Shown here: positions 1 through 11,868 of the stretch, one piece after another
How positions within the stretch are numbered: the stretch's first letter is position 1
How the letters are laid out: each line of letters starts with the position of its first letter
IMG/VR virus record: IMGVR_UViG_3300028956_000026
Location: 1-11,868 of that record
Direction: 5' to 3' (one strand)
DNA: 11,868 nucleotides
Source: a virus
Taxonomy: Duplodnaviria; Heunggongvirae; Uroviricota; Caudoviricetes
Notes under the pieces: generated by a model
The model's input: only the letters and a program-made list of their open reading frames with translations
Told to the model about the DNA's origin: nothing
Databases searched by the model: none
Made by a program: the position numbers and the translations under genes

Positions 1-204
1 GTAATGGGCGATGGTCGTAAGTATGACTGGGTTGTTTCTCTGCGTGCTGTCGAAACCATCGACTTTATGACCGCACACTGGGCGCATCTGCCGTACGATT
101 TCCTCGGTCGCGTTTCCAACCGCATTATCAATGAAGTGAACGGTATTTCCCGCGTGGTGTATGACATCAGCGGCAAGCCACCAGCTACCATTGAGTGGGA
201 ATGA
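1..204 (+). CDS. guaA: 3' end of GMP synthase (glutamine-hydrolysing); 5' end lies outside the window
   Basis: The frame is open from base 1 and ends ...[21 protein letters not shown], stop TGA at 202-204. This matches my recollection of the conserved GuaA C-terminus; not checked by search. Confidence 0.75.
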
Positions 205-249
205 TTAACAGCTAACTCATAGCAAGTCATTCCTATTCAGATACTAACT

Positions 250-285
250 AAACCCTCTGTTTTTACAGAGGGTTTTTGTTTTTAT
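250..285 (+). terminator. Rho-independent terminator downstream of guaA
   Basis: Perfect 9-bp stem AACCCTCTG (251-259) / CAGAGGGTT (266-274) with a 6-nt loop, followed by TTTTTGTTTTT. Confidence 0.6.
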
Positions 286-338
286 GTATTCATTTCTATT
301 CACTCTACACCATATTTTTCGGCGGTACAGGTGACGGT

Positions 339-355
339 ATTACCTTAAAGGTATA
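339..355. promoter_or_regulatory. Operator-like 17-bp dyad ATTACCttaaaGGTATA upstream of int
   Basis: Member of the recurrent ATTACC-N5-GGTAAT family. Overlaps a -10-like TATACT (352-357) and a second dyad GGTATactctcATACC (351-366). Confidence 0.4.
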
Positions 356-396
356 CTCTCATACCGTCATGAAAATGGTTTCTATACGGGTGAATT

Positions 397-1647
397 GTGC
401 TTACCGATACAAAATTAAAAAACCTCAAGCCGCAGGACAAACTGTACAAGGTCTCCGATCGTGACGGGCTGTATGTAGCTGTGCTTACGTCAGGCACGGT
501 CTCGTTTCGCTACGACTACCGTATCAACGGTCGCCGCGAAACGCTGGTAATCGGGCAGTATGGGCGTGACGGTATCAGCCTGGCAGAAGCGCGAGAAGAA
601 CTGATTGCTGCAAAGAAGCTGCTTAAAGCAGGCCAGTCACCGGCTGCGGCTAAACGTGACGGTATCAAAAAGATTCGTGGTGCCGAGACGTTTGCGGTAC
701 ATACCGACAGTTATATGAAACACGTCATCCTGGCTGACAGTACCCGCGCAATGAAACAGGCGGTGATCGACCGTGACATACTTCCGGTTCTTGGCAATAA
801 AATGATGGCTGAAATTACCACATCGATGGTTCGTGATTTGTGTGACCGGATTGTCGAACGCGGTGGCCGGGCAACAGCAGTGCAGGCCAGGGAGATCATC
901 AGTAGCGTATACCGTCACGCCAATGACCGTGGTCATGGTTTGTTTAATCCTGCGGCTGACATTAAACCTTCGTCTATCGCCATATTTAAACCACGAGAGC
1001 GAACACTGACACCAGAAGAAATTGGCCTGTTCTTCCGCACGCTGGATGCCATTGGTGCTATGGGCACTATGAAAATGGCTTTAAAACTGGTGCTTATCAC
1101 TATGGTTCGTAAGGGCGAATTCACCAATGCAACGTGGGATGAAATAGATTTTAAAAAATGGACATGGACAATTCCTTCAGACCGCATGAAAGGAAGCCGG
1201 GCGCACGTTATTTACCTGCCTAAACAGGCACAGGATATATTGGTCGGGTTGCAGATGTGCGCTGGTGGAAGTGAATACCTGGTTCCTGGTCGTTACAATT
1301 TCCGGAAGCCATTATCTAATGCCGCACTGAACTCTCTGATCGACAGAACGGTGAAAATAATAAATGAAGATGGTGAGCATATTCAGGACTTCACCGTACA
1401 CGATATGCGCCGTACAGCCAGTACGTTGTTGCATGAGGCTGGTTATCCTTCAGACTGGATTGAAAAGGCTCTGGCACATGAGCAGAAAGGTGTGCGCGCC
1501 GTATATAACAAAGCGGAATACGCCAGACAGCGCGCCTACATGTTGCAGCAGTGGGCCGATATGATTGATTCTTGGATTGACGGGGAGCATACGGATCTGA
1601 TTCCGTTCTCCCCGTCGAAGTTTGAGAAGTGGATGGCGGGGGAATAA
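397..1647 (+). CDS. int: Site-specific tyrosine integrase, P4/CP4-57 type
   Basis: 416 aa, GTG start. N-terminus LTDTKLKNLKPQDKLYKVSDRDGLYVAV is typical of the P4-integrase N-terminal domain. C-terminal catalytic signature VHDMRRTASTLL ... LAHEQKGVRAVYNKAEY (HxxR and catalytic Tyr). Confidence 0.9.
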   Translation: MLTDTKLKNLKPQDKLYKVSDRDGLYVAVLTSGTVSFRYDYRINGRRETLVIGQYGRDGISLAEAREELIAAKKLLKAGQSPAAAKRDGIKKIRGAETFAVHTDSYMKHVILADSTRAMKQAVIDRDILPVLGNKMMAEITTSMVRDLCDRIVERGGRATAVQAREIISSVYRHANDRGHGLFNPAADIKPSSIAIFKPRERTLTPEEIGLFFRTLDAIGAMGTMKMALKLVLITMVRKGEFTNATWDEIDFKKWTWTIPSDRMKGSRAHVIYLPKQAQDILVGLQMCAGGSEYLVPGRYNFRKPLSNAALNSLIDRTVKIINEDGEHIQDFTVHDMRRTASTLLHEAGYPSDWIEKALAHEQKGVRAVYNKAEYARQRAYMLQQWADMIDSWIDGEHTDLIPFSPSKFEKWMAGE

Positions 1648-1650
1648 CGT

Positions 1651-1845
1651 TTAATTATTCTGCTGATTTTCTTCCATCTCGGCTTCTGCTGCCAGTGATT
1701 CAATTTTGTCTGCGAATATTGCTGACAGCGTTGCAAATTCAGCATCGGTGACAGCGGGAATTGGAACAAACCTGATCCCGCTGTGTGCAAGCATGTTTGC
1801 AGTTTCAAGGCATTTCCTTAAATCTGCTGGTGATGCCCGGTTCAT
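1651..1845 (-). CDS. Small hypothetical protein (64 aa) with an acidic C-terminus
   Basis: Its ATG (1845-1843) overlaps the TGA stop (1844-1842) of the upstream methyltransferase as ATGA. GGGAG Shine-Dalgarno about 9 nt upstream. Sequence MNRASPADLRK...AEAEMEENQQNN. The 104-aa track ORF 1651..1965 is the same frame extended into the methyltransferase gene. Confidence 0.45.
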   Translation of the reverse strand: MNRASPADLRKCLETANMLAHSGIRFVPIPAVTDAEFATLSAIFADKIESLAAEAEMEENQQNN

Positions 1846-2492
1846 GCTGCACGCTCCCGCCCCTGGTTGTCTGTTGGTGACAGCGGAGCATTGCTGAATG
1901 CATTTGTTAATCTGGCAATATCCAACGCGTATCCAGGGTGTAGTTGCACTGCCGGGTCTTCGCACTGATTACCCCAAACATCGAAGCCATGAGACGACTG
2001 GCGGGCGAACAGTTCAATGCGAGAAACATCGCCTAACAATTGCACAAGTTTTTCACGAACGACATCTGGTTTTCTTGAATGCTCAAGCCGCGGTGCGGTA
2101 AATGACTGAACGATCCCTGCATTAATGCGCGGAGGTAGTTTTCCCTTTACTGCAAACAGGCAATCTTCACTATTGGCGCGAGTCATGTGACCCATACCCA
2201 TAACCAGTTTATCTGGTTGTCGACTACCACATTTTATCCACGTGAATCCCTTCATGGTCATCAGACGGAATCCCCAGGCTTCAACAACTTTTAGTGCTTC
2301 GAGTGGTTGTGTTGGCACCCACCACATGGCCAACAGACAGTTTTCATCGGCCAAATCCCACACAGGAAGGCGGCAGATATCCATCACACTCATAACCGGA
2401 TATTTAAAACCGGCACCGCGATTACCATCTGCGGCTTTGTCCCGGTATACCCAGGGTGGATCTGCATAGATTAGTGTGTATTTCTTAGTCAT
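1842..2492 (-). CDS. MT-A70 family DNA N6-adenine methyltransferase
   Basis: 216 aa with the catalytic motif LIYADPPW near the N-terminus and downstream hydrophobic/WGF blocks typical of MT-A70. ATG at 2492. Confidence 0.8.
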   Translation of the reverse strand: MTKKYTLIYADPPWVYRDKAADGNRGAGFKYPVMSVMDICRLPVWDLADENCLLAMWWVPTQPLEALKVVEAWGFRLMTMKGFTWIKCGSRQPDKLVMGMGHMTRANSEDCLFAVKGKLPPRINAGIVQSFTAPRLEHSRKPDVVREKLVQLLGDVSRIELFARQSSHGFDVWGNQCEDPAVQLHPGYALDIARLTNAFSNAPLSPTDNQGRERAA

Positions 2493-2784
2493 AAACCACC
2501 CCGCAACATCCTATACCGCTATAGTCGCCACGGCGAAGGCCGTTACCTTTTGTGATACATTGGTCCCTGCGAACCGCGATCCTTGCACGCTCAACATCAC
2601 CAGAAGCAACATCCATACACTGAAGCCAAAGGTGGGCGGCAATGCGGAACTGCCCTTTTTTCTCTCTTTCAATCGCGCGTTTTTCGATCTCTATCGCCGC
2701 AGGAGTAACGGCAACAACCTTTGAAGGGCTGCGCATTGAAACCTTGTTCATGTGATATTTTTCAAGTCGGCTTAACTTTCTCAC
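2485..2784 (-). CDS. Hypothetical regulator, possibly PerC-family transcriptional activator
   Basis: GTG start at 2784 with GAGGG Shine-Dalgarno upstream; alternative ATG at 2751. Segment EKRAIEREKKGQFRIAAHLWLQCMDV...ERARIAVRRDQCI resembles the PerC/Pch pattern (GLWRRAA.RW...RRN.C) from memory. Overlaps the methyltransferase start by 8 nt. Confidence 0.45.
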   Translation of the reverse strand: MRKLSRLEKYHMNKVSMRSPSKVVAVTPAAIEIEKRAIEREKKGQFRIAAHLWLQCMDVASGDVERARIAVRRDQCITKGNGLRRGDYSGIGCCGVVYD

Positions 2785-2893
2785 TTAATCCAACCCTCTC
2801 TGAAAATTAATGCCAGCAGATAAAGCCATGCAGAAACAGAGGCCAGGAATAAGTACCATCCTGACCATTTGCTCCAGTGCCTTAGCAGCACAC

Positions 2894-3142
2894 TCATGCC
2901 GCGTTGCTCACGGGACGATATACACGTTGCTGAACAGGAGGTTTTTTACCCTGGAACTCTGCCGGGCTTGCTGCCTGACGTTCATCAAGCCAACGCTCAA
3001 CTTCATCACGGTTCCATGCGCAGCGTTTATCGGTGATATACCAGCGTTTAGGAAATTCCCCTGCGCGCTCCATACGGTCGATAGTGCTCCATGACAGTGG
3101 CACCACCGCCAGGAGTTCCTTCTTACCTAATGCACCTTTCAT
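2894..3142 (-). CDS. AlpA-family prophage regulator / excisionase-like HTH protein
   Basis: 82 aa. KELLAVVPLSWSTIDRMERAGEFPKRWYITDKRCAWNRDEVERWLDER fits the AlpA/Xis-type winged-HTH pattern (S-STI-R, FP, W...EV..W). GAGG Shine-Dalgarno 5-6 nt upstream of the ATG. Confidence 0.7.
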   Translation of the reverse strand: MKGALGKKELLAVVPLSWSTIDRMERAGEFPKRWYITDKRCAWNRDEVERWLDERQAASPAEFQGKKPPVQQRVYRPVSNAA

Positions 3143-3191
3143 AAATACCTCTCTTGGTTGCAGTGCGGCGCGCGTGGCGCCGCGGTGGTGG

Positions 3192-4133
3192 TTACATAGA
3201 TGTTTCGTTTAATTCTTCCCGACGAACGCTGTAAACGTCGGTGGCTTTTGCCAGCAGTTCGTCATCATCTGAAAGTTTTTGTGCAATGTATTTGTAAGCC
3301 TTATCCAGTTCGGAGACAGTGCTGTAATTCATCGCTGCGCTGGTAAAGGCCATCAGCATTTCTTCTGGATCACGGCTATCCGCTTTACGCGTTTGCTCAT
3401 CAGGCTTTTTCGCTGGTTTAGCGTTGATCAGACTGTTCATTCCCGCAGCAGTGGTCGTTTGCGGAGTAATGTCTCGCTCAACGCGCGGTGCCGTTTCCTG
3501 TAATTCGTCTGGGGTGTAGACGCCCATGATTACGTCAGGACAGTGCAGGCGAGACCAGCGTTTTGTCGCAAGGTATGCGAGTTGTTGTTTCGGATCACTG
3601 GCCCAAAGTGTGGAGTTTCTTACCTGTGCTTGAGACAGCATTAACTCAAGCACTCGAGGTTGATCCTCGCCCTTCATGGTTGCCCATACGCGAACACCGC
3701 AGCCTTCTTCGTCTTTTAGAGTCCAGCCTGGTGCGATATATGGATTGCCGTTTTTGGATGTTTTCTCAACAAACTTACCGATCACGCGTTCCCACGGCCC
3801 GAACCACTCGTAGTTGATGCGATCTTTTGTTGGCGACATCGTTGAGATAACTGCGTTTACTAATTGGGCTTCATAACCTAGCGTGCCGTTCACAACATGG
3901 GTTTTCTGAGCCACGGCAAACGGGTTCATTCCCCACTGCGCAGCCTGCATTGCCACGGCCATGCAATCAGCTGGTTTCCCGGCGAGGTGCGCCGGTACCG
4001 TTACGCGGCTTTGCGCCATTACCTCGGCGAATTTCATCAGTTGGTTCAAGCCGTCTGGGCTGAAAATAGTTGCAGCAGTTCCAGCGATTGCTGTGTCTAC
4101 TGGTGCGTTGATGTTTGCGATGTCGTTGCTCAT
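3192..4133 (-). CDS. ssDNA annealing recombinase, Bet (Red-beta)/RecT family
   Basis: Blocks AQWGMNPFAVAQKTHVV and QLAYLATKRWSRL...ERDITP parallel lambda Bet (ANQYGLNPW..., ...ERDITP). Start placed at ATG 4133, which overlaps the exonuclease stop as ATGA and has an AGGA Shine-Dalgarno; the track start at 4160 is GTG without a Shine-Dalgarno. Confidence 0.8.
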   Translation of the reverse strand: MSNDIANINAPVDTAIAGTAATIFSPDGLNQLMKFAEVMAQSRVTVPAHLAGKPADCMAVAMQAAQWGMNPFAVAQKTHVVNGTLGYEAQLVNAVISTMSPTKDRINYEWFGPWERVIGKFVEKTSKNGNPYIAPGWTLKDEEGCGVRVWATMKGEDQPRVLELMLSQAQVRNSTLWASDPKQQLAYLATKRWSRLHCPDVIMGVYTPDELQETAPRVERDITPQTTTAAGMNSLINAKPAKKPDEQTRKADSRDPEEMLMAFTSAAMNYSTVSELDKAYKYIAQKLSDDDELLAKATDVYSVRREELNETSM

Positions 4134-4951
4134 ATGTACATATCCTGTTTGCGTGCCCACTCAGGGCGTTTAATGATTTCCACACCGCCCCATTCATCAT
4201 TGATGCGGCATTCGTGATAGGTATTCAGATCCCGGCGGAACAGAGCGTGCCCGGCATCGACATCCTGCGCATCCAGCTCGAACACGCGTACCGGATACCG
4301 ACCACAATCAATGCTTTCGCTCACGGCAAGAAAGAAAAAACCATGCGGCTGACCAGTAACCCTCATTGCGCCTTCGCGGTACATTGCGTCCTGCACGTGG
4401 TAGCGGAATTCCTCGATGTGGCGTGCAAAACGGTCCATATCTGCAACCTTTTTCACGTCGACGATCACGTTGTGCTCGTTCAGCCATTTGTCTGGACGAA
4501 TTCGGCACAACTCCCCCGTCTCTTCATCGTTCCAGTACATTGATGCTTCGCAGTAACCAGGGGCTTCCAGCATCCAGCGTGCCGCCGGGTGAGCCATTGC
4601 GCTATCACGCATCAGCTCCAGTTTCCGCCACTGCTCGGCATCAAGTACCGTAATCCCCATATCCGCCACATCACGAAGAAATGCCTCTTCGTCAGCTTTA
4701 CCTTGTTTCGTCCGACGATCGAATTTCGGTGAAACAATGAAGCGTTTGTCGAACTCTCCAGGCTCCAGAAGCAGACAGTGCAATGCGGTTCCCATATCCA
4801 GTGCAGACTTTTTCTCTTCGTCTTCTGGTGCTGCCTGAACCCATTTAAGAAGCGCCGGATTCTTGGCAACCATGTCCAGTTGCGACTTACTCACGCCGTC
4901 ACCGGCGTGGTAGTCCTCATTGCTGATGTCGAAATAAATTCCCGGTTTCAT
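4130..4951 (-). CDS. RecE-like 5'-3' exonuclease (exodeoxyribonuclease VIII-like, PD-(D/E)XK)
   Basis: 273 aa. N-terminus MKPGIYFDISNEDYHAGDGVSKSQL resembles the RecE C-terminal nuclease domain family. Sits immediately upstream of the annealing protein (exo then annealase order, as in RecET modules). Confidence 0.7.
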   Translation of the reverse strand: MKPGIYFDISNEDYHAGDGVSKSQLDMVAKNPALLKWVQAAPEDEEKKSALDMGTALHCLLLEPGEFDKRFIVSPKFDRRTKQGKADEEAFLRDVADMGITVLDAEQWRKLELMRDSAMAHPAARWMLEAPGYCEASMYWNDEETGELCRIRPDKWLNEHNVIVDVKKVADMDRFARHIEEFRYHVQDAMYREGAMRVTGQPHGFFFLAVSESIDCGRYPVRVFELDAQDVDAGHALFRRDLNTYHECRINDEWGGVEIIKRPEWARKQDMYI

Positions 4952-5247
4952 GCCGCTTCCCTCTGCCCATCAATCCGATCCGCCAGATCCCAGCGGGCGA
5001 TAATTGCCATTGCCTCTCGCCGGTAGGCATCCATCAGTTCTTCGAACTCAGGGCTGTCTTTAGCAGCCTCCAGTACTTCCTGGCGAACTCCTTTGCCTGT
5101 TACAGCGTCAAAAGTTGAGGCCAGTTGATGAAGCCGGATGCTATCGATCAGTTCAACTTGTCGGTCATATAGCTGTTCTGACAGGCGGTAGTCCTTGTCG
5201 AATGCCAGCATGATTTTTTGAAGATTTTTCTGCTGATTAACGTTCAT
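4948..5247 (-). CDS. Small protein, possibly Gam-like host nuclease (RecBCD) inhibitor
   Basis: 99 aa from ATG 5247 with a GAGGTGGG Shine-Dalgarno; the track start at 5253 is GTG. Stop overlaps the exonuclease ATG as ATGA. C-terminal SPEFEELMDAYRREAMAIIARWDLADRID weakly resembles lambda GamS ([27 protein letters not shown]); size and position match gam. Confidence 0.45.
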   Translation of the reverse strand: MNVNQQKNLQKIMLAFDKDYRLSEQLYDRQVELIDSIRLHQLASTFDAVTGKGVRQEVLEAAKDSPEFEELMDAYRREAMAIIARWDLADRIDGQREAA

Positions 5248-5254
5248 ACCCACC

Positions 5255-6289
5255 TCAATATTTGATATACGCGTCCTGCACTTTGCCGCCAGCGATAGCC
5301 AACATTGCTTTCTGCGCGAATTCTTCGTGAATGCCTTGGGCTATCAGATCTGCGATTACTCTGCGGTTAACGGTACGGCGATGCTCTTTATCTGCAGCTC
5401 GGCGCGCTTCTTCGTCGGCGATACGCTTCTGTTCGTCAAGGCGGGCTTTTTCTGCCGCCTCTTGGCGTCGGCGTTCCTCGGCAACGGCTTCTTCTTTTTC
5501 GCGTCGTGCACGCTGCTCTGCTTCAATTCGCTGACGTTCTGCTACTTCAGCACGTGCTTTTTCTTCCGCCGCCAGGCGTGCCGCAGCCTCAATTTCAGCT
5601 TTCGCTTTTTGTTCAGCTTCGAGCCTGGCCTGTTCAGCAGCTTCCCGTCGGATATTCTCTTCTCGCTCAATGCGCGCTTTTTCCTCCGCTTCTTTGCGAA
5701 GTCGCTCCAGCTCAGCGGCTTCATGCTCGCGTTTTTGAGCTACTGCGAGTGATTCTTCCAGTTTCTGGATGGTTGAATCCTTGGCTACTCCAGCTTCTGC
5801 TGCGTACTCCTGCCAACTTTCATCAAGTGCTACTGATTTAGCCTCTTGAATTCGTTCCTGAATATCAGATGATGGCAAGTAGTTTCCGGAGAGATCGATC
5901 ACGTCAGCTAGTGCTCGCAAATTTGTCAGGCGTTGTTGCAGTGCTTCAGTGCGTAATTTCTCAGCATTTTCCCACTCGGTGAGTGGGCGGCGTACTTCAT
6001 CACGAAGCCGATCGCATTCGGTTACGAAGCGTCGTAACTCTGCTTCAACTACTTTCGGCTGTTCTTTCAGGCGTTTCAGATAATCACGTCCTGGTTTTTC
6101 TACCGCTGTTTTACTTCTTGAAACCTTCGCAGCCAGAGATGCAATGCGCTTTCTGCCTTTGTCTGTGCTAATGTCAGGCACTTCATTAACACCTTCACGG
6201 ATCTGCTCGAGAAACTTTTCCAGCCCTTTTTCAACGTAAATTCTTGGTGCCATGTCTGGTGTGATTTCGATGATTGATAATTCACTCAT
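5255..6289 (-). CDS. Phage coiled-coil protein with a TolA-like low-complexity E/A/K/R-rich central region
   Basis: 344 aa. Globular N-terminal part (MSELSIIEITPDMAPRIYVEKGLEKFLEQIREG...) followed by about 120 aa of EAEQKAKAEIEAAARLAAEEKARAEV-type repeats. Several antisense shadow ORFs on + are artefacts of this repeat. Confidence 0.7.
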   Translation of the reverse strand: MSELSIIEITPDMAPRIYVEKGLEKFLEQIREGVNEVPDISTDKGRKRIASLAAKVSRSKTAVEKPGRDYLKRLKEQPKVVEAELRRFVTECDRLRDEVRRPLTEWENAEKLRTEALQQRLTNLRALADVIDLSGNYLPSSDIQERIQEAKSVALDESWQEYAAEAGVAKDSTIQKLEESLAVAQKREHEAAELERLRKEAEEKARIEREENIRREAAEQARLEAEQKAKAEIEAAARLAAEEKARAEVAERQRIEAEQRARREKEEAVAEERRRQEAAEKARLDEQKRIADEEARRAADKEHRRTVNRRVIADLIAQGIHEEFAQKAMLAIAGGKVQDAYIKY

Positions 6290-6297
6290 TTGCTAAC

Positions 6298-6447
6298 CTA
6301 CTCCCATATCTCGTTATCGTTTGCCACATCGCGAGCTTCTTTGCTGATGAAAGCCCACTTGATGCCTTCCTGTAAGGTGCGGAACTTCCAGCTCATGAAT
6401 CCGCATGCAGTAACGCAGTACCAACCGTTGATGATTTTCCACTGCAT
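6298..6447 (-). CDS. Small ORF (49 aa), first gene of the leftward early operon; possible Kil-like small membrane-active protein
   Basis: Not in the ORF track (under 60 aa). ATG at 6447 preceded by GAGGT 8 nt upstream; stop TAG at 6300-6298, 8 nt before the next gene start. Translation MQWKIINGWYCVTACGFMSWKFRTLQEGIKWAFISKEARDVANDNEIWE has a hydrophobic/aromatic core. Confidence 0.4.
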   Translation of the reverse strand: MQWKIINGWYCVTACGFMSWKFRTLQEGIKWAFISKEARDVANDNEIWE

Positions 6448-6465
6448 AACTTGTTACCTCGGTCT

Positions 6466-6482
6466 GTTACCGTTGAGGTAAT
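6466..6482. promoter_or_regulatory. Operator-like dyad GTTACCgttgaGGTAAT (oL-proximal)
   Basis: 17-bp dyad overlapping the -10/start region of the predicted leftward promoter. An extra TTACC half-site lies at 6454-6458. Confidence 0.45.
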
Positions 6483-6509
6483 AATTATGCTTATTTGGTT
6501 TGGTGTCAA
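6481..6509 (-). promoter_or_regulatory. pL-like sigma-70 promoter (leftward early operon)
   Basis: On the minus strand a perfect -35 TTGACA (plus 6504-6509), 17-bp spacer, -10 AATTAT. Lies between the repressor terminator and the first leftward ORF and is flanked by two operator dyads. Confidence 0.45.
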
Positions 6510-6527
6510 TAGATATGAGTTAAAAAA

Positions 6528-6544
6528 ATTACCCGTAAGGTAAT
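6528..6544. promoter_or_regulatory. Operator-like perfect dyad ATTACCcgtaaGGTAAT (oL-distal)
   Basis: Perfect 6+5+6 palindrome about 19 bp upstream of the -35 of the pL-like promoter. Confidence 0.45.
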
Positions 6545-6552
6545 CTATCTGG

Positions 6553-6580
6553 CAATAAAAAAGCCGCCATGAGGCGGCTT
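6553..6580 (-). terminator. Rho-independent terminator after the repressor gene (tImm-like)
   Basis: 8-bp stem AAGCCGCC (6561-6568) / GGCGGCTT (6573-6580), loop ATGA. On the minus strand it is followed by TTTTATT. Lies 20 bp downstream of the repressor stop. Confidence 0.6.
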
Positions 6581-6600
6581 ACTTGCTGAAAACTATAGTT

Positions 6601-7185
6601 TTATTGTTTGCTTTTTTCGTTCTGGTTGATGACAAATTCAATGTAACTTTCGATCTTTGCTTTCTCTGTTTCAGGTAACAATGCGTAGCGCGAGCGGTCA
6701 TAGTTGATAGTTGCAGGGTCGTGCGGGTGAATCAGTAGTTCATATCCGTGACGCCCGAATGCAGATGCAACATTCTCCAGGGTGGAAATGGAAACGCTGA
6801 CCTCATTGTTTAACAGGCGGCTGATTGTCACCTGGGCTACGCCGGATGCGCGGTGAAGTTTTCCCTGTGTTGAAAGGTCGCGGCTTTCGCTCATCCAGCG
6901 TTCCAGGTTGTGAGCCGCCAGCTGGCCAATGTCGCTTGGGCCGACAGGCTGAAAACCTTCCTGAGAAAGCGAGCGATCGATATCAAGCCAGTTACGGGGT
7001 TTATTGGCGGCAGCTTCAATTTTTCGCGCAACCTGATCGCCGATAACCTTCTTACCAAGAGCCCAGCGGTTTACCAGATTTGCCTGAGTTCCAAGTTTTT
7101 CGGCCATCCGCGTCTGAACACCATTGAATTCACGGTCGATCAAGTCGTTGAGATTTTGCCTGCGGACGTCCTGGATACTTTTCAT
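6601..7185 (-). CDS. CI-like prophage repressor with two HTH domains and no LexA-type S24 peptidase domain
   Basis: 194 aa. N-terminal HTH (QTRMAEKLGTQANLVNRWALGKK) and a second HTH-like segment (GVAQVTISRLLNNEVSVSISTLENVASAFG). No Ser/Lys autocleavage motif. Divergent from the Cro-like gene, no Shine-Dalgarno before the ATG (pRM-style). Operators flank it. Confidence 0.7.
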   Translation of the reverse strand: MKSIQDVRRQNLNDLIDREFNGVQTRMAEKLGTQANLVNRWALGKKVIGDQVARKIEAAANKPRNWLDIDRSLSQEGFQPVGPSDIGQLAAHNLERWMSESRDLSTQGKLHRASGVAQVTISRLLNNEVSVSISTLENVASAFGRHGYELLIHPHDPATINYDRSRYALLPETEKAKIESYIEFVINQNEKSKQ

Positions 7186-7239
7186 TTTCTGGAAAATCGC
7201 CTCATATATGAATCAGTAGATGATTCAATTTAAAGCAAT

Positions 7240-7256
7240 ATTACCCAACAGGTAAA
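7240..7256. promoter_or_regulatory. Operator-like dyad ATTACCcaacaGGTAAA (oR region)
   Basis: In the divergent intergenic region between repressor and cro-like genes. Its reverse complement TTTACCtgttgGGTAAT is nearly identical to the copy at 9571-9587. Confidence 0.45.
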
Positions 7257-7285
7257 TGCACCTCATGGGTAACTATCCTTGATTT

Positions 7286-7314
7286 TTGTTACCTTATAGG
7301 TGAATATTTATTAT
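7286..7314 (+). promoter_or_regulatory. pR-like sigma-70 promoter with overlapping operator dyad GTTACCttataGGTGAA (7288-7304)
   Basis: -35 TTGTTA (7286-7291), 17-bp spacer, -10 TATTAT (7309-7314), 25 bp upstream of the cro-like ATG. The dyad overlaps the -35 and spacer. Confidence 0.5.
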
Positions 7315-7339
7315 CTGAAATAAATATCAGGCAATAGCT

Positions 7340-7570
7340 ATGAGCGATAACGGACATTTCGATTTCAAAAAGCACTGGCTTGCACTTACTCCGGATGAGC
7401 GTGAAGCCTTCGCACAGGAAGCCGGAACGACGAGTCACTATATCCAGACTCACTTAACAGGTAAGCGCAAAATGCCAGGTAAGGTATTGATGGATGGGCT
7501 TTTTAAAGCCTGTAAATCAAGACAATGGCTGCGCTCAAAAGCAGAACTGGCATACTTCTTCTACTCATGA
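7340..7570 (+). CDS. Cro-like small HTH regulator
   Basis: 76 aa, divergent from the repressor and first gene of the rightward operon. Putative HTH around LTPDEREAFAQEAGTTSHYIQTHL. Confidence 0.65.
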   Translation: MSDNGHFDFKKHWLALTPDEREAFAQEAGTTSHYIQTHLTGKRKMPGKVLMDGLFKACKSRQWLRSKAELAYFFYS

Positions 7571-7592
7571 TATCCAGCCACAACCCTCTGTA

Positions 7593-7614
7593 GACCGCCA
7601 TCCGGCGGTCTTTT
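7593..7614 (+). terminator. Rho-independent terminator downstream of the cro-like gene (tR1-like)
   Basis: Stem GACCGCC (7593-7599) / GGCGGTC (7604-7610), loop ATCC, followed by TTTT. Confidence 0.6.
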
Positions 7615-7624
7615 CATATCTATT

Positions 7625-7641
7625 CGTACCTCAAAGGTAAT
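7625..7641. promoter_or_regulatory. Operator-like dyad CGTACCtcaaaGGTAAT
   Basis: Degenerate member of the ATTACC-N5-GGTAAT family, about 80 bp upstream of the zinc-finger ORF. Confidence 0.35.
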
Positions 7642-7720
7642 AAAAAACCAAATATGGTTGATCTTTTTTTTGTGTCAGCACAAAATAACCGTAATCCCAA
7701 TACTAATAACAGGGCTTACC

Positions 7721-7921
7721 ATGGAAATCATTACACGTATTGATGCCGCAAAGCGCGGACTTAAACGCTACTACACCGGAAAAACATGTAAGCACGGACA
7801 TGACAGTGAACGCTGGGTTTACAACGGACACTGTGTTGAGTGCACCATGGAATCAAACCGTCGTATCAGGGCAGAGATTAAGCAGATCATGATTAATTCC
7901 TCCCCACAACATTCAAGCTGA
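7721..7921 (+). CDS. Small zinc-finger-like protein (66 aa) at the cII position
   Basis: Start ATG 7721 with AGGG Shine-Dalgarno; the track ORF begins at an upstream TTG (7658). Sequence contains C-x-H-x-H ... H-C-x-x-C (GKTCKHGHDSERWVYNGHCVEC), suggesting a zinc ribbon. Confidence 0.55.
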   Translation: MEIITRIDAAKRGLKRYYTGKTCKHGHDSERWVYNGHCVECTMESNRRIRAEIKQIMINSSPQHSS

Positions 7922-7936
7922 TAGCGGAGATTAATC

Positions 7937-8752
7937 ATGAGCAGACATGCAACAGATTGGGCCTGGGAGACAGATCCAGGTAGCTCGTCATTAAAGCTCA
8001 TACTGCTCTCGATGGCTGACAGAGCCGATGAATATAACCTCTGCTACCCCAGCATAGAACGCCTCGTTAAAGACACTTGCCTGAATAAAAAAACCGTGCA
8101 GGCCGGGCTTATATCGCTCATGAAAATGGGGCTTATTTCAGATACCGGAGAGAGAAAGGGAGCGACGAAAAGAGTGCGGGTTTTCTCTCTTAATATAACC
8201 AAAAACGGGAACATTAAAGGCAACCGGGAAGGGGGTAATGAACCCGAAAACGGTAATGTTACCGAAAACGGGAATATACACAAAAACGGGATGTTGAATG
8301 ATCCCAAAAACGGGATGTTGAATGATCCCAAAAACGGGATCCAGAACCAGTCATATAACCAGTCATTTAACCAAGAGAGGGAGAGCAGGACAAAAAGCGG
8401 GGATTCTGTGCCTCATGACCCCGGCGCAAACAACGCCGTGATGAATAACTTTGTTCCTCCTGGTGGGCCAGGGCAATTAGGCAAATTTGTCATGCATGAA
8501 CAATGGCAACCATCAGATGACTTTCTTCGGAAAAGCTCATTGCAGGGGATCTACCTGGACAGTCTGCCAACGGCACAGGAACTTGCAGAGTTCAGAATTT
8601 ACTGGATGGCTGAGGGTAAGGCATACCATCAGGCGCAGTGGGAGCAGAAGCTGGCAAGGCGGCTGCAGATTAGCAGACAGAAGCAATCAACATTACCTGA
8701 TAACAACGTTCCGCACTGGAACAGCCCTGAAGCATGGGAGGATTTCTTGTGA
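7937..8752 (+). CDS. Replication initiator, O-like (winged-helix N-terminus, repeat-encoded linker, DnaT-like C-terminus)
   Basis: 271 aa with GGAGA Shine-Dalgarno. Central N/G-rich linker is encoded by DNA iterons. Positioned immediately before the P-like gene, with the stop overlapping its start. Confidence 0.7.
   Translation: MSRHATDWAWETDPGSSSLKLILLSMADRADEYNLCYPSIERLVKDTCLNKKTVQAGLISLMKMGLISDTGERKGATKRVRVFSLNITKNGNIKGNREGGNEPENGNVTENGNIHKNGMLNDPKNGMLNDPKNGIQNQSYNQSFNQERESRTKSGDSVPHDPGANNAVMNNFVPPGGPGQLGKFVMHEQWQPSDDFLRKSSLQGIYLDSLPTAQELAEFRIYWMAEGKAYHQAQWEQKLARRLQISRQKQSTLPDNNVPHWNSPEAWEDFL
8198..8342. repeat. Origin-type iterons inside the O-like gene
   Basis: Six to seven copies of CC(C/G)AAAAACGG(G/T)A; the last three form a 24-bp tandem unit CCCAAAAACGGGATGTTGAATGAT (8279-8342). 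Followed by an AT-rich ACCAGTCAT(A/T)TAACCA duplication (8355-8375). Confidence 0.7.
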
Positions 8753-9534
8753 ACAACGTTTTTACCGCAATACAAAACCGTGACGGAGAAGCCCTTTCTC
8801 GCATGTCAGGTTATGAGCATCAGTACGTCAACAATGACAACGTAGTGAACATGTCAGCAGAGAGGCTTGTTGATGCCCTTTTCAAACAGTTGAAACAACT
8901 GTTTCCGGCGGCAGTGGTAACCAACCTGAAGACGCCAGAGCAGGAAGTTGCTGCAAAACAGCAGTGGATTGCTGCGTTTGCCGAAGGGGGGATCCGAACC
9001 CGTGAACAGGTTTCTGCTGGTATGCGCCACGCCCGCGCCAGTGATTCTCCGTTCTGGCCGTCGCCAGGGCAATTCATCAAGTGGTGCAAAGACAGCAAGA
9101 TGGTTCTTGGCGTCACCATTGACGATGTGATGACGGAGTTTCACCGGTACAGCAAGGAAAAAAGTTTATATCCTGGTGGTCCCGAAAGATTCCCGTGGCG
9201 GCATCCGGTTATGTACTGGGTCGTATGTGATACCCGCCGTGCAATGTATCAGCGCCAGCTTAGCGAGATAGAGGTTGAGAAACACGCGCGCAGGCTGCTC
9301 GATGATTGGGCGAAAAAGGTGGCTTCCGGACAGCAGATACCCGATCCGGTGATCAGCATACAGGCAAAGCCAGAACCCATGAGTACGCCTCCGGACACAG
9401 GGAGAGACGTTTACCATCCACCAGGGCGAAGTTTCGGGTGCATGCCTAACGCCGCCACCCTTGGGGGAATAACACCGGCGCAGTGGCTGATGGAGGAATA
9501 CAGGCGGGGAAAGGCGGCAGGATTTATCAAGTAA
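8749..9534 (+). CDS. Replication protein P-like helicase (DnaB) loader
   Basis: Clear similarity to lambda P (PFWPSPGQFIKWCKD versus PFLPSPGQFVAWCRE; REQVSAGMRHAR versus MEQVNAGMRVAR). Start placed at GTG 8749, which overlaps the O-like stop as GTGA and has a GGGAGG Shine-Dalgarno; the track start is ATG 8734 without one. Confidence 0.85.
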   Translation: MNNVFTAIQNRDGEALSRMSGYEHQYVNNDNVVNMSAERLVDALFKQLKQLFPAAVVTNLKTPEQEVAAKQQWIAAFAEGGIRTREQVSAGMRHARASDSPFWPSPGQFIKWCKDSKMVLGVTIDDVMTEFHRYSKEKSLYPGGPERFPWRHPVMYWVVCDTRRAMYQRQLSEIEVEKHARRLLDDWAKKVASGQQIPDPVISIQAKPEPMSTPPDTGRDVYHPPGRSFGCMPNAATLGGITPAQWLMEEYRRGKAAGFIK

Positions 9535-9537
9535 TAC

Positions 9538-9560
9538 CAGCGCGATAGCGCATTTTTTTA
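9538..9560 (+). terminator. Weak terminator-like hairpin plus T-tract after the P-like gene
   Basis: Short stem GCGC/GCGC with loop GATA, followed by ATTTTTTT. The stem is only 4 bp, so this is weak. Confidence 0.25.
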
Positions 9561-9570
9561 CGCCTTGATA

Positions 9571-9587
9571 ATTACCTGTTGGGTAAT
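9571..9587. promoter_or_regulatory. Operator-like perfect dyad ATTACCtgttgGGTAAT
   Basis: Perfect palindromic arms, 65 bp upstream of the DUF1064-like gene. Confidence 0.45.
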
Positions 9588-9633
9588 AAAATATTCTAAA
9601 CTCTATTGATTTCGTGTCTTATGTGGTTTTTAA

Positions 9634-9650
9634 TTACCTTAGAGGTAAAT
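9634..9650. promoter_or_regulatory. Operator-like dyad ATTACCttagaGGTAAA overlapping the RBS of the DUF1064-like gene
   Basis: Ends 1 bp before the ATG at 9652; the GGTAA half doubles as the GAGGT Shine-Dalgarno. Confidence 0.4.
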
Positions 9651-9651
9651 C

Positions 9652-9996
9652 ATGAGAAAACAGATACAGGCTCTTGGTCGACTCAAAACAGGCCAGATGA
9701 ACAAAACAGAATCTGCGTATTGCCAGCACCTTGAGCTGCGTAAACGTGCAGGGGAAATCGCCTGGTATCGATTCGAGGGTATCAAGCTGCGGTTAGCTGA
9801 CAACACGTTCTATACGCCCGATTTTGCTGTGATGCTCGCCACCGGCGAGATGGAACTACACGAAGTGAAAGGTTTCTGGACCGATGACGCCAGAGTGAAA
9901 ACCAAAGTCGCCGCAGATCAGTATCCGTTCCGAATCATCGGGGTAACGGTTAAGCCAAAGAAAGCAGGTGGTGGCTGGAACATCGAAGAGTTCTGA
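9652..9996 (+). CDS. DUF1064-like phage protein (nuclease-fold family)
   Basis: 114 aa. Pattern KTESAYCQHLELRKRAGEI...YTPDFAV...EVKGFWTDDARVK matches my recollection of DUF1064. Good Shine-Dalgarno. Confidence 0.6.
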   Translation: MRKQIQALGRLKTGQMNKTESAYCQHLELRKRAGEIAWYRFEGIKLRLADNTFYTPDFAVMLATGEMELHEVKGFWTDDARVKTKVAADQYPFRIIGVTVKPKKAGGGWNIEEF

Positions 9997-10057
9997 ATCG
10001 ACGATCTTTTTAGTTATCAATGTAATCAATAAGTTATGTGGATAAGCGAGGGTAAAG

Positions 10058-10717
10058 ATGGACGGTAATATCAAAGGGTTAGTTTCCGCCGGGCATGAGA
10101 TGGCTTCGGAACTGAAAGCTGAATGTGGTGCCGTTGATATGCGCAGTGTGGCAAAGCTGATCAGCGATTTGGCAACGCAACTGGAAGTGCAACTGGTGCG
10201 TGCTAATGCGCTGGCCGAAGACCACCAGAAAGCGATTGAATCAATTAAGCAGGCTGATGCGGCTGTTAAGTTGGCACACGAGAAGTTTTCGGCGCTGGCA
10301 GCGGAGAATGCGGGGCTAAAGGCGATATGTGATGACCGTCGCAGGTTCATCATGAATGGGGTGCAGATGGGTTATATCAAGGTTCCAGCAGCGGAAACAG
10401 ATCCAGACCTTGAGACAATTCGCATTGCTATATCACCACAAAAGCCCATTCCAGCCACCGATGCTTTCCTGACTGAAATTCGTGCGGAAGCACGCAACGA
10501 GGGGATTAACTATACCGCCAGCCGTCTTGCTGCTGCGTTCAATCACGGATTTATCAATAAGTCTTTGCGTGAAGTTTTCGACGTTACACGCATGATTTTG
10601 TCAGCGAAAGAAGAGTTGGCTAATGAAGCGCATCCGATTGATGGCCTGTCTGGTGAATATGCGGAGAAATCCCTTGAAGAATGGGCGGAACAAATTCGCA
10701 AAGGAAGCAGCCAGTGA
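10058..10717 (+). CDS. Hypothetical phage protein with coiled-coil N-terminal half (ea-region type, possibly Ead/Ea22-like)
   Basis: 219 aa with GAGGGT Shine-Dalgarno. Stop TGA (10715-10717) overlaps the next GTG start. Confidence 0.6.
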   Translation: MDGNIKGLVSAGHEMASELKAECGAVDMRSVAKLISDLATQLEVQLVRANALAEDHQKAIESIKQADAAVKLAHEKFSALAAENAGLKAICDDRRRFIMNGVQMGYIKVPAAETDPDLETIRIAISPQKPIPATDAFLTEIRAEARNEGINYTASRLAAAFNHGFINKSLREVFDVTRMILSAKEELANEAHPIDGLSGEYAEKSLEEWAEQIRKGSSQ

Positions 10718-11207
10718 GCGAAATTAATTACCAGGCACTGCGTGAGGCGGCGGAACGTGCAATTCCAGCAATGGNNNNNNNNNNNNNNNNNNNNNNNNNN
10801 NNNATGATGATTTGTTAAGTGAACAGGAACTTAAAGATTACGGTGTGGATATTGATGCGCTCAACGCCTTCAAATTTCTGGCCGGACCAGAAACCGTGCT
10901 GGCACTACTGGATGAACGGGAAAGGAACCAGCAATACATCAAATCACGCGACCAGGAGAACGAGGATATTGCGCTAACGGTAGGGAAGTTGCGCGTTGAG
11001 CTTGAGGCAGAAAAACAGCGGGCAAAGGATCTGTTTATGGAAAATGCTCGGCTTAAGTCAGGTATAGCCGGTCTGATACACCTCGGTATTCGATATGCAG
11101 ATGTTGATGTCATGAAAATTGCTGGAGATGCCCAGCTTTCTACCCCATACACTGACAGCATCATAAACAGCATTGCAACAGGCATTCGCATCAACGGAGG
11201 TGAGTAG
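10714..11207 (+). CDS. Ead/Ea22-like family protein (tentative), interrupted by the N-gap
   Basis: GTG 10714 with AAGGAAG Shine-Dalgarno; N-terminus VSEINYQALREAAERAIPAM then Ns. Open frame resumes after the gap (..DDLLSEQELKDYG...GIRINGGE, stop 11205-11207). Frame continuity across the gap cannot be established. Confidence 0.45.
10775..10803. other. Assembly gap (29 N)
   Basis: Run of N characters directly visible in the sequence. Confidence 1.
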
Positions 11208-11383
11208 TGCGTGTGGCATGTATTGGCTTGTTACCGTACCCGACTCGTTTTTGGGCTTCTGCGCTAATTGCAAAGCCGTATGTCCTGATGGCTGACAACA
11301 TCATCCCGGCACCAAAGCGCCGCCATACCGGTATTGCAGCGGCACGACGAGCAGCAAAGAGACGCAGGAGAGCAAAACGATGA
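11207..11383 (+). CDS. Small Arg-rich hypothetical protein (58 aa)
   Basis: Not in the ORF track. GTG start overlaps the previous stop, with GGAGG Shine-Dalgarno 5-6 nt upstream. Basic C-terminus ...AARRAAKRRRRAKR. Stop overlaps the next ATG as ATGA. Confidence 0.35.
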   Translation: MRVACIGLLPYPTRFWASALIAKPYVLMADNIIPAPKRRHTGIAAARRAAKRRRRAKR

Positions 11384-11568
11384 AAAACCGTAAAGCAAAG
11401 ATTCTGTTAGTTCGCAGAAACGCTCCTGGCGTCTGGCAGTGGGTGAGACTCAGCAACCGACGGGTGGGGTTAATGAAACGTTACGGGATGATGGATTGTG
11501 GTTTTTGCAAAAAGCCCAGCGCGGCGCAAAACCGCTGGAAAAACAACTTGCGCACTAAAGGAGAGTGA
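11380..11568 (+). CDS. Small basic hypothetical protein (62 aa)
   Basis: ATG with AGGAGA Shine-Dalgarno, ATGA-coupled to the upstream ORF. Contains a C-G-F-C pair near the C-terminus. Confidence 0.45.
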   Translation: MKNRKAKILLVRRNAPGVWQWVRLSNRRVGLMKRYGMMDCGFCKKPSAAQNRWKNNLRTKGE

Positions 11569-11569
11569 T

Positions 11570-11868
11570 ATGACCACTATAACCGATAAGAAACAGTATC
11601 CAGGCGAGCAATATCTTAATGAGCTAATCACCAACATAGAGTTTGCTGCAAGGGCACCAGTTGAAGTCGTGAGAGCGATGGCAGCAGAGCTACGGAAGCG
11701 GCGCGAAGCTGATAGTGCAGAACCTGCAAGTAATCATGAAGAGTTGCCGCTTGATTATCTCCAAGGTCAAAAAGATGGTCTTGAATGGGCTGCGCAGCTT
11801 GCAGAAGCAAATCACCCACAAACTGGCGACTGGCTTTACGATGACCCGCTGGAGCTGGCTAAAGCTAT
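11570..11868 (+). CDS. Hypothetical phage protein, 5' part only (runs off the window end)
   Basis: ATG 11570 preceded by a strong AAGGAG Shine-Dalgarno; frame open to the last base (MTTITDKKQYPGEQYLNELITNIEFAARAP...). Confidence 0.55.
   Translation, partial: MTTITDKKQYPGEQYLNELITNIEFAARAPVEVVRAMAAELRKRREADSAEPASNHEELPLDYLQGQKDGLEWAAQLAEANHPQTGDWLYDDPLELAKA

What the first reader, a model, noticed from the sequence alone, without database searches (positions are those of the whole stretch)
339..9650. Recurrent 17-bp dyad ATTACC-N5-GGTAAT at eight intergenic sites, including upstream of int and a distal DUF1064 gene
Copies at 339-355, 6466-6482, 6528-6544, 7240-7256, 7288-7304, 7625-7641, 9571-9587 and 9634-9650. 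All are intergenic, several overlap predicted -35/-10 elements, and three are perfect palindromes. Two pairs share the central spacer as well (7240/9571 tgttg; 6466/7625 tcaac-like). This looks like one HTH-dimer operator family controlling not only pL and pR but also the int promoter and a promoter 2 kb into the right arm, a wider regulon than the classical lambda switch. The binding protein (CI-like repressor, Cro-like, or AlpA-like) is not determinable from sequence.
Basis: seen in the sequence. Interest (0 to 1): 0.7.

Follow-up and report, generated by a model that had tools for sequence, protein, structure and literature searches.

The report
Prophage repressor operators at every promoter
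The repeated 17-bp dyad is real and is almost certainly the operator set of the repressor of a phiV10/epsilon15-type prophage sitting next to guaA; the same sites are already annotated as repressor-binding sites in phage epsilon15, so this is a well-supported but largely known design.

Summary
TTACC-N5-GGTAA occurs 8 times in the window at one mismatch or less, against 0.18 expected. All copies are intergenic. One coordinate is off by one (9633-9649). A ninth, weaker copy (7257-7273) was missed; it makes the repressor/cro region a three-operator cluster.

The window is the guaA-proximal part of a phiV10/epsilon15-like (Uetakevirus) prophage. In five genomes whose repressors are only 43-78% identical, the dyads sit at the same intergenic positions. 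Arm columns are 92% invariant, spacers 20%, and other intergenic columns 44%.

The adjacent 194-aa repressor is a full-length homologue of the Salmonella phage SPC32H repressor (PDB 5D50). That protein is described as binding palindromic sites as a tetramer and being released by an antirepressor.

Complete relatives carry 13-15 copies each, and the intergenic ones sit in front of the successive transcription units. However, the epsilon15 GenBank record already marks seven such sites as repressor-binding, including the one equivalent to the DUF1064 site.

The site upstream of int is the least certain. It is nested in a hairpin and among putative integrase sites.

The parts
339..355 (.). Operator-like dyad ATTACCTTAAAGGTATA upstream of int; right arm degenerate and containing a -10-like TATACT
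   Evidence: The arms are invariant and the spacer variable in 5 genomes. However, the whole region is 87% conserved. The dyad is also nested in a hairpin at 331-369 (-16.1 kcal/mol) that the epsilon15 record labels as Int and RNase III sites.
397..1647 (+). Tyrosine integrase (P4-type) gene
   Evidence: Pfam Arm-DNA-bind_3, Phage_int_M and Phage_integrase; phiV10 p31.
6466..6482 (.). OL proximal operator, abutting or overlapping the -10 of the leftward early promoter
6481..6509 (-). pL: TTGACA-17-AATTAT, lying between the two OL operators
   Evidence: Promoter scan scores 10 of 12. The CTATTGAC module is invariant in 5 genomes.
6528..6544 (.). OL distal operator with perfect arms, 62 bp from the proximal one
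   Evidence: The 62-bp spacing is kept in nearly all of 80 IMG/VR contigs.
6561..6580 (-). Terminator after the repressor gene
   Evidence: annotated in phiV10.
6601..7185 (-). Repressor (Rep), 194 aa, two HTH-like domains, no S24 peptidase domain
   Evidence: PDB 5D50 (SPC32H repressor) at E = 3.5e-42 over residues 1-190; Pfam HTH_3 and weak YdaS-type HTH. N-terminal domain 53% identical to SPC32H, with NLVNRW shared by the four Uetakevirus Reps compared.
7240..7256 (.). OR-a operator. Its GGTAAA arm, read on the minus strand as TTTACC, is a candidate -35 of the repressor promoter
   Evidence: The promoter assignment is inferred.
7257..7273 (.).
   Evidence: At this position SPC32H, epsilon15 and BUCT711 have TTACC-N5-GGTAA with at most an outer-base change.
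7279..7307 (+). pR candidate: TTGATT-17-GAATAT
   Evidence: TTGATTTTT is invariant in 5 genomes. The scan tool offers an overlapping alternative at 7286-7314.
7288..7304 (.). OR-c operator inside the pR spacer and overlapping its -10
7340..7570 (+). Cro-like 76-aa protein
   Evidence: phrog_35 'transcriptional repressor' at 8.7e-13; 77% identical to the SPC32H orthologue.
7592..7611 (+). Terminator after the cro-like gene
   Evidence: annotated in phiV10.
7625..7641 (.). Operator (left arm degenerate, right arm invariant) upstream of the promoter for the replication genes
7658..7686 (+). Promoter candidate TTGATC-17-CAAAAT for the 66-aa gene and the replication genes
   Evidence: GGTTGATCTTTTTT and AAAAT are invariant in 5 genomes. 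The assignment is by eye; the scan tool did not call it.
7685..7701 (.). Decayed proximal operator ATAACCGTAATCCCAAT, 60 bp from 7625 (left arm 5 of 6, right arm 3 of 6)
   Evidence: Read from the sequence; the left half is ATTACC in SPC32H and epsilon15. Weak.
9541..9560 (+). Short terminator-like hairpin plus T-run after the replication P gene
   Evidence: Invariant GCGC...GCGCATTTTTTT; annotated as a terminator in phiV10.
9571..9587 (.). Distal operator of the DUF1064 promoter region, perfect arms
   Evidence: It equals epsilon15 35906-35922, which is annotated as repressor-binding.
9565..9634 (+). Promoter region with two candidates: TTGATA-16-TAAAAT (9565-9592) and TTGATT-17-TTTAAT (9606-9634). 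The second is positionally homologous to pL
   Evidence: for the first. CTATTGA is invariant for the second. Which one fires is unknown.
9633..9649 (.). Proximal operator, 62 bp from the distal one, overlapping the Shine-Dalgarno sequence of the DUF1064 gene
9652..9996 (+). DUF1064 gene, first gene of the third rightward unit
   Evidence: Pfam DUF1064; phrog_190 'Holliday junction resolvase'.

Best explanation
The dyads are the operators of the prophage's own repressor, Rep (6601-7185, minus strand).

Proposed mechanism:
1. Rep's N-terminal HTH domains read the half-site TTACC.
2. Each 17-bp dyad takes a pair of these domains. The protein works as a tetramer, so it can hold two dyads at once.
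3. The dyads overlap or bracket the sigma-70 promoters of each transcription unit:
   - a pair 62 bp apart (about six helical turns) sandwiches pL;
   - an equivalent pair sandwiches the promoter of the DUF1064 unit;
   - a three-site cluster lies between rep and the cro-like gene;
   - one full site plus a decayed one sit at the promoter after the cro terminator;
   - one weak site overlaps a -10-like element in front of int.
4. In the lysogen, Rep therefore switches off every lytic unit and int directly.
5. Induction is expected to work as in SPC32H, by an antirepressor encoded outside this window that takes the tetramer apart.

What is shown here: the motif, its enrichment, its positions, its conservation and the homology of Rep.
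What is inferred: binding itself, tetramer bridging of paired sites, and which promoters fire.
For: - **Enrichment:** 8 sites against 0.18 expected in the window. The neighbouring 50 kb of host DNA has 0 perfect and 2 one-mismatch hits. In a complete sister prophage, 14 of 15 hits are inside the prophage.
- **Position:** the sites overlap or flank promoter hexamers (alignments).
- **Conservation:** at nine orthologous sites in E. coli, Enterobacter, Salmonella (two) and Klebsiella phages, arm columns are invariant in 83 of 90 cases. Spacer columns are invariant in 9 of 45, and other intergenic columns in 291 of 662.
- **Spacing:** the 62-63 bp spacing of the pairs at pL and at the DUF1064/ruvC promoter is kept in all five genomes. 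It is also kept in nearly all of 80 IMG/VR contigs.
- **The binder:** Rep matches the SPC32H repressor structure 5D50 over its full length (E = 3.5e-42). SPC32H Rep is described as a tetramer that binds palindromic sites and is released by the antirepressor Ant.
- **Prior annotation:** the epsilon15 record marks seven such sites 'protein_bind: repressor; lysogeny'.
- **Independent link to the N-terminal domain:** Pseudomonas phage repressors share only this domain (39-41% identity) and have an S24-type C-terminus. Their genes are flanked by TTACC-N4-GGTAA: 4 sites against 0.03 expected, conserved in 23 contigs.
Against: - No binding data exist for this prophage. The primary SPC32H and epsilon15 papers could not be read here, so the tetramer/operator details rest on secondary citations and on a GenBank annotation.
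- The Cro-like protein is even better conserved than Rep (77% against 43%). It could bind the same sites, so comparative data do not separate the two.
- The best-matching OR site (7240) overlaps the candidate -35 of the repressor's own promoter, while the site over pR is the most degenerate. This is the reverse of lambda, and I cannot explain it.
- The int site sits in an 87%-conserved region. It is nested in a stable hairpin and among putative Int arm sites.
- No convincing -35 was found for int.
Confidence: 0.8

Rival explanations
1. The sites are chiefly read by the 76-aa Cro-like protein (7340-7570), or shared between it and Rep as in lambda. Part of the set would then serve the lytic decision rather than maintenance of lysogeny.
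For: The protein falls in a PHROG of transcriptional repressors. It is encoded divergently from rep across the three-operator cluster. It is 77% identical to its SPC32H counterpart, more conserved than Rep. The Pseudomonas phages with the related N4 dyad also carry a phrog_35 protein at the same position.
Against: The Pseudomonas and E. coli Cro-like proteins show no pairwise similarity, whereas the repressor N-terminal domains are 39-41% identical and the half-site is unchanged. The epsilon15 annotators assign the sites to the repressor. Sharing of operators would not contradict the main explanation.
Confidence: 0.35
2. The copy upstream of int (339-355) is not a repressor operator. It would be a by-product of other signals in the attP arm: integrase arm-type sites (GTGACGGTAT and its inverted copy) or an RNA hairpin processed by RNase III.
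For: The epsilon15 record labels the flanking 10-mer as an integrase site and the stretch as an RNase III site. The 331-369 hairpin folds at -16.1 kcal/mol, z = -3.9. The right arm departs from consensus in all five genomes, and the whole region is 87% conserved, so conservation says little.
Against: The left arm is a perfect ATTACC at exactly 5-nt spacing. The only substitutions inside the 17-mer in five genomes fall in the spacer. The right arm contains TATACT (TATAAT in epsilon15), which would let a bound repressor occlude a -10. A site can serve both functions.
Confidence: 0.35
3. The dyads act as RNA hairpins (terminators, processing or stability elements) rather than as DNA-binding sites.
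For: The strongest copies fold as small hairpins of -5.5 to -6.9 kcal/mol, better than shuffles.
Against: - The arms are conserved as sequence: 92% of columns are invariant and no compensatory changes are seen, whereas an RNA stem would tolerate paired changes.
- The hairpins are weak; 7240 folds at only -3.3 kcal/mol, z = -1.3.
- Most copies lack a following T-run.
- No Rfam family matches the window.
Confidence: 0.04
4. The motif is the site of a host transcription factor that the prophage has recruited.
For: None beyond the general possibility.
Against: 50 kb of host DNA carries no perfect copy, and its two one-mismatch copies lie inside genes. The motif travels with the phage across four host genera. 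A variant of it follows a homologous repressor domain into Pseudomonas phages.
Confidence: 0.03

Closest known systems
Repressor-binding sites annotated in Salmonella phage epsilon15 (GenBank AY150271) and the Rep/Ant switch of Salmonella phage SPC32H (PDB 5D50, 5D4Z)
   Same: - Same 17-bp dyad ATTACC-N5-GGTAAT at the same intergenic positions: left operator pair, repressor/cro region, and ahead of the gene after the replication genes.
- Same gene order.
- Rep is homologous over its full length.
- Genome-wide spread of sites.
   Different: - The window's Rep is only 43% identical overall, and 53% in the N-terminal domain.
- The left region has two operators here, against three in epsilon15, SPC32H and BUCT711.
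- The gene behind the third rightward promoter is DUF1064 here and in SPC32H, but a RuvC-type nuclease in epsilon15 and Tyrion.
- The epsilon15 record does not annotate the int site, the repressor/cro cluster or the second site of the 62-bp pair.
- The phiV10 record annotates no operators at all.
Lambda CI/Cro switch (OR1-3, OL1-3)
   Same: Divergent repressor and cro-like genes sit across a three-operator cluster. There is a second operator set at the leftward early promoter. The operators are 17-bp dyads overlapping -35 and -10 elements.
   Different: - The repressor has no S24 autocleavage domain.
- It is reported as a tetramer controlled by an antirepressor.
- Operators also sit at downstream rightward units, at int and, in complete relatives, at late units.
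- Each rightward unit has its own terminator and promoter, instead of one antiterminated transcript.
- The apparent order of site quality at OR is reversed.
Mycobacteriophage L5/L1 gp71 multi-site repression ('stoperators')
   Same: One repressor has many sites spread over the whole phage genome, a point the L1 literature contrasts with lambdoid phages (abstract of PMC1934351, listed).
   Different: The L5/L1 sites are asymmetric. From my own knowledge, they act by blocking elongation in an orientation-dependent way. The sites here are symmetric dyads placed at or next to promoters.

Membership tests
epsilon15/SPC32H-type Rep operator set (Uetakevirus immunity system) | 17-bp dyad ATTACC-N5-GGTAAT, enriched over chance | tested here: met
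   8 sites against 0.18 expected. The same consensus is found in epsilon15, SPC32H, phiV10, Tyrion and BUCT711.
epsilon15/SPC32H-type Rep operator set (Uetakevirus immunity system) | Sites at the positions annotated as repressor-binding in epsilon15 (left operator region; ahead of the gene following the replication genes) | tested here: met
   Alignments A1 and A3 place window 6466/6528 and 9571 opposite epsilon15 32554-32570, 32616-32632 and 35906-35922.
epsilon15/SPC32H-type Rep operator set (Uetakevirus immunity system) | Adjacent gene for a Rep-type repressor (N-terminal HTH, middle HTH-like domain, C-terminal tetramerisation/Ant-binding domain; no S24 peptidase) | tested here: met
   5D50 at E = 3.5e-42 over residues 1-190. 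Pfam finds HTH domains only.
epsilon15/SPC32H-type Rep operator set (Uetakevirus immunity system) | Small antirepressor (Ant) next to the tailspike gene | not tested
   This lies outside the window. phiV10 p24 is annotated as similar to epsilon15 gp19, which occupies the same position as SPC32H ant. I did not compare the sequences or look for a LexA box.
epsilon15/SPC32H-type Rep operator set (Uetakevirus immunity system) | Physical binding of Rep to the dyads and repression of the adjacent promoters | not testable with these tools
   Needs EMSA or footprinting, ChIP or reporter assays. The primary papers are not held.
Lambda-type CI/Cro switch | Three operators between divergent repressor and cro genes | tested here: met
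   7240, 7257 and 7288, conserved in five genomes.
Lambda-type CI/Cro switch | Repressor with a RecA-stimulated S24 self-cleavage domain | tested here: not met
   No Peptidase_S24 match. Homology is to the antirepressor-controlled SPC32H Rep.
Lambda-type CI/Cro switch | A single early rightward transcript extended by antitermination | tested here: inconclusive
   Terminator-plus-promoter-plus-operator modules follow the cro-like gene and the P gene, which argues for separate units. No transcript data are available.
L5-type stoperators | Asymmetric, orientation-dependent sites inside transcribed regions | tested here: not met
   The sites are symmetric dyads at or beside promoter hexamers.

The most novel reading that the evidence does not exclude
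Two linked readings are not excluded.

(a) The conserved module 'operator, about 20 bp, -35, 17 bp, -10, operator', with arms exactly 62 bp apart, is a clamp. One Rep tetramer bridges both dyads and encloses the promoter. The module has been copied to several transcription units, so a single protein silences the whole genome without a lambda-style cascade.

(b) The TTACC-reading N-terminal domain is a portable DNA-reading head. It is fused in Uetakeviruses to an antirepressor-controlled tetramerisation module (5-bp spacer), and in Pseudomonas phages to a self-cleaving S24 module (4-bp spacer).
Probability: 0.35. Interest if true: 0.5.

Novelty: new member of a known kind. Interest (0 to 1): 0.27.

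Why it matters
- **Prevalence and use:** 55 of 5,426 complete E. coli genomes hold at least 80% of this window, so the prophage type recurs. phiV10 is a phage of E. coli O157:H7, and two O157 typing phages carry the same immunity region.
- **Operator map:** knowing the full operator set gives a ready map of the phage's transcription units. It also gives a set of Rep-controlled promoters.
- **Cross-repression:** repressors only 43% identical appear to share one operator code. This predicts cross-repression between Salmonella, Klebsiella, Enterobacter and E. coli members of the genus, while their divergent C-terminal halves may keep induction signals separate.

None of this overturns current understanding. 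It extends an annotation already made for epsilon15.

Tried and rejected
- **Primary literature:** the epsilon15 genome paper (PMC2698709) and the two SPC32H papers (PMC4983836, J Virol 2013) are not held. A full-text search for the motif words found nothing relevant. The vB_EcoP_ZX5 paper studies a repressor 99.5% identical to this one but defines no operator sequence.
- **RNA explanation:** no Rfam match, weak hairpins and no compensatory changes. Rejected for the set as a whole and kept only as a rival for the int site.
- **Host-factor explanation:** rejected on host background.
- **Separating Rep from Cro by comparative data:** the Pseudomonas relatives carry both protein types, so this is only suggestive.
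- **Distant Rep relatives:** the first viral-contig scan returned only contigs with an identical N-terminal domain. These were useful for showing retention of sites and spacing, but not for covariation.
- **Missing files:** several fetched loci never appeared as files for scripting, so population-level column statistics on the 80 contigs were not computed.
- **int promoter:** I could not assign a convincing -35 for int, nor decide between the two promoter candidates ahead of the DUF1064 gene.

Full report
**What the window is.** Bases 4-204 encode the C-terminus of GMP synthase (guaA). After them comes the attachment core reported for phage vB_EcoP_ZX5 (ATTGAGTGGGAATGATT, 191-207). The rest is the integrase-proximal and early part of a prophage. 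The rep/cro region (6250-7750) is about 97% identical to Escherichia phages phiv142-3, phiV10, vB_EcoP_ZX5 and others of the genus Uetakevirus, whose type member is Salmonella phage epsilon15. Gene order:
- int (397-1647, +);
- a leftward early operon with a methylase, PerC-like and AlpA-like regulators, RecT, an exonuclease and small ORFs;
- the repressor (6601-7185, -);
- a Cro-like gene (7340-7570, +);
- a 66-aa gene, a DnaT/O-like gene and a lambda-P-like gene;
- a DUF1064 gene (9652-9996) and ead/Ea22-like genes.

**The observation.** All eight copies exist. ATTACC-N5-GGTAAT at up to two mismatches gives 7 sites against 0.34 expected. The five-base arms TTACC-N5-GGTAA at up to one mismatch give all 8 against 0.18 expected, and no shuffle reaches either count.
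- The last copy is at 9633-9649, one base left of the stated position.
- Two copies have perfect six-base arms and five have perfect five-base arms, so 'three perfect palindromes' is imprecise.
- The remark about shared spacers is correct.
- All copies lie between ORFs. By my rough count, such space makes up under a tenth of the window.
- A ninth copy was missed: 7257-7273 (TGCACCTCATGGGTAAC), directly abutting 7240-7256.
- The 50 kb of E. coli chromosome upstream of guaA has no perfect copy and two one-mismatch copies, both inside genes.
- In a complete sister prophage with its host flank, 14 of 15 hits are inside the prophage.

**Anatomy.**
- *Leftward early promoter.* The scan finds TTGACA-17-AATTAT (6509-6481, minus strand). 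The proximal operator abuts its -10, and the distal operator lies upstream of its -35, 62 bp away centre to centre.
- *DUF1064 region.* The same layout recurs here. A short terminator (9541-9560) is followed by a distal operator and then the invariant CTATTGA that holds a -35. A TTTAAT -10 candidate and the proximal operator follow, again 62 bp from the distal one. The proximal operator also overlaps the ribosome-binding site. A second promoter candidate (TTGATA-16-TAAAAT, 9565-9592) has the distal operator as its spacer. I cannot tell which one fires.
- *After the cro-like gene.* Its terminator (7592-7611) is followed by a third copy of the module. This has a degenerate distal operator (7625), TTGATC-17-CAAAAT, and a decayed proximal operator (7685-7701).
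- *Between rep and the cro-like gene.* There are three operators spaced 17 and 31 bp apart. The third lies inside the spacer of the conserved pR candidate TTGATT-17-GAATAT. On the other strand, the arm of 7240 reads TTTACC. With the invariant TTTAAATT it makes a candidate repressor promoter. This assignment is inferred.

**Comparative evidence.** I aligned the five intergenic regions from the window with four phages: Enterobacter phage Tyrion, Salmonella phages SPC32H and epsilon15, and Klebsiella phage BUCT711. Their repressors are 78%, 43%, 43% and 44-45% identical to the window's.
- At the nine sites, 83 of 90 arm columns are invariant, against 9 of 45 spacer columns and 291 of 662 other intergenic columns.
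- The 62-63 bp spacing of the two operator pairs holds in all five genomes.
- It also holds in nearly all of 80 IMG/VR contigs with the same repressor N-terminal domain, although the distance between the pairs and the repressor gene varies.
- This pattern (sequence-specific arms, free spacer, fixed spacing) is what a protein-binding dyad predicts. An RNA stem would not give it.

**Who binds.** The repressor matches the full-length crystal structure of the SPC32H repressor (5D50, E = 3.5e-42, residues 1-190) and has no S24 peptidase domain. Secondary sources say that SPC32H Rep binds DNA as a tetramer. Its DNA-binding pairs for palindromic sites come from different dimers, one tetramer suffices for repression, and the tetrameric antirepressor Ant breaks it up. 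The N-terminal domain is the best-conserved part (53% against 37% for the rest), and NLVNRW is shared by the four Uetakevirus Reps compared.

An independent link to this domain comes from Pseudomonas phage PseuP_224. Its repressor shares only the N-terminal domain (39-41%) and has an S24-type C-terminus. Its gene is flanked by four copies of TTACC-N4-GGTAA against 0.03 expected. Twenty-three related viral contigs, with domain identity down to 42%, keep that dyad just upstream of the gene.

The Cro-like protein belongs to a PHROG of repressors and may share the sites. A same-PHROG protein accompanies the Pseudomonas repressors too, though without pairwise similarity. The comparative data therefore favour Rep but do not exclude Cro.

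**Extent of the regulon.** Complete relatives carry 13-15 copies each at one mismatch or less (SPC32H 18, several of them inside genes). Apart from those in the window, they lie ahead of the small terminase gene, the portal operon, the antirepressor/tailspike pair and the lysis cassette.

It is not new, however. The epsilon15 GenBank record marks seven of these sites as 'protein_bind, repressor, lysogeny'. They include the one equivalent to window 9571 and three ahead of late genes. That record does not mark the int site, the rep/cro cluster or the second member of the 62-bp pair. The phiV10 record marks no operators.

**The int site.** 339-355 has a perfect left arm and a right arm, GGTATA, that departs from consensus in all five genomes. 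The right arm contains TATACT (TATAAT in epsilon15), a good -10. Within the 17-mer, only spacer positions vary. However:
- the whole region is 87% conserved;
- the dyad is nested in a hairpin at 331-369 (-16.1 kcal/mol, z = -3.9);
- the epsilon15 record labels the flanks as integrase and RNase III sites;
- I found no credible -35.

I rate it a probable weak operator (about 0.55-0.6), possibly with a second role.

**Unexplained.** The operator that best matches consensus in the rep/cro cluster overlaps the candidate -35 of the repressor promoter. The one over pR is the most degenerate. This is the reverse of lambda. Either my promoter assignment is wrong, or cooperative binding by the tetramer overrides single-site quality.

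**Verdict.** The binder is identifiable by homology as an SPC32H-type Rep. The system is a further member of the epsilon15/SPC32H immunity type rather than something new. The conserved 62-bp promoter-sandwich module, and the reuse of the TTACC-reading domain with a different spacer in Pseudomonas phages, are the only points I could not find already recorded.

Noticed in passing
L009 2922-2974 and 3797-3836 (Pseudomonas phage PseuP_224); L090-L112: A Pseudomonas phage cI with an S24-type C-terminus shares only its N-terminal domain with the window's repressor (39-41% identity). Its gene is flanked by four TTACC-N4-GGTAA dyads (expected 0.03). Twenty-three related viral contigs keep the dyad upstream of the gene. 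The half-site is the same but the spacer is one base shorter.
   Followed up: partly
window 8202-8339: Six copies of AAAACGG(G/T)A, including a perfect 24-bp tandem repeat at 8281-8340, lie inside the DnaT/O-like replication gene. This is iteron-like and may be the phage replication origin, as in lambda O.
   Followed up: partly
window 7646-7659: A palindrome AACCAnATAnGGTT is conserved in five genomes. It immediately precedes and overlaps the -35 TTGATC of the promoter after the cro terminator. It may be a site for another regulator.
   Followed up: no
window 331-369: The inverted repeat TGACGGTAT / ATACCGTCA encloses the int-upstream dyad. As RNA it folds at -16.1 kcal/mol (z = -3.9). The epsilon15 record calls the 10-mer an integrase-binding site and the stretch an RNase III site.
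   Followed up: partly
window 9652-9996, versus L002 35987-36451 and L005 37345-37809: Behind the same conserved terminator/operator/promoter module, the first gene is DUF1064 in this prophage, SPC32H and BUCT711. In epsilon15 and Tyrion it is a RuvC-type resolvase. PHROGs groups DUF1064 with Holliday-junction resolvases, so this looks like a replacement by an analogous function.
   Followed up: partly
window 10775-10803: A run of 29 N (assembly gap or masked stretch) lies in the coding region just after the 10058-10717 ORF (the region PGAP calls ead/Ea22-like in MINF_2E).
   Followed up: no
window 6451-6484: An extra half-site GTTACC (6453-6458) lies next to the proximal left operator. It pairs with that operator's right arm in a 13-pair hairpin listed by the terminator scan. 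Relatives epsilon15, SPC32H and BUCT711 instead have a full third operator just before the first leftward gene.
   Followed up: partly
window 7240-7304: Site quality in the rep/cro cluster is the reverse of lambda. The near-perfect operator overlaps the candidate repressor promoter, and the most degenerate one overlaps pR. This holds in all five genomes.
   Followed up: no
L005 34257-34290 (Tyrion, distal left operator): Tyrion carries an 11-bp insertion that duplicates the left arm (ATTACCTGACAATTACCCCACAGGTAAT) and leaves one intact dyad.
   Followed up: no

What the first reader, a model, noticed from the sequence alone, without database searches (positions are those of the whole stretch)
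1651..3142. Accessory cargo block between the recombination module and int: AlpA-like, PerC-like, MT-A70 methyltransferase and a small acidic protein
Four genes lie at the distal end of the leftward operon in the position where lambdoid phages carry variable cargo. The methyltransferase and the 64-aa acidic protein are ATGA-coupled, suggesting a functional pair (for example methyltransferase plus modulator, or an anti-restriction pairing). A PerC-like activator next to an orphan adenine methyltransferase could link prophage state to host gene regulation or epigenetic protection. Functions are inferred from motifs only.
Basis: partly seen in the sequence, partly recalled or inferred. Interest (0 to 1): 0.55.

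Follow-up and report, generated by a model that had tools for sequence, protein, structure and literature searches.

The report
Early-left operon tail of phiV10-like prophage
The four genes are real and correctly named, but they belong to a well-known, already annotated phage (phiV10/epsilon15 type, inserted next to guaA in about a tenth of E. coli genomes), and the proposed methyltransferase-plus-small-acidic-protein partnership is not supported by comparison with related phages.

Summary
Window 1651-3142 is the far end of the leftward early operon of a phiV10/epsilon15-like (Uetakevirus) prophage inserted at the 3' end of guaA. All four domain calls pass Pfam's cut-offs: DUF1382, MT-A70, PerC and Phage_AlpA.

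The block is 98-100% identical to annotated sequence in phiV10, ZX5 and E. coli PCN033. At least 80% of it is present in 537 of 5426 complete E. coli genomes.

- **AlpA, 38-aa, PerC and MTase genes:** these are conserved in order across the phage lineage, so they are not variable cargo. AlpA is the only candidate excisionase or integrase regulator.
- **The slot after the MTase:** only this slot varies. It holds DUF1382 in 53 of 80 near-identical loci, and otherwise a phosphatase or an antirepressor cassette.
- **The 64-aa protein:** it is a homolog of lambda Orf63 (50% identity), which acts in lambda without any MT-A70 gene.
- **Overlaps:** every junction in the chain overlaps, so the ATGA is not specific to this pair. 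DUF1382 lies near the MTase in 0 of 43 other species.
- **Expression:** the operon sits behind an operator-flanked pL-like promoter. Expression is therefore expected after induction, not in the lysogen.

Verdict: ordinary and already known. A minor lead is that PerC-family genes recur directly upstream of MT-A70 genes in other prophages.

The parts
190..206 (.). att core (attL), overlapping the last codons of guaA
   Evidence: Identity to the phiV10 attP region starts at window 190. The sequence attgagtgggaatgatt is the att core reported for phage ZX5 (PMC9782041).
397..1647 (+). P4/CP4-57-type tyrosine integrase, convergent with the early-left operon
   Evidence: Pfam Arm-DNA-bind_3, Phage_int_M and Phage_integrase; 29% identity to K-12 IntA, E=5e-48.
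1651..1845 (-). 64-aa acidic DUF1382 protein, homolog of lambda Orf63; occupies the variable last slot of the operon
   Evidence: Pfam PF07131 E=1.3e-30; 50% identity to lambda Orf63, E=9e-21; matches PDB 8DSB, E=5.8e-13; replaced by other genes in 27 of 80 close relatives.
1842..2492 (-). 216-aa orphan MT-A70-family (class beta, DPPW) N6-adenine methyltransferase
   Evidence: Pfam PF05063 E=3.8e-22; best PDB sequence matches are the ciliate DNA 6mA MTase MTA1 (E=2.5e-13) and METTL3; the AF2 model matches the METTL3/MTA1 catalytic domain, TM about 0.65; PADLOC MTase_II E=4.7e-77; no endonuclease gene nearby.
2485..2784 (-). 99-aa basic PerC-family protein (GTG start overlapping the stop of the 38-aa ORF)
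   Evidence: Pfam PF06069, 30.1 bits against a 22.6 cut-off; phrog_868 E=6.5e-62; residues 1-11 are conserved in homologs, which supports the long start; the AF2 model has a three-helix core with no significant PDB match.
2781..2897 (-).
   Evidence: Translation; phrog_17484 E=4.7e-27; annotated in phiV10 and epsilon15; conserved WSGW...REGWI motif in relatives from several genera.
2894..3142 (-). 82-aa AlpA-family HTH protein; probable excisionase (recombination directionality factor) and/or activator of int
   Evidence: Pfam PF05930, 24.2 bits against a 21 cut-off; phrog_66 'excisionase and transcriptional regulator' E=2e-16; PDB 8c3t 'AlpA family', E=1.8e-11; found in phage records only in epsilon15/phiV10-like phages apart from 3 weak hits.
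3192..4133 (-). RecT recombinase (upstream neighbour; recombination module)
   Evidence: Pfam RecT E=2.2e-44; RefSeq annotation of the same gene in TW10722; translation.
4130..4951 (-). PD-(D/E)XK exonuclease (DUF3799)
   Evidence: Pfam PF12684 E=1.2e-22.
6481..6509 (-). pL-like sigma-70 promoter of the early-left operon (TTGACA, 17 nt, AATTAT)
   Evidence: Consensus scan, 10 of 12 matches. It is the only promoter-like site on the minus strand between 1651 and 6600.
6466..6544 (.). two operator-like palindromes ATTACC-N5-GGTAA(T/C) at 6528-6544 and 6466-6482, bracketing the -35 and overlapping the -10
   Evidence: They match the repressor-binding sites annotated in epsilon15.
6561..6580 (-). 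intrinsic terminator between the repressor gene and the pL-like promoter
   Evidence: 8-bp GC-rich stem followed by a T run; a terminator is annotated at the same place in phiV10.
6601..7185 (-). prophage repressor (HTH_3)
   Evidence: Pfam HTH_3 E=1.2e-9; homolog of the phiV10 gp40 and epsilon15 repressor.

Best explanation
The block is the promoter-distal end of the repressor-controlled early-left operon of a phiV10/epsilon15-like temperate podovirus integrated at the 3' end of guaA in E. coli. It holds five translationally chained genes.

(1) An AlpA-family HTH protein, which most likely acts as the excisionase (recombination directionality factor) and/or activator for the adjacent P4-type integrase. 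(2) A conserved 38-aa membrane protein of unknown role. (3) A PerC-family small helical protein. (4) A minimal MT-A70-type orphan N6-adenine methyltransferase. (5) A lambda Orf63 homolog (DUF1382).

Genes 1-4 are a fixed feature of this phage lineage. Gene 5 sits in a swappable last slot.

Because the only recognisable promoter is a pL-like promoter flanked by repressor operators 3.3 kb upstream, the genes should be silent in the lysogen and switched on after induction or infection. At that point AlpA would promote excision, the MTase would methylate replicating phage DNA (inferred: protection against restriction in the next host), and the Orf63 homolog would bias development towards lysis, as it does in lambda.

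Shown here: gene identities, synteny, overlaps, slot variability and promoter/operator layout. Inferred: timing of expression, DNA as the substrate, an anti-restriction role, and excisionase activity.
For: Identity: the block is 98-100% identical to phiV10, ZX5, EC.W1-9 and E. coli PCN033, and at least 80% of it is present in 537 of 5426 complete E. coli genomes. The att core at 190-206 matches the published ZX5 attP/attB at guaA (PMC9782041).

Domains: Pfam, PHROGs and PADLOC; PDB sequence matches; the MTase model has the METTL3/MTA1 fold; DPPW and 51 invariant columns in 30 homologs.

Operon structure: four successive overlaps (ATGA, GTGA, 8 nt, ATGA). No promoter-like or terminator-like site lies on the minus strand between 1651 and 6480. 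A pL-like promoter lies at 6509-6481, flanked by epsilon15-type operators.

Lineage core against variable slot.

Orf63 homology and its lambda phenotype: (PMC10869804).

Prophage orphan MTases are transcriptionally silent in E. coli lysogens elsewhere (PMC4659465; PMC5778455). A ZX5 lysogen shows no change in growth, biofilm, adherence or virulence. An AlpA-like protein can substitute for a phage Xis (PMC11773190).
Against: No experiment addresses any of these five proteins in this phage family. The MTase's substrate (DNA or RNA) and its target motif are unknown. The promoter and operator calls are consensus matches only. Weak internal promoters, or read-through from the repressor gene past the terminator at 6580-6561, could give low expression in lysogens. 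Similarity of the AlpA-like protein to K-12 AlpA is weak (E=6e-5) and to the excisionase TorI it is absent, so a purely transcriptional role is possible. The Orf63 homolog has Glu at the position where lambda K54E abolished the pro-lytic effect (and the alignment), so it may not behave like lambda Orf63.
Confidence: 0.75

Rival explanations
1. One reading: the MT-A70 methyltransferase and the 64-aa acidic DUF1382 protein form a dedicated functional pair. The small protein would either modulate the enzyme or the two would act together against restriction.
For: The two genes overlap by ATGA. An 82%-identical MTase is again followed directly by a DUF1382 gene (53% identical) in Stx-converting phages of a different lineage, for example TL-2011c, and those phages carry a second Orf63 paralog elsewhere. 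Eukaryotic MT-A70 enzymes need partner subunits (PMC7544214).
Against: All junctions in the five-gene chain overlap. In 27 of 80 loci whose MTase is 97-100% identical, the slot holds other genes that start at the same overlapping ATG. Epsilon15, Tyrion and Klebsiella phi13.3 carry unrelated small ORFs there. DUF1382 is found within 3 kb of the MTase in 0 of 43 species-representative genomes. Lambda Orf63 has its phenotype in a phage with no MT-A70 gene. Between this window and TL-2011c, DNA similarity breaks at the MTase 3' end and resumes only in the DUF1382 core.
Confidence: 0.06
2. Lysogenic conversion: the PerC-like protein and/or the MTase are expressed from the resident prophage and alter host transcription or the host methylome.
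For: The PerC family includes activators of the LEE1 promoter, and a PerC-family protein from an E. coli satellite represses LEE1 (PMC11773190). ZX5 lysogens induce spontaneously (10^7 PFU/mL), so a subpopulation does express the operon.
Against: No promoter-like site lies inside or just upstream of the block, and the operon promoter is bracketed by repressor operators. The ZX5 lysogen shows no change in adherence, virulence, biofilm or growth. Other prophage orphan MTases in E. coli are silent in lysogens. The PerC-like gene is confined to this phage lineage and kept in strict synteny with alpA, as expected for a phage developmental gene.
Confidence: 0.1
3. The PerC-family protein and the MT-A70 enzyme are the real functional unit. 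The small helical protein would control expression of the minimal methyltransferase or serve as its partner subunit.
For: A PerC-family ORF lies within 1.3 kb upstream of the MTase on the same strand in 13 of 43 species-representative loci. In non-Uetakevirus prophages of Buttiauxella, Lonsdalea, Acerihabitans and Dryocola it abuts or overlaps the MTase start. Four of these pass Pfam's PerC cut-off. In the window the two genes overlap by 8 nt. The model of the PerC-like protein is a three-helix bundle with only weak MIT/TPR-like matches, which are protein-binding folds, and no HTH.
Against: 30 of 43 MTase loci have no PerC-family gene nearby. Within the Uetakevirus lineage other genes are often inserted between the two: epsilon15 gp30, DUF1317, and a 367-aa DndB protein. 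No credible natural fusion was found: the single PerC plus MT-A70 fusion cluster is 97% identical to the window and is most simply a frameshift in the overlap. The fold matches are not significant (best E=0.17). The number of independent lineages is small, about five.
Confidence: 0.12

Closest known systems
Escherichia phage phiV10 genes gp32-gp36 (NC_007804), and the same genes in phages ZX5, EC.W1-9 and O157 typing phages 9 and 10
   Same: 97.9-98.7% nucleotide identity over the whole 1492-bp block. Same five genes in the same order, same convergent P4-type integrase and same guaA attachment site.
   Different: Only point differences. phiV10 annotates the PerC-like gene from an internal ATG (88 aa). 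Upstream, phiV10 has a RecE-RecT fusion annotation and lacks the 344-aa gene found at window 5255-6289.
Salmonella phage epsilon15 early-left operon (gp33, gp32, gp31, gp30, MTase, p09, int)
   Same: Same order: RecT, AlpA-like (85% aa identity), 38-aa membrane protein, PerC-like (79%), MT-A70 MTase (76%), convergent integrase. Operators ATTACC-N5-GGTAAT lie at the left promoter.
   Different: Epsilon15 has an extra 35-aa ORF before the MTase. After the MTase it has a 60-aa membrane protein (annotated 'transacetylase repressor') in place of DUF1382.
Lambda exo-xis region, in particular Orf63 (DUF1382; PDB 8DSB)
   Same: Same position between the recombination genes and int/xis, transcribed from a pL-type promoter. 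The 64-aa protein is 50% identical to lambda Orf63, a dimeric two-helix, one-strand protein that favours lytic development.
   Different: None of the other conserved exo-xis genes (orf60a, orf61, orf73, ea22) is present in the window. Lambda has no MT-A70, PerC or AlpA gene there. Position 54 is Glu here, and K54E inactivated lambda Orf63 in the survival assay.
MT-A70 family methyltransferases (METTL3, ciliate MTA1/AMT1)
   Same: Full-length Pfam match, DPPW catalytic motif near the N-terminus, and the predicted fold of the METTL3/MTA1 catalytic domain.
   Different: Only 216 aa, with no extra RNA- or DNA-binding domains and no paralogous inactive partner gene nearby. Phage-borne and orphan. 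Substrate and target motif untested.
M.EcoGII / M.EcoGI (prophage non-specific adenine methyltransferases of E. coli O104:H4)
   Same: Prophage-borne orphan class beta adenine MTases of E. coli that are silent in the lysogen and thought to act at induction (PMC5778455).
   Different: M.EcoGII is 349 aa with a DPPY motif and a central target-recognition region, and the paper makes no mention of MT-A70. I did not compare its sequence with the window protein, but the length and motif show that the window MTase is a different enzyme.
CP4-57 AlpA with IntA, and AlpA of Gram-negative phage-inducible chromosomal islands
   Same: A small AlpA-family HTH protein encoded next to a P4-type integrase. AlpA triggers excision by raising intA expression (established knowledge) and is the master activator of island excision. 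An AlpA-like protein can stand in for a phage Xis.
   Different: Only weak similarity to K-12 AlpA (E=6e-5). Here the gene is the fifth-from-last gene of a long phage operon that converges on int, rather than lying beside int.

Membership tests
MT-A70 (PF05063) class beta N6-adenine methyltransferases | Profile match above the curated cut-off over the whole domain | tested here: met
   79.5 bits against 23.9, profile positions 1-172 of 172.
MT-A70 (PF05063) class beta N6-adenine methyltransferases | Catalytic motif IV, DPPW, near the N-terminus (class beta order) | tested here: met
   D11-P12-P13-W14 in the translation. W14 is invariant and D11/P12/P13 are at least 90% conserved in 30 homologs.
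MT-A70 (PF05063) class beta N6-adenine methyltransferases | Fold of the METTL3/MTA1 catalytic domain | tested here: met
   AF2 model pTM 0.74. Foldseek top hits are METTL3 and Tetrahymena MTA1, E about 1e-13, TM 0.60-0.66. The model is of moderate confidence (mean pLDDT 71).
MT-A70 (PF05063) class beta N6-adenine methyltransferases | SAM-dependent N6-adenine methylation, with defined substrate and target motif | not testable with these tools
   Needs expression in a methylation-deficient host followed by SMRT or nanopore sequencing.
Type II restriction-modification system | Cognate restriction endonuclease gene next to the methyltransferase | tested here: not met
   The neighbours are the PerC-like gene, DUF1382 and int. 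No nuclease ORF is present and no PADLOC hit other than MTase_II. The enzyme is therefore an orphan.
PerC family (PF06069) | Profile match above the curated cut-off | tested here: met
   30.1 bits against 22.6, but only profile positions 5-50 of 90. The related NCBIfam ANR_neg_reg model scores below its cut-off (23.6 against 32).
PerC family (PF06069) | Activation of the LEE1/ler promoter, the activity that gave the family its name | not testable with these tools
   A PerC-family protein of an E. coli satellite repressed LEE1 instead (PMC11773190), so the family name does not fix the activity.
Phage_AlpA (PF05930) / excisionase-type HTH | Profile match above the curated cut-off | tested here: met
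   24.2 bits against 21; phrog_66 E=2e-16; PDB 8c3t E=1.8e-11.
Phage_AlpA (PF05930) / excisionase-type HTH | Encoded together with a P4-type tyrosine integrase | tested here: met
   An integrase with Arm-DNA-bind_3 lies 1.25 kb away. The association is kept in all relatives examined.
Phage_AlpA (PF05930) / excisionase-type HTH | Promotes excision or activates int transcription | not testable with these tools
   No other Xis-like ORF was found in the window or in the phiV10 annotation. There is no detectable similarity to TorI.
DUF1382 / lambda Orf63 | Profile match and direct similarity to lambda Orf63 | tested here: met
   105.7 bits against 27; 50% identity, E=9e-21; PDB 8DSB E=5.8e-13.
DUF1382 / lambda Orf63 | Lys54, which is required for the pro-lytic effect of lambda Orf63 (an activity-linked residue, not a defining feature of the family) | tested here: not met
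   The alignment puts Glu54 opposite lambda Lys54. The paper notes that Glu predominates in the family and that K54E was inactive.
Lambda-type exo-xis block | Conserved gene set orf60a, orf63, orf61, orf73, ea22 | tested here: not met
   Only the orf63 homolog is present. DUF1317 (orf60a-like) occurs at this place in some relatives.
phiV10-like Uetakevirus prophage at guaA | Near-identity to phiV10-type genomes and the att core at the guaA 3' end | tested here: met
   PMC9782041.

The most novel reading that the evidence does not exclude
The PerC-family protein, not the 64-aa protein, is the functional companion of the minimal MT-A70 methyltransferase. The two would form a two-gene module that moves between Enterobacterales prophages. 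The small three-helix protein would either control the enzyme's expression or act as its non-catalytic partner, much as METTL14 or MTA9 and their accessory proteins supply substrate binding to eukaryotic MT-A70 enzymes.
Probability: 0.12. Interest if true: 0.55.

Novelty: already known. Interest (0 to 1): 0.2.

Why it matters
As it stands, the finding re-describes genes that are already annotated in phiV10, epsilon15, ZX5 and hundreds of RefSeq E. coli genomes, so it adds no new kind of system.

Its practical value is modest. About one E. coli genome in ten carries this orphan MT-A70 methyltransferase, and its target and substrate have never been determined. Knowing them would help interpret E. 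coli methylomes and the ability of phiV10-type phages to cross restriction barriers; these phages are used for O157 detection and typing.

The comparison also gives a clean example of a single 'plug-in' slot at the end of a phage operon. Alternative genes are exchanged there at one overlapping ATG.

Finally, it raises a small testable lead: PerC-family genes recur directly upstream of MT-A70 genes.

Tried and rejected
- **Is the MTase M.EcoGII/M.EcoGI?** Rejected. Those are 349 aa with a DPPY motif and a central target-recognition region, and the paper makes no mention of MT-A70.
- **Is it related to K-12 YfdM, the CPS-53 'putative methyltransferase'?** No alignment.
- **Similarity of the AlpA-like protein to the excisionase TorI:** none. 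Similarity to K-12 AlpA is only weak.
- **Literature on the specificity of this MTase or its Stx-phage homolog:** nothing found. Fang et al. 2012, which lists the O104:H4 MTases, is not held.
- **Natural PerC-MTase fusions as Rosetta-stone evidence:** only one 297-aa cluster, 97% identical to the window, most simply a frameshift in the 8-nt overlap.
- **Structural neighbours of the PerC-like protein:** no significant PDB match (best E=0.17, MIT/TPR-like).
- **RNA features:** no tRNA and no Rfam family in the window. The GC-rich hairpin between recT and alpA (about 3165-3183) folds no better than shuffled sequence (z=-1.3).
- **Defence-system models (PADLOC):** only the generic MTase_II model hits.
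- **Promoters inside the block:** none on the minus strand between 1651 and 6480.
- **DUF1382 after the MTase in epsilon15, Tyrion, Klebsiella phi13.3 and HK639:** absent by a family HMM.
Full report
**What is at the coordinates.** All pass Pfam's curated cut-offs:
- 1651-1845, 64 aa, DUF1382 (E=1.3e-30)
- 1842-2492, 216 aa, MT-A70 (E=3.8e-22, full-length match)
- 2485-2784, 99 aa, PerC (30.1 bits against 22.6, N-terminal half of the profile only)
- 2894-3142, 82 aa, Phage_AlpA (24.2 bits against 21)

The 64-aa protein is acidic (pI 4.5). The apparent gap between the AlpA and PerC genes is in fact a fifth gene: a 38-aa single-pass membrane protein at 2781-2897. It matches phrog_17484, is annotated in phiV10 and epsilon15, and is strongly conserved (WSGW...REGWI) in relatives from several genera.

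Reading the strand directly shows that all five genes are chained by overlaps:
- AlpA / 38-aa: ATGA
- 38-aa / PerC: GTGA
- PerC / MTase: 8 nt
- MTase / DUF1382: ATGA

**Where the window comes from.** Bases 1-204 encode the C-terminus of GuaA. Identity to the attP region of phage phiV10 begins at base 190. The sequence attgagtgggaatgatt at 190-206 is the att core reported for phage vB_EcoP_ZX5, which integrates at the 3' end of guaA (PMC9782041).

The block is 97.9-98.7% identical to phiV10, ZX5, EC.W1-9 and the O157 typing phages, and 100% identical to E. coli PCN033. At least 80% of the block is present in 537 of 5426 complete E. coli genomes. RefSeq already names the genes 'DUF1382 family protein', 'MT-A70 family methyltransferase', 'PerC family transcriptional regulator' and 'helix-turn-helix transcriptional regulator'.

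The phage is an epsilon15/phiV10-like podovirus (genus Uetakevirus), not a lambdoid phage in the strict sense, although its early region is laid out like lambda's.

The integrase (397-1647) is a P4/CP4-57-type enzyme on the opposite strand. Its stop codon lies 3 nt from the stop of the DUF1382 gene, with no terminator between them.

**Operon context and expected timing of expression.**
- No promoter-like or terminator-like site was found on the minus strand between 1651 and about 6480.
- The only candidate promoter is TTGACA-17-AATTAT at 6509-6481. It lies just downstream of a strong terminator (6580-6561) that follows the repressor gene (6601-7185).
- This promoter is bracketed by two palindromes, ATTACCTTACGGGTAAT (6544-6528) and ATTACCTCAACGGTAAC (6482-6466). 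They match the repressor-binding sites annotated at the same place in epsilon15 (ATTACC-N5-GGTAAT).

The block is therefore the far end of a repressor-controlled early-left operon of about 4.8 kb. The gene order is a 49-aa ORF, a 344-aa ORF, a 101-aa ORF, the exonuclease, RecT, and then the five genes. I infer that the genes are silent in the lysogen and expressed after induction or infection.

Three published observations fit this:
- Lysogeny by ZX5 caused no change in growth, biofilm, stress response, adherence or virulence.
- Prophage-borne orphan methyltransferases were transcriptionally silent in E. coli EC958.
- M.EcoGI and M.EcoGII are not expressed in E. coli O104:H4 during normal growth.

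**Core genes against cargo.**
- The AlpA-like and PerC-like proteins each hit almost the same 36-39 phage records, all epsilon15/phiV10-like phages of Escherichia, Salmonella, Klebsiella and Enterobacter. The only exceptions are three weak AlpA hits.
- The order RecT, AlpA, 38-aa, PerC, (0-2 small genes), MTase, (variable gene), convergent int is kept in epsilon15, Tyrion and Klebsiella phi13.3.
- The same order is kept in seven species-representative genomes: Superficieibacter, Pseudescherichia, Kluyvera, Scandinavium, two Citrobacter and Klebsiella.

These four genes are thus a fixed part of the lineage, not variable cargo.

The AlpA-like protein is the only Xis-like or AlpA-like candidate in the window and in phiV10. 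It belongs to phrog_66, 'excisionase and transcriptional regulator', and resembles a solved AlpA-family protein (8c3t, E=1.8e-11). In CP4-57, AlpA triggers excision through intA (established knowledge). In an E. coli satellite, an AlpA-like protein can substitute for a phage Xis. I therefore read it as the excisionase and/or int activator, with the caveat that its similarity to K-12 AlpA is weak and to TorI absent.

**The last slot and the proposed MTase / 64-aa pair.** The 64-aa protein is 50% identical to lambda Orf63 (E=9e-21; lambda annotation). It matches the NMR structure 8DSB. [quoted passage not shown] It bound no test DNA, and no partner is known (PMC10869804). Lambda has no MT-A70 gene.

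Among 80 IMG/VR loci whose MTase is 97-100% identical to the window's, the ORF that starts at the ATG overlapping the MTase stop is one of the following:
- DUF1382 in 53 loci
- a 219-aa metallophosphatase in about 20 loci
- an 82-aa ORF followed by an AntA/B antirepressor in about 7 loci

Epsilon15, Tyrion and Klebsiella phi13.3 carry unrelated small ORFs there. In 43 loci from different species that encode a 56-91% identical MTase, no DUF1382 ORF lies within 3 kb.

The one observation in favour of a pair is that Stx-converting phages such as TL-2011c also have an 82%-identical MTase followed directly by a DUF1382 gene. There, however, DNA similarity to the window breaks at the MTase 3' end and resumes only in the DUF1382 core. 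Taken together, the ATGA junction is a general feature of this operon and a recombination 'plug-in' point. It is not evidence of a dedicated partnership.

**The methyltransferase.**
- It has DPPW at residues 11-14, and 51 columns are invariant among 30 homologs.
- Its closest solved relatives by sequence are the ciliate DNA 6mA methyltransferase MTA1 (E=2.5e-13) and METTL3 (E about 3e-6).
- The AlphaFold model (pTM 0.74, mean pLDDT 71) superposes on the METTL3/MTA1 catalytic domain (TM about 0.65).
- It is essentially a bare catalytic domain. The last 25-30 residues are variable and low-confidence.
- The family is large: 2248 clusters in Enterobacterales and beyond, and 517 phage records including Vibrio, Klebsiella and Stx phages.
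- No endonuclease gene accompanies it, so it is an orphan.
- It is not M.EcoGII.
- I found no published target motif.

The anti-restriction role at induction is an inference by analogy with other prophage orphan MTases.

**The PerC-like protein.** It passes the Pfam cut-off only over the first half of the profile. It scores below cut-off for the related ANR family. Its close family is narrow: 138 clusters, all at least 56% identical. Residues 1-11 are conserved, which supports the GTG start at 2784 rather than the internal ATG used in phiV10. The model is a three-helix core (residues 28-80, pLDDT about 90) with only weak, non-significant MIT/TPR-like matches and no HTH. The family name does not fix the activity, since a PerC-family protein of an E. 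coli satellite repressed LEE1.

One point I had not expected concerns its neighbourhood. PerC-family ORFs lie within 1.3 kb upstream of the MTase in 13 of the 43 species-representative loci. In prophages outside the Uetakevirus type (Buttiauxella, Lonsdalea, Acerihabitans, Dryocola) they abut or overlap the MTase start. This is a lead for a PerC-MTase module. But 30 of 43 loci lack it, other genes are often inserted between the two, and only about five independent lineages are involved.

**Verdict.** The region is an already annotated, very common part of a known phage family. The 'variable cargo' reading holds only for the last gene. The proposed methyltransferase / small-protein pair is contradicted by comparative data. 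A role in host regulation during lysogeny is unlikely given the operon's control region and the published lack of a lysogen phenotype.

Novelty: already known. Interest: low (0.2). The main open, testable items are the target of this widespread orphan MT-A70 enzyme and the possible PerC-MTase association.

Noticed in passing
window 2781-2897 (-): A 38-aa single-pass membrane protein gene sits between the AlpA-like and PerC-like genes and was not listed in the finding. It is conserved (WSGW...REGWI) in relatives from Escherichia, Salmonella, Enterobacter, Klebsiella, Citrobacter, Kluyvera, Scandinavium and Superficieibacter.
   Followed up: yes
window 1645-1653: The integrase (+) and the DUF1382 gene (-) converge with only 3 nt between their stop codons and no terminator. 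Transcripts from the early-left promoter would run antisense through int, which could affect int expression.
   Followed up: partly
window 9571-9587, 9633-9649 and 339-355: Further copies of the operator-like palindrome ATTACC-N5-GGTAAT lie just upstream of the DUF1064 gene (9652-9996). A weaker copy lies upstream of int. This suggests repressor control of more than the two divergent early promoters.
   Followed up: no
window 8234-8373: A perfect 24-bp repeat (2.5 copies, 8281-8340) is flanked by 18-bp and 12-bp repeats inside the DnaT-like replication gene (7937-8752). The arrangement is iteron-like and is probably the phage replication origin. It encodes the Asn/Gly-rich repeats of the protein.
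   Followed up: partly
L018:2898-4001 (also L033, L062, L100; E. coli GPEC403-625, hit H251): In some otherwise near-identical prophages a 367-aa DndB-family (DGQHR) protein is inserted between the PerC-like gene and the methyltransferase (Pfam DndB E=2.6e-46).
   Followed up: partly
L110, L113, L114, L118, L131, L109 (about 2500-3010 in each locus): PerC-family ORFs, some with an N-terminal winged-helix-like domain, lie directly upstream of and overlap MT-A70 methyltransferase genes in prophages of Buttiauxella, Lonsdalea, Acerihabitans and Dryocola. These prophages are not of the phiV10 type.
   Followed up: partly
window 5255-6289 (-): A 344-aa protein has a long Glu/Arg/Ala-rich, probably coiled-coil, segment (phrog_1376, no Pfam family). 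It is present here and in E. coli TW10722 but absent from the same place in phiV10.
   Followed up: no
L016:4648-5307 and L043:4648-5871: Alternative occupants of the slot after the methyltransferase were found. One is a 219-aa calcineurin-like Ser/Thr phosphatase. The other is an 82-aa ORF with no family followed by an AntA/B antirepressor. Both start at the same ATG that overlaps the methyltransferase stop codon.
   Followed up: yes
window 3165-3183 (-): A GC-rich 7-bp hairpin without a T run lies in the 49-nt gap between recT and the AlpA-like gene, at the place where epsilon15 is annotated with a 'pausing' stem-loop. It folds no better than shuffled sequence (z=-1.3).
   Followed up: yes

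What the first reader, a model, noticed from the sequence alone, without database searches (positions are those of the whole stretch)
6601..7185. Immunity repressor with tandem HTH domains and no autocleavage domain
The gene occupies the cI position (divergent from cro, followed by a terminator and the pL-like promoter), but the 194-aa product shows two HTH-like segments and no LexA/CI-type S24 peptidase domain or Ala-Gly cleavage site. By analogy with Gifsy-type prophages of Salmonella, induction may rely on a trans-acting antirepressor rather than RecA-stimulated self-cleavage. No antirepressor is encoded in this window. The ATG also lacks a Shine-Dalgarno, which would fit a leaderless pRM-type transcript.
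Basis: partly seen in the sequence, partly recalled or inferred. Interest (0 to 1): 0.6.

Follow-up and report, generated by a model that had tools for sequence, protein, structure and literature searches.

The report
Non-cleavable prophage repressor, SPC32H Rep type

Summary
It is divergent from a Cro-position ORF and is followed by an intrinsic terminator and a PL-like promoter. It has two HTH-like helical domains, no S24 peptidase domain and no Ala-Gly or Cys-Gly dipeptide.

It is a full-length homologue (E = 3.5e-42, 42.5% identity) of Rep of Salmonella phage SPC32H (PDB 5D4Z/5D50). That repressor is a tetramer inactivated by the antirepressor Ant. The window is a phiV10-like (Uetakevirus) prophage inserted at the 3' end of guaA. 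Its Rep is 99.5% identical to phiV10 p40 and to ZX5 ORF21, which has been shown by overexpression to shut down lytic genes.

No antirepressor or LexA box lies in the window. In five complete relatives, an 85-aa Ant homologue (85–88% identical to SPC32H Ant) lies beside the tail-fibre gene, with a 17–18/20 LexA box exactly 37 bp upstream of its ATG.

A palindrome, TTACC-N5-GGTAA, marks the early promoters (8 sites against 0.18 expected). It is the likely operator.

The missing Shine-Dalgarno is confirmed, but a leaderless transcript is not supported.

This is a new member of a known kind, of low interest.

The parts
6601..7185 (-). rep: 194-aa lysogeny repressor, an SPC32H Rep homologue; coordinates include the stop codon
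   Evidence: ORF. 5D50_A matches at E = 3.5e-42 over the full length. 99.5% identical to phiV10 p40 and 100% to the E. coli prophage L002. ZX5 ORF21, the same protein, represses lytic genes on overexpression.
6970..7185 (-). Rep aa 1-72: N-terminal HTH DNA-binding domain with the conserved NLVNRW helix
   Evidence: Pfam and PHROG HTH hits. 53% identical to the SPC32H NTD. N36, R40 and W41 are invariant in 26 relatives. Named the DBD in SPC32H Rep.
6736..6921 (-). Rep aa 89-150: second HTH-like helical bundle, equivalent to the middle dimerisation domain (MDD)
   Evidence: HTH_3 at aa 106-147. AF2 helices at 83-151. Aligns to 5D4Z (Rep 92-198). The MDD is described.
6604..6735 (-). Rep aa 151-194: C-terminal tetramerisation and Ant-binding domain (CAD/TetDloop)
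   Evidence: 50% identical to SPC32H. The tetramer-interface residues F187 and F190 of SPC32H align with Y181 (Y or F in the family) and F184 (invariant).
6561..6580 (-). intrinsic terminator after rep
   Evidence: 8-bp stem with 6 GC pairs and a T tail. Annotated at the same place in phiV10.
6481..6509 (-). PL-like promoter for the early-left operon (TTGACA-17-AATTAT)
   Evidence: 10/12 match. Bracketed by two palindromes 62 bp apart.
6467..6481 (.). operator-like palindrome TTACCGTTGAGGTAA (OL, promoter-proximal)
   Evidence: Touches the last base of the PL -10 hexamer and covers the likely start region.
6529..6543 (.). operator-like palindrome TTACCCGTAAGGTAA (OL, distal)
   Evidence: The 62-bp spacing is conserved in phiV10 and SPC32H.
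7241..7255 (.). operator-like palindrome TTACCCAACAGGTAA (OR, rep-proximal)
   Evidence: Overlaps the conserved candidate -35 (TTTACC) of a rep promoter.
7258..7272 (.). degenerate middle operator GCACCTCATGGGTAA (2 mismatches)
   Evidence: Read. It occupies the position of the middle site of SPC32H (17 bp centre to centre).
7289..7303 (.). operator-like palindrome TTACCTTATAGGTGA (OR, overlapping PR)
   Evidence: Lies between the -35 and -10 of the PR-like promoter.
7286..7314 (+). PR-like promoter (TTGTTA-17-TATTAT) for the Cro-position ORF and early-right genes
7340..7570 (+). Cro-position ORF, 76 aa
   Evidence: PHROG_35 'transcriptional repressor', E = 8.7e-13. 77% identical to SPC32H_042. 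No Pfam, NCBIfam or PDB match.
7592..7611 (+). intrinsic terminator after the Cro-position ORF
   Evidence: Annotated in phiV10.
7626..7640 (.). operator-like palindrome GTACCTCAAAGGTAA
9572..9586 (.). operator-like palindrome, first of a pair 62 bp apart upstream of the DUF1064 gene
   Evidence: The same pair occurs in phiV10 and SPC32H.
9634..9648 (.). operator-like palindrome, second of the pair
340..354 (.). operator-like palindrome (1 mismatch) upstream of int
   Evidence: The identical sequence occurs at the same place in phiV10 and SPC32H.

Best explanation
The gene encodes the lysogeny-maintenance repressor (Rep) of a phiV10-like, epsilon15-type podovirus prophage integrated at the 3' end of guaA. 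Rep is a three-part protein: an N-terminal HTH DNA-binding domain, a second HTH-fold domain used for dimerisation, and a short C-terminal tetramerisation and antirepressor-binding domain.

Inferred steps:
- As a tetramer, Rep binds TTACC-N5-GGTAA palindromes that overlap or bracket PR, PL and further early promoters, and silences them.
- Rep cannot cleave itself.
- After DNA damage, RecA-stimulated LexA cleavage de-represses a small gene, ant (85 aa). In the prophage it lies about 27 kb away, beside the tail-fibre gene, with a LexA box 37 bp upstream of its ATG.
- Ant binds Rep, breaks the DNA-binding tetramer and releases the lytic promoters.

Shown here: homology, domain architecture, absence of an S24 domain and cleavage site, the operator-like sites, and the presence of ant with a LexA box in complete relatives.

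Inferred from the SPC32H work: oligomeric state, Ant binding, and LexA control. Also inferred is that the source prophage of this window itself carries ant.
For: Homology and fold:
- Full-length match to SPC32H Rep, 5D50_A at E = 3.5e-42 and 5D4Z at E = 3.6e-20.
- The fold search returns only these structures at significant E-values.

No self-cleavage apparatus:
- No S24 in Pfam or in any of 86 relatives.
- No AG or CG dipeptide.

Family features conserved:
- Tetramer-interface aromatics: SPC32H F187/F190 correspond to Y181/F184, and F184 is invariant.

Published mechanism for SPC32H:
- The Rep tetramer binds palindromic sites. An Ant tetramer binds two Rep dimers and breaks the tetramer. Many such Ants are LexA-controlled.

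The antirepressor in relatives:
- PhiV10p24 matches SPC32H Ant at E = 2.9e-46 and is 85-88% identical.
- A LexA box (17-18/20 to consensus) lies at -37 of ant in phiV10, SPC32H and three E. coli prophages whose Rep is 193-194/194 identical to the window's.
- Rep and Ant co-occur in 35 of 36 phage records.
- In E. coli complete genomes, 562 carry the rep region and 529 carry the ant module.

Operators:
- The palindrome occurs 8 times against 0.18 expected, at promoter regions.

Experiment on the same protein:
- Overexpressing the same repressor (ZX5 ORF21) abolished free phage and cut lysin and holin transcripts by more than 99.9%.
Against: - The source genome of this window was not found in the complete E. 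coli genomes (best 90% coverage at 97.3%). The presence of ant in this very prophage is therefore unverified.
- About 6% more genomes have rep than have the ant module, so some prophages may lack it.
- Rep is only 42.5% identical to the characterised protein, and the middle domain only 34%. No Rep-Ant contact residues could be checked because the primary papers are not held.
- The palindrome could be the site of the Cro-position protein, which is far more conserved between the two phages (77%) than Rep is.
- Many relatives carry a second Ant-domain protein under RNA control. LexA-Ant may therefore not be the only induction route.
Confidence: 0.85

Rival explanations
1. Rep is inactivated mainly by a different, SOS-independent antirepressor. 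The candidate is the Bro-N protein with a C-terminal Ant-like domain, encoded just downstream of ant and preceded by isrK-like and C4 antisense RNAs. That arrangement resembles P1 immI or Gifsy-1 IsrK-AnrP control. On this view the small LexA-controlled Ant is secondary.
For: - The Bro-N protein's aa 147-223 match SPC32H Ant at E = 1.1e-13 and are 41% identical to the phage's own Ant.
- The C4 (79.5 bits) and isrK (76.8 bits) RNA families lie in its leader.
- Overexpressing the Bro-N ORF4 of ZX5 lowered prophage titre from 1e9 to 1e6.
Against: - The Bro-N gene is absent from two of three sampled E. coli prophages with the same Rep (L002 and L005) and from SPC32H.
- In phiV10 it appears to be frameshifted.
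- The small Ant with its LexA box is present in all five genomes.
Confidence: 0.08
2. Rep is a lambda CI/LexA-type repressor after all, with a cryptic self-cleavage activity stimulated by RecA.
For: Only its position in the genome (the cI slot) and its two-domain size. No tool result supports cleavage.
Against: - No S24 match at E <= 1, and none in 86 relatives.
- The model is all-helical with no beta-rich domain, and the fold search finds no LexA or CI C-terminal domain.
- No Ala-Gly or Cys-Gly site.
- The homologue's solved structure has the DBD-MDD-TetDloop architecture.
Confidence: 0.02
3. The ORF is an XRE-family regulator of some accessory function, for example an antitoxin like HigA, and not the prophage's immunity repressor.
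For: Weak sub-threshold NCBIfam matches to HigA and RstR. One phage record annotates the gene as 'antidote protein VapI'.
Against: - All those matches are far below the curated cut-offs.
- The gene sits in the immunity position with operators at PR and PL.
- The same protein represses lytic genes when overexpressed.
- Its homologue is the proven SPC32H repressor.
Confidence: 0.02

Closest known systems
Rep (SPC32H_041) / Ant (SPC32H_020) of Salmonella phage SPC32H, PDB 5D4Z and 5D50 (Kim & Ryu 2013; Kim et al. 2016)
   Same: - Same phage genus (Uetakevirus) and the same gene order: rep divergent from the Cro-position ORF, and ant beside the tailspike gene.
- Full-length homology, with the same DBD, HTH-fold middle domain and C-terminal tetramerisation domain, including conserved interface aromatics.
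- Ant is 85-88% identical, with a LexA box at the same -37 position.
- The same TTACC-N5-GGTAA palindromes occur with the same 17/30-31-bp and 62-bp spacings.
   Different: - Rep is only 42.5% identical overall (53% DBD, 34% middle domain, 50% C-terminal domain).
- The central bases of the palindromes differ. SPC32H immunity-region sites mostly read TTACCA...TGGTAA, while here position 6 is C, G or T. The two may be heteroimmune, but this is untested.
- The middle OR site is degenerate here.
- Many E. coli relatives add a second, Bro-N-fused Ant domain that SPC32H lacks.
phiV10 p40 and vB_EcoP_ZX5 ORF21 (E. coli Uetakevirus repressors)
   Same: 99.5% identical protein. phiV10 already annotates it as a 'putative transcriptional repressor, two helix-turn-helix motifs'. 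ZX5 ORF21 was shown by overexpression to block the lytic cycle. The integration site at the guaA 3' end has the same att core.
   Different: Essentially nothing at the protein level. Neither record nor the ZX5 paper links the repressor to the 85-aa SPC32H-type Ant or to LexA. That gene is annotated 'hypothetical protein'.
Gifsy-1/-2/-3 repressors GfoR, GtgR and GfhR with LexA-controlled antirepressors (Lemire et al. 2011)
   Same: The same logic applies: a non-cleavable repressor, and a small antirepressor encoded far from the immunity region under direct LexA control.
   Different: Gifsy repressors are about 136 aa, single-domain and lambda CI-NTD-like. tblastn with this Rep returned no record named Gifsy. 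Gifsy antirepressors sit in a dinI operon and are unrelated to SPC32H-type Ant. This is an analogue, not a homologue.
Lambda CI / P22 C2 / LexA (S24 self-cleaving repressors)
   Same: The position in the genome, divergent PRM/PR-type layout, a tripartite OR and a downstream PL.
   Different: There is no S24 domain, no Ala-Gly site and no Ser/Lys-dyad domain. The C-terminal part is a helical dimerisation domain plus a p53-like tetramerisation motif.
Coliphage 186 CI/Tum and N15 AntC
   Same: SOS induction works through a LexA-repressed antirepressor rather than through repressor cleavage.
   Different: The repressor and antirepressor proteins are unrelated. No homology was detected in any search here.

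Membership tests
SPC32H Rep-type repressors | Full-length sequence homology to Rep (PDB 5D50 chain A / 5D4Z) | tested here: met
   phmmer E = 3.5e-42 over aa 1-190, and E = 3.6e-20 to the 92-198 fragment. 42.5% global identity.
SPC32H Rep-type repressors | Architecture: N-terminal HTH DBD, then a middle dimerisation domain with an HTH fold, then a C-terminal tetramerisation and Ant-binding domain | tested here: met
   The AF2 model has helical bundles at 4-59 and 83-151 and a C-terminal helix at 172-193. The top Foldseek hits are 5D50 and 5D4Z. The beta-strand of the tetramerisation motif is not formed in the monomer model, where pLDDT is below 50 at aa 157-166.
SPC32H Rep-type repressors | Hydrophobic tetramer interface (Phe187 and Phe190 in SPC32H Rep) | tested here: met
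   These residues align with Y181 (Y or F in 26/26 relatives) and F184 (invariant).
SPC32H Rep-type repressors | A cognate SPC32H-type Ant encoded in the same phage | tested here: inconclusive
   Not in the window. Present in 35 of 36 phage records with a Rep homologue and in 3 of 3 sampled E. coli prophages with a 193-194/194 identical Rep. The window's own genome could not be identified.
SPC32H Rep-type repressors | ant under LexA control | tested here: met
   For relatives only: a 17-18/20 LexA box lies at -37 of ant in five genomes, and it is the only strong box in each. LexA binding itself was not tested.
SPC32H Rep-type repressors | Tetramer binds palindromic operators; Ant disassembles the tetramer | not testable with these tools
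   Candidate operators were found. Oligomeric state and Ant binding need biochemistry.
LexA/CI S24 self-cleaving repressors | Peptidase S24 C-terminal domain with a Ser/Lys dyad | tested here: not met
   No PF00717 hit at E <= 1. None in 86 relatives. No such fold in the fold search.
LexA/CI S24 self-cleaving repressors | Ala-Gly (or Cys-Gly) cleavage site in the inter-domain linker | tested here: not met
   The protein has no AG or CG dipeptide anywhere.
Gifsy GfoR/GtgR-type small repressors | About 136-150 aa, a single domain homologous to the lambda CI N-terminal domain over nearly the whole length | tested here: not met
   This protein is 194 aa with three domains. tblastn returned no record named Gifsy.
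Leaderless PRM-type repressor mRNAs (as in lambda cI) | A -10 hexamer ending about 5-8 nt upstream of the start codon, so that transcription starts at the AUG | tested here: inconclusive
   No promoter-like pair scoring 7/12 or better has that geometry. Pairs conserved with SPC32H end 41 nt or 19 nt before the ATG. The transcription start was not mapped.

The most novel reading that the evidence does not exclude
In E. coli phiV10-like prophages, one non-cleavable Rep may integrate two separate induction inputs. The first is the small LexA-controlled Ant. The second is a Bro-N::Ant fusion protein whose expression is gated by isrK-like and C4 antisense RNAs. Because Ant is 85-88% conserved while Rep has diverged to 43%, the Ant of one Uetakevirus might also cross-induce Uetakevirus prophages that carry the divergent Rep type. 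A further possibility is that Rep, through the palindrome at -91 of ant, feeds back on its own antirepressor.
Probability: 0.3. Interest if true: 0.4.

Novelty: new member of a known kind. Interest (0 to 1): 0.2.

Why it matters
phiV10-like prophages occur in about one in ten complete E. coli genomes (562 of 5426), including O157:H7 strains and clinical isolates. Knowing that their induction runs through a LexA-controlled antirepressor, and not through repressor cleavage, predicts how SOS-inducing antibiotics mobilise them. It also predicts which mutations (ant, the LexA box) would lock them in.

There is a practical annotation gain too. In almost every record, the 85-aa gene beside the tail-fibre gene is labelled 'hypothetical protein'. 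The one experimental paper on this repressor tested a different, Bro-N protein as the 'anti-repressor'.

Mechanistically, though, the system adds nothing to what the SPC32H structures already established.

Tried and rejected
- **Primary SPC32H and epsilon15 papers.** I tried to read them by DOI and by PMC id, and they are not held. Published operator sequences and Rep-Ant contact residues could therefore not be compared. Mechanistic statements rest on secondary descriptions.
- **PhiV10p23 as the Ant homologue.** I first tested the annotated phiV10 'anti-immunity' Bro-N protein and found only a weak local hit (E = 0.34). The true homologue is the neighbouring 85-aa PhiV10p24.
- **Identifying the window's source genome.** I searched the whole window against complete E. 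coli genomes. The best match covers 90% at 97.3%, so ant could not be checked in the same prophage. I did not use the genome-contig scan, because its flanks (up to 10 kb) cannot reach ant about 22 kb beyond the window's right end.
- **Leaderless transcript.** I scanned for sigma-70-like pairs upstream of the ATG in this phage and in SPC32H, and none has leaderless geometry. I rejected the idea as unsupported, not as disproved.
- **Gifsy homology.** tblastn against the phage collection returned no record named Gifsy.
- **Cro-position ORF.** No Pfam, NCBIfam or PDB match, only PHROG_35. Its identity as Cro therefore rests on position.
- **Rfam scan of the window.** No known RNA family was found in the window.

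Full report
**Observation**

Two HTH-like segments are present. Pfam gives HTH_3 with two stretches, the best at aa 106-147 (E = 1.2e-9), and a YdaS-type HTH match at aa 21-61. PHROG repressor families cover aa 1-76 and aa 98-192.

No S24 peptidase match appears even at E <= 1. A search of 5.8 billion proteins found 86 relatives, nearly all about 194 aa, and none has a precomputed S24 domain. The protein has no Ala-Gly or Cys-Gly dipeptide.

An AlphaFold2 model built from 26 relatives (mean pLDDT 76.5) is all-helical. It has bundles at aa 4-59 and 83-151 and a long C-terminal helix at 172-193.

The context is as stated:
- A divergent 76-aa ORF lies at 7340..7570 (PHROG_35 'transcriptional repressor').
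- An intrinsic terminator follows rep at 6580..6561 on the minus strand.
- A TTGACA-17-AATTAT promoter-like site lies at 6509..6481 and reads into the early-left genes.

**What it is**

The protein matches over its full length the 'Repressor' chains of PDB 5D50 (E = 3.5e-42) and 5D4Z (E = 3.6e-20). A Foldseek search of the model against the PDB returns only those entries at significant E-values, followed by generic XRE-type HTH domains.

These entries are Rep of Salmonella phage SPC32H, alone and in complex with its antirepressor Ant. Secondary literature describes them as follows:
- Rep binds palindromic DNA as a tetramer.
- Tetrameric Ant binds two Rep dimers and breaks the tetramer.
- Rep consists of an N-terminal DBD, a middle dimerisation domain, and a C-terminal p53-like tetramerisation domain. 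That last domain also binds Ant, and Phe187 and Phe190 form the tetramer interface.

Those two residues align with Y181 (Y or F in all 26 relatives) and F184 (invariant).

Global identity to SPC32H Rep is 42.5%. By region it is 53% in the DBD, 25% in the linker, 34% in the middle domain and 50% in the C-terminal domain.

**Source**

The window is the left third of a phiV10-like (Uetakevirus, epsilon15-type) prophage.
- The end of guaA and the published att core ATTGAGTGGGAATGATT lie at 190-206.
- The integrase is at 397..1647.
- The rep region is 97% identical to phage phiV10 and relatives and occurs in 562 of 5426 complete E. coli genomes.
- Rep is 99.5% identical to phiV10 p40, which is already annotated 'putative transcriptional repressor, two helix-turn-helix motifs'.
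- It is also 99.5% identical to ORF21 of phage vB_EcoP_ZX5. Overexpressing ORF21 abolished free phage and reduced endolysin and holin transcripts by more than 99.9%.

**The antirepressor**

The window contains none. No ORF matches an antirepressor family, tblastn with Ant finds nothing, and no LexA-like site reaches 14/20.

In phiV10, the 85-aa 'hypothetical' PhiV10p24 matches SPC32H Ant at E = 2.9e-46 and is 85% identical.

I checked five complete genomes: phiV10, SPC32H, and three E. coli prophages whose Rep is 193-194/194 identical to the window's. In all five:
- ant lies divergent from the tail-fibre or tailspike gene.
- A LexA box matching 17-18 of 20 consensus positions starts exactly 37 bp upstream of its ATG.
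- That box is the only strong LexA site in the element.

Full-length Rep homologues and Ant homologues co-occur in 35 of 36 phage records. The ant module is in 529 E. coli genomes, against 562 for rep.

The genome this window came from is not among the complete E. coli genomes. Ant in this very prophage is therefore inferred, not shown.

**Operators**

The palindrome TTACC-N5-GGTAA, allowing one mismatch, occurs 8 times in the window against 0.18 expected.
- Two copies 62 bp apart bracket the PL-like promoter (6467, 6529).
- Two lie in the rep-cro intergenic region (7241, and 7289 overlapping the PR-like promoter). A degenerate third copy at 7258 gives centre-to-centre spacings of 17 and 31 bp.
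- One follows the cro terminator (7626).
- Two copies 62 bp apart precede the DUF1064 gene (9572, 9634).
- One lies upstream of int (340).

SPC32H has the same motif at the equivalent places, with the same spacings of 17/30 and 62 bp. In both phages a copy lies 91 bp upstream of ant.

The presumed recognition helix NLVNRW is nearly invariant across the family. That fits conserved half-sites. In the SPC32H tetramer the paired middle domains are separated by about 100 Å, which fits one tetramer bridging two sites.

The assignment to Rep remains an inference. The Cro-position protein is 77% identical between the two phages and could share or own these sites.

**Translation start**

The only Shine-Dalgarno-like element is GAGG, 14 nt upstream of the ATG. 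SPC32H also lacks one.

A leaderless mRNA is not supported. No promoter-like pair has its -10 ending 5-8 nt before the ATG. The two arrangements conserved between the phages are TTTACC-18-TAAATT and TTTAAA-18-CATATA (AATAAA in SPC32H). They imply leaders of about 35 or about 12 nt. Only transcript mapping can decide.

**Comparison with the known**

It is wrong about kinship. Gifsy repressors are about 136 aa and single-domain, and tblastn returned no record named Gifsy.

The system is a member of the SPC32H Rep/Ant family within the same phage genus. The S24 family is excluded on both defining features tested.

**Side observation**

In many E. coli relatives, ant is followed by three elements:
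- An isrK-like sRNA (76.8 bits).
- A C4 antisense RNA (79.5 bits).
- A Bro-N protein whose C-terminal 80 aa form a second Ant-like domain (E = 1.1e-13 to 5D50 chain E, and 41% identical to the phage's own Ant).

This Bro-N protein is the one the ZX5 paper tested as the 'anti-repressor'. It is absent from SPC32H and from two of the three sampled prophages. In phiV10 it appears to be frameshifted.

**Verdict**

The mechanism was published for the SPC32H homologue in 2013-2016, and the same protein is already annotated and partly tested in E. coli phages. This is a new member of a known kind, and its interest is low (0.2).

Noticed in passing
L004 (E. coli MINF_2E, NZ_LR890651.1) 34694..35950, minus strand; outside the window: Downstream of the LexA-controlled ant lie an isrK-like sRNA (35610..35534, 76.8 bits) and a C4 antisense RNA (35515..35429, 79.5 bits). 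After them comes a 228-aa Bro-N protein whose aa 147-223 are a second Ant-like domain (E = 1.1e-13 to 5D50_E). This resembles P1 immI or Gifsy-1 IsrK-AnrP control of an antirepressor.
   Followed up: partly
L001 (phiV10) 19551..20230, minus strand: By eye, phiV10 p23 (Bro-N 'anti-immunity protein') and the tiny p22 look like one Bro-N::Ant fusion gene split by a frameshift. p23 ends with the first third of the Ant-like domain, and p22 carries its last third (compared).
   Followed up: partly
L001 20543..20800; L002 10686..10943; L004 35693..35950; L005 33102..33359: The 85-aa SPC32H-type ant gene is annotated 'hypothetical protein' in nearly all E. coli phage and RefSeq records. The ZX5 paper on this repressor does not mention it, SPC32H or LexA.
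   Followed up: yes
window 340, 6467, 6529, 7241, 7289, 7626, 9572, 9634; L001 87, 3252, 20497, 20877, 24692 and others: TTACC-N5-GGTAA palindromes mark almost every intergenic promoter region of the phage. These include sites upstream of terS, the portal operon, the lysis genes and int, and a site at -91 of ant. This suggests one regulator silences every transcription unit and may also touch ant.
   Followed up: partly
window 7340..7570 (+): The Cro-position ORF is 77% identical between this phage and SPC32H, and Ant is 85-88% identical, while Rep is only 42.5% identical. The repressor has diverged much more than its partners.
   Followed up: no
window 5255..6289 (-): A 344-aa coiled-coil ORF (PHROG_1376, function unknown) sits between the p38-like and p39-like genes, just downstream of PL. 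It is present in prophages L004 and L005 but absent from phiV10 and L002.
   Followed up: no
window 3192..4951 (-): The recombination genes are a separate RecT (3192..4160) and a PD-(D/E)XK/YqaJ-type exonuclease (4130..4951). phiV10 instead annotates a single fused recET gene.
   Followed up: no
window 4..206: The 3' end of guaA, with the published att core ATTGAGTGGGAATGATT at 190-206. The window therefore starts at the prophage's attL junction.
   Followed up: yes
window 10775..10803: A run of 29 N (masked or unresolved bases) interrupts an ORF in the early-right region.
   Followed up: no
PP488543.1 (Escherichia phage BP9, 138 kb): This is the only phage record with a full-length Rep homologue but no Ant hit. 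There the gene is annotated 'plasmid maintenance system antidote protein VapI'. The record is far larger than a Uetakevirus genome and may be a composite.
   Followed up: no

What the first reader, a model, noticed from the sequence alone, without database searches (positions are those of the whole stretch)
8198..8375. Replication origin iterons embedded in the O-like gene
Six to seven direct repeats of CC(C/G)AAAAACGGGA spaced 18-24 bp apart, ending in about 2.7 exact copies of a 24-bp unit, followed by an AT-rich duplicated ACCAGTCAT(A/T)TAACCA element. This mirrors lambda ori inside gene O. The repeats are in frame and encode an N/G-rich linker (NGMLNDPK repeats), so the same DNA serves as both coding sequence and initiator-binding array.
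Basis: partly seen in the sequence, partly recalled or inferred. Interest (0 to 1): 0.5.

Follow-up and report, generated by a model that had tools for sequence, protein, structure and literature searches.

The report
Phage replication origin inside initiator gene
The repeats are real and are almost certainly the replication origin of a phiV10-like E. coli prophage, placed inside the gene of the initiator protein that binds them, as in phages lambda and phi80, so this is a well-supported but ordinary kind of feature.

Summary
Window 8198-8340 holds six clear copies and one decayed copy of CC(A/G)AAAACGG(G/T)A. The last copies form a 24-bp unit repeated 2.5 times exactly. Three 12-nt GAACC/TAACC units follow at 8344-8379. 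All lie in frame inside gene 7937-8752.

That gene encodes a helix-turn-helix (Pfam HTH_36) N-domain and a DnaT-type C-domain. A lambda-P-family helicase loader gene follows. The window is a phiV10-like (Uetakevirus) prophage next to guaA.

Comparative evidence shows selection on the DNA, not the peptide:
- In 80 diverse homologues, from Vibrio and Acinetobacter to Sphingomonadales, the motif is 46-fold enriched just 3' of the N-domain.
- It is read in all three frames, is almost always on the coding strand, and often has 17-nt spacing.
- It travels with the N-domain, whatever the C-domain.
- Among 86 close relatives, none has fewer than 5 copies.
- The annotated gp15-binding sites of phage phi80 (TTCCCGAAAACGGGAA) fit the same consensus.

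The protein is not a lambda-O family member by Pfam or TIGRFAM; its N-domain is at most a remote relative.

Verdict: a new member of a known kind, the lambdoid origin inside the initiator gene. No experiment supports it yet, and the unwinding site is uncertain because the right flank is only 60% AT.

The parts
7937..8752 (+). Replication initiator gene (271 aa): HTH_36 winged-helix-type N-domain, repeat-encoded linker, DnaT-CTD-like C-domain
   Evidence: Pfam HTH_36 at residues 18-67 (E 1.8e-10) and DnaT at residues 184-252 (E 1.2e-15). phrog_1032 'replication initiation protein', E 5e-108. PDB DnaT chains 9zbt_D, 6aep and 4ou6, E about 1e-20.
7937..8194 (+). Coding part for the N-terminal DNA-binding domain (residues 1-86), the presumed iteron reader
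   Evidence: All 73 family members hit HTH_36. K52 and T53 are invariant, and D69, T70, G71, R73 and G75 are nearly invariant. There are cross-hits with lambda O on phrog_678 and phrog_345.
8180..8219 (.). Least stable (70% AT) 40-mer of the gene, at the left edge of the array; alternative candidate unwinding site
   Evidence: Nearest-neighbour stability profile: -45.6 kcal/mol against a window mean of -55.2. Only 1.9% of all 40-mers in the window are less stable.
8198..8211 (+). Iteron 1, AACCAAAAACGGGAA
8221..8229 (+). Decayed iteron-like copy CAACCGGGA (7 of 9 matches), in a different reading frame; polymorphic among close relatives
   Evidence: Sequence; variable columns 8226-8236.
8243..8255 (+). 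Iteron 2, CCCGAAAACGGTA
8261..8273 (+). Iteron 3, ACCGAAAACGGGA
8279..8291 (+). Iteron 4, CACAAAAACGGGA
8301..8316 (+). Iteron 5, ATCCCAAAAACGGGAT (5-bp inverted arms around AAAAAC)
   Evidence: No variable column in 8279-8362 among 45 distinct alleles.
8325..8340 (+). Iteron 6, ATCCCAAAAACGGGAT
8344..8379 (+). Three 12-nt units, GAACCAGTCATA / TAACCAGTCATT / TAACCAAGAGAG: the conserved second repeat type that follows the last iteron; presumed unwinding or loading element
   Evidence: TRF 12-bp x2.4. In the family, GAAYC is 13-fold enriched after the array, starts at a fixed 6-nt offset, repeats every 12-13 nt, and is read in different frames in 30 of 38 loci.
8486..8692 (+). Coding part for the DnaT-CTD-like domain (residues 184-252)
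8749..9534 (+). Lambda-P-family helicase loader gene; its GTG start overlaps the initiator's stop codon
   Evidence: Pfam Phage_lambda_P E 1.7e-56 and phrog_109 'P-like helicase loader' E 1.5e-91. RefSeq annotation of the 99.9% identical locus.

Best explanation
Window 8198-8379 is the replication origin of a phiV10-like temperate phage, written inside the coding sequence of its own initiator.

Proposed mechanism:
1. The N-terminal helix-turn-helix domain of the protein encoded by 7937-8752 binds the six CC-N6-GG iterons. This probably happens as dimers, given the partial dyad ATCCC-AAAAAC-GGGAT, and would build a nucleoprotein array like the lambda O-some.
2. The array destabilises an adjacent element. 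The most likely candidate is the conserved GAACC/TAACC 12-mers on the right; the AT-rich left edge is the alternative.
3. The C-terminal DnaT-type domain then engages the exposed single strand and/or the lambda-P-family loader encoded downstream (8749-9534), which brings in the host DnaB helicase.

What is shown and what is inferred:
- Shown by computation: the repeats, their DNA-level conservation, their linkage to the N-domain, the domain identities and the gene context.
- Inferred: binding, unwinding, the side on which the DNA melts, and the role of the C-domain.

The encoded Asn/Gly/Pro/Lys-rich peptide is a tolerant linker whose length changes with iteron number.
For: **1. Gene identity and context**
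- The gene matches phrog_1032 (replication initiation protein), HTH_36 and a DnaT C-domain. The next gene is Phage_lambda_P.
- The locus is the early-right region of a phiV10-like prophage at guaA, with a repressor and a cro-like gene upstream.

**2. DNA-level, not peptide-level, conservation**
- In 80 diverse genomic homologues, the motif CC[AG]AAA[AT][CT][GT]G occurs 148 times in the 35 kb just 3' of the N-domain and 20 times in the other 217 kb. That is 4.2 against 0.09 per kb.
- Inside the ORFs it is read in three frames: 101 times as PKNG/PENG, 33 times as xQKR and 11 times as PKT.
- Only 102 of 200 spacings are multiples of 3, and 17 nt is common. There are 271 copies on the plus strand and 22 on the minus strand.
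- Edwardsiella GF-2 and PPompW carry ACCCAAAAACGGGA read as TQKRD/TQKRE.

**3. Linkage to the N-domain**
- GF-2, Vibrio Her and Acinetobacter AP22 share only the N-domain and have the array at the same place.
- Tyrion and SPN1S share only the DnaT-like C-domain and have no array.
- C-domains in the family are interchangeable: DnaT in 7 members, Phg_2220_C in 5, DnaA_N in 2, and the lambda-O C-domain in GF-2 (62% identity, E 2e-67).

**4. Link to a characterised origin**
- The annotated gp15-binding sites of phi80, TTCCCGAAAACGGGAA and relatives, fit the same consensus and lie at the same place in gene 15.
- Lambda's iterons, TCCCTCAAAACGAGGGA, are of the same style.

**5. Persistence in close relatives**
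- In 86 close relatives there are 5-9 iteron cores (mode 6). All length changes are multiples of 6.
- No variable column occurs in 8279-8362 among 45 distinct alleles.

**6. Partial dyad symmetry**
- CC and GG are invariant. The outer pair is complementary in 62 instances against 38 expected, a value reached by none of 300 shuffles.

**7. Published background**
- Lambdoid origins lie in the middle of gene O and consist of iterons plus an AT-rich tract (PMC7466680).
- The DnaT C-domain forms filaments on ssDNA that mark the helicase-loading site (PMC13377028).
Against: - There is no experimental evidence of binding or origin activity for this phage group. None was found in the searchable literature.
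- The right flank is only 60% AT, whereas the lambda origin has a distinct AT-rich tract next to its iterons (PMC7466680). The least stable DNA is on the left of the array, so the unwinding site is uncertain.
- The N-domain does not match the lambda-O N-domain models. Direct profile-profile similarity is weak (hhalign probability 33%).
- The outer-arm symmetry of the iterons is only partial.
- The lack of variation in the 24-bp units could partly reflect homogenisation by slippage rather than purifying selection.
Confidence: 0.8

Rival explanations
1. The repeats are only a slippage-prone, low-complexity coding linker between two protein domains, with no function as DNA.
For: - The array is in frame and encodes an Asn/Gly/Pro/Lys-rich peptide.
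- Copy number varies among close relatives by in-frame steps. Protein lengths range from 271 to 311 aa.
Against: - The nucleotide motif is kept while its reading frame changes (101, 33 and 11 copies in the three frames).
- Half of the spacings are not multiples of 3.
- The peptide differs between lineages (PKNG, PKIG, PENG, TQKR, PKT) while CC-N6-GG is kept.
- The motif shows strand bias and dyad symmetry.
- The same consensus is annotated as gp15 binding sites in phi80.
Confidence: 0.04
2. The repeats are binding sites of the initiator, or of another phage protein, but serve mainly for control: autoregulation of initiator translation or transcription, a transcription roadblock, or copy control by handcuffing. 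Strand opening and helicase loading would occur elsewhere in the genome.
For: - Iterons in plasmids have both origin and control roles (general knowledge of iteron plasmids; review PMC4980987 listed).
- The right flank is not strongly AT-rich.
- Stx phages carry extra iterons that are bound only weakly (PMC7466680).
Against: - The layout of iterons followed by a second conserved repeat, and in many relatives by an A-rich tract, matches lambda and phi80.
- No second cluster of the motif exists in the window.
- In lambda, the two iterons next to the AT-rich tract plus that tract form the minimal unwinding unit (PMC7466680).
Confidence: 0.1
3. The conserved sequence is primarily a recombination joint: a shared 'linker' sequence that lets phages swap N- and C-terminal initiator modules by homologous recombination.
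For: - Module boundaries fall at the array. N-domain homology stops near residues 139-146, and C-domain homology starts near residue 154.
- GF-2 joins this N-domain to the lambda-O C-domain immediately after the repeats.
- C-domains vary across the family.
Against: - This explains neither the multiple tandem copies, nor the dyad symmetry, nor the fixed orientation.
- It does not explain the match to annotated initiator-binding sites in phi80.
- Module exchange at the array is an expected by-product of a flexible linker and repeated DNA.
Confidence: 0.04

Closest known systems
Phage phi80 origin in gene 15 (gp15 initiator, gp14 loader)
   Same: - Four annotated gp15-binding sites sit inside the initiator gene, between the N- and C-domain coding parts.
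- Their sequence, TTCCCGAAAACGGGAA, fits the same CC-[AG]AAAAC-GG consensus as the window's iterons.
- A lambda-P-family loader gene follows.
   Different: - The phi80 gp15 N-domain is Pfam Phage_rep_O (E 6e-25), and the rest of the protein matches the same PHROG family as lambda O (phrog_277). The window protein has HTH_36 and a DnaT-like C-domain, and BLASTP finds no similarity to gp15.
- phi80 has four sites spaced 20-21 bp apart. The window has six, spaced 18 and 24 bp.
Phage lambda ori in gene O (O initiator, P loader), and Stx-phage variants with six iterons
   Same: - The origin lies in the middle of the initiator gene.
- The iterons have inverted CCC/GGG arms around an A-tract.
- The array is followed by a second element.
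- The N-domain reads the iterons and a separate C-domain recruits the loader.
- Iteron number varies between relatives, 4 in lambda and 6 in Stx phages.
   Different: - The lambda iteron is 3-4 bp longer (TCCCTC-AAAAC-GAGGGA).
- In lambda a distinct AT-rich tract follows the iterons (PMC7466680). Here the following element is 60% AT.
- The window protein fails the Phage_rep_O and TIGR01610 models, which lambda O hits at 6e-36 and 5e-39.
E. coli DnaT (primosomal protein I) C-terminal domain
   Same: Residues 180-265 align with DnaT residues 85-170 (E 6e-21). In DnaT this domain forms filaments on ssDNA that mark the helicase-loading site.
   Different: - The DnaT N-domain and acidic linker are absent.
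- The score against the DnaT equivalog model is 85 bits, below its 201-bit cut-off.
- Here the domain is fused to a sequence-specific dsDNA-binding domain.
Iteron plasmids and DnaA/oriC (direct repeats plus an unwinding element with 13-mers)
   Same: Same logic: an array of direct initiator sites lies next to a short element repeated about once per helical turn (12-13 nt here), where the DNA would open (general knowledge).
   Different: - No Rep_3, RepA or DnaA homology was found in the window protein.
- The origin lies inside a coding sequence.

Membership tests
Lambdoid 'origin inside the initiator gene' (lambda / phi80 type) | Array of four or more direct repeats inside the initiator gene, between the parts coding for the DNA-binding N-domain and the C-domain | tested here: met
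   Six copies plus one decayed copy at 8198-8340, between the HTH_36 part (residues 18-67) and the DnaT-like part (residues 184-252).
Lambdoid 'origin inside the initiator gene' (lambda / phi80 type) | Iterons with inverted arms around an A-tract, conserved as DNA | tested here: met
   - ATCCC-AAAAAC-GGGAT in the window.
- 46-fold local enrichment in 80 homologues, use of three reading frames, and strand bias.
- Dyad statistics are partial.
- Same consensus as the annotated phi80 sites.
Lambdoid 'origin inside the initiator gene' (lambda / phi80 type) | AT-rich unwinding tract directly next to the iterons | tested here: inconclusive
   - 8341-8375 is 60% AT, and its 40-mer ranks in the least stable 9% of the window.
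- The least stable DNA is 8180-8219, on the other side of the array.
- Many relatives do have an A-rich tract after the GAAYC repeats.
Lambdoid 'origin inside the initiator gene' (lambda / phi80 type) | Helicase-loader gene of the lambda P family immediately downstream | tested here: met
   Gene 8749-9534: Phage_lambda_P E 1.7e-56, phrog_109 E 1.5e-91.
Lambdoid 'origin inside the initiator gene' (lambda / phi80 type) | Initiator binds the iterons, and the fragment supports replication | not testable with these tools
   This needs EMSA or footprinting and a plasmid replication assay.
Lambda O protein family (Pfam PF04492 Phage_rep_O; TIGR01610 phage_O_Nterm) | N-domain matches the family model above its threshold | tested here: not met
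   - No hit at E<=0.01 for the window protein.
- The controls lambda O and phi80 gp15 hit PF04492 at 5.7e-36 and 6e-25.
- Only indirect signs of remote homology exist: shared hits on phrog_678 and phrog_345, and hhalign probability 33%.
Lambda O protein family (Pfam PF04492 Phage_rep_O; TIGR01610 phage_O_Nterm) | Lambda-O-type C-terminal (P-binding) domain | tested here: not met
   BLASTP against lambda O finds nothing significant. The C-domain is DnaT-like. GF-2, by contrast, has the lambda-O C-domain.
DnaT, primosomal protein I (NCBIfam NF002770 equivalog) | Full-length match above the curated cut-off, including the DnaT N-domain | tested here: not met
   85 bits against a cut-off of 201. 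Only DnaT positions 86-169 are matched. The database names 'primosomal protein' and 'DnaT' are therefore misleading.
HTH_36-type phage initiators carrying CC-N6-GG iterons (the family delineated here) | HTH_36 N-domain followed within about 300 nt by two or more CC-N6-GG iterons on the coding strand and then by GAAYC 12-13-mers | tested here: met
   - The window meets all three criteria.
- All 73 aligned full-length members (window plus 72 homologues) hit HTH_36.
- 69 of the 76 diverse loci long enough to scan have two or more iterons.
- 38 of 69 have two or more GAAYC within 60 nt after the array.

The most novel reading that the evidence does not exclude
The window represents a widespread phage origin design that may work in two steps, like DnaA.

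1. Five to nine helix-turn-helix domains sit on CC-N6-GG iterons.
2. Their tethered DnaT-type C-domains polymerise on one strand of the adjacent GAAYC 12-13-mers once these melt. This would mark the site where the P-DnaB complex is loaded.

The iteron and GAAYC grammar is shared from Enterobacteria to Sphingomonadales, and shared with phi80. This would imply one ancient origin design whose recruitment domain is freely exchanged (DnaT C-domain, lambda-O C-domain, DnaA N-domain, Phg_2220_C).
Probability: 0.25. Interest if true: 0.5.

Novelty: new member of a known kind. Interest (0 to 1): 0.3.

Why it matters
- **Annotation.** It assigns an origin to phiV10/Uetakevirus-like prophages, which match about 10% of complete E. 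coli genomes (543 of 5426). It also corrects a misleading name: the gene is labelled 'primosomal protein' or 'DnaT' but is a phage initiator.
- **A search rule.** An HTH_36 N-domain followed by CC-N6-GG iterons and GAAYC 12-13-mers locates origins in many phages of Proteobacteria.
- **A test of selection.** The use of three reading frames is a clean computational demonstration that a coding repeat is selected as DNA.
- **Practical consequences.** The array varies in copy number and breaks short-read assemblies.
- **Limits.** The principle itself is textbook lambda biology. The only mechanistic novelty would be the role of the DnaT-type domain.

Tried and rejected
- **Hairpins in single-stranded DNA or RNA.** Folding 8190-8380 gave z = -1.5, and 18 of 200 shuffles folded as well. 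Rejected as the reason for the dyads.
- **Rac prophage oriJ/YdaU of E. coli K-12 as a characterised relative.** K-12 YdaU has a DUF1376 N-domain, not HTH_36. Rejected.
- **A small plasmid using this module as its sole replicon.** The 8.6-kb Klebsiella record is a linear fragment of a prophage-like region. It is not evidence.
- **Specificity-determining residues.** I compared the A-centre (CCAAAAACGG) and C-centre (CCAACAACGG) iteron groups. No cleanly discriminating column was found in the N-domain, and the comparison is confounded by phylogeny.
- **Literature search for the motif.** It returned only papillomavirus E2 sites and primers. Searches on phiV10/epsilon15 replication and on replication modules found no description of this origin.
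- **Antisense ORF 8044-8331.** No PHROG family matched. It is treated as spurious.
- **Arrays in initiators with another N-domain (Tyrion, SPN1S).** None found.
- **Structure prediction.** Not run. The only homologues I could submit were near-identical E. coli variants, which would give no usable alignment. I judged a second database-wide search not worth its cost for a non-decisive result.

Full report
**Observation**

Reading 7800-9700, Tandem Repeats Finder, the repeat finder and a pattern search all confirm the array.
- The 9-mer AAAACGGGA occurs five times exactly, all between 8202 and 8339. A sixth copy with one mismatch starts at 8247.
- The only other one-mismatch hits in the 11.9-kb window are three scattered sites on the minus strand.
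- The six iterons are at 8198-8211, 8243-8255, 8261-8273, 8279-8291, 8301-8316 and 8325-8340. A decayed copy (CAACCGGGA) lies at 8221-8229.
- The last copies form a 24-bp unit repeated 2.5 times at 100% identity.
- Three 12-nt units follow: GAACCAGTCATA, TAACCAGTCATT and TAACCAAGAGAG (8344-8379).
- Everything is in frame in ORF 7937-8752 and encodes an Asn/Gly/Pro/Lys-rich stretch.
- One detail needs correcting. The right-hand element is only 60% AT, against a window mean of 51%. The least stable DNA in the gene is 8180-8219, at the left edge of the array.

**Context**

- The window is 99.9% identical over the two replication genes to a prophage integrated beside guaA in E. coli WP8-S17-ESBL-12. 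It is 97.6% identical to phage phiV10, genus Uetakevirus.
- Gene 7937-8752 encodes a 271-aa protein. It has a Pfam HTH_36 domain at residues 18-67 and a DnaT DNA-binding domain at residues 184-252. Its best PHROG is phrog_1032, 'replication initiation protein', at E 5e-108.
- The C-domain aligns with residues 85-170 of E. coli DnaT in solved structures.
- The next gene (8749-9534) belongs to the lambda P helicase-loader family.
- Upstream lie a repressor-like gene and a cro-like gene. This is the early-right replication module of a temperate phage.

**Is the repeat selected as DNA or as peptide?**

This was the central question, and four results answer it.

1. Phages that share only the N-domain carry the same kind of array at the same place.
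   - These are Edwardsiella GF-2, Vibrio Her and Acinetobacter AP22, at 40-50% amino-acid identity.
   - GF-2 has AATGATCCCAAAATTGGGATTTTG x2.8. Her has CCGAAAACGGTACTTTGAATAGGC x4.6, followed by AGAACCAGTCATT x2.5.
2. In GF-2 and PPompW, a copy ACCCAAAAACGGGA is read in another frame, as TQKRD/TQKRE instead of PKNG.
3. I fetched 80 diverse genomic loci encoding N-domain homologues of 40-87% identity. They come from Vibrio, Pseudoalteromonas, Acinetobacter, Providencia, Edwardsiella, Marinomonas, Polaromonas and Sphingomonadales.
   - The motif CC[AG]AAA[AT][CT][GT]G occurs 148 times in the 35 kb just 3' of the N-domain and 20 times in the remaining 217 kb, a 46-fold enrichment.
   - Within the continuous ORFs it is read in all three frames: 101, 33 and 11 copies.
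   - With a slightly broader motif that also covers the Acinetobacter variant GTCCCAACAACGGAAC, 69 of 76 loci have at least two copies.
   - The commonest spacings are 17, 18 and 24 nt. Only 102 of 200 spacings are multiples of three. Copies number 271 on the coding strand and 22 on the other.
4. Initiators that share the DnaT-like C-domain but have a different N-domain (Tyrion, SPN1S) have no such array.

The repeat is therefore a DNA element that travels with the N-terminal DNA-binding domain.

**The second element**

Directly after the last iteron, nearly all lineages have two or three GAAYC-containing units.
- GAAYC is 13-fold enriched there. The first copy starts at a fixed offset of 6 nt in 35 loci, and copies are spaced 12-13 nt apart.
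- Within a locus the copies are read in different frames in 30 of 38 cases.
- In the window the period is 12, which is in frame. In Vibrio Her it is 13, which is out of frame.
- Many relatives then have an A-rich tract. The window lineage has a purine-rich but not AT-rich stretch instead.
Its description as AT-rich is weak.

**Close relatives**

- Among 86 loci with a 99-100% identical N-domain, the number of iteron cores is 5 to 9, with mode 6 in 61 loci. The 12-mer occurs 2 or 3 times in all but one locus (which has one). Every length difference is a multiple of 6.
- Protein clusters of 271 to 311 aa exist.
- Among 45 distinct same-length alleles, 8279-8362 has no variable column. Homogenisation by slippage may contribute to this.

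**Link to known origins**

- The lambda record annotates four ori iterons in gene O: TCCCTCAAAACGAGGGAA and relatives.
- The phi80 record annotates four gp15-binding sites in gene 15: AAACCGGAAACGGGAAG, TTCCCGAAAACGGGAA, TTCCCGAAATCAGGAA and TTCCCGAAAACGGTAG.
- The phi80 sites fit the window's consensus exactly in architecture: CC, six bases [AG]AAAAC, then GG. The lambda sites are 3-4 bp longer but of the same style.
- Despite this, the window protein does not match Phage_rep_O or TIGR01610. Lambda O and phi80 gp15 do match them. BLASTP to either protein finds nothing.
- Indirect signs of remote homology exist.
  - Both the lambda O N-domain and the window N-domain hit the same region of phrog_678 and phrog_345.
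  - A shallow profile-profile comparison aligns the helix-turn-helix and wing, with E 4.5e-4 and probability 33%.
- The GF-2 protein is a natural chimera of the window-type N-domain and the lambda-O C-domain (62% identity over 144 aa).
- Across 73 family members the C-domain is DnaT-like in 7, Phg_2220_C in 5, the DnaA N-domain in 2, and unassigned in the rest. This fits an exchangeable recruitment module behind a fixed unit of origin reader and origin.

**Mechanism**

- Shown by computation: the elements, their DNA-level conservation, their linkage to the N-domain and the gene context.
- Inferred by analogy with lambda (PMC7466680): the N-domain binds each iteron, probably as a dimer given the partial dyad. 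CC and GG are invariant, and the outer pair is complementary in 62 instances against 38 expected, a value reached by none of 300 shuffles. The array of bound protein would then strain an adjacent element.
- I favour the conserved 12-mers on the right as the site of opening, because they are conserved across the family and lie where the AT-rich tract lies in lambda. The AT-rich left edge remains possible.
- The DnaT C-domain is known to form filaments on ssDNA that mark the helicase-loading site (PMC13377028). A plausible but untested role here is to hold the opened strand and/or bind the P-like loader, which delivers DnaB.

**Rivals**

- A purely coding linker is excluded for practical purposes by the frame data.
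- A control-only role for the sites, or a role as a recombination joint, cannot be excluded by computation. Each explains less of the anatomy.
- Hairpin formation is not supported (z = -1.5).

**Novelty**

- I found no description of this origin in the searchable literature.
- The principle is that of lambda and phi80, so this is a new member of a known kind.
- It is useful for annotation, because the gene is widely mislabelled as DnaT or primosomal protein. It is of modest interest mechanistically.

Noticed in passing
window 10775-10803: A run of 29 N interrupts the sequence (a masked stretch or an assembly gap).
   Followed up: no
L176 12664-12740 (phi80, JX871397): The annotated gp15-binding sites of phi80 have the same CC-[AG]AAAAC-GG architecture as the iterons of the HTH_36 family. 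This holds although gp15's N-domain belongs to Pfam Phage_rep_O. Either the two N-domain families are remote homologues that kept their DNA target, or they converged.
   Followed up: partly
L010 1501-2343 (Edwardsiella phage GF-2): A natural chimeric initiator: a window-type N-domain with iterons, joined to the lambda-O C-terminal domain (62% identity over 144 aa) and a lambda-like GAGAATTCTGACGAATCCTCAGAC segment.
   Followed up: yes
A2 (73 family members from L095-L174): Two members carry a DnaA N-terminal domain (PF11638, E 5e-9) and five carry Phg_2220_C behind the same N-domain. The C-domain appears to be an exchangeable recruitment module.
   Followed up: partly
window about 9004 (query position 1068 of 7937-9534): The last 531 nt of the P-like gene are 97-98% identical in phages (TL-2011b, ZX5, HEMP4) whose initiator and P N-terminal part differ. 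There is a mosaic joint inside the P gene.
   Followed up: no
PP488543.1 134937-136510 (L003); PP350014.1: This temperate-phage replication module sits near the end of the 138-kb record of phage BP9, a lytic Vequintavirus, and also in the 115-kb record 'phage PH444'. This may be assembly chimerism or prophage contamination of those records.
   Followed up: no
KP869107.1 / KP869108.1 (L002): In the partial genomes of O157 typing phages 9 and 10, the match begins at query positions 285 and 301, inside the iteron array. A truncated 'dnaT' CDS is annotated there. The repeats apparently broke the assemblies.
   Followed up: partly
NZ_CP079771.1, NZ_CP079768.1 (L178): Two 41,027-bp circular E. coli 'plasmids' (one is pHL15EC-2) carry the same early-right gene order as the phiV10-like phage and have about the size of its genome (41,027 against 39,104 bp). 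They are probably whole phage genomes present as episomes or as induced phage DNA.
   Followed up: partly
window 8287-8330, minus strand: Two terminator-like hits on the minus strand (TGGGATCATTCAACATCCCG followed by TTTTTG) are a by-product of the 24-bp iteron unit and its A-tract.
   Followed up: no
family iterons such as GTACCGAAAACGGTAC (L126, L171): Some lineage variants contain the canonical papillomavirus E2 binding site ACCGAAAACGGT, which is also an origin-binding site. This is presumably coincidence, since E2 has an unrelated fold. It explains why the literature search for the motif returned HPV papers.
   Followed up: no
L114-L167 (Acinetobacter subgroup): This subgroup uses a variant iteron with C at the centre (GTCCCAACAACGGAAC). 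It also carries half-site-like copies (GTCCCAACAATTCC) that lack the right arm.
   Followed up: partly
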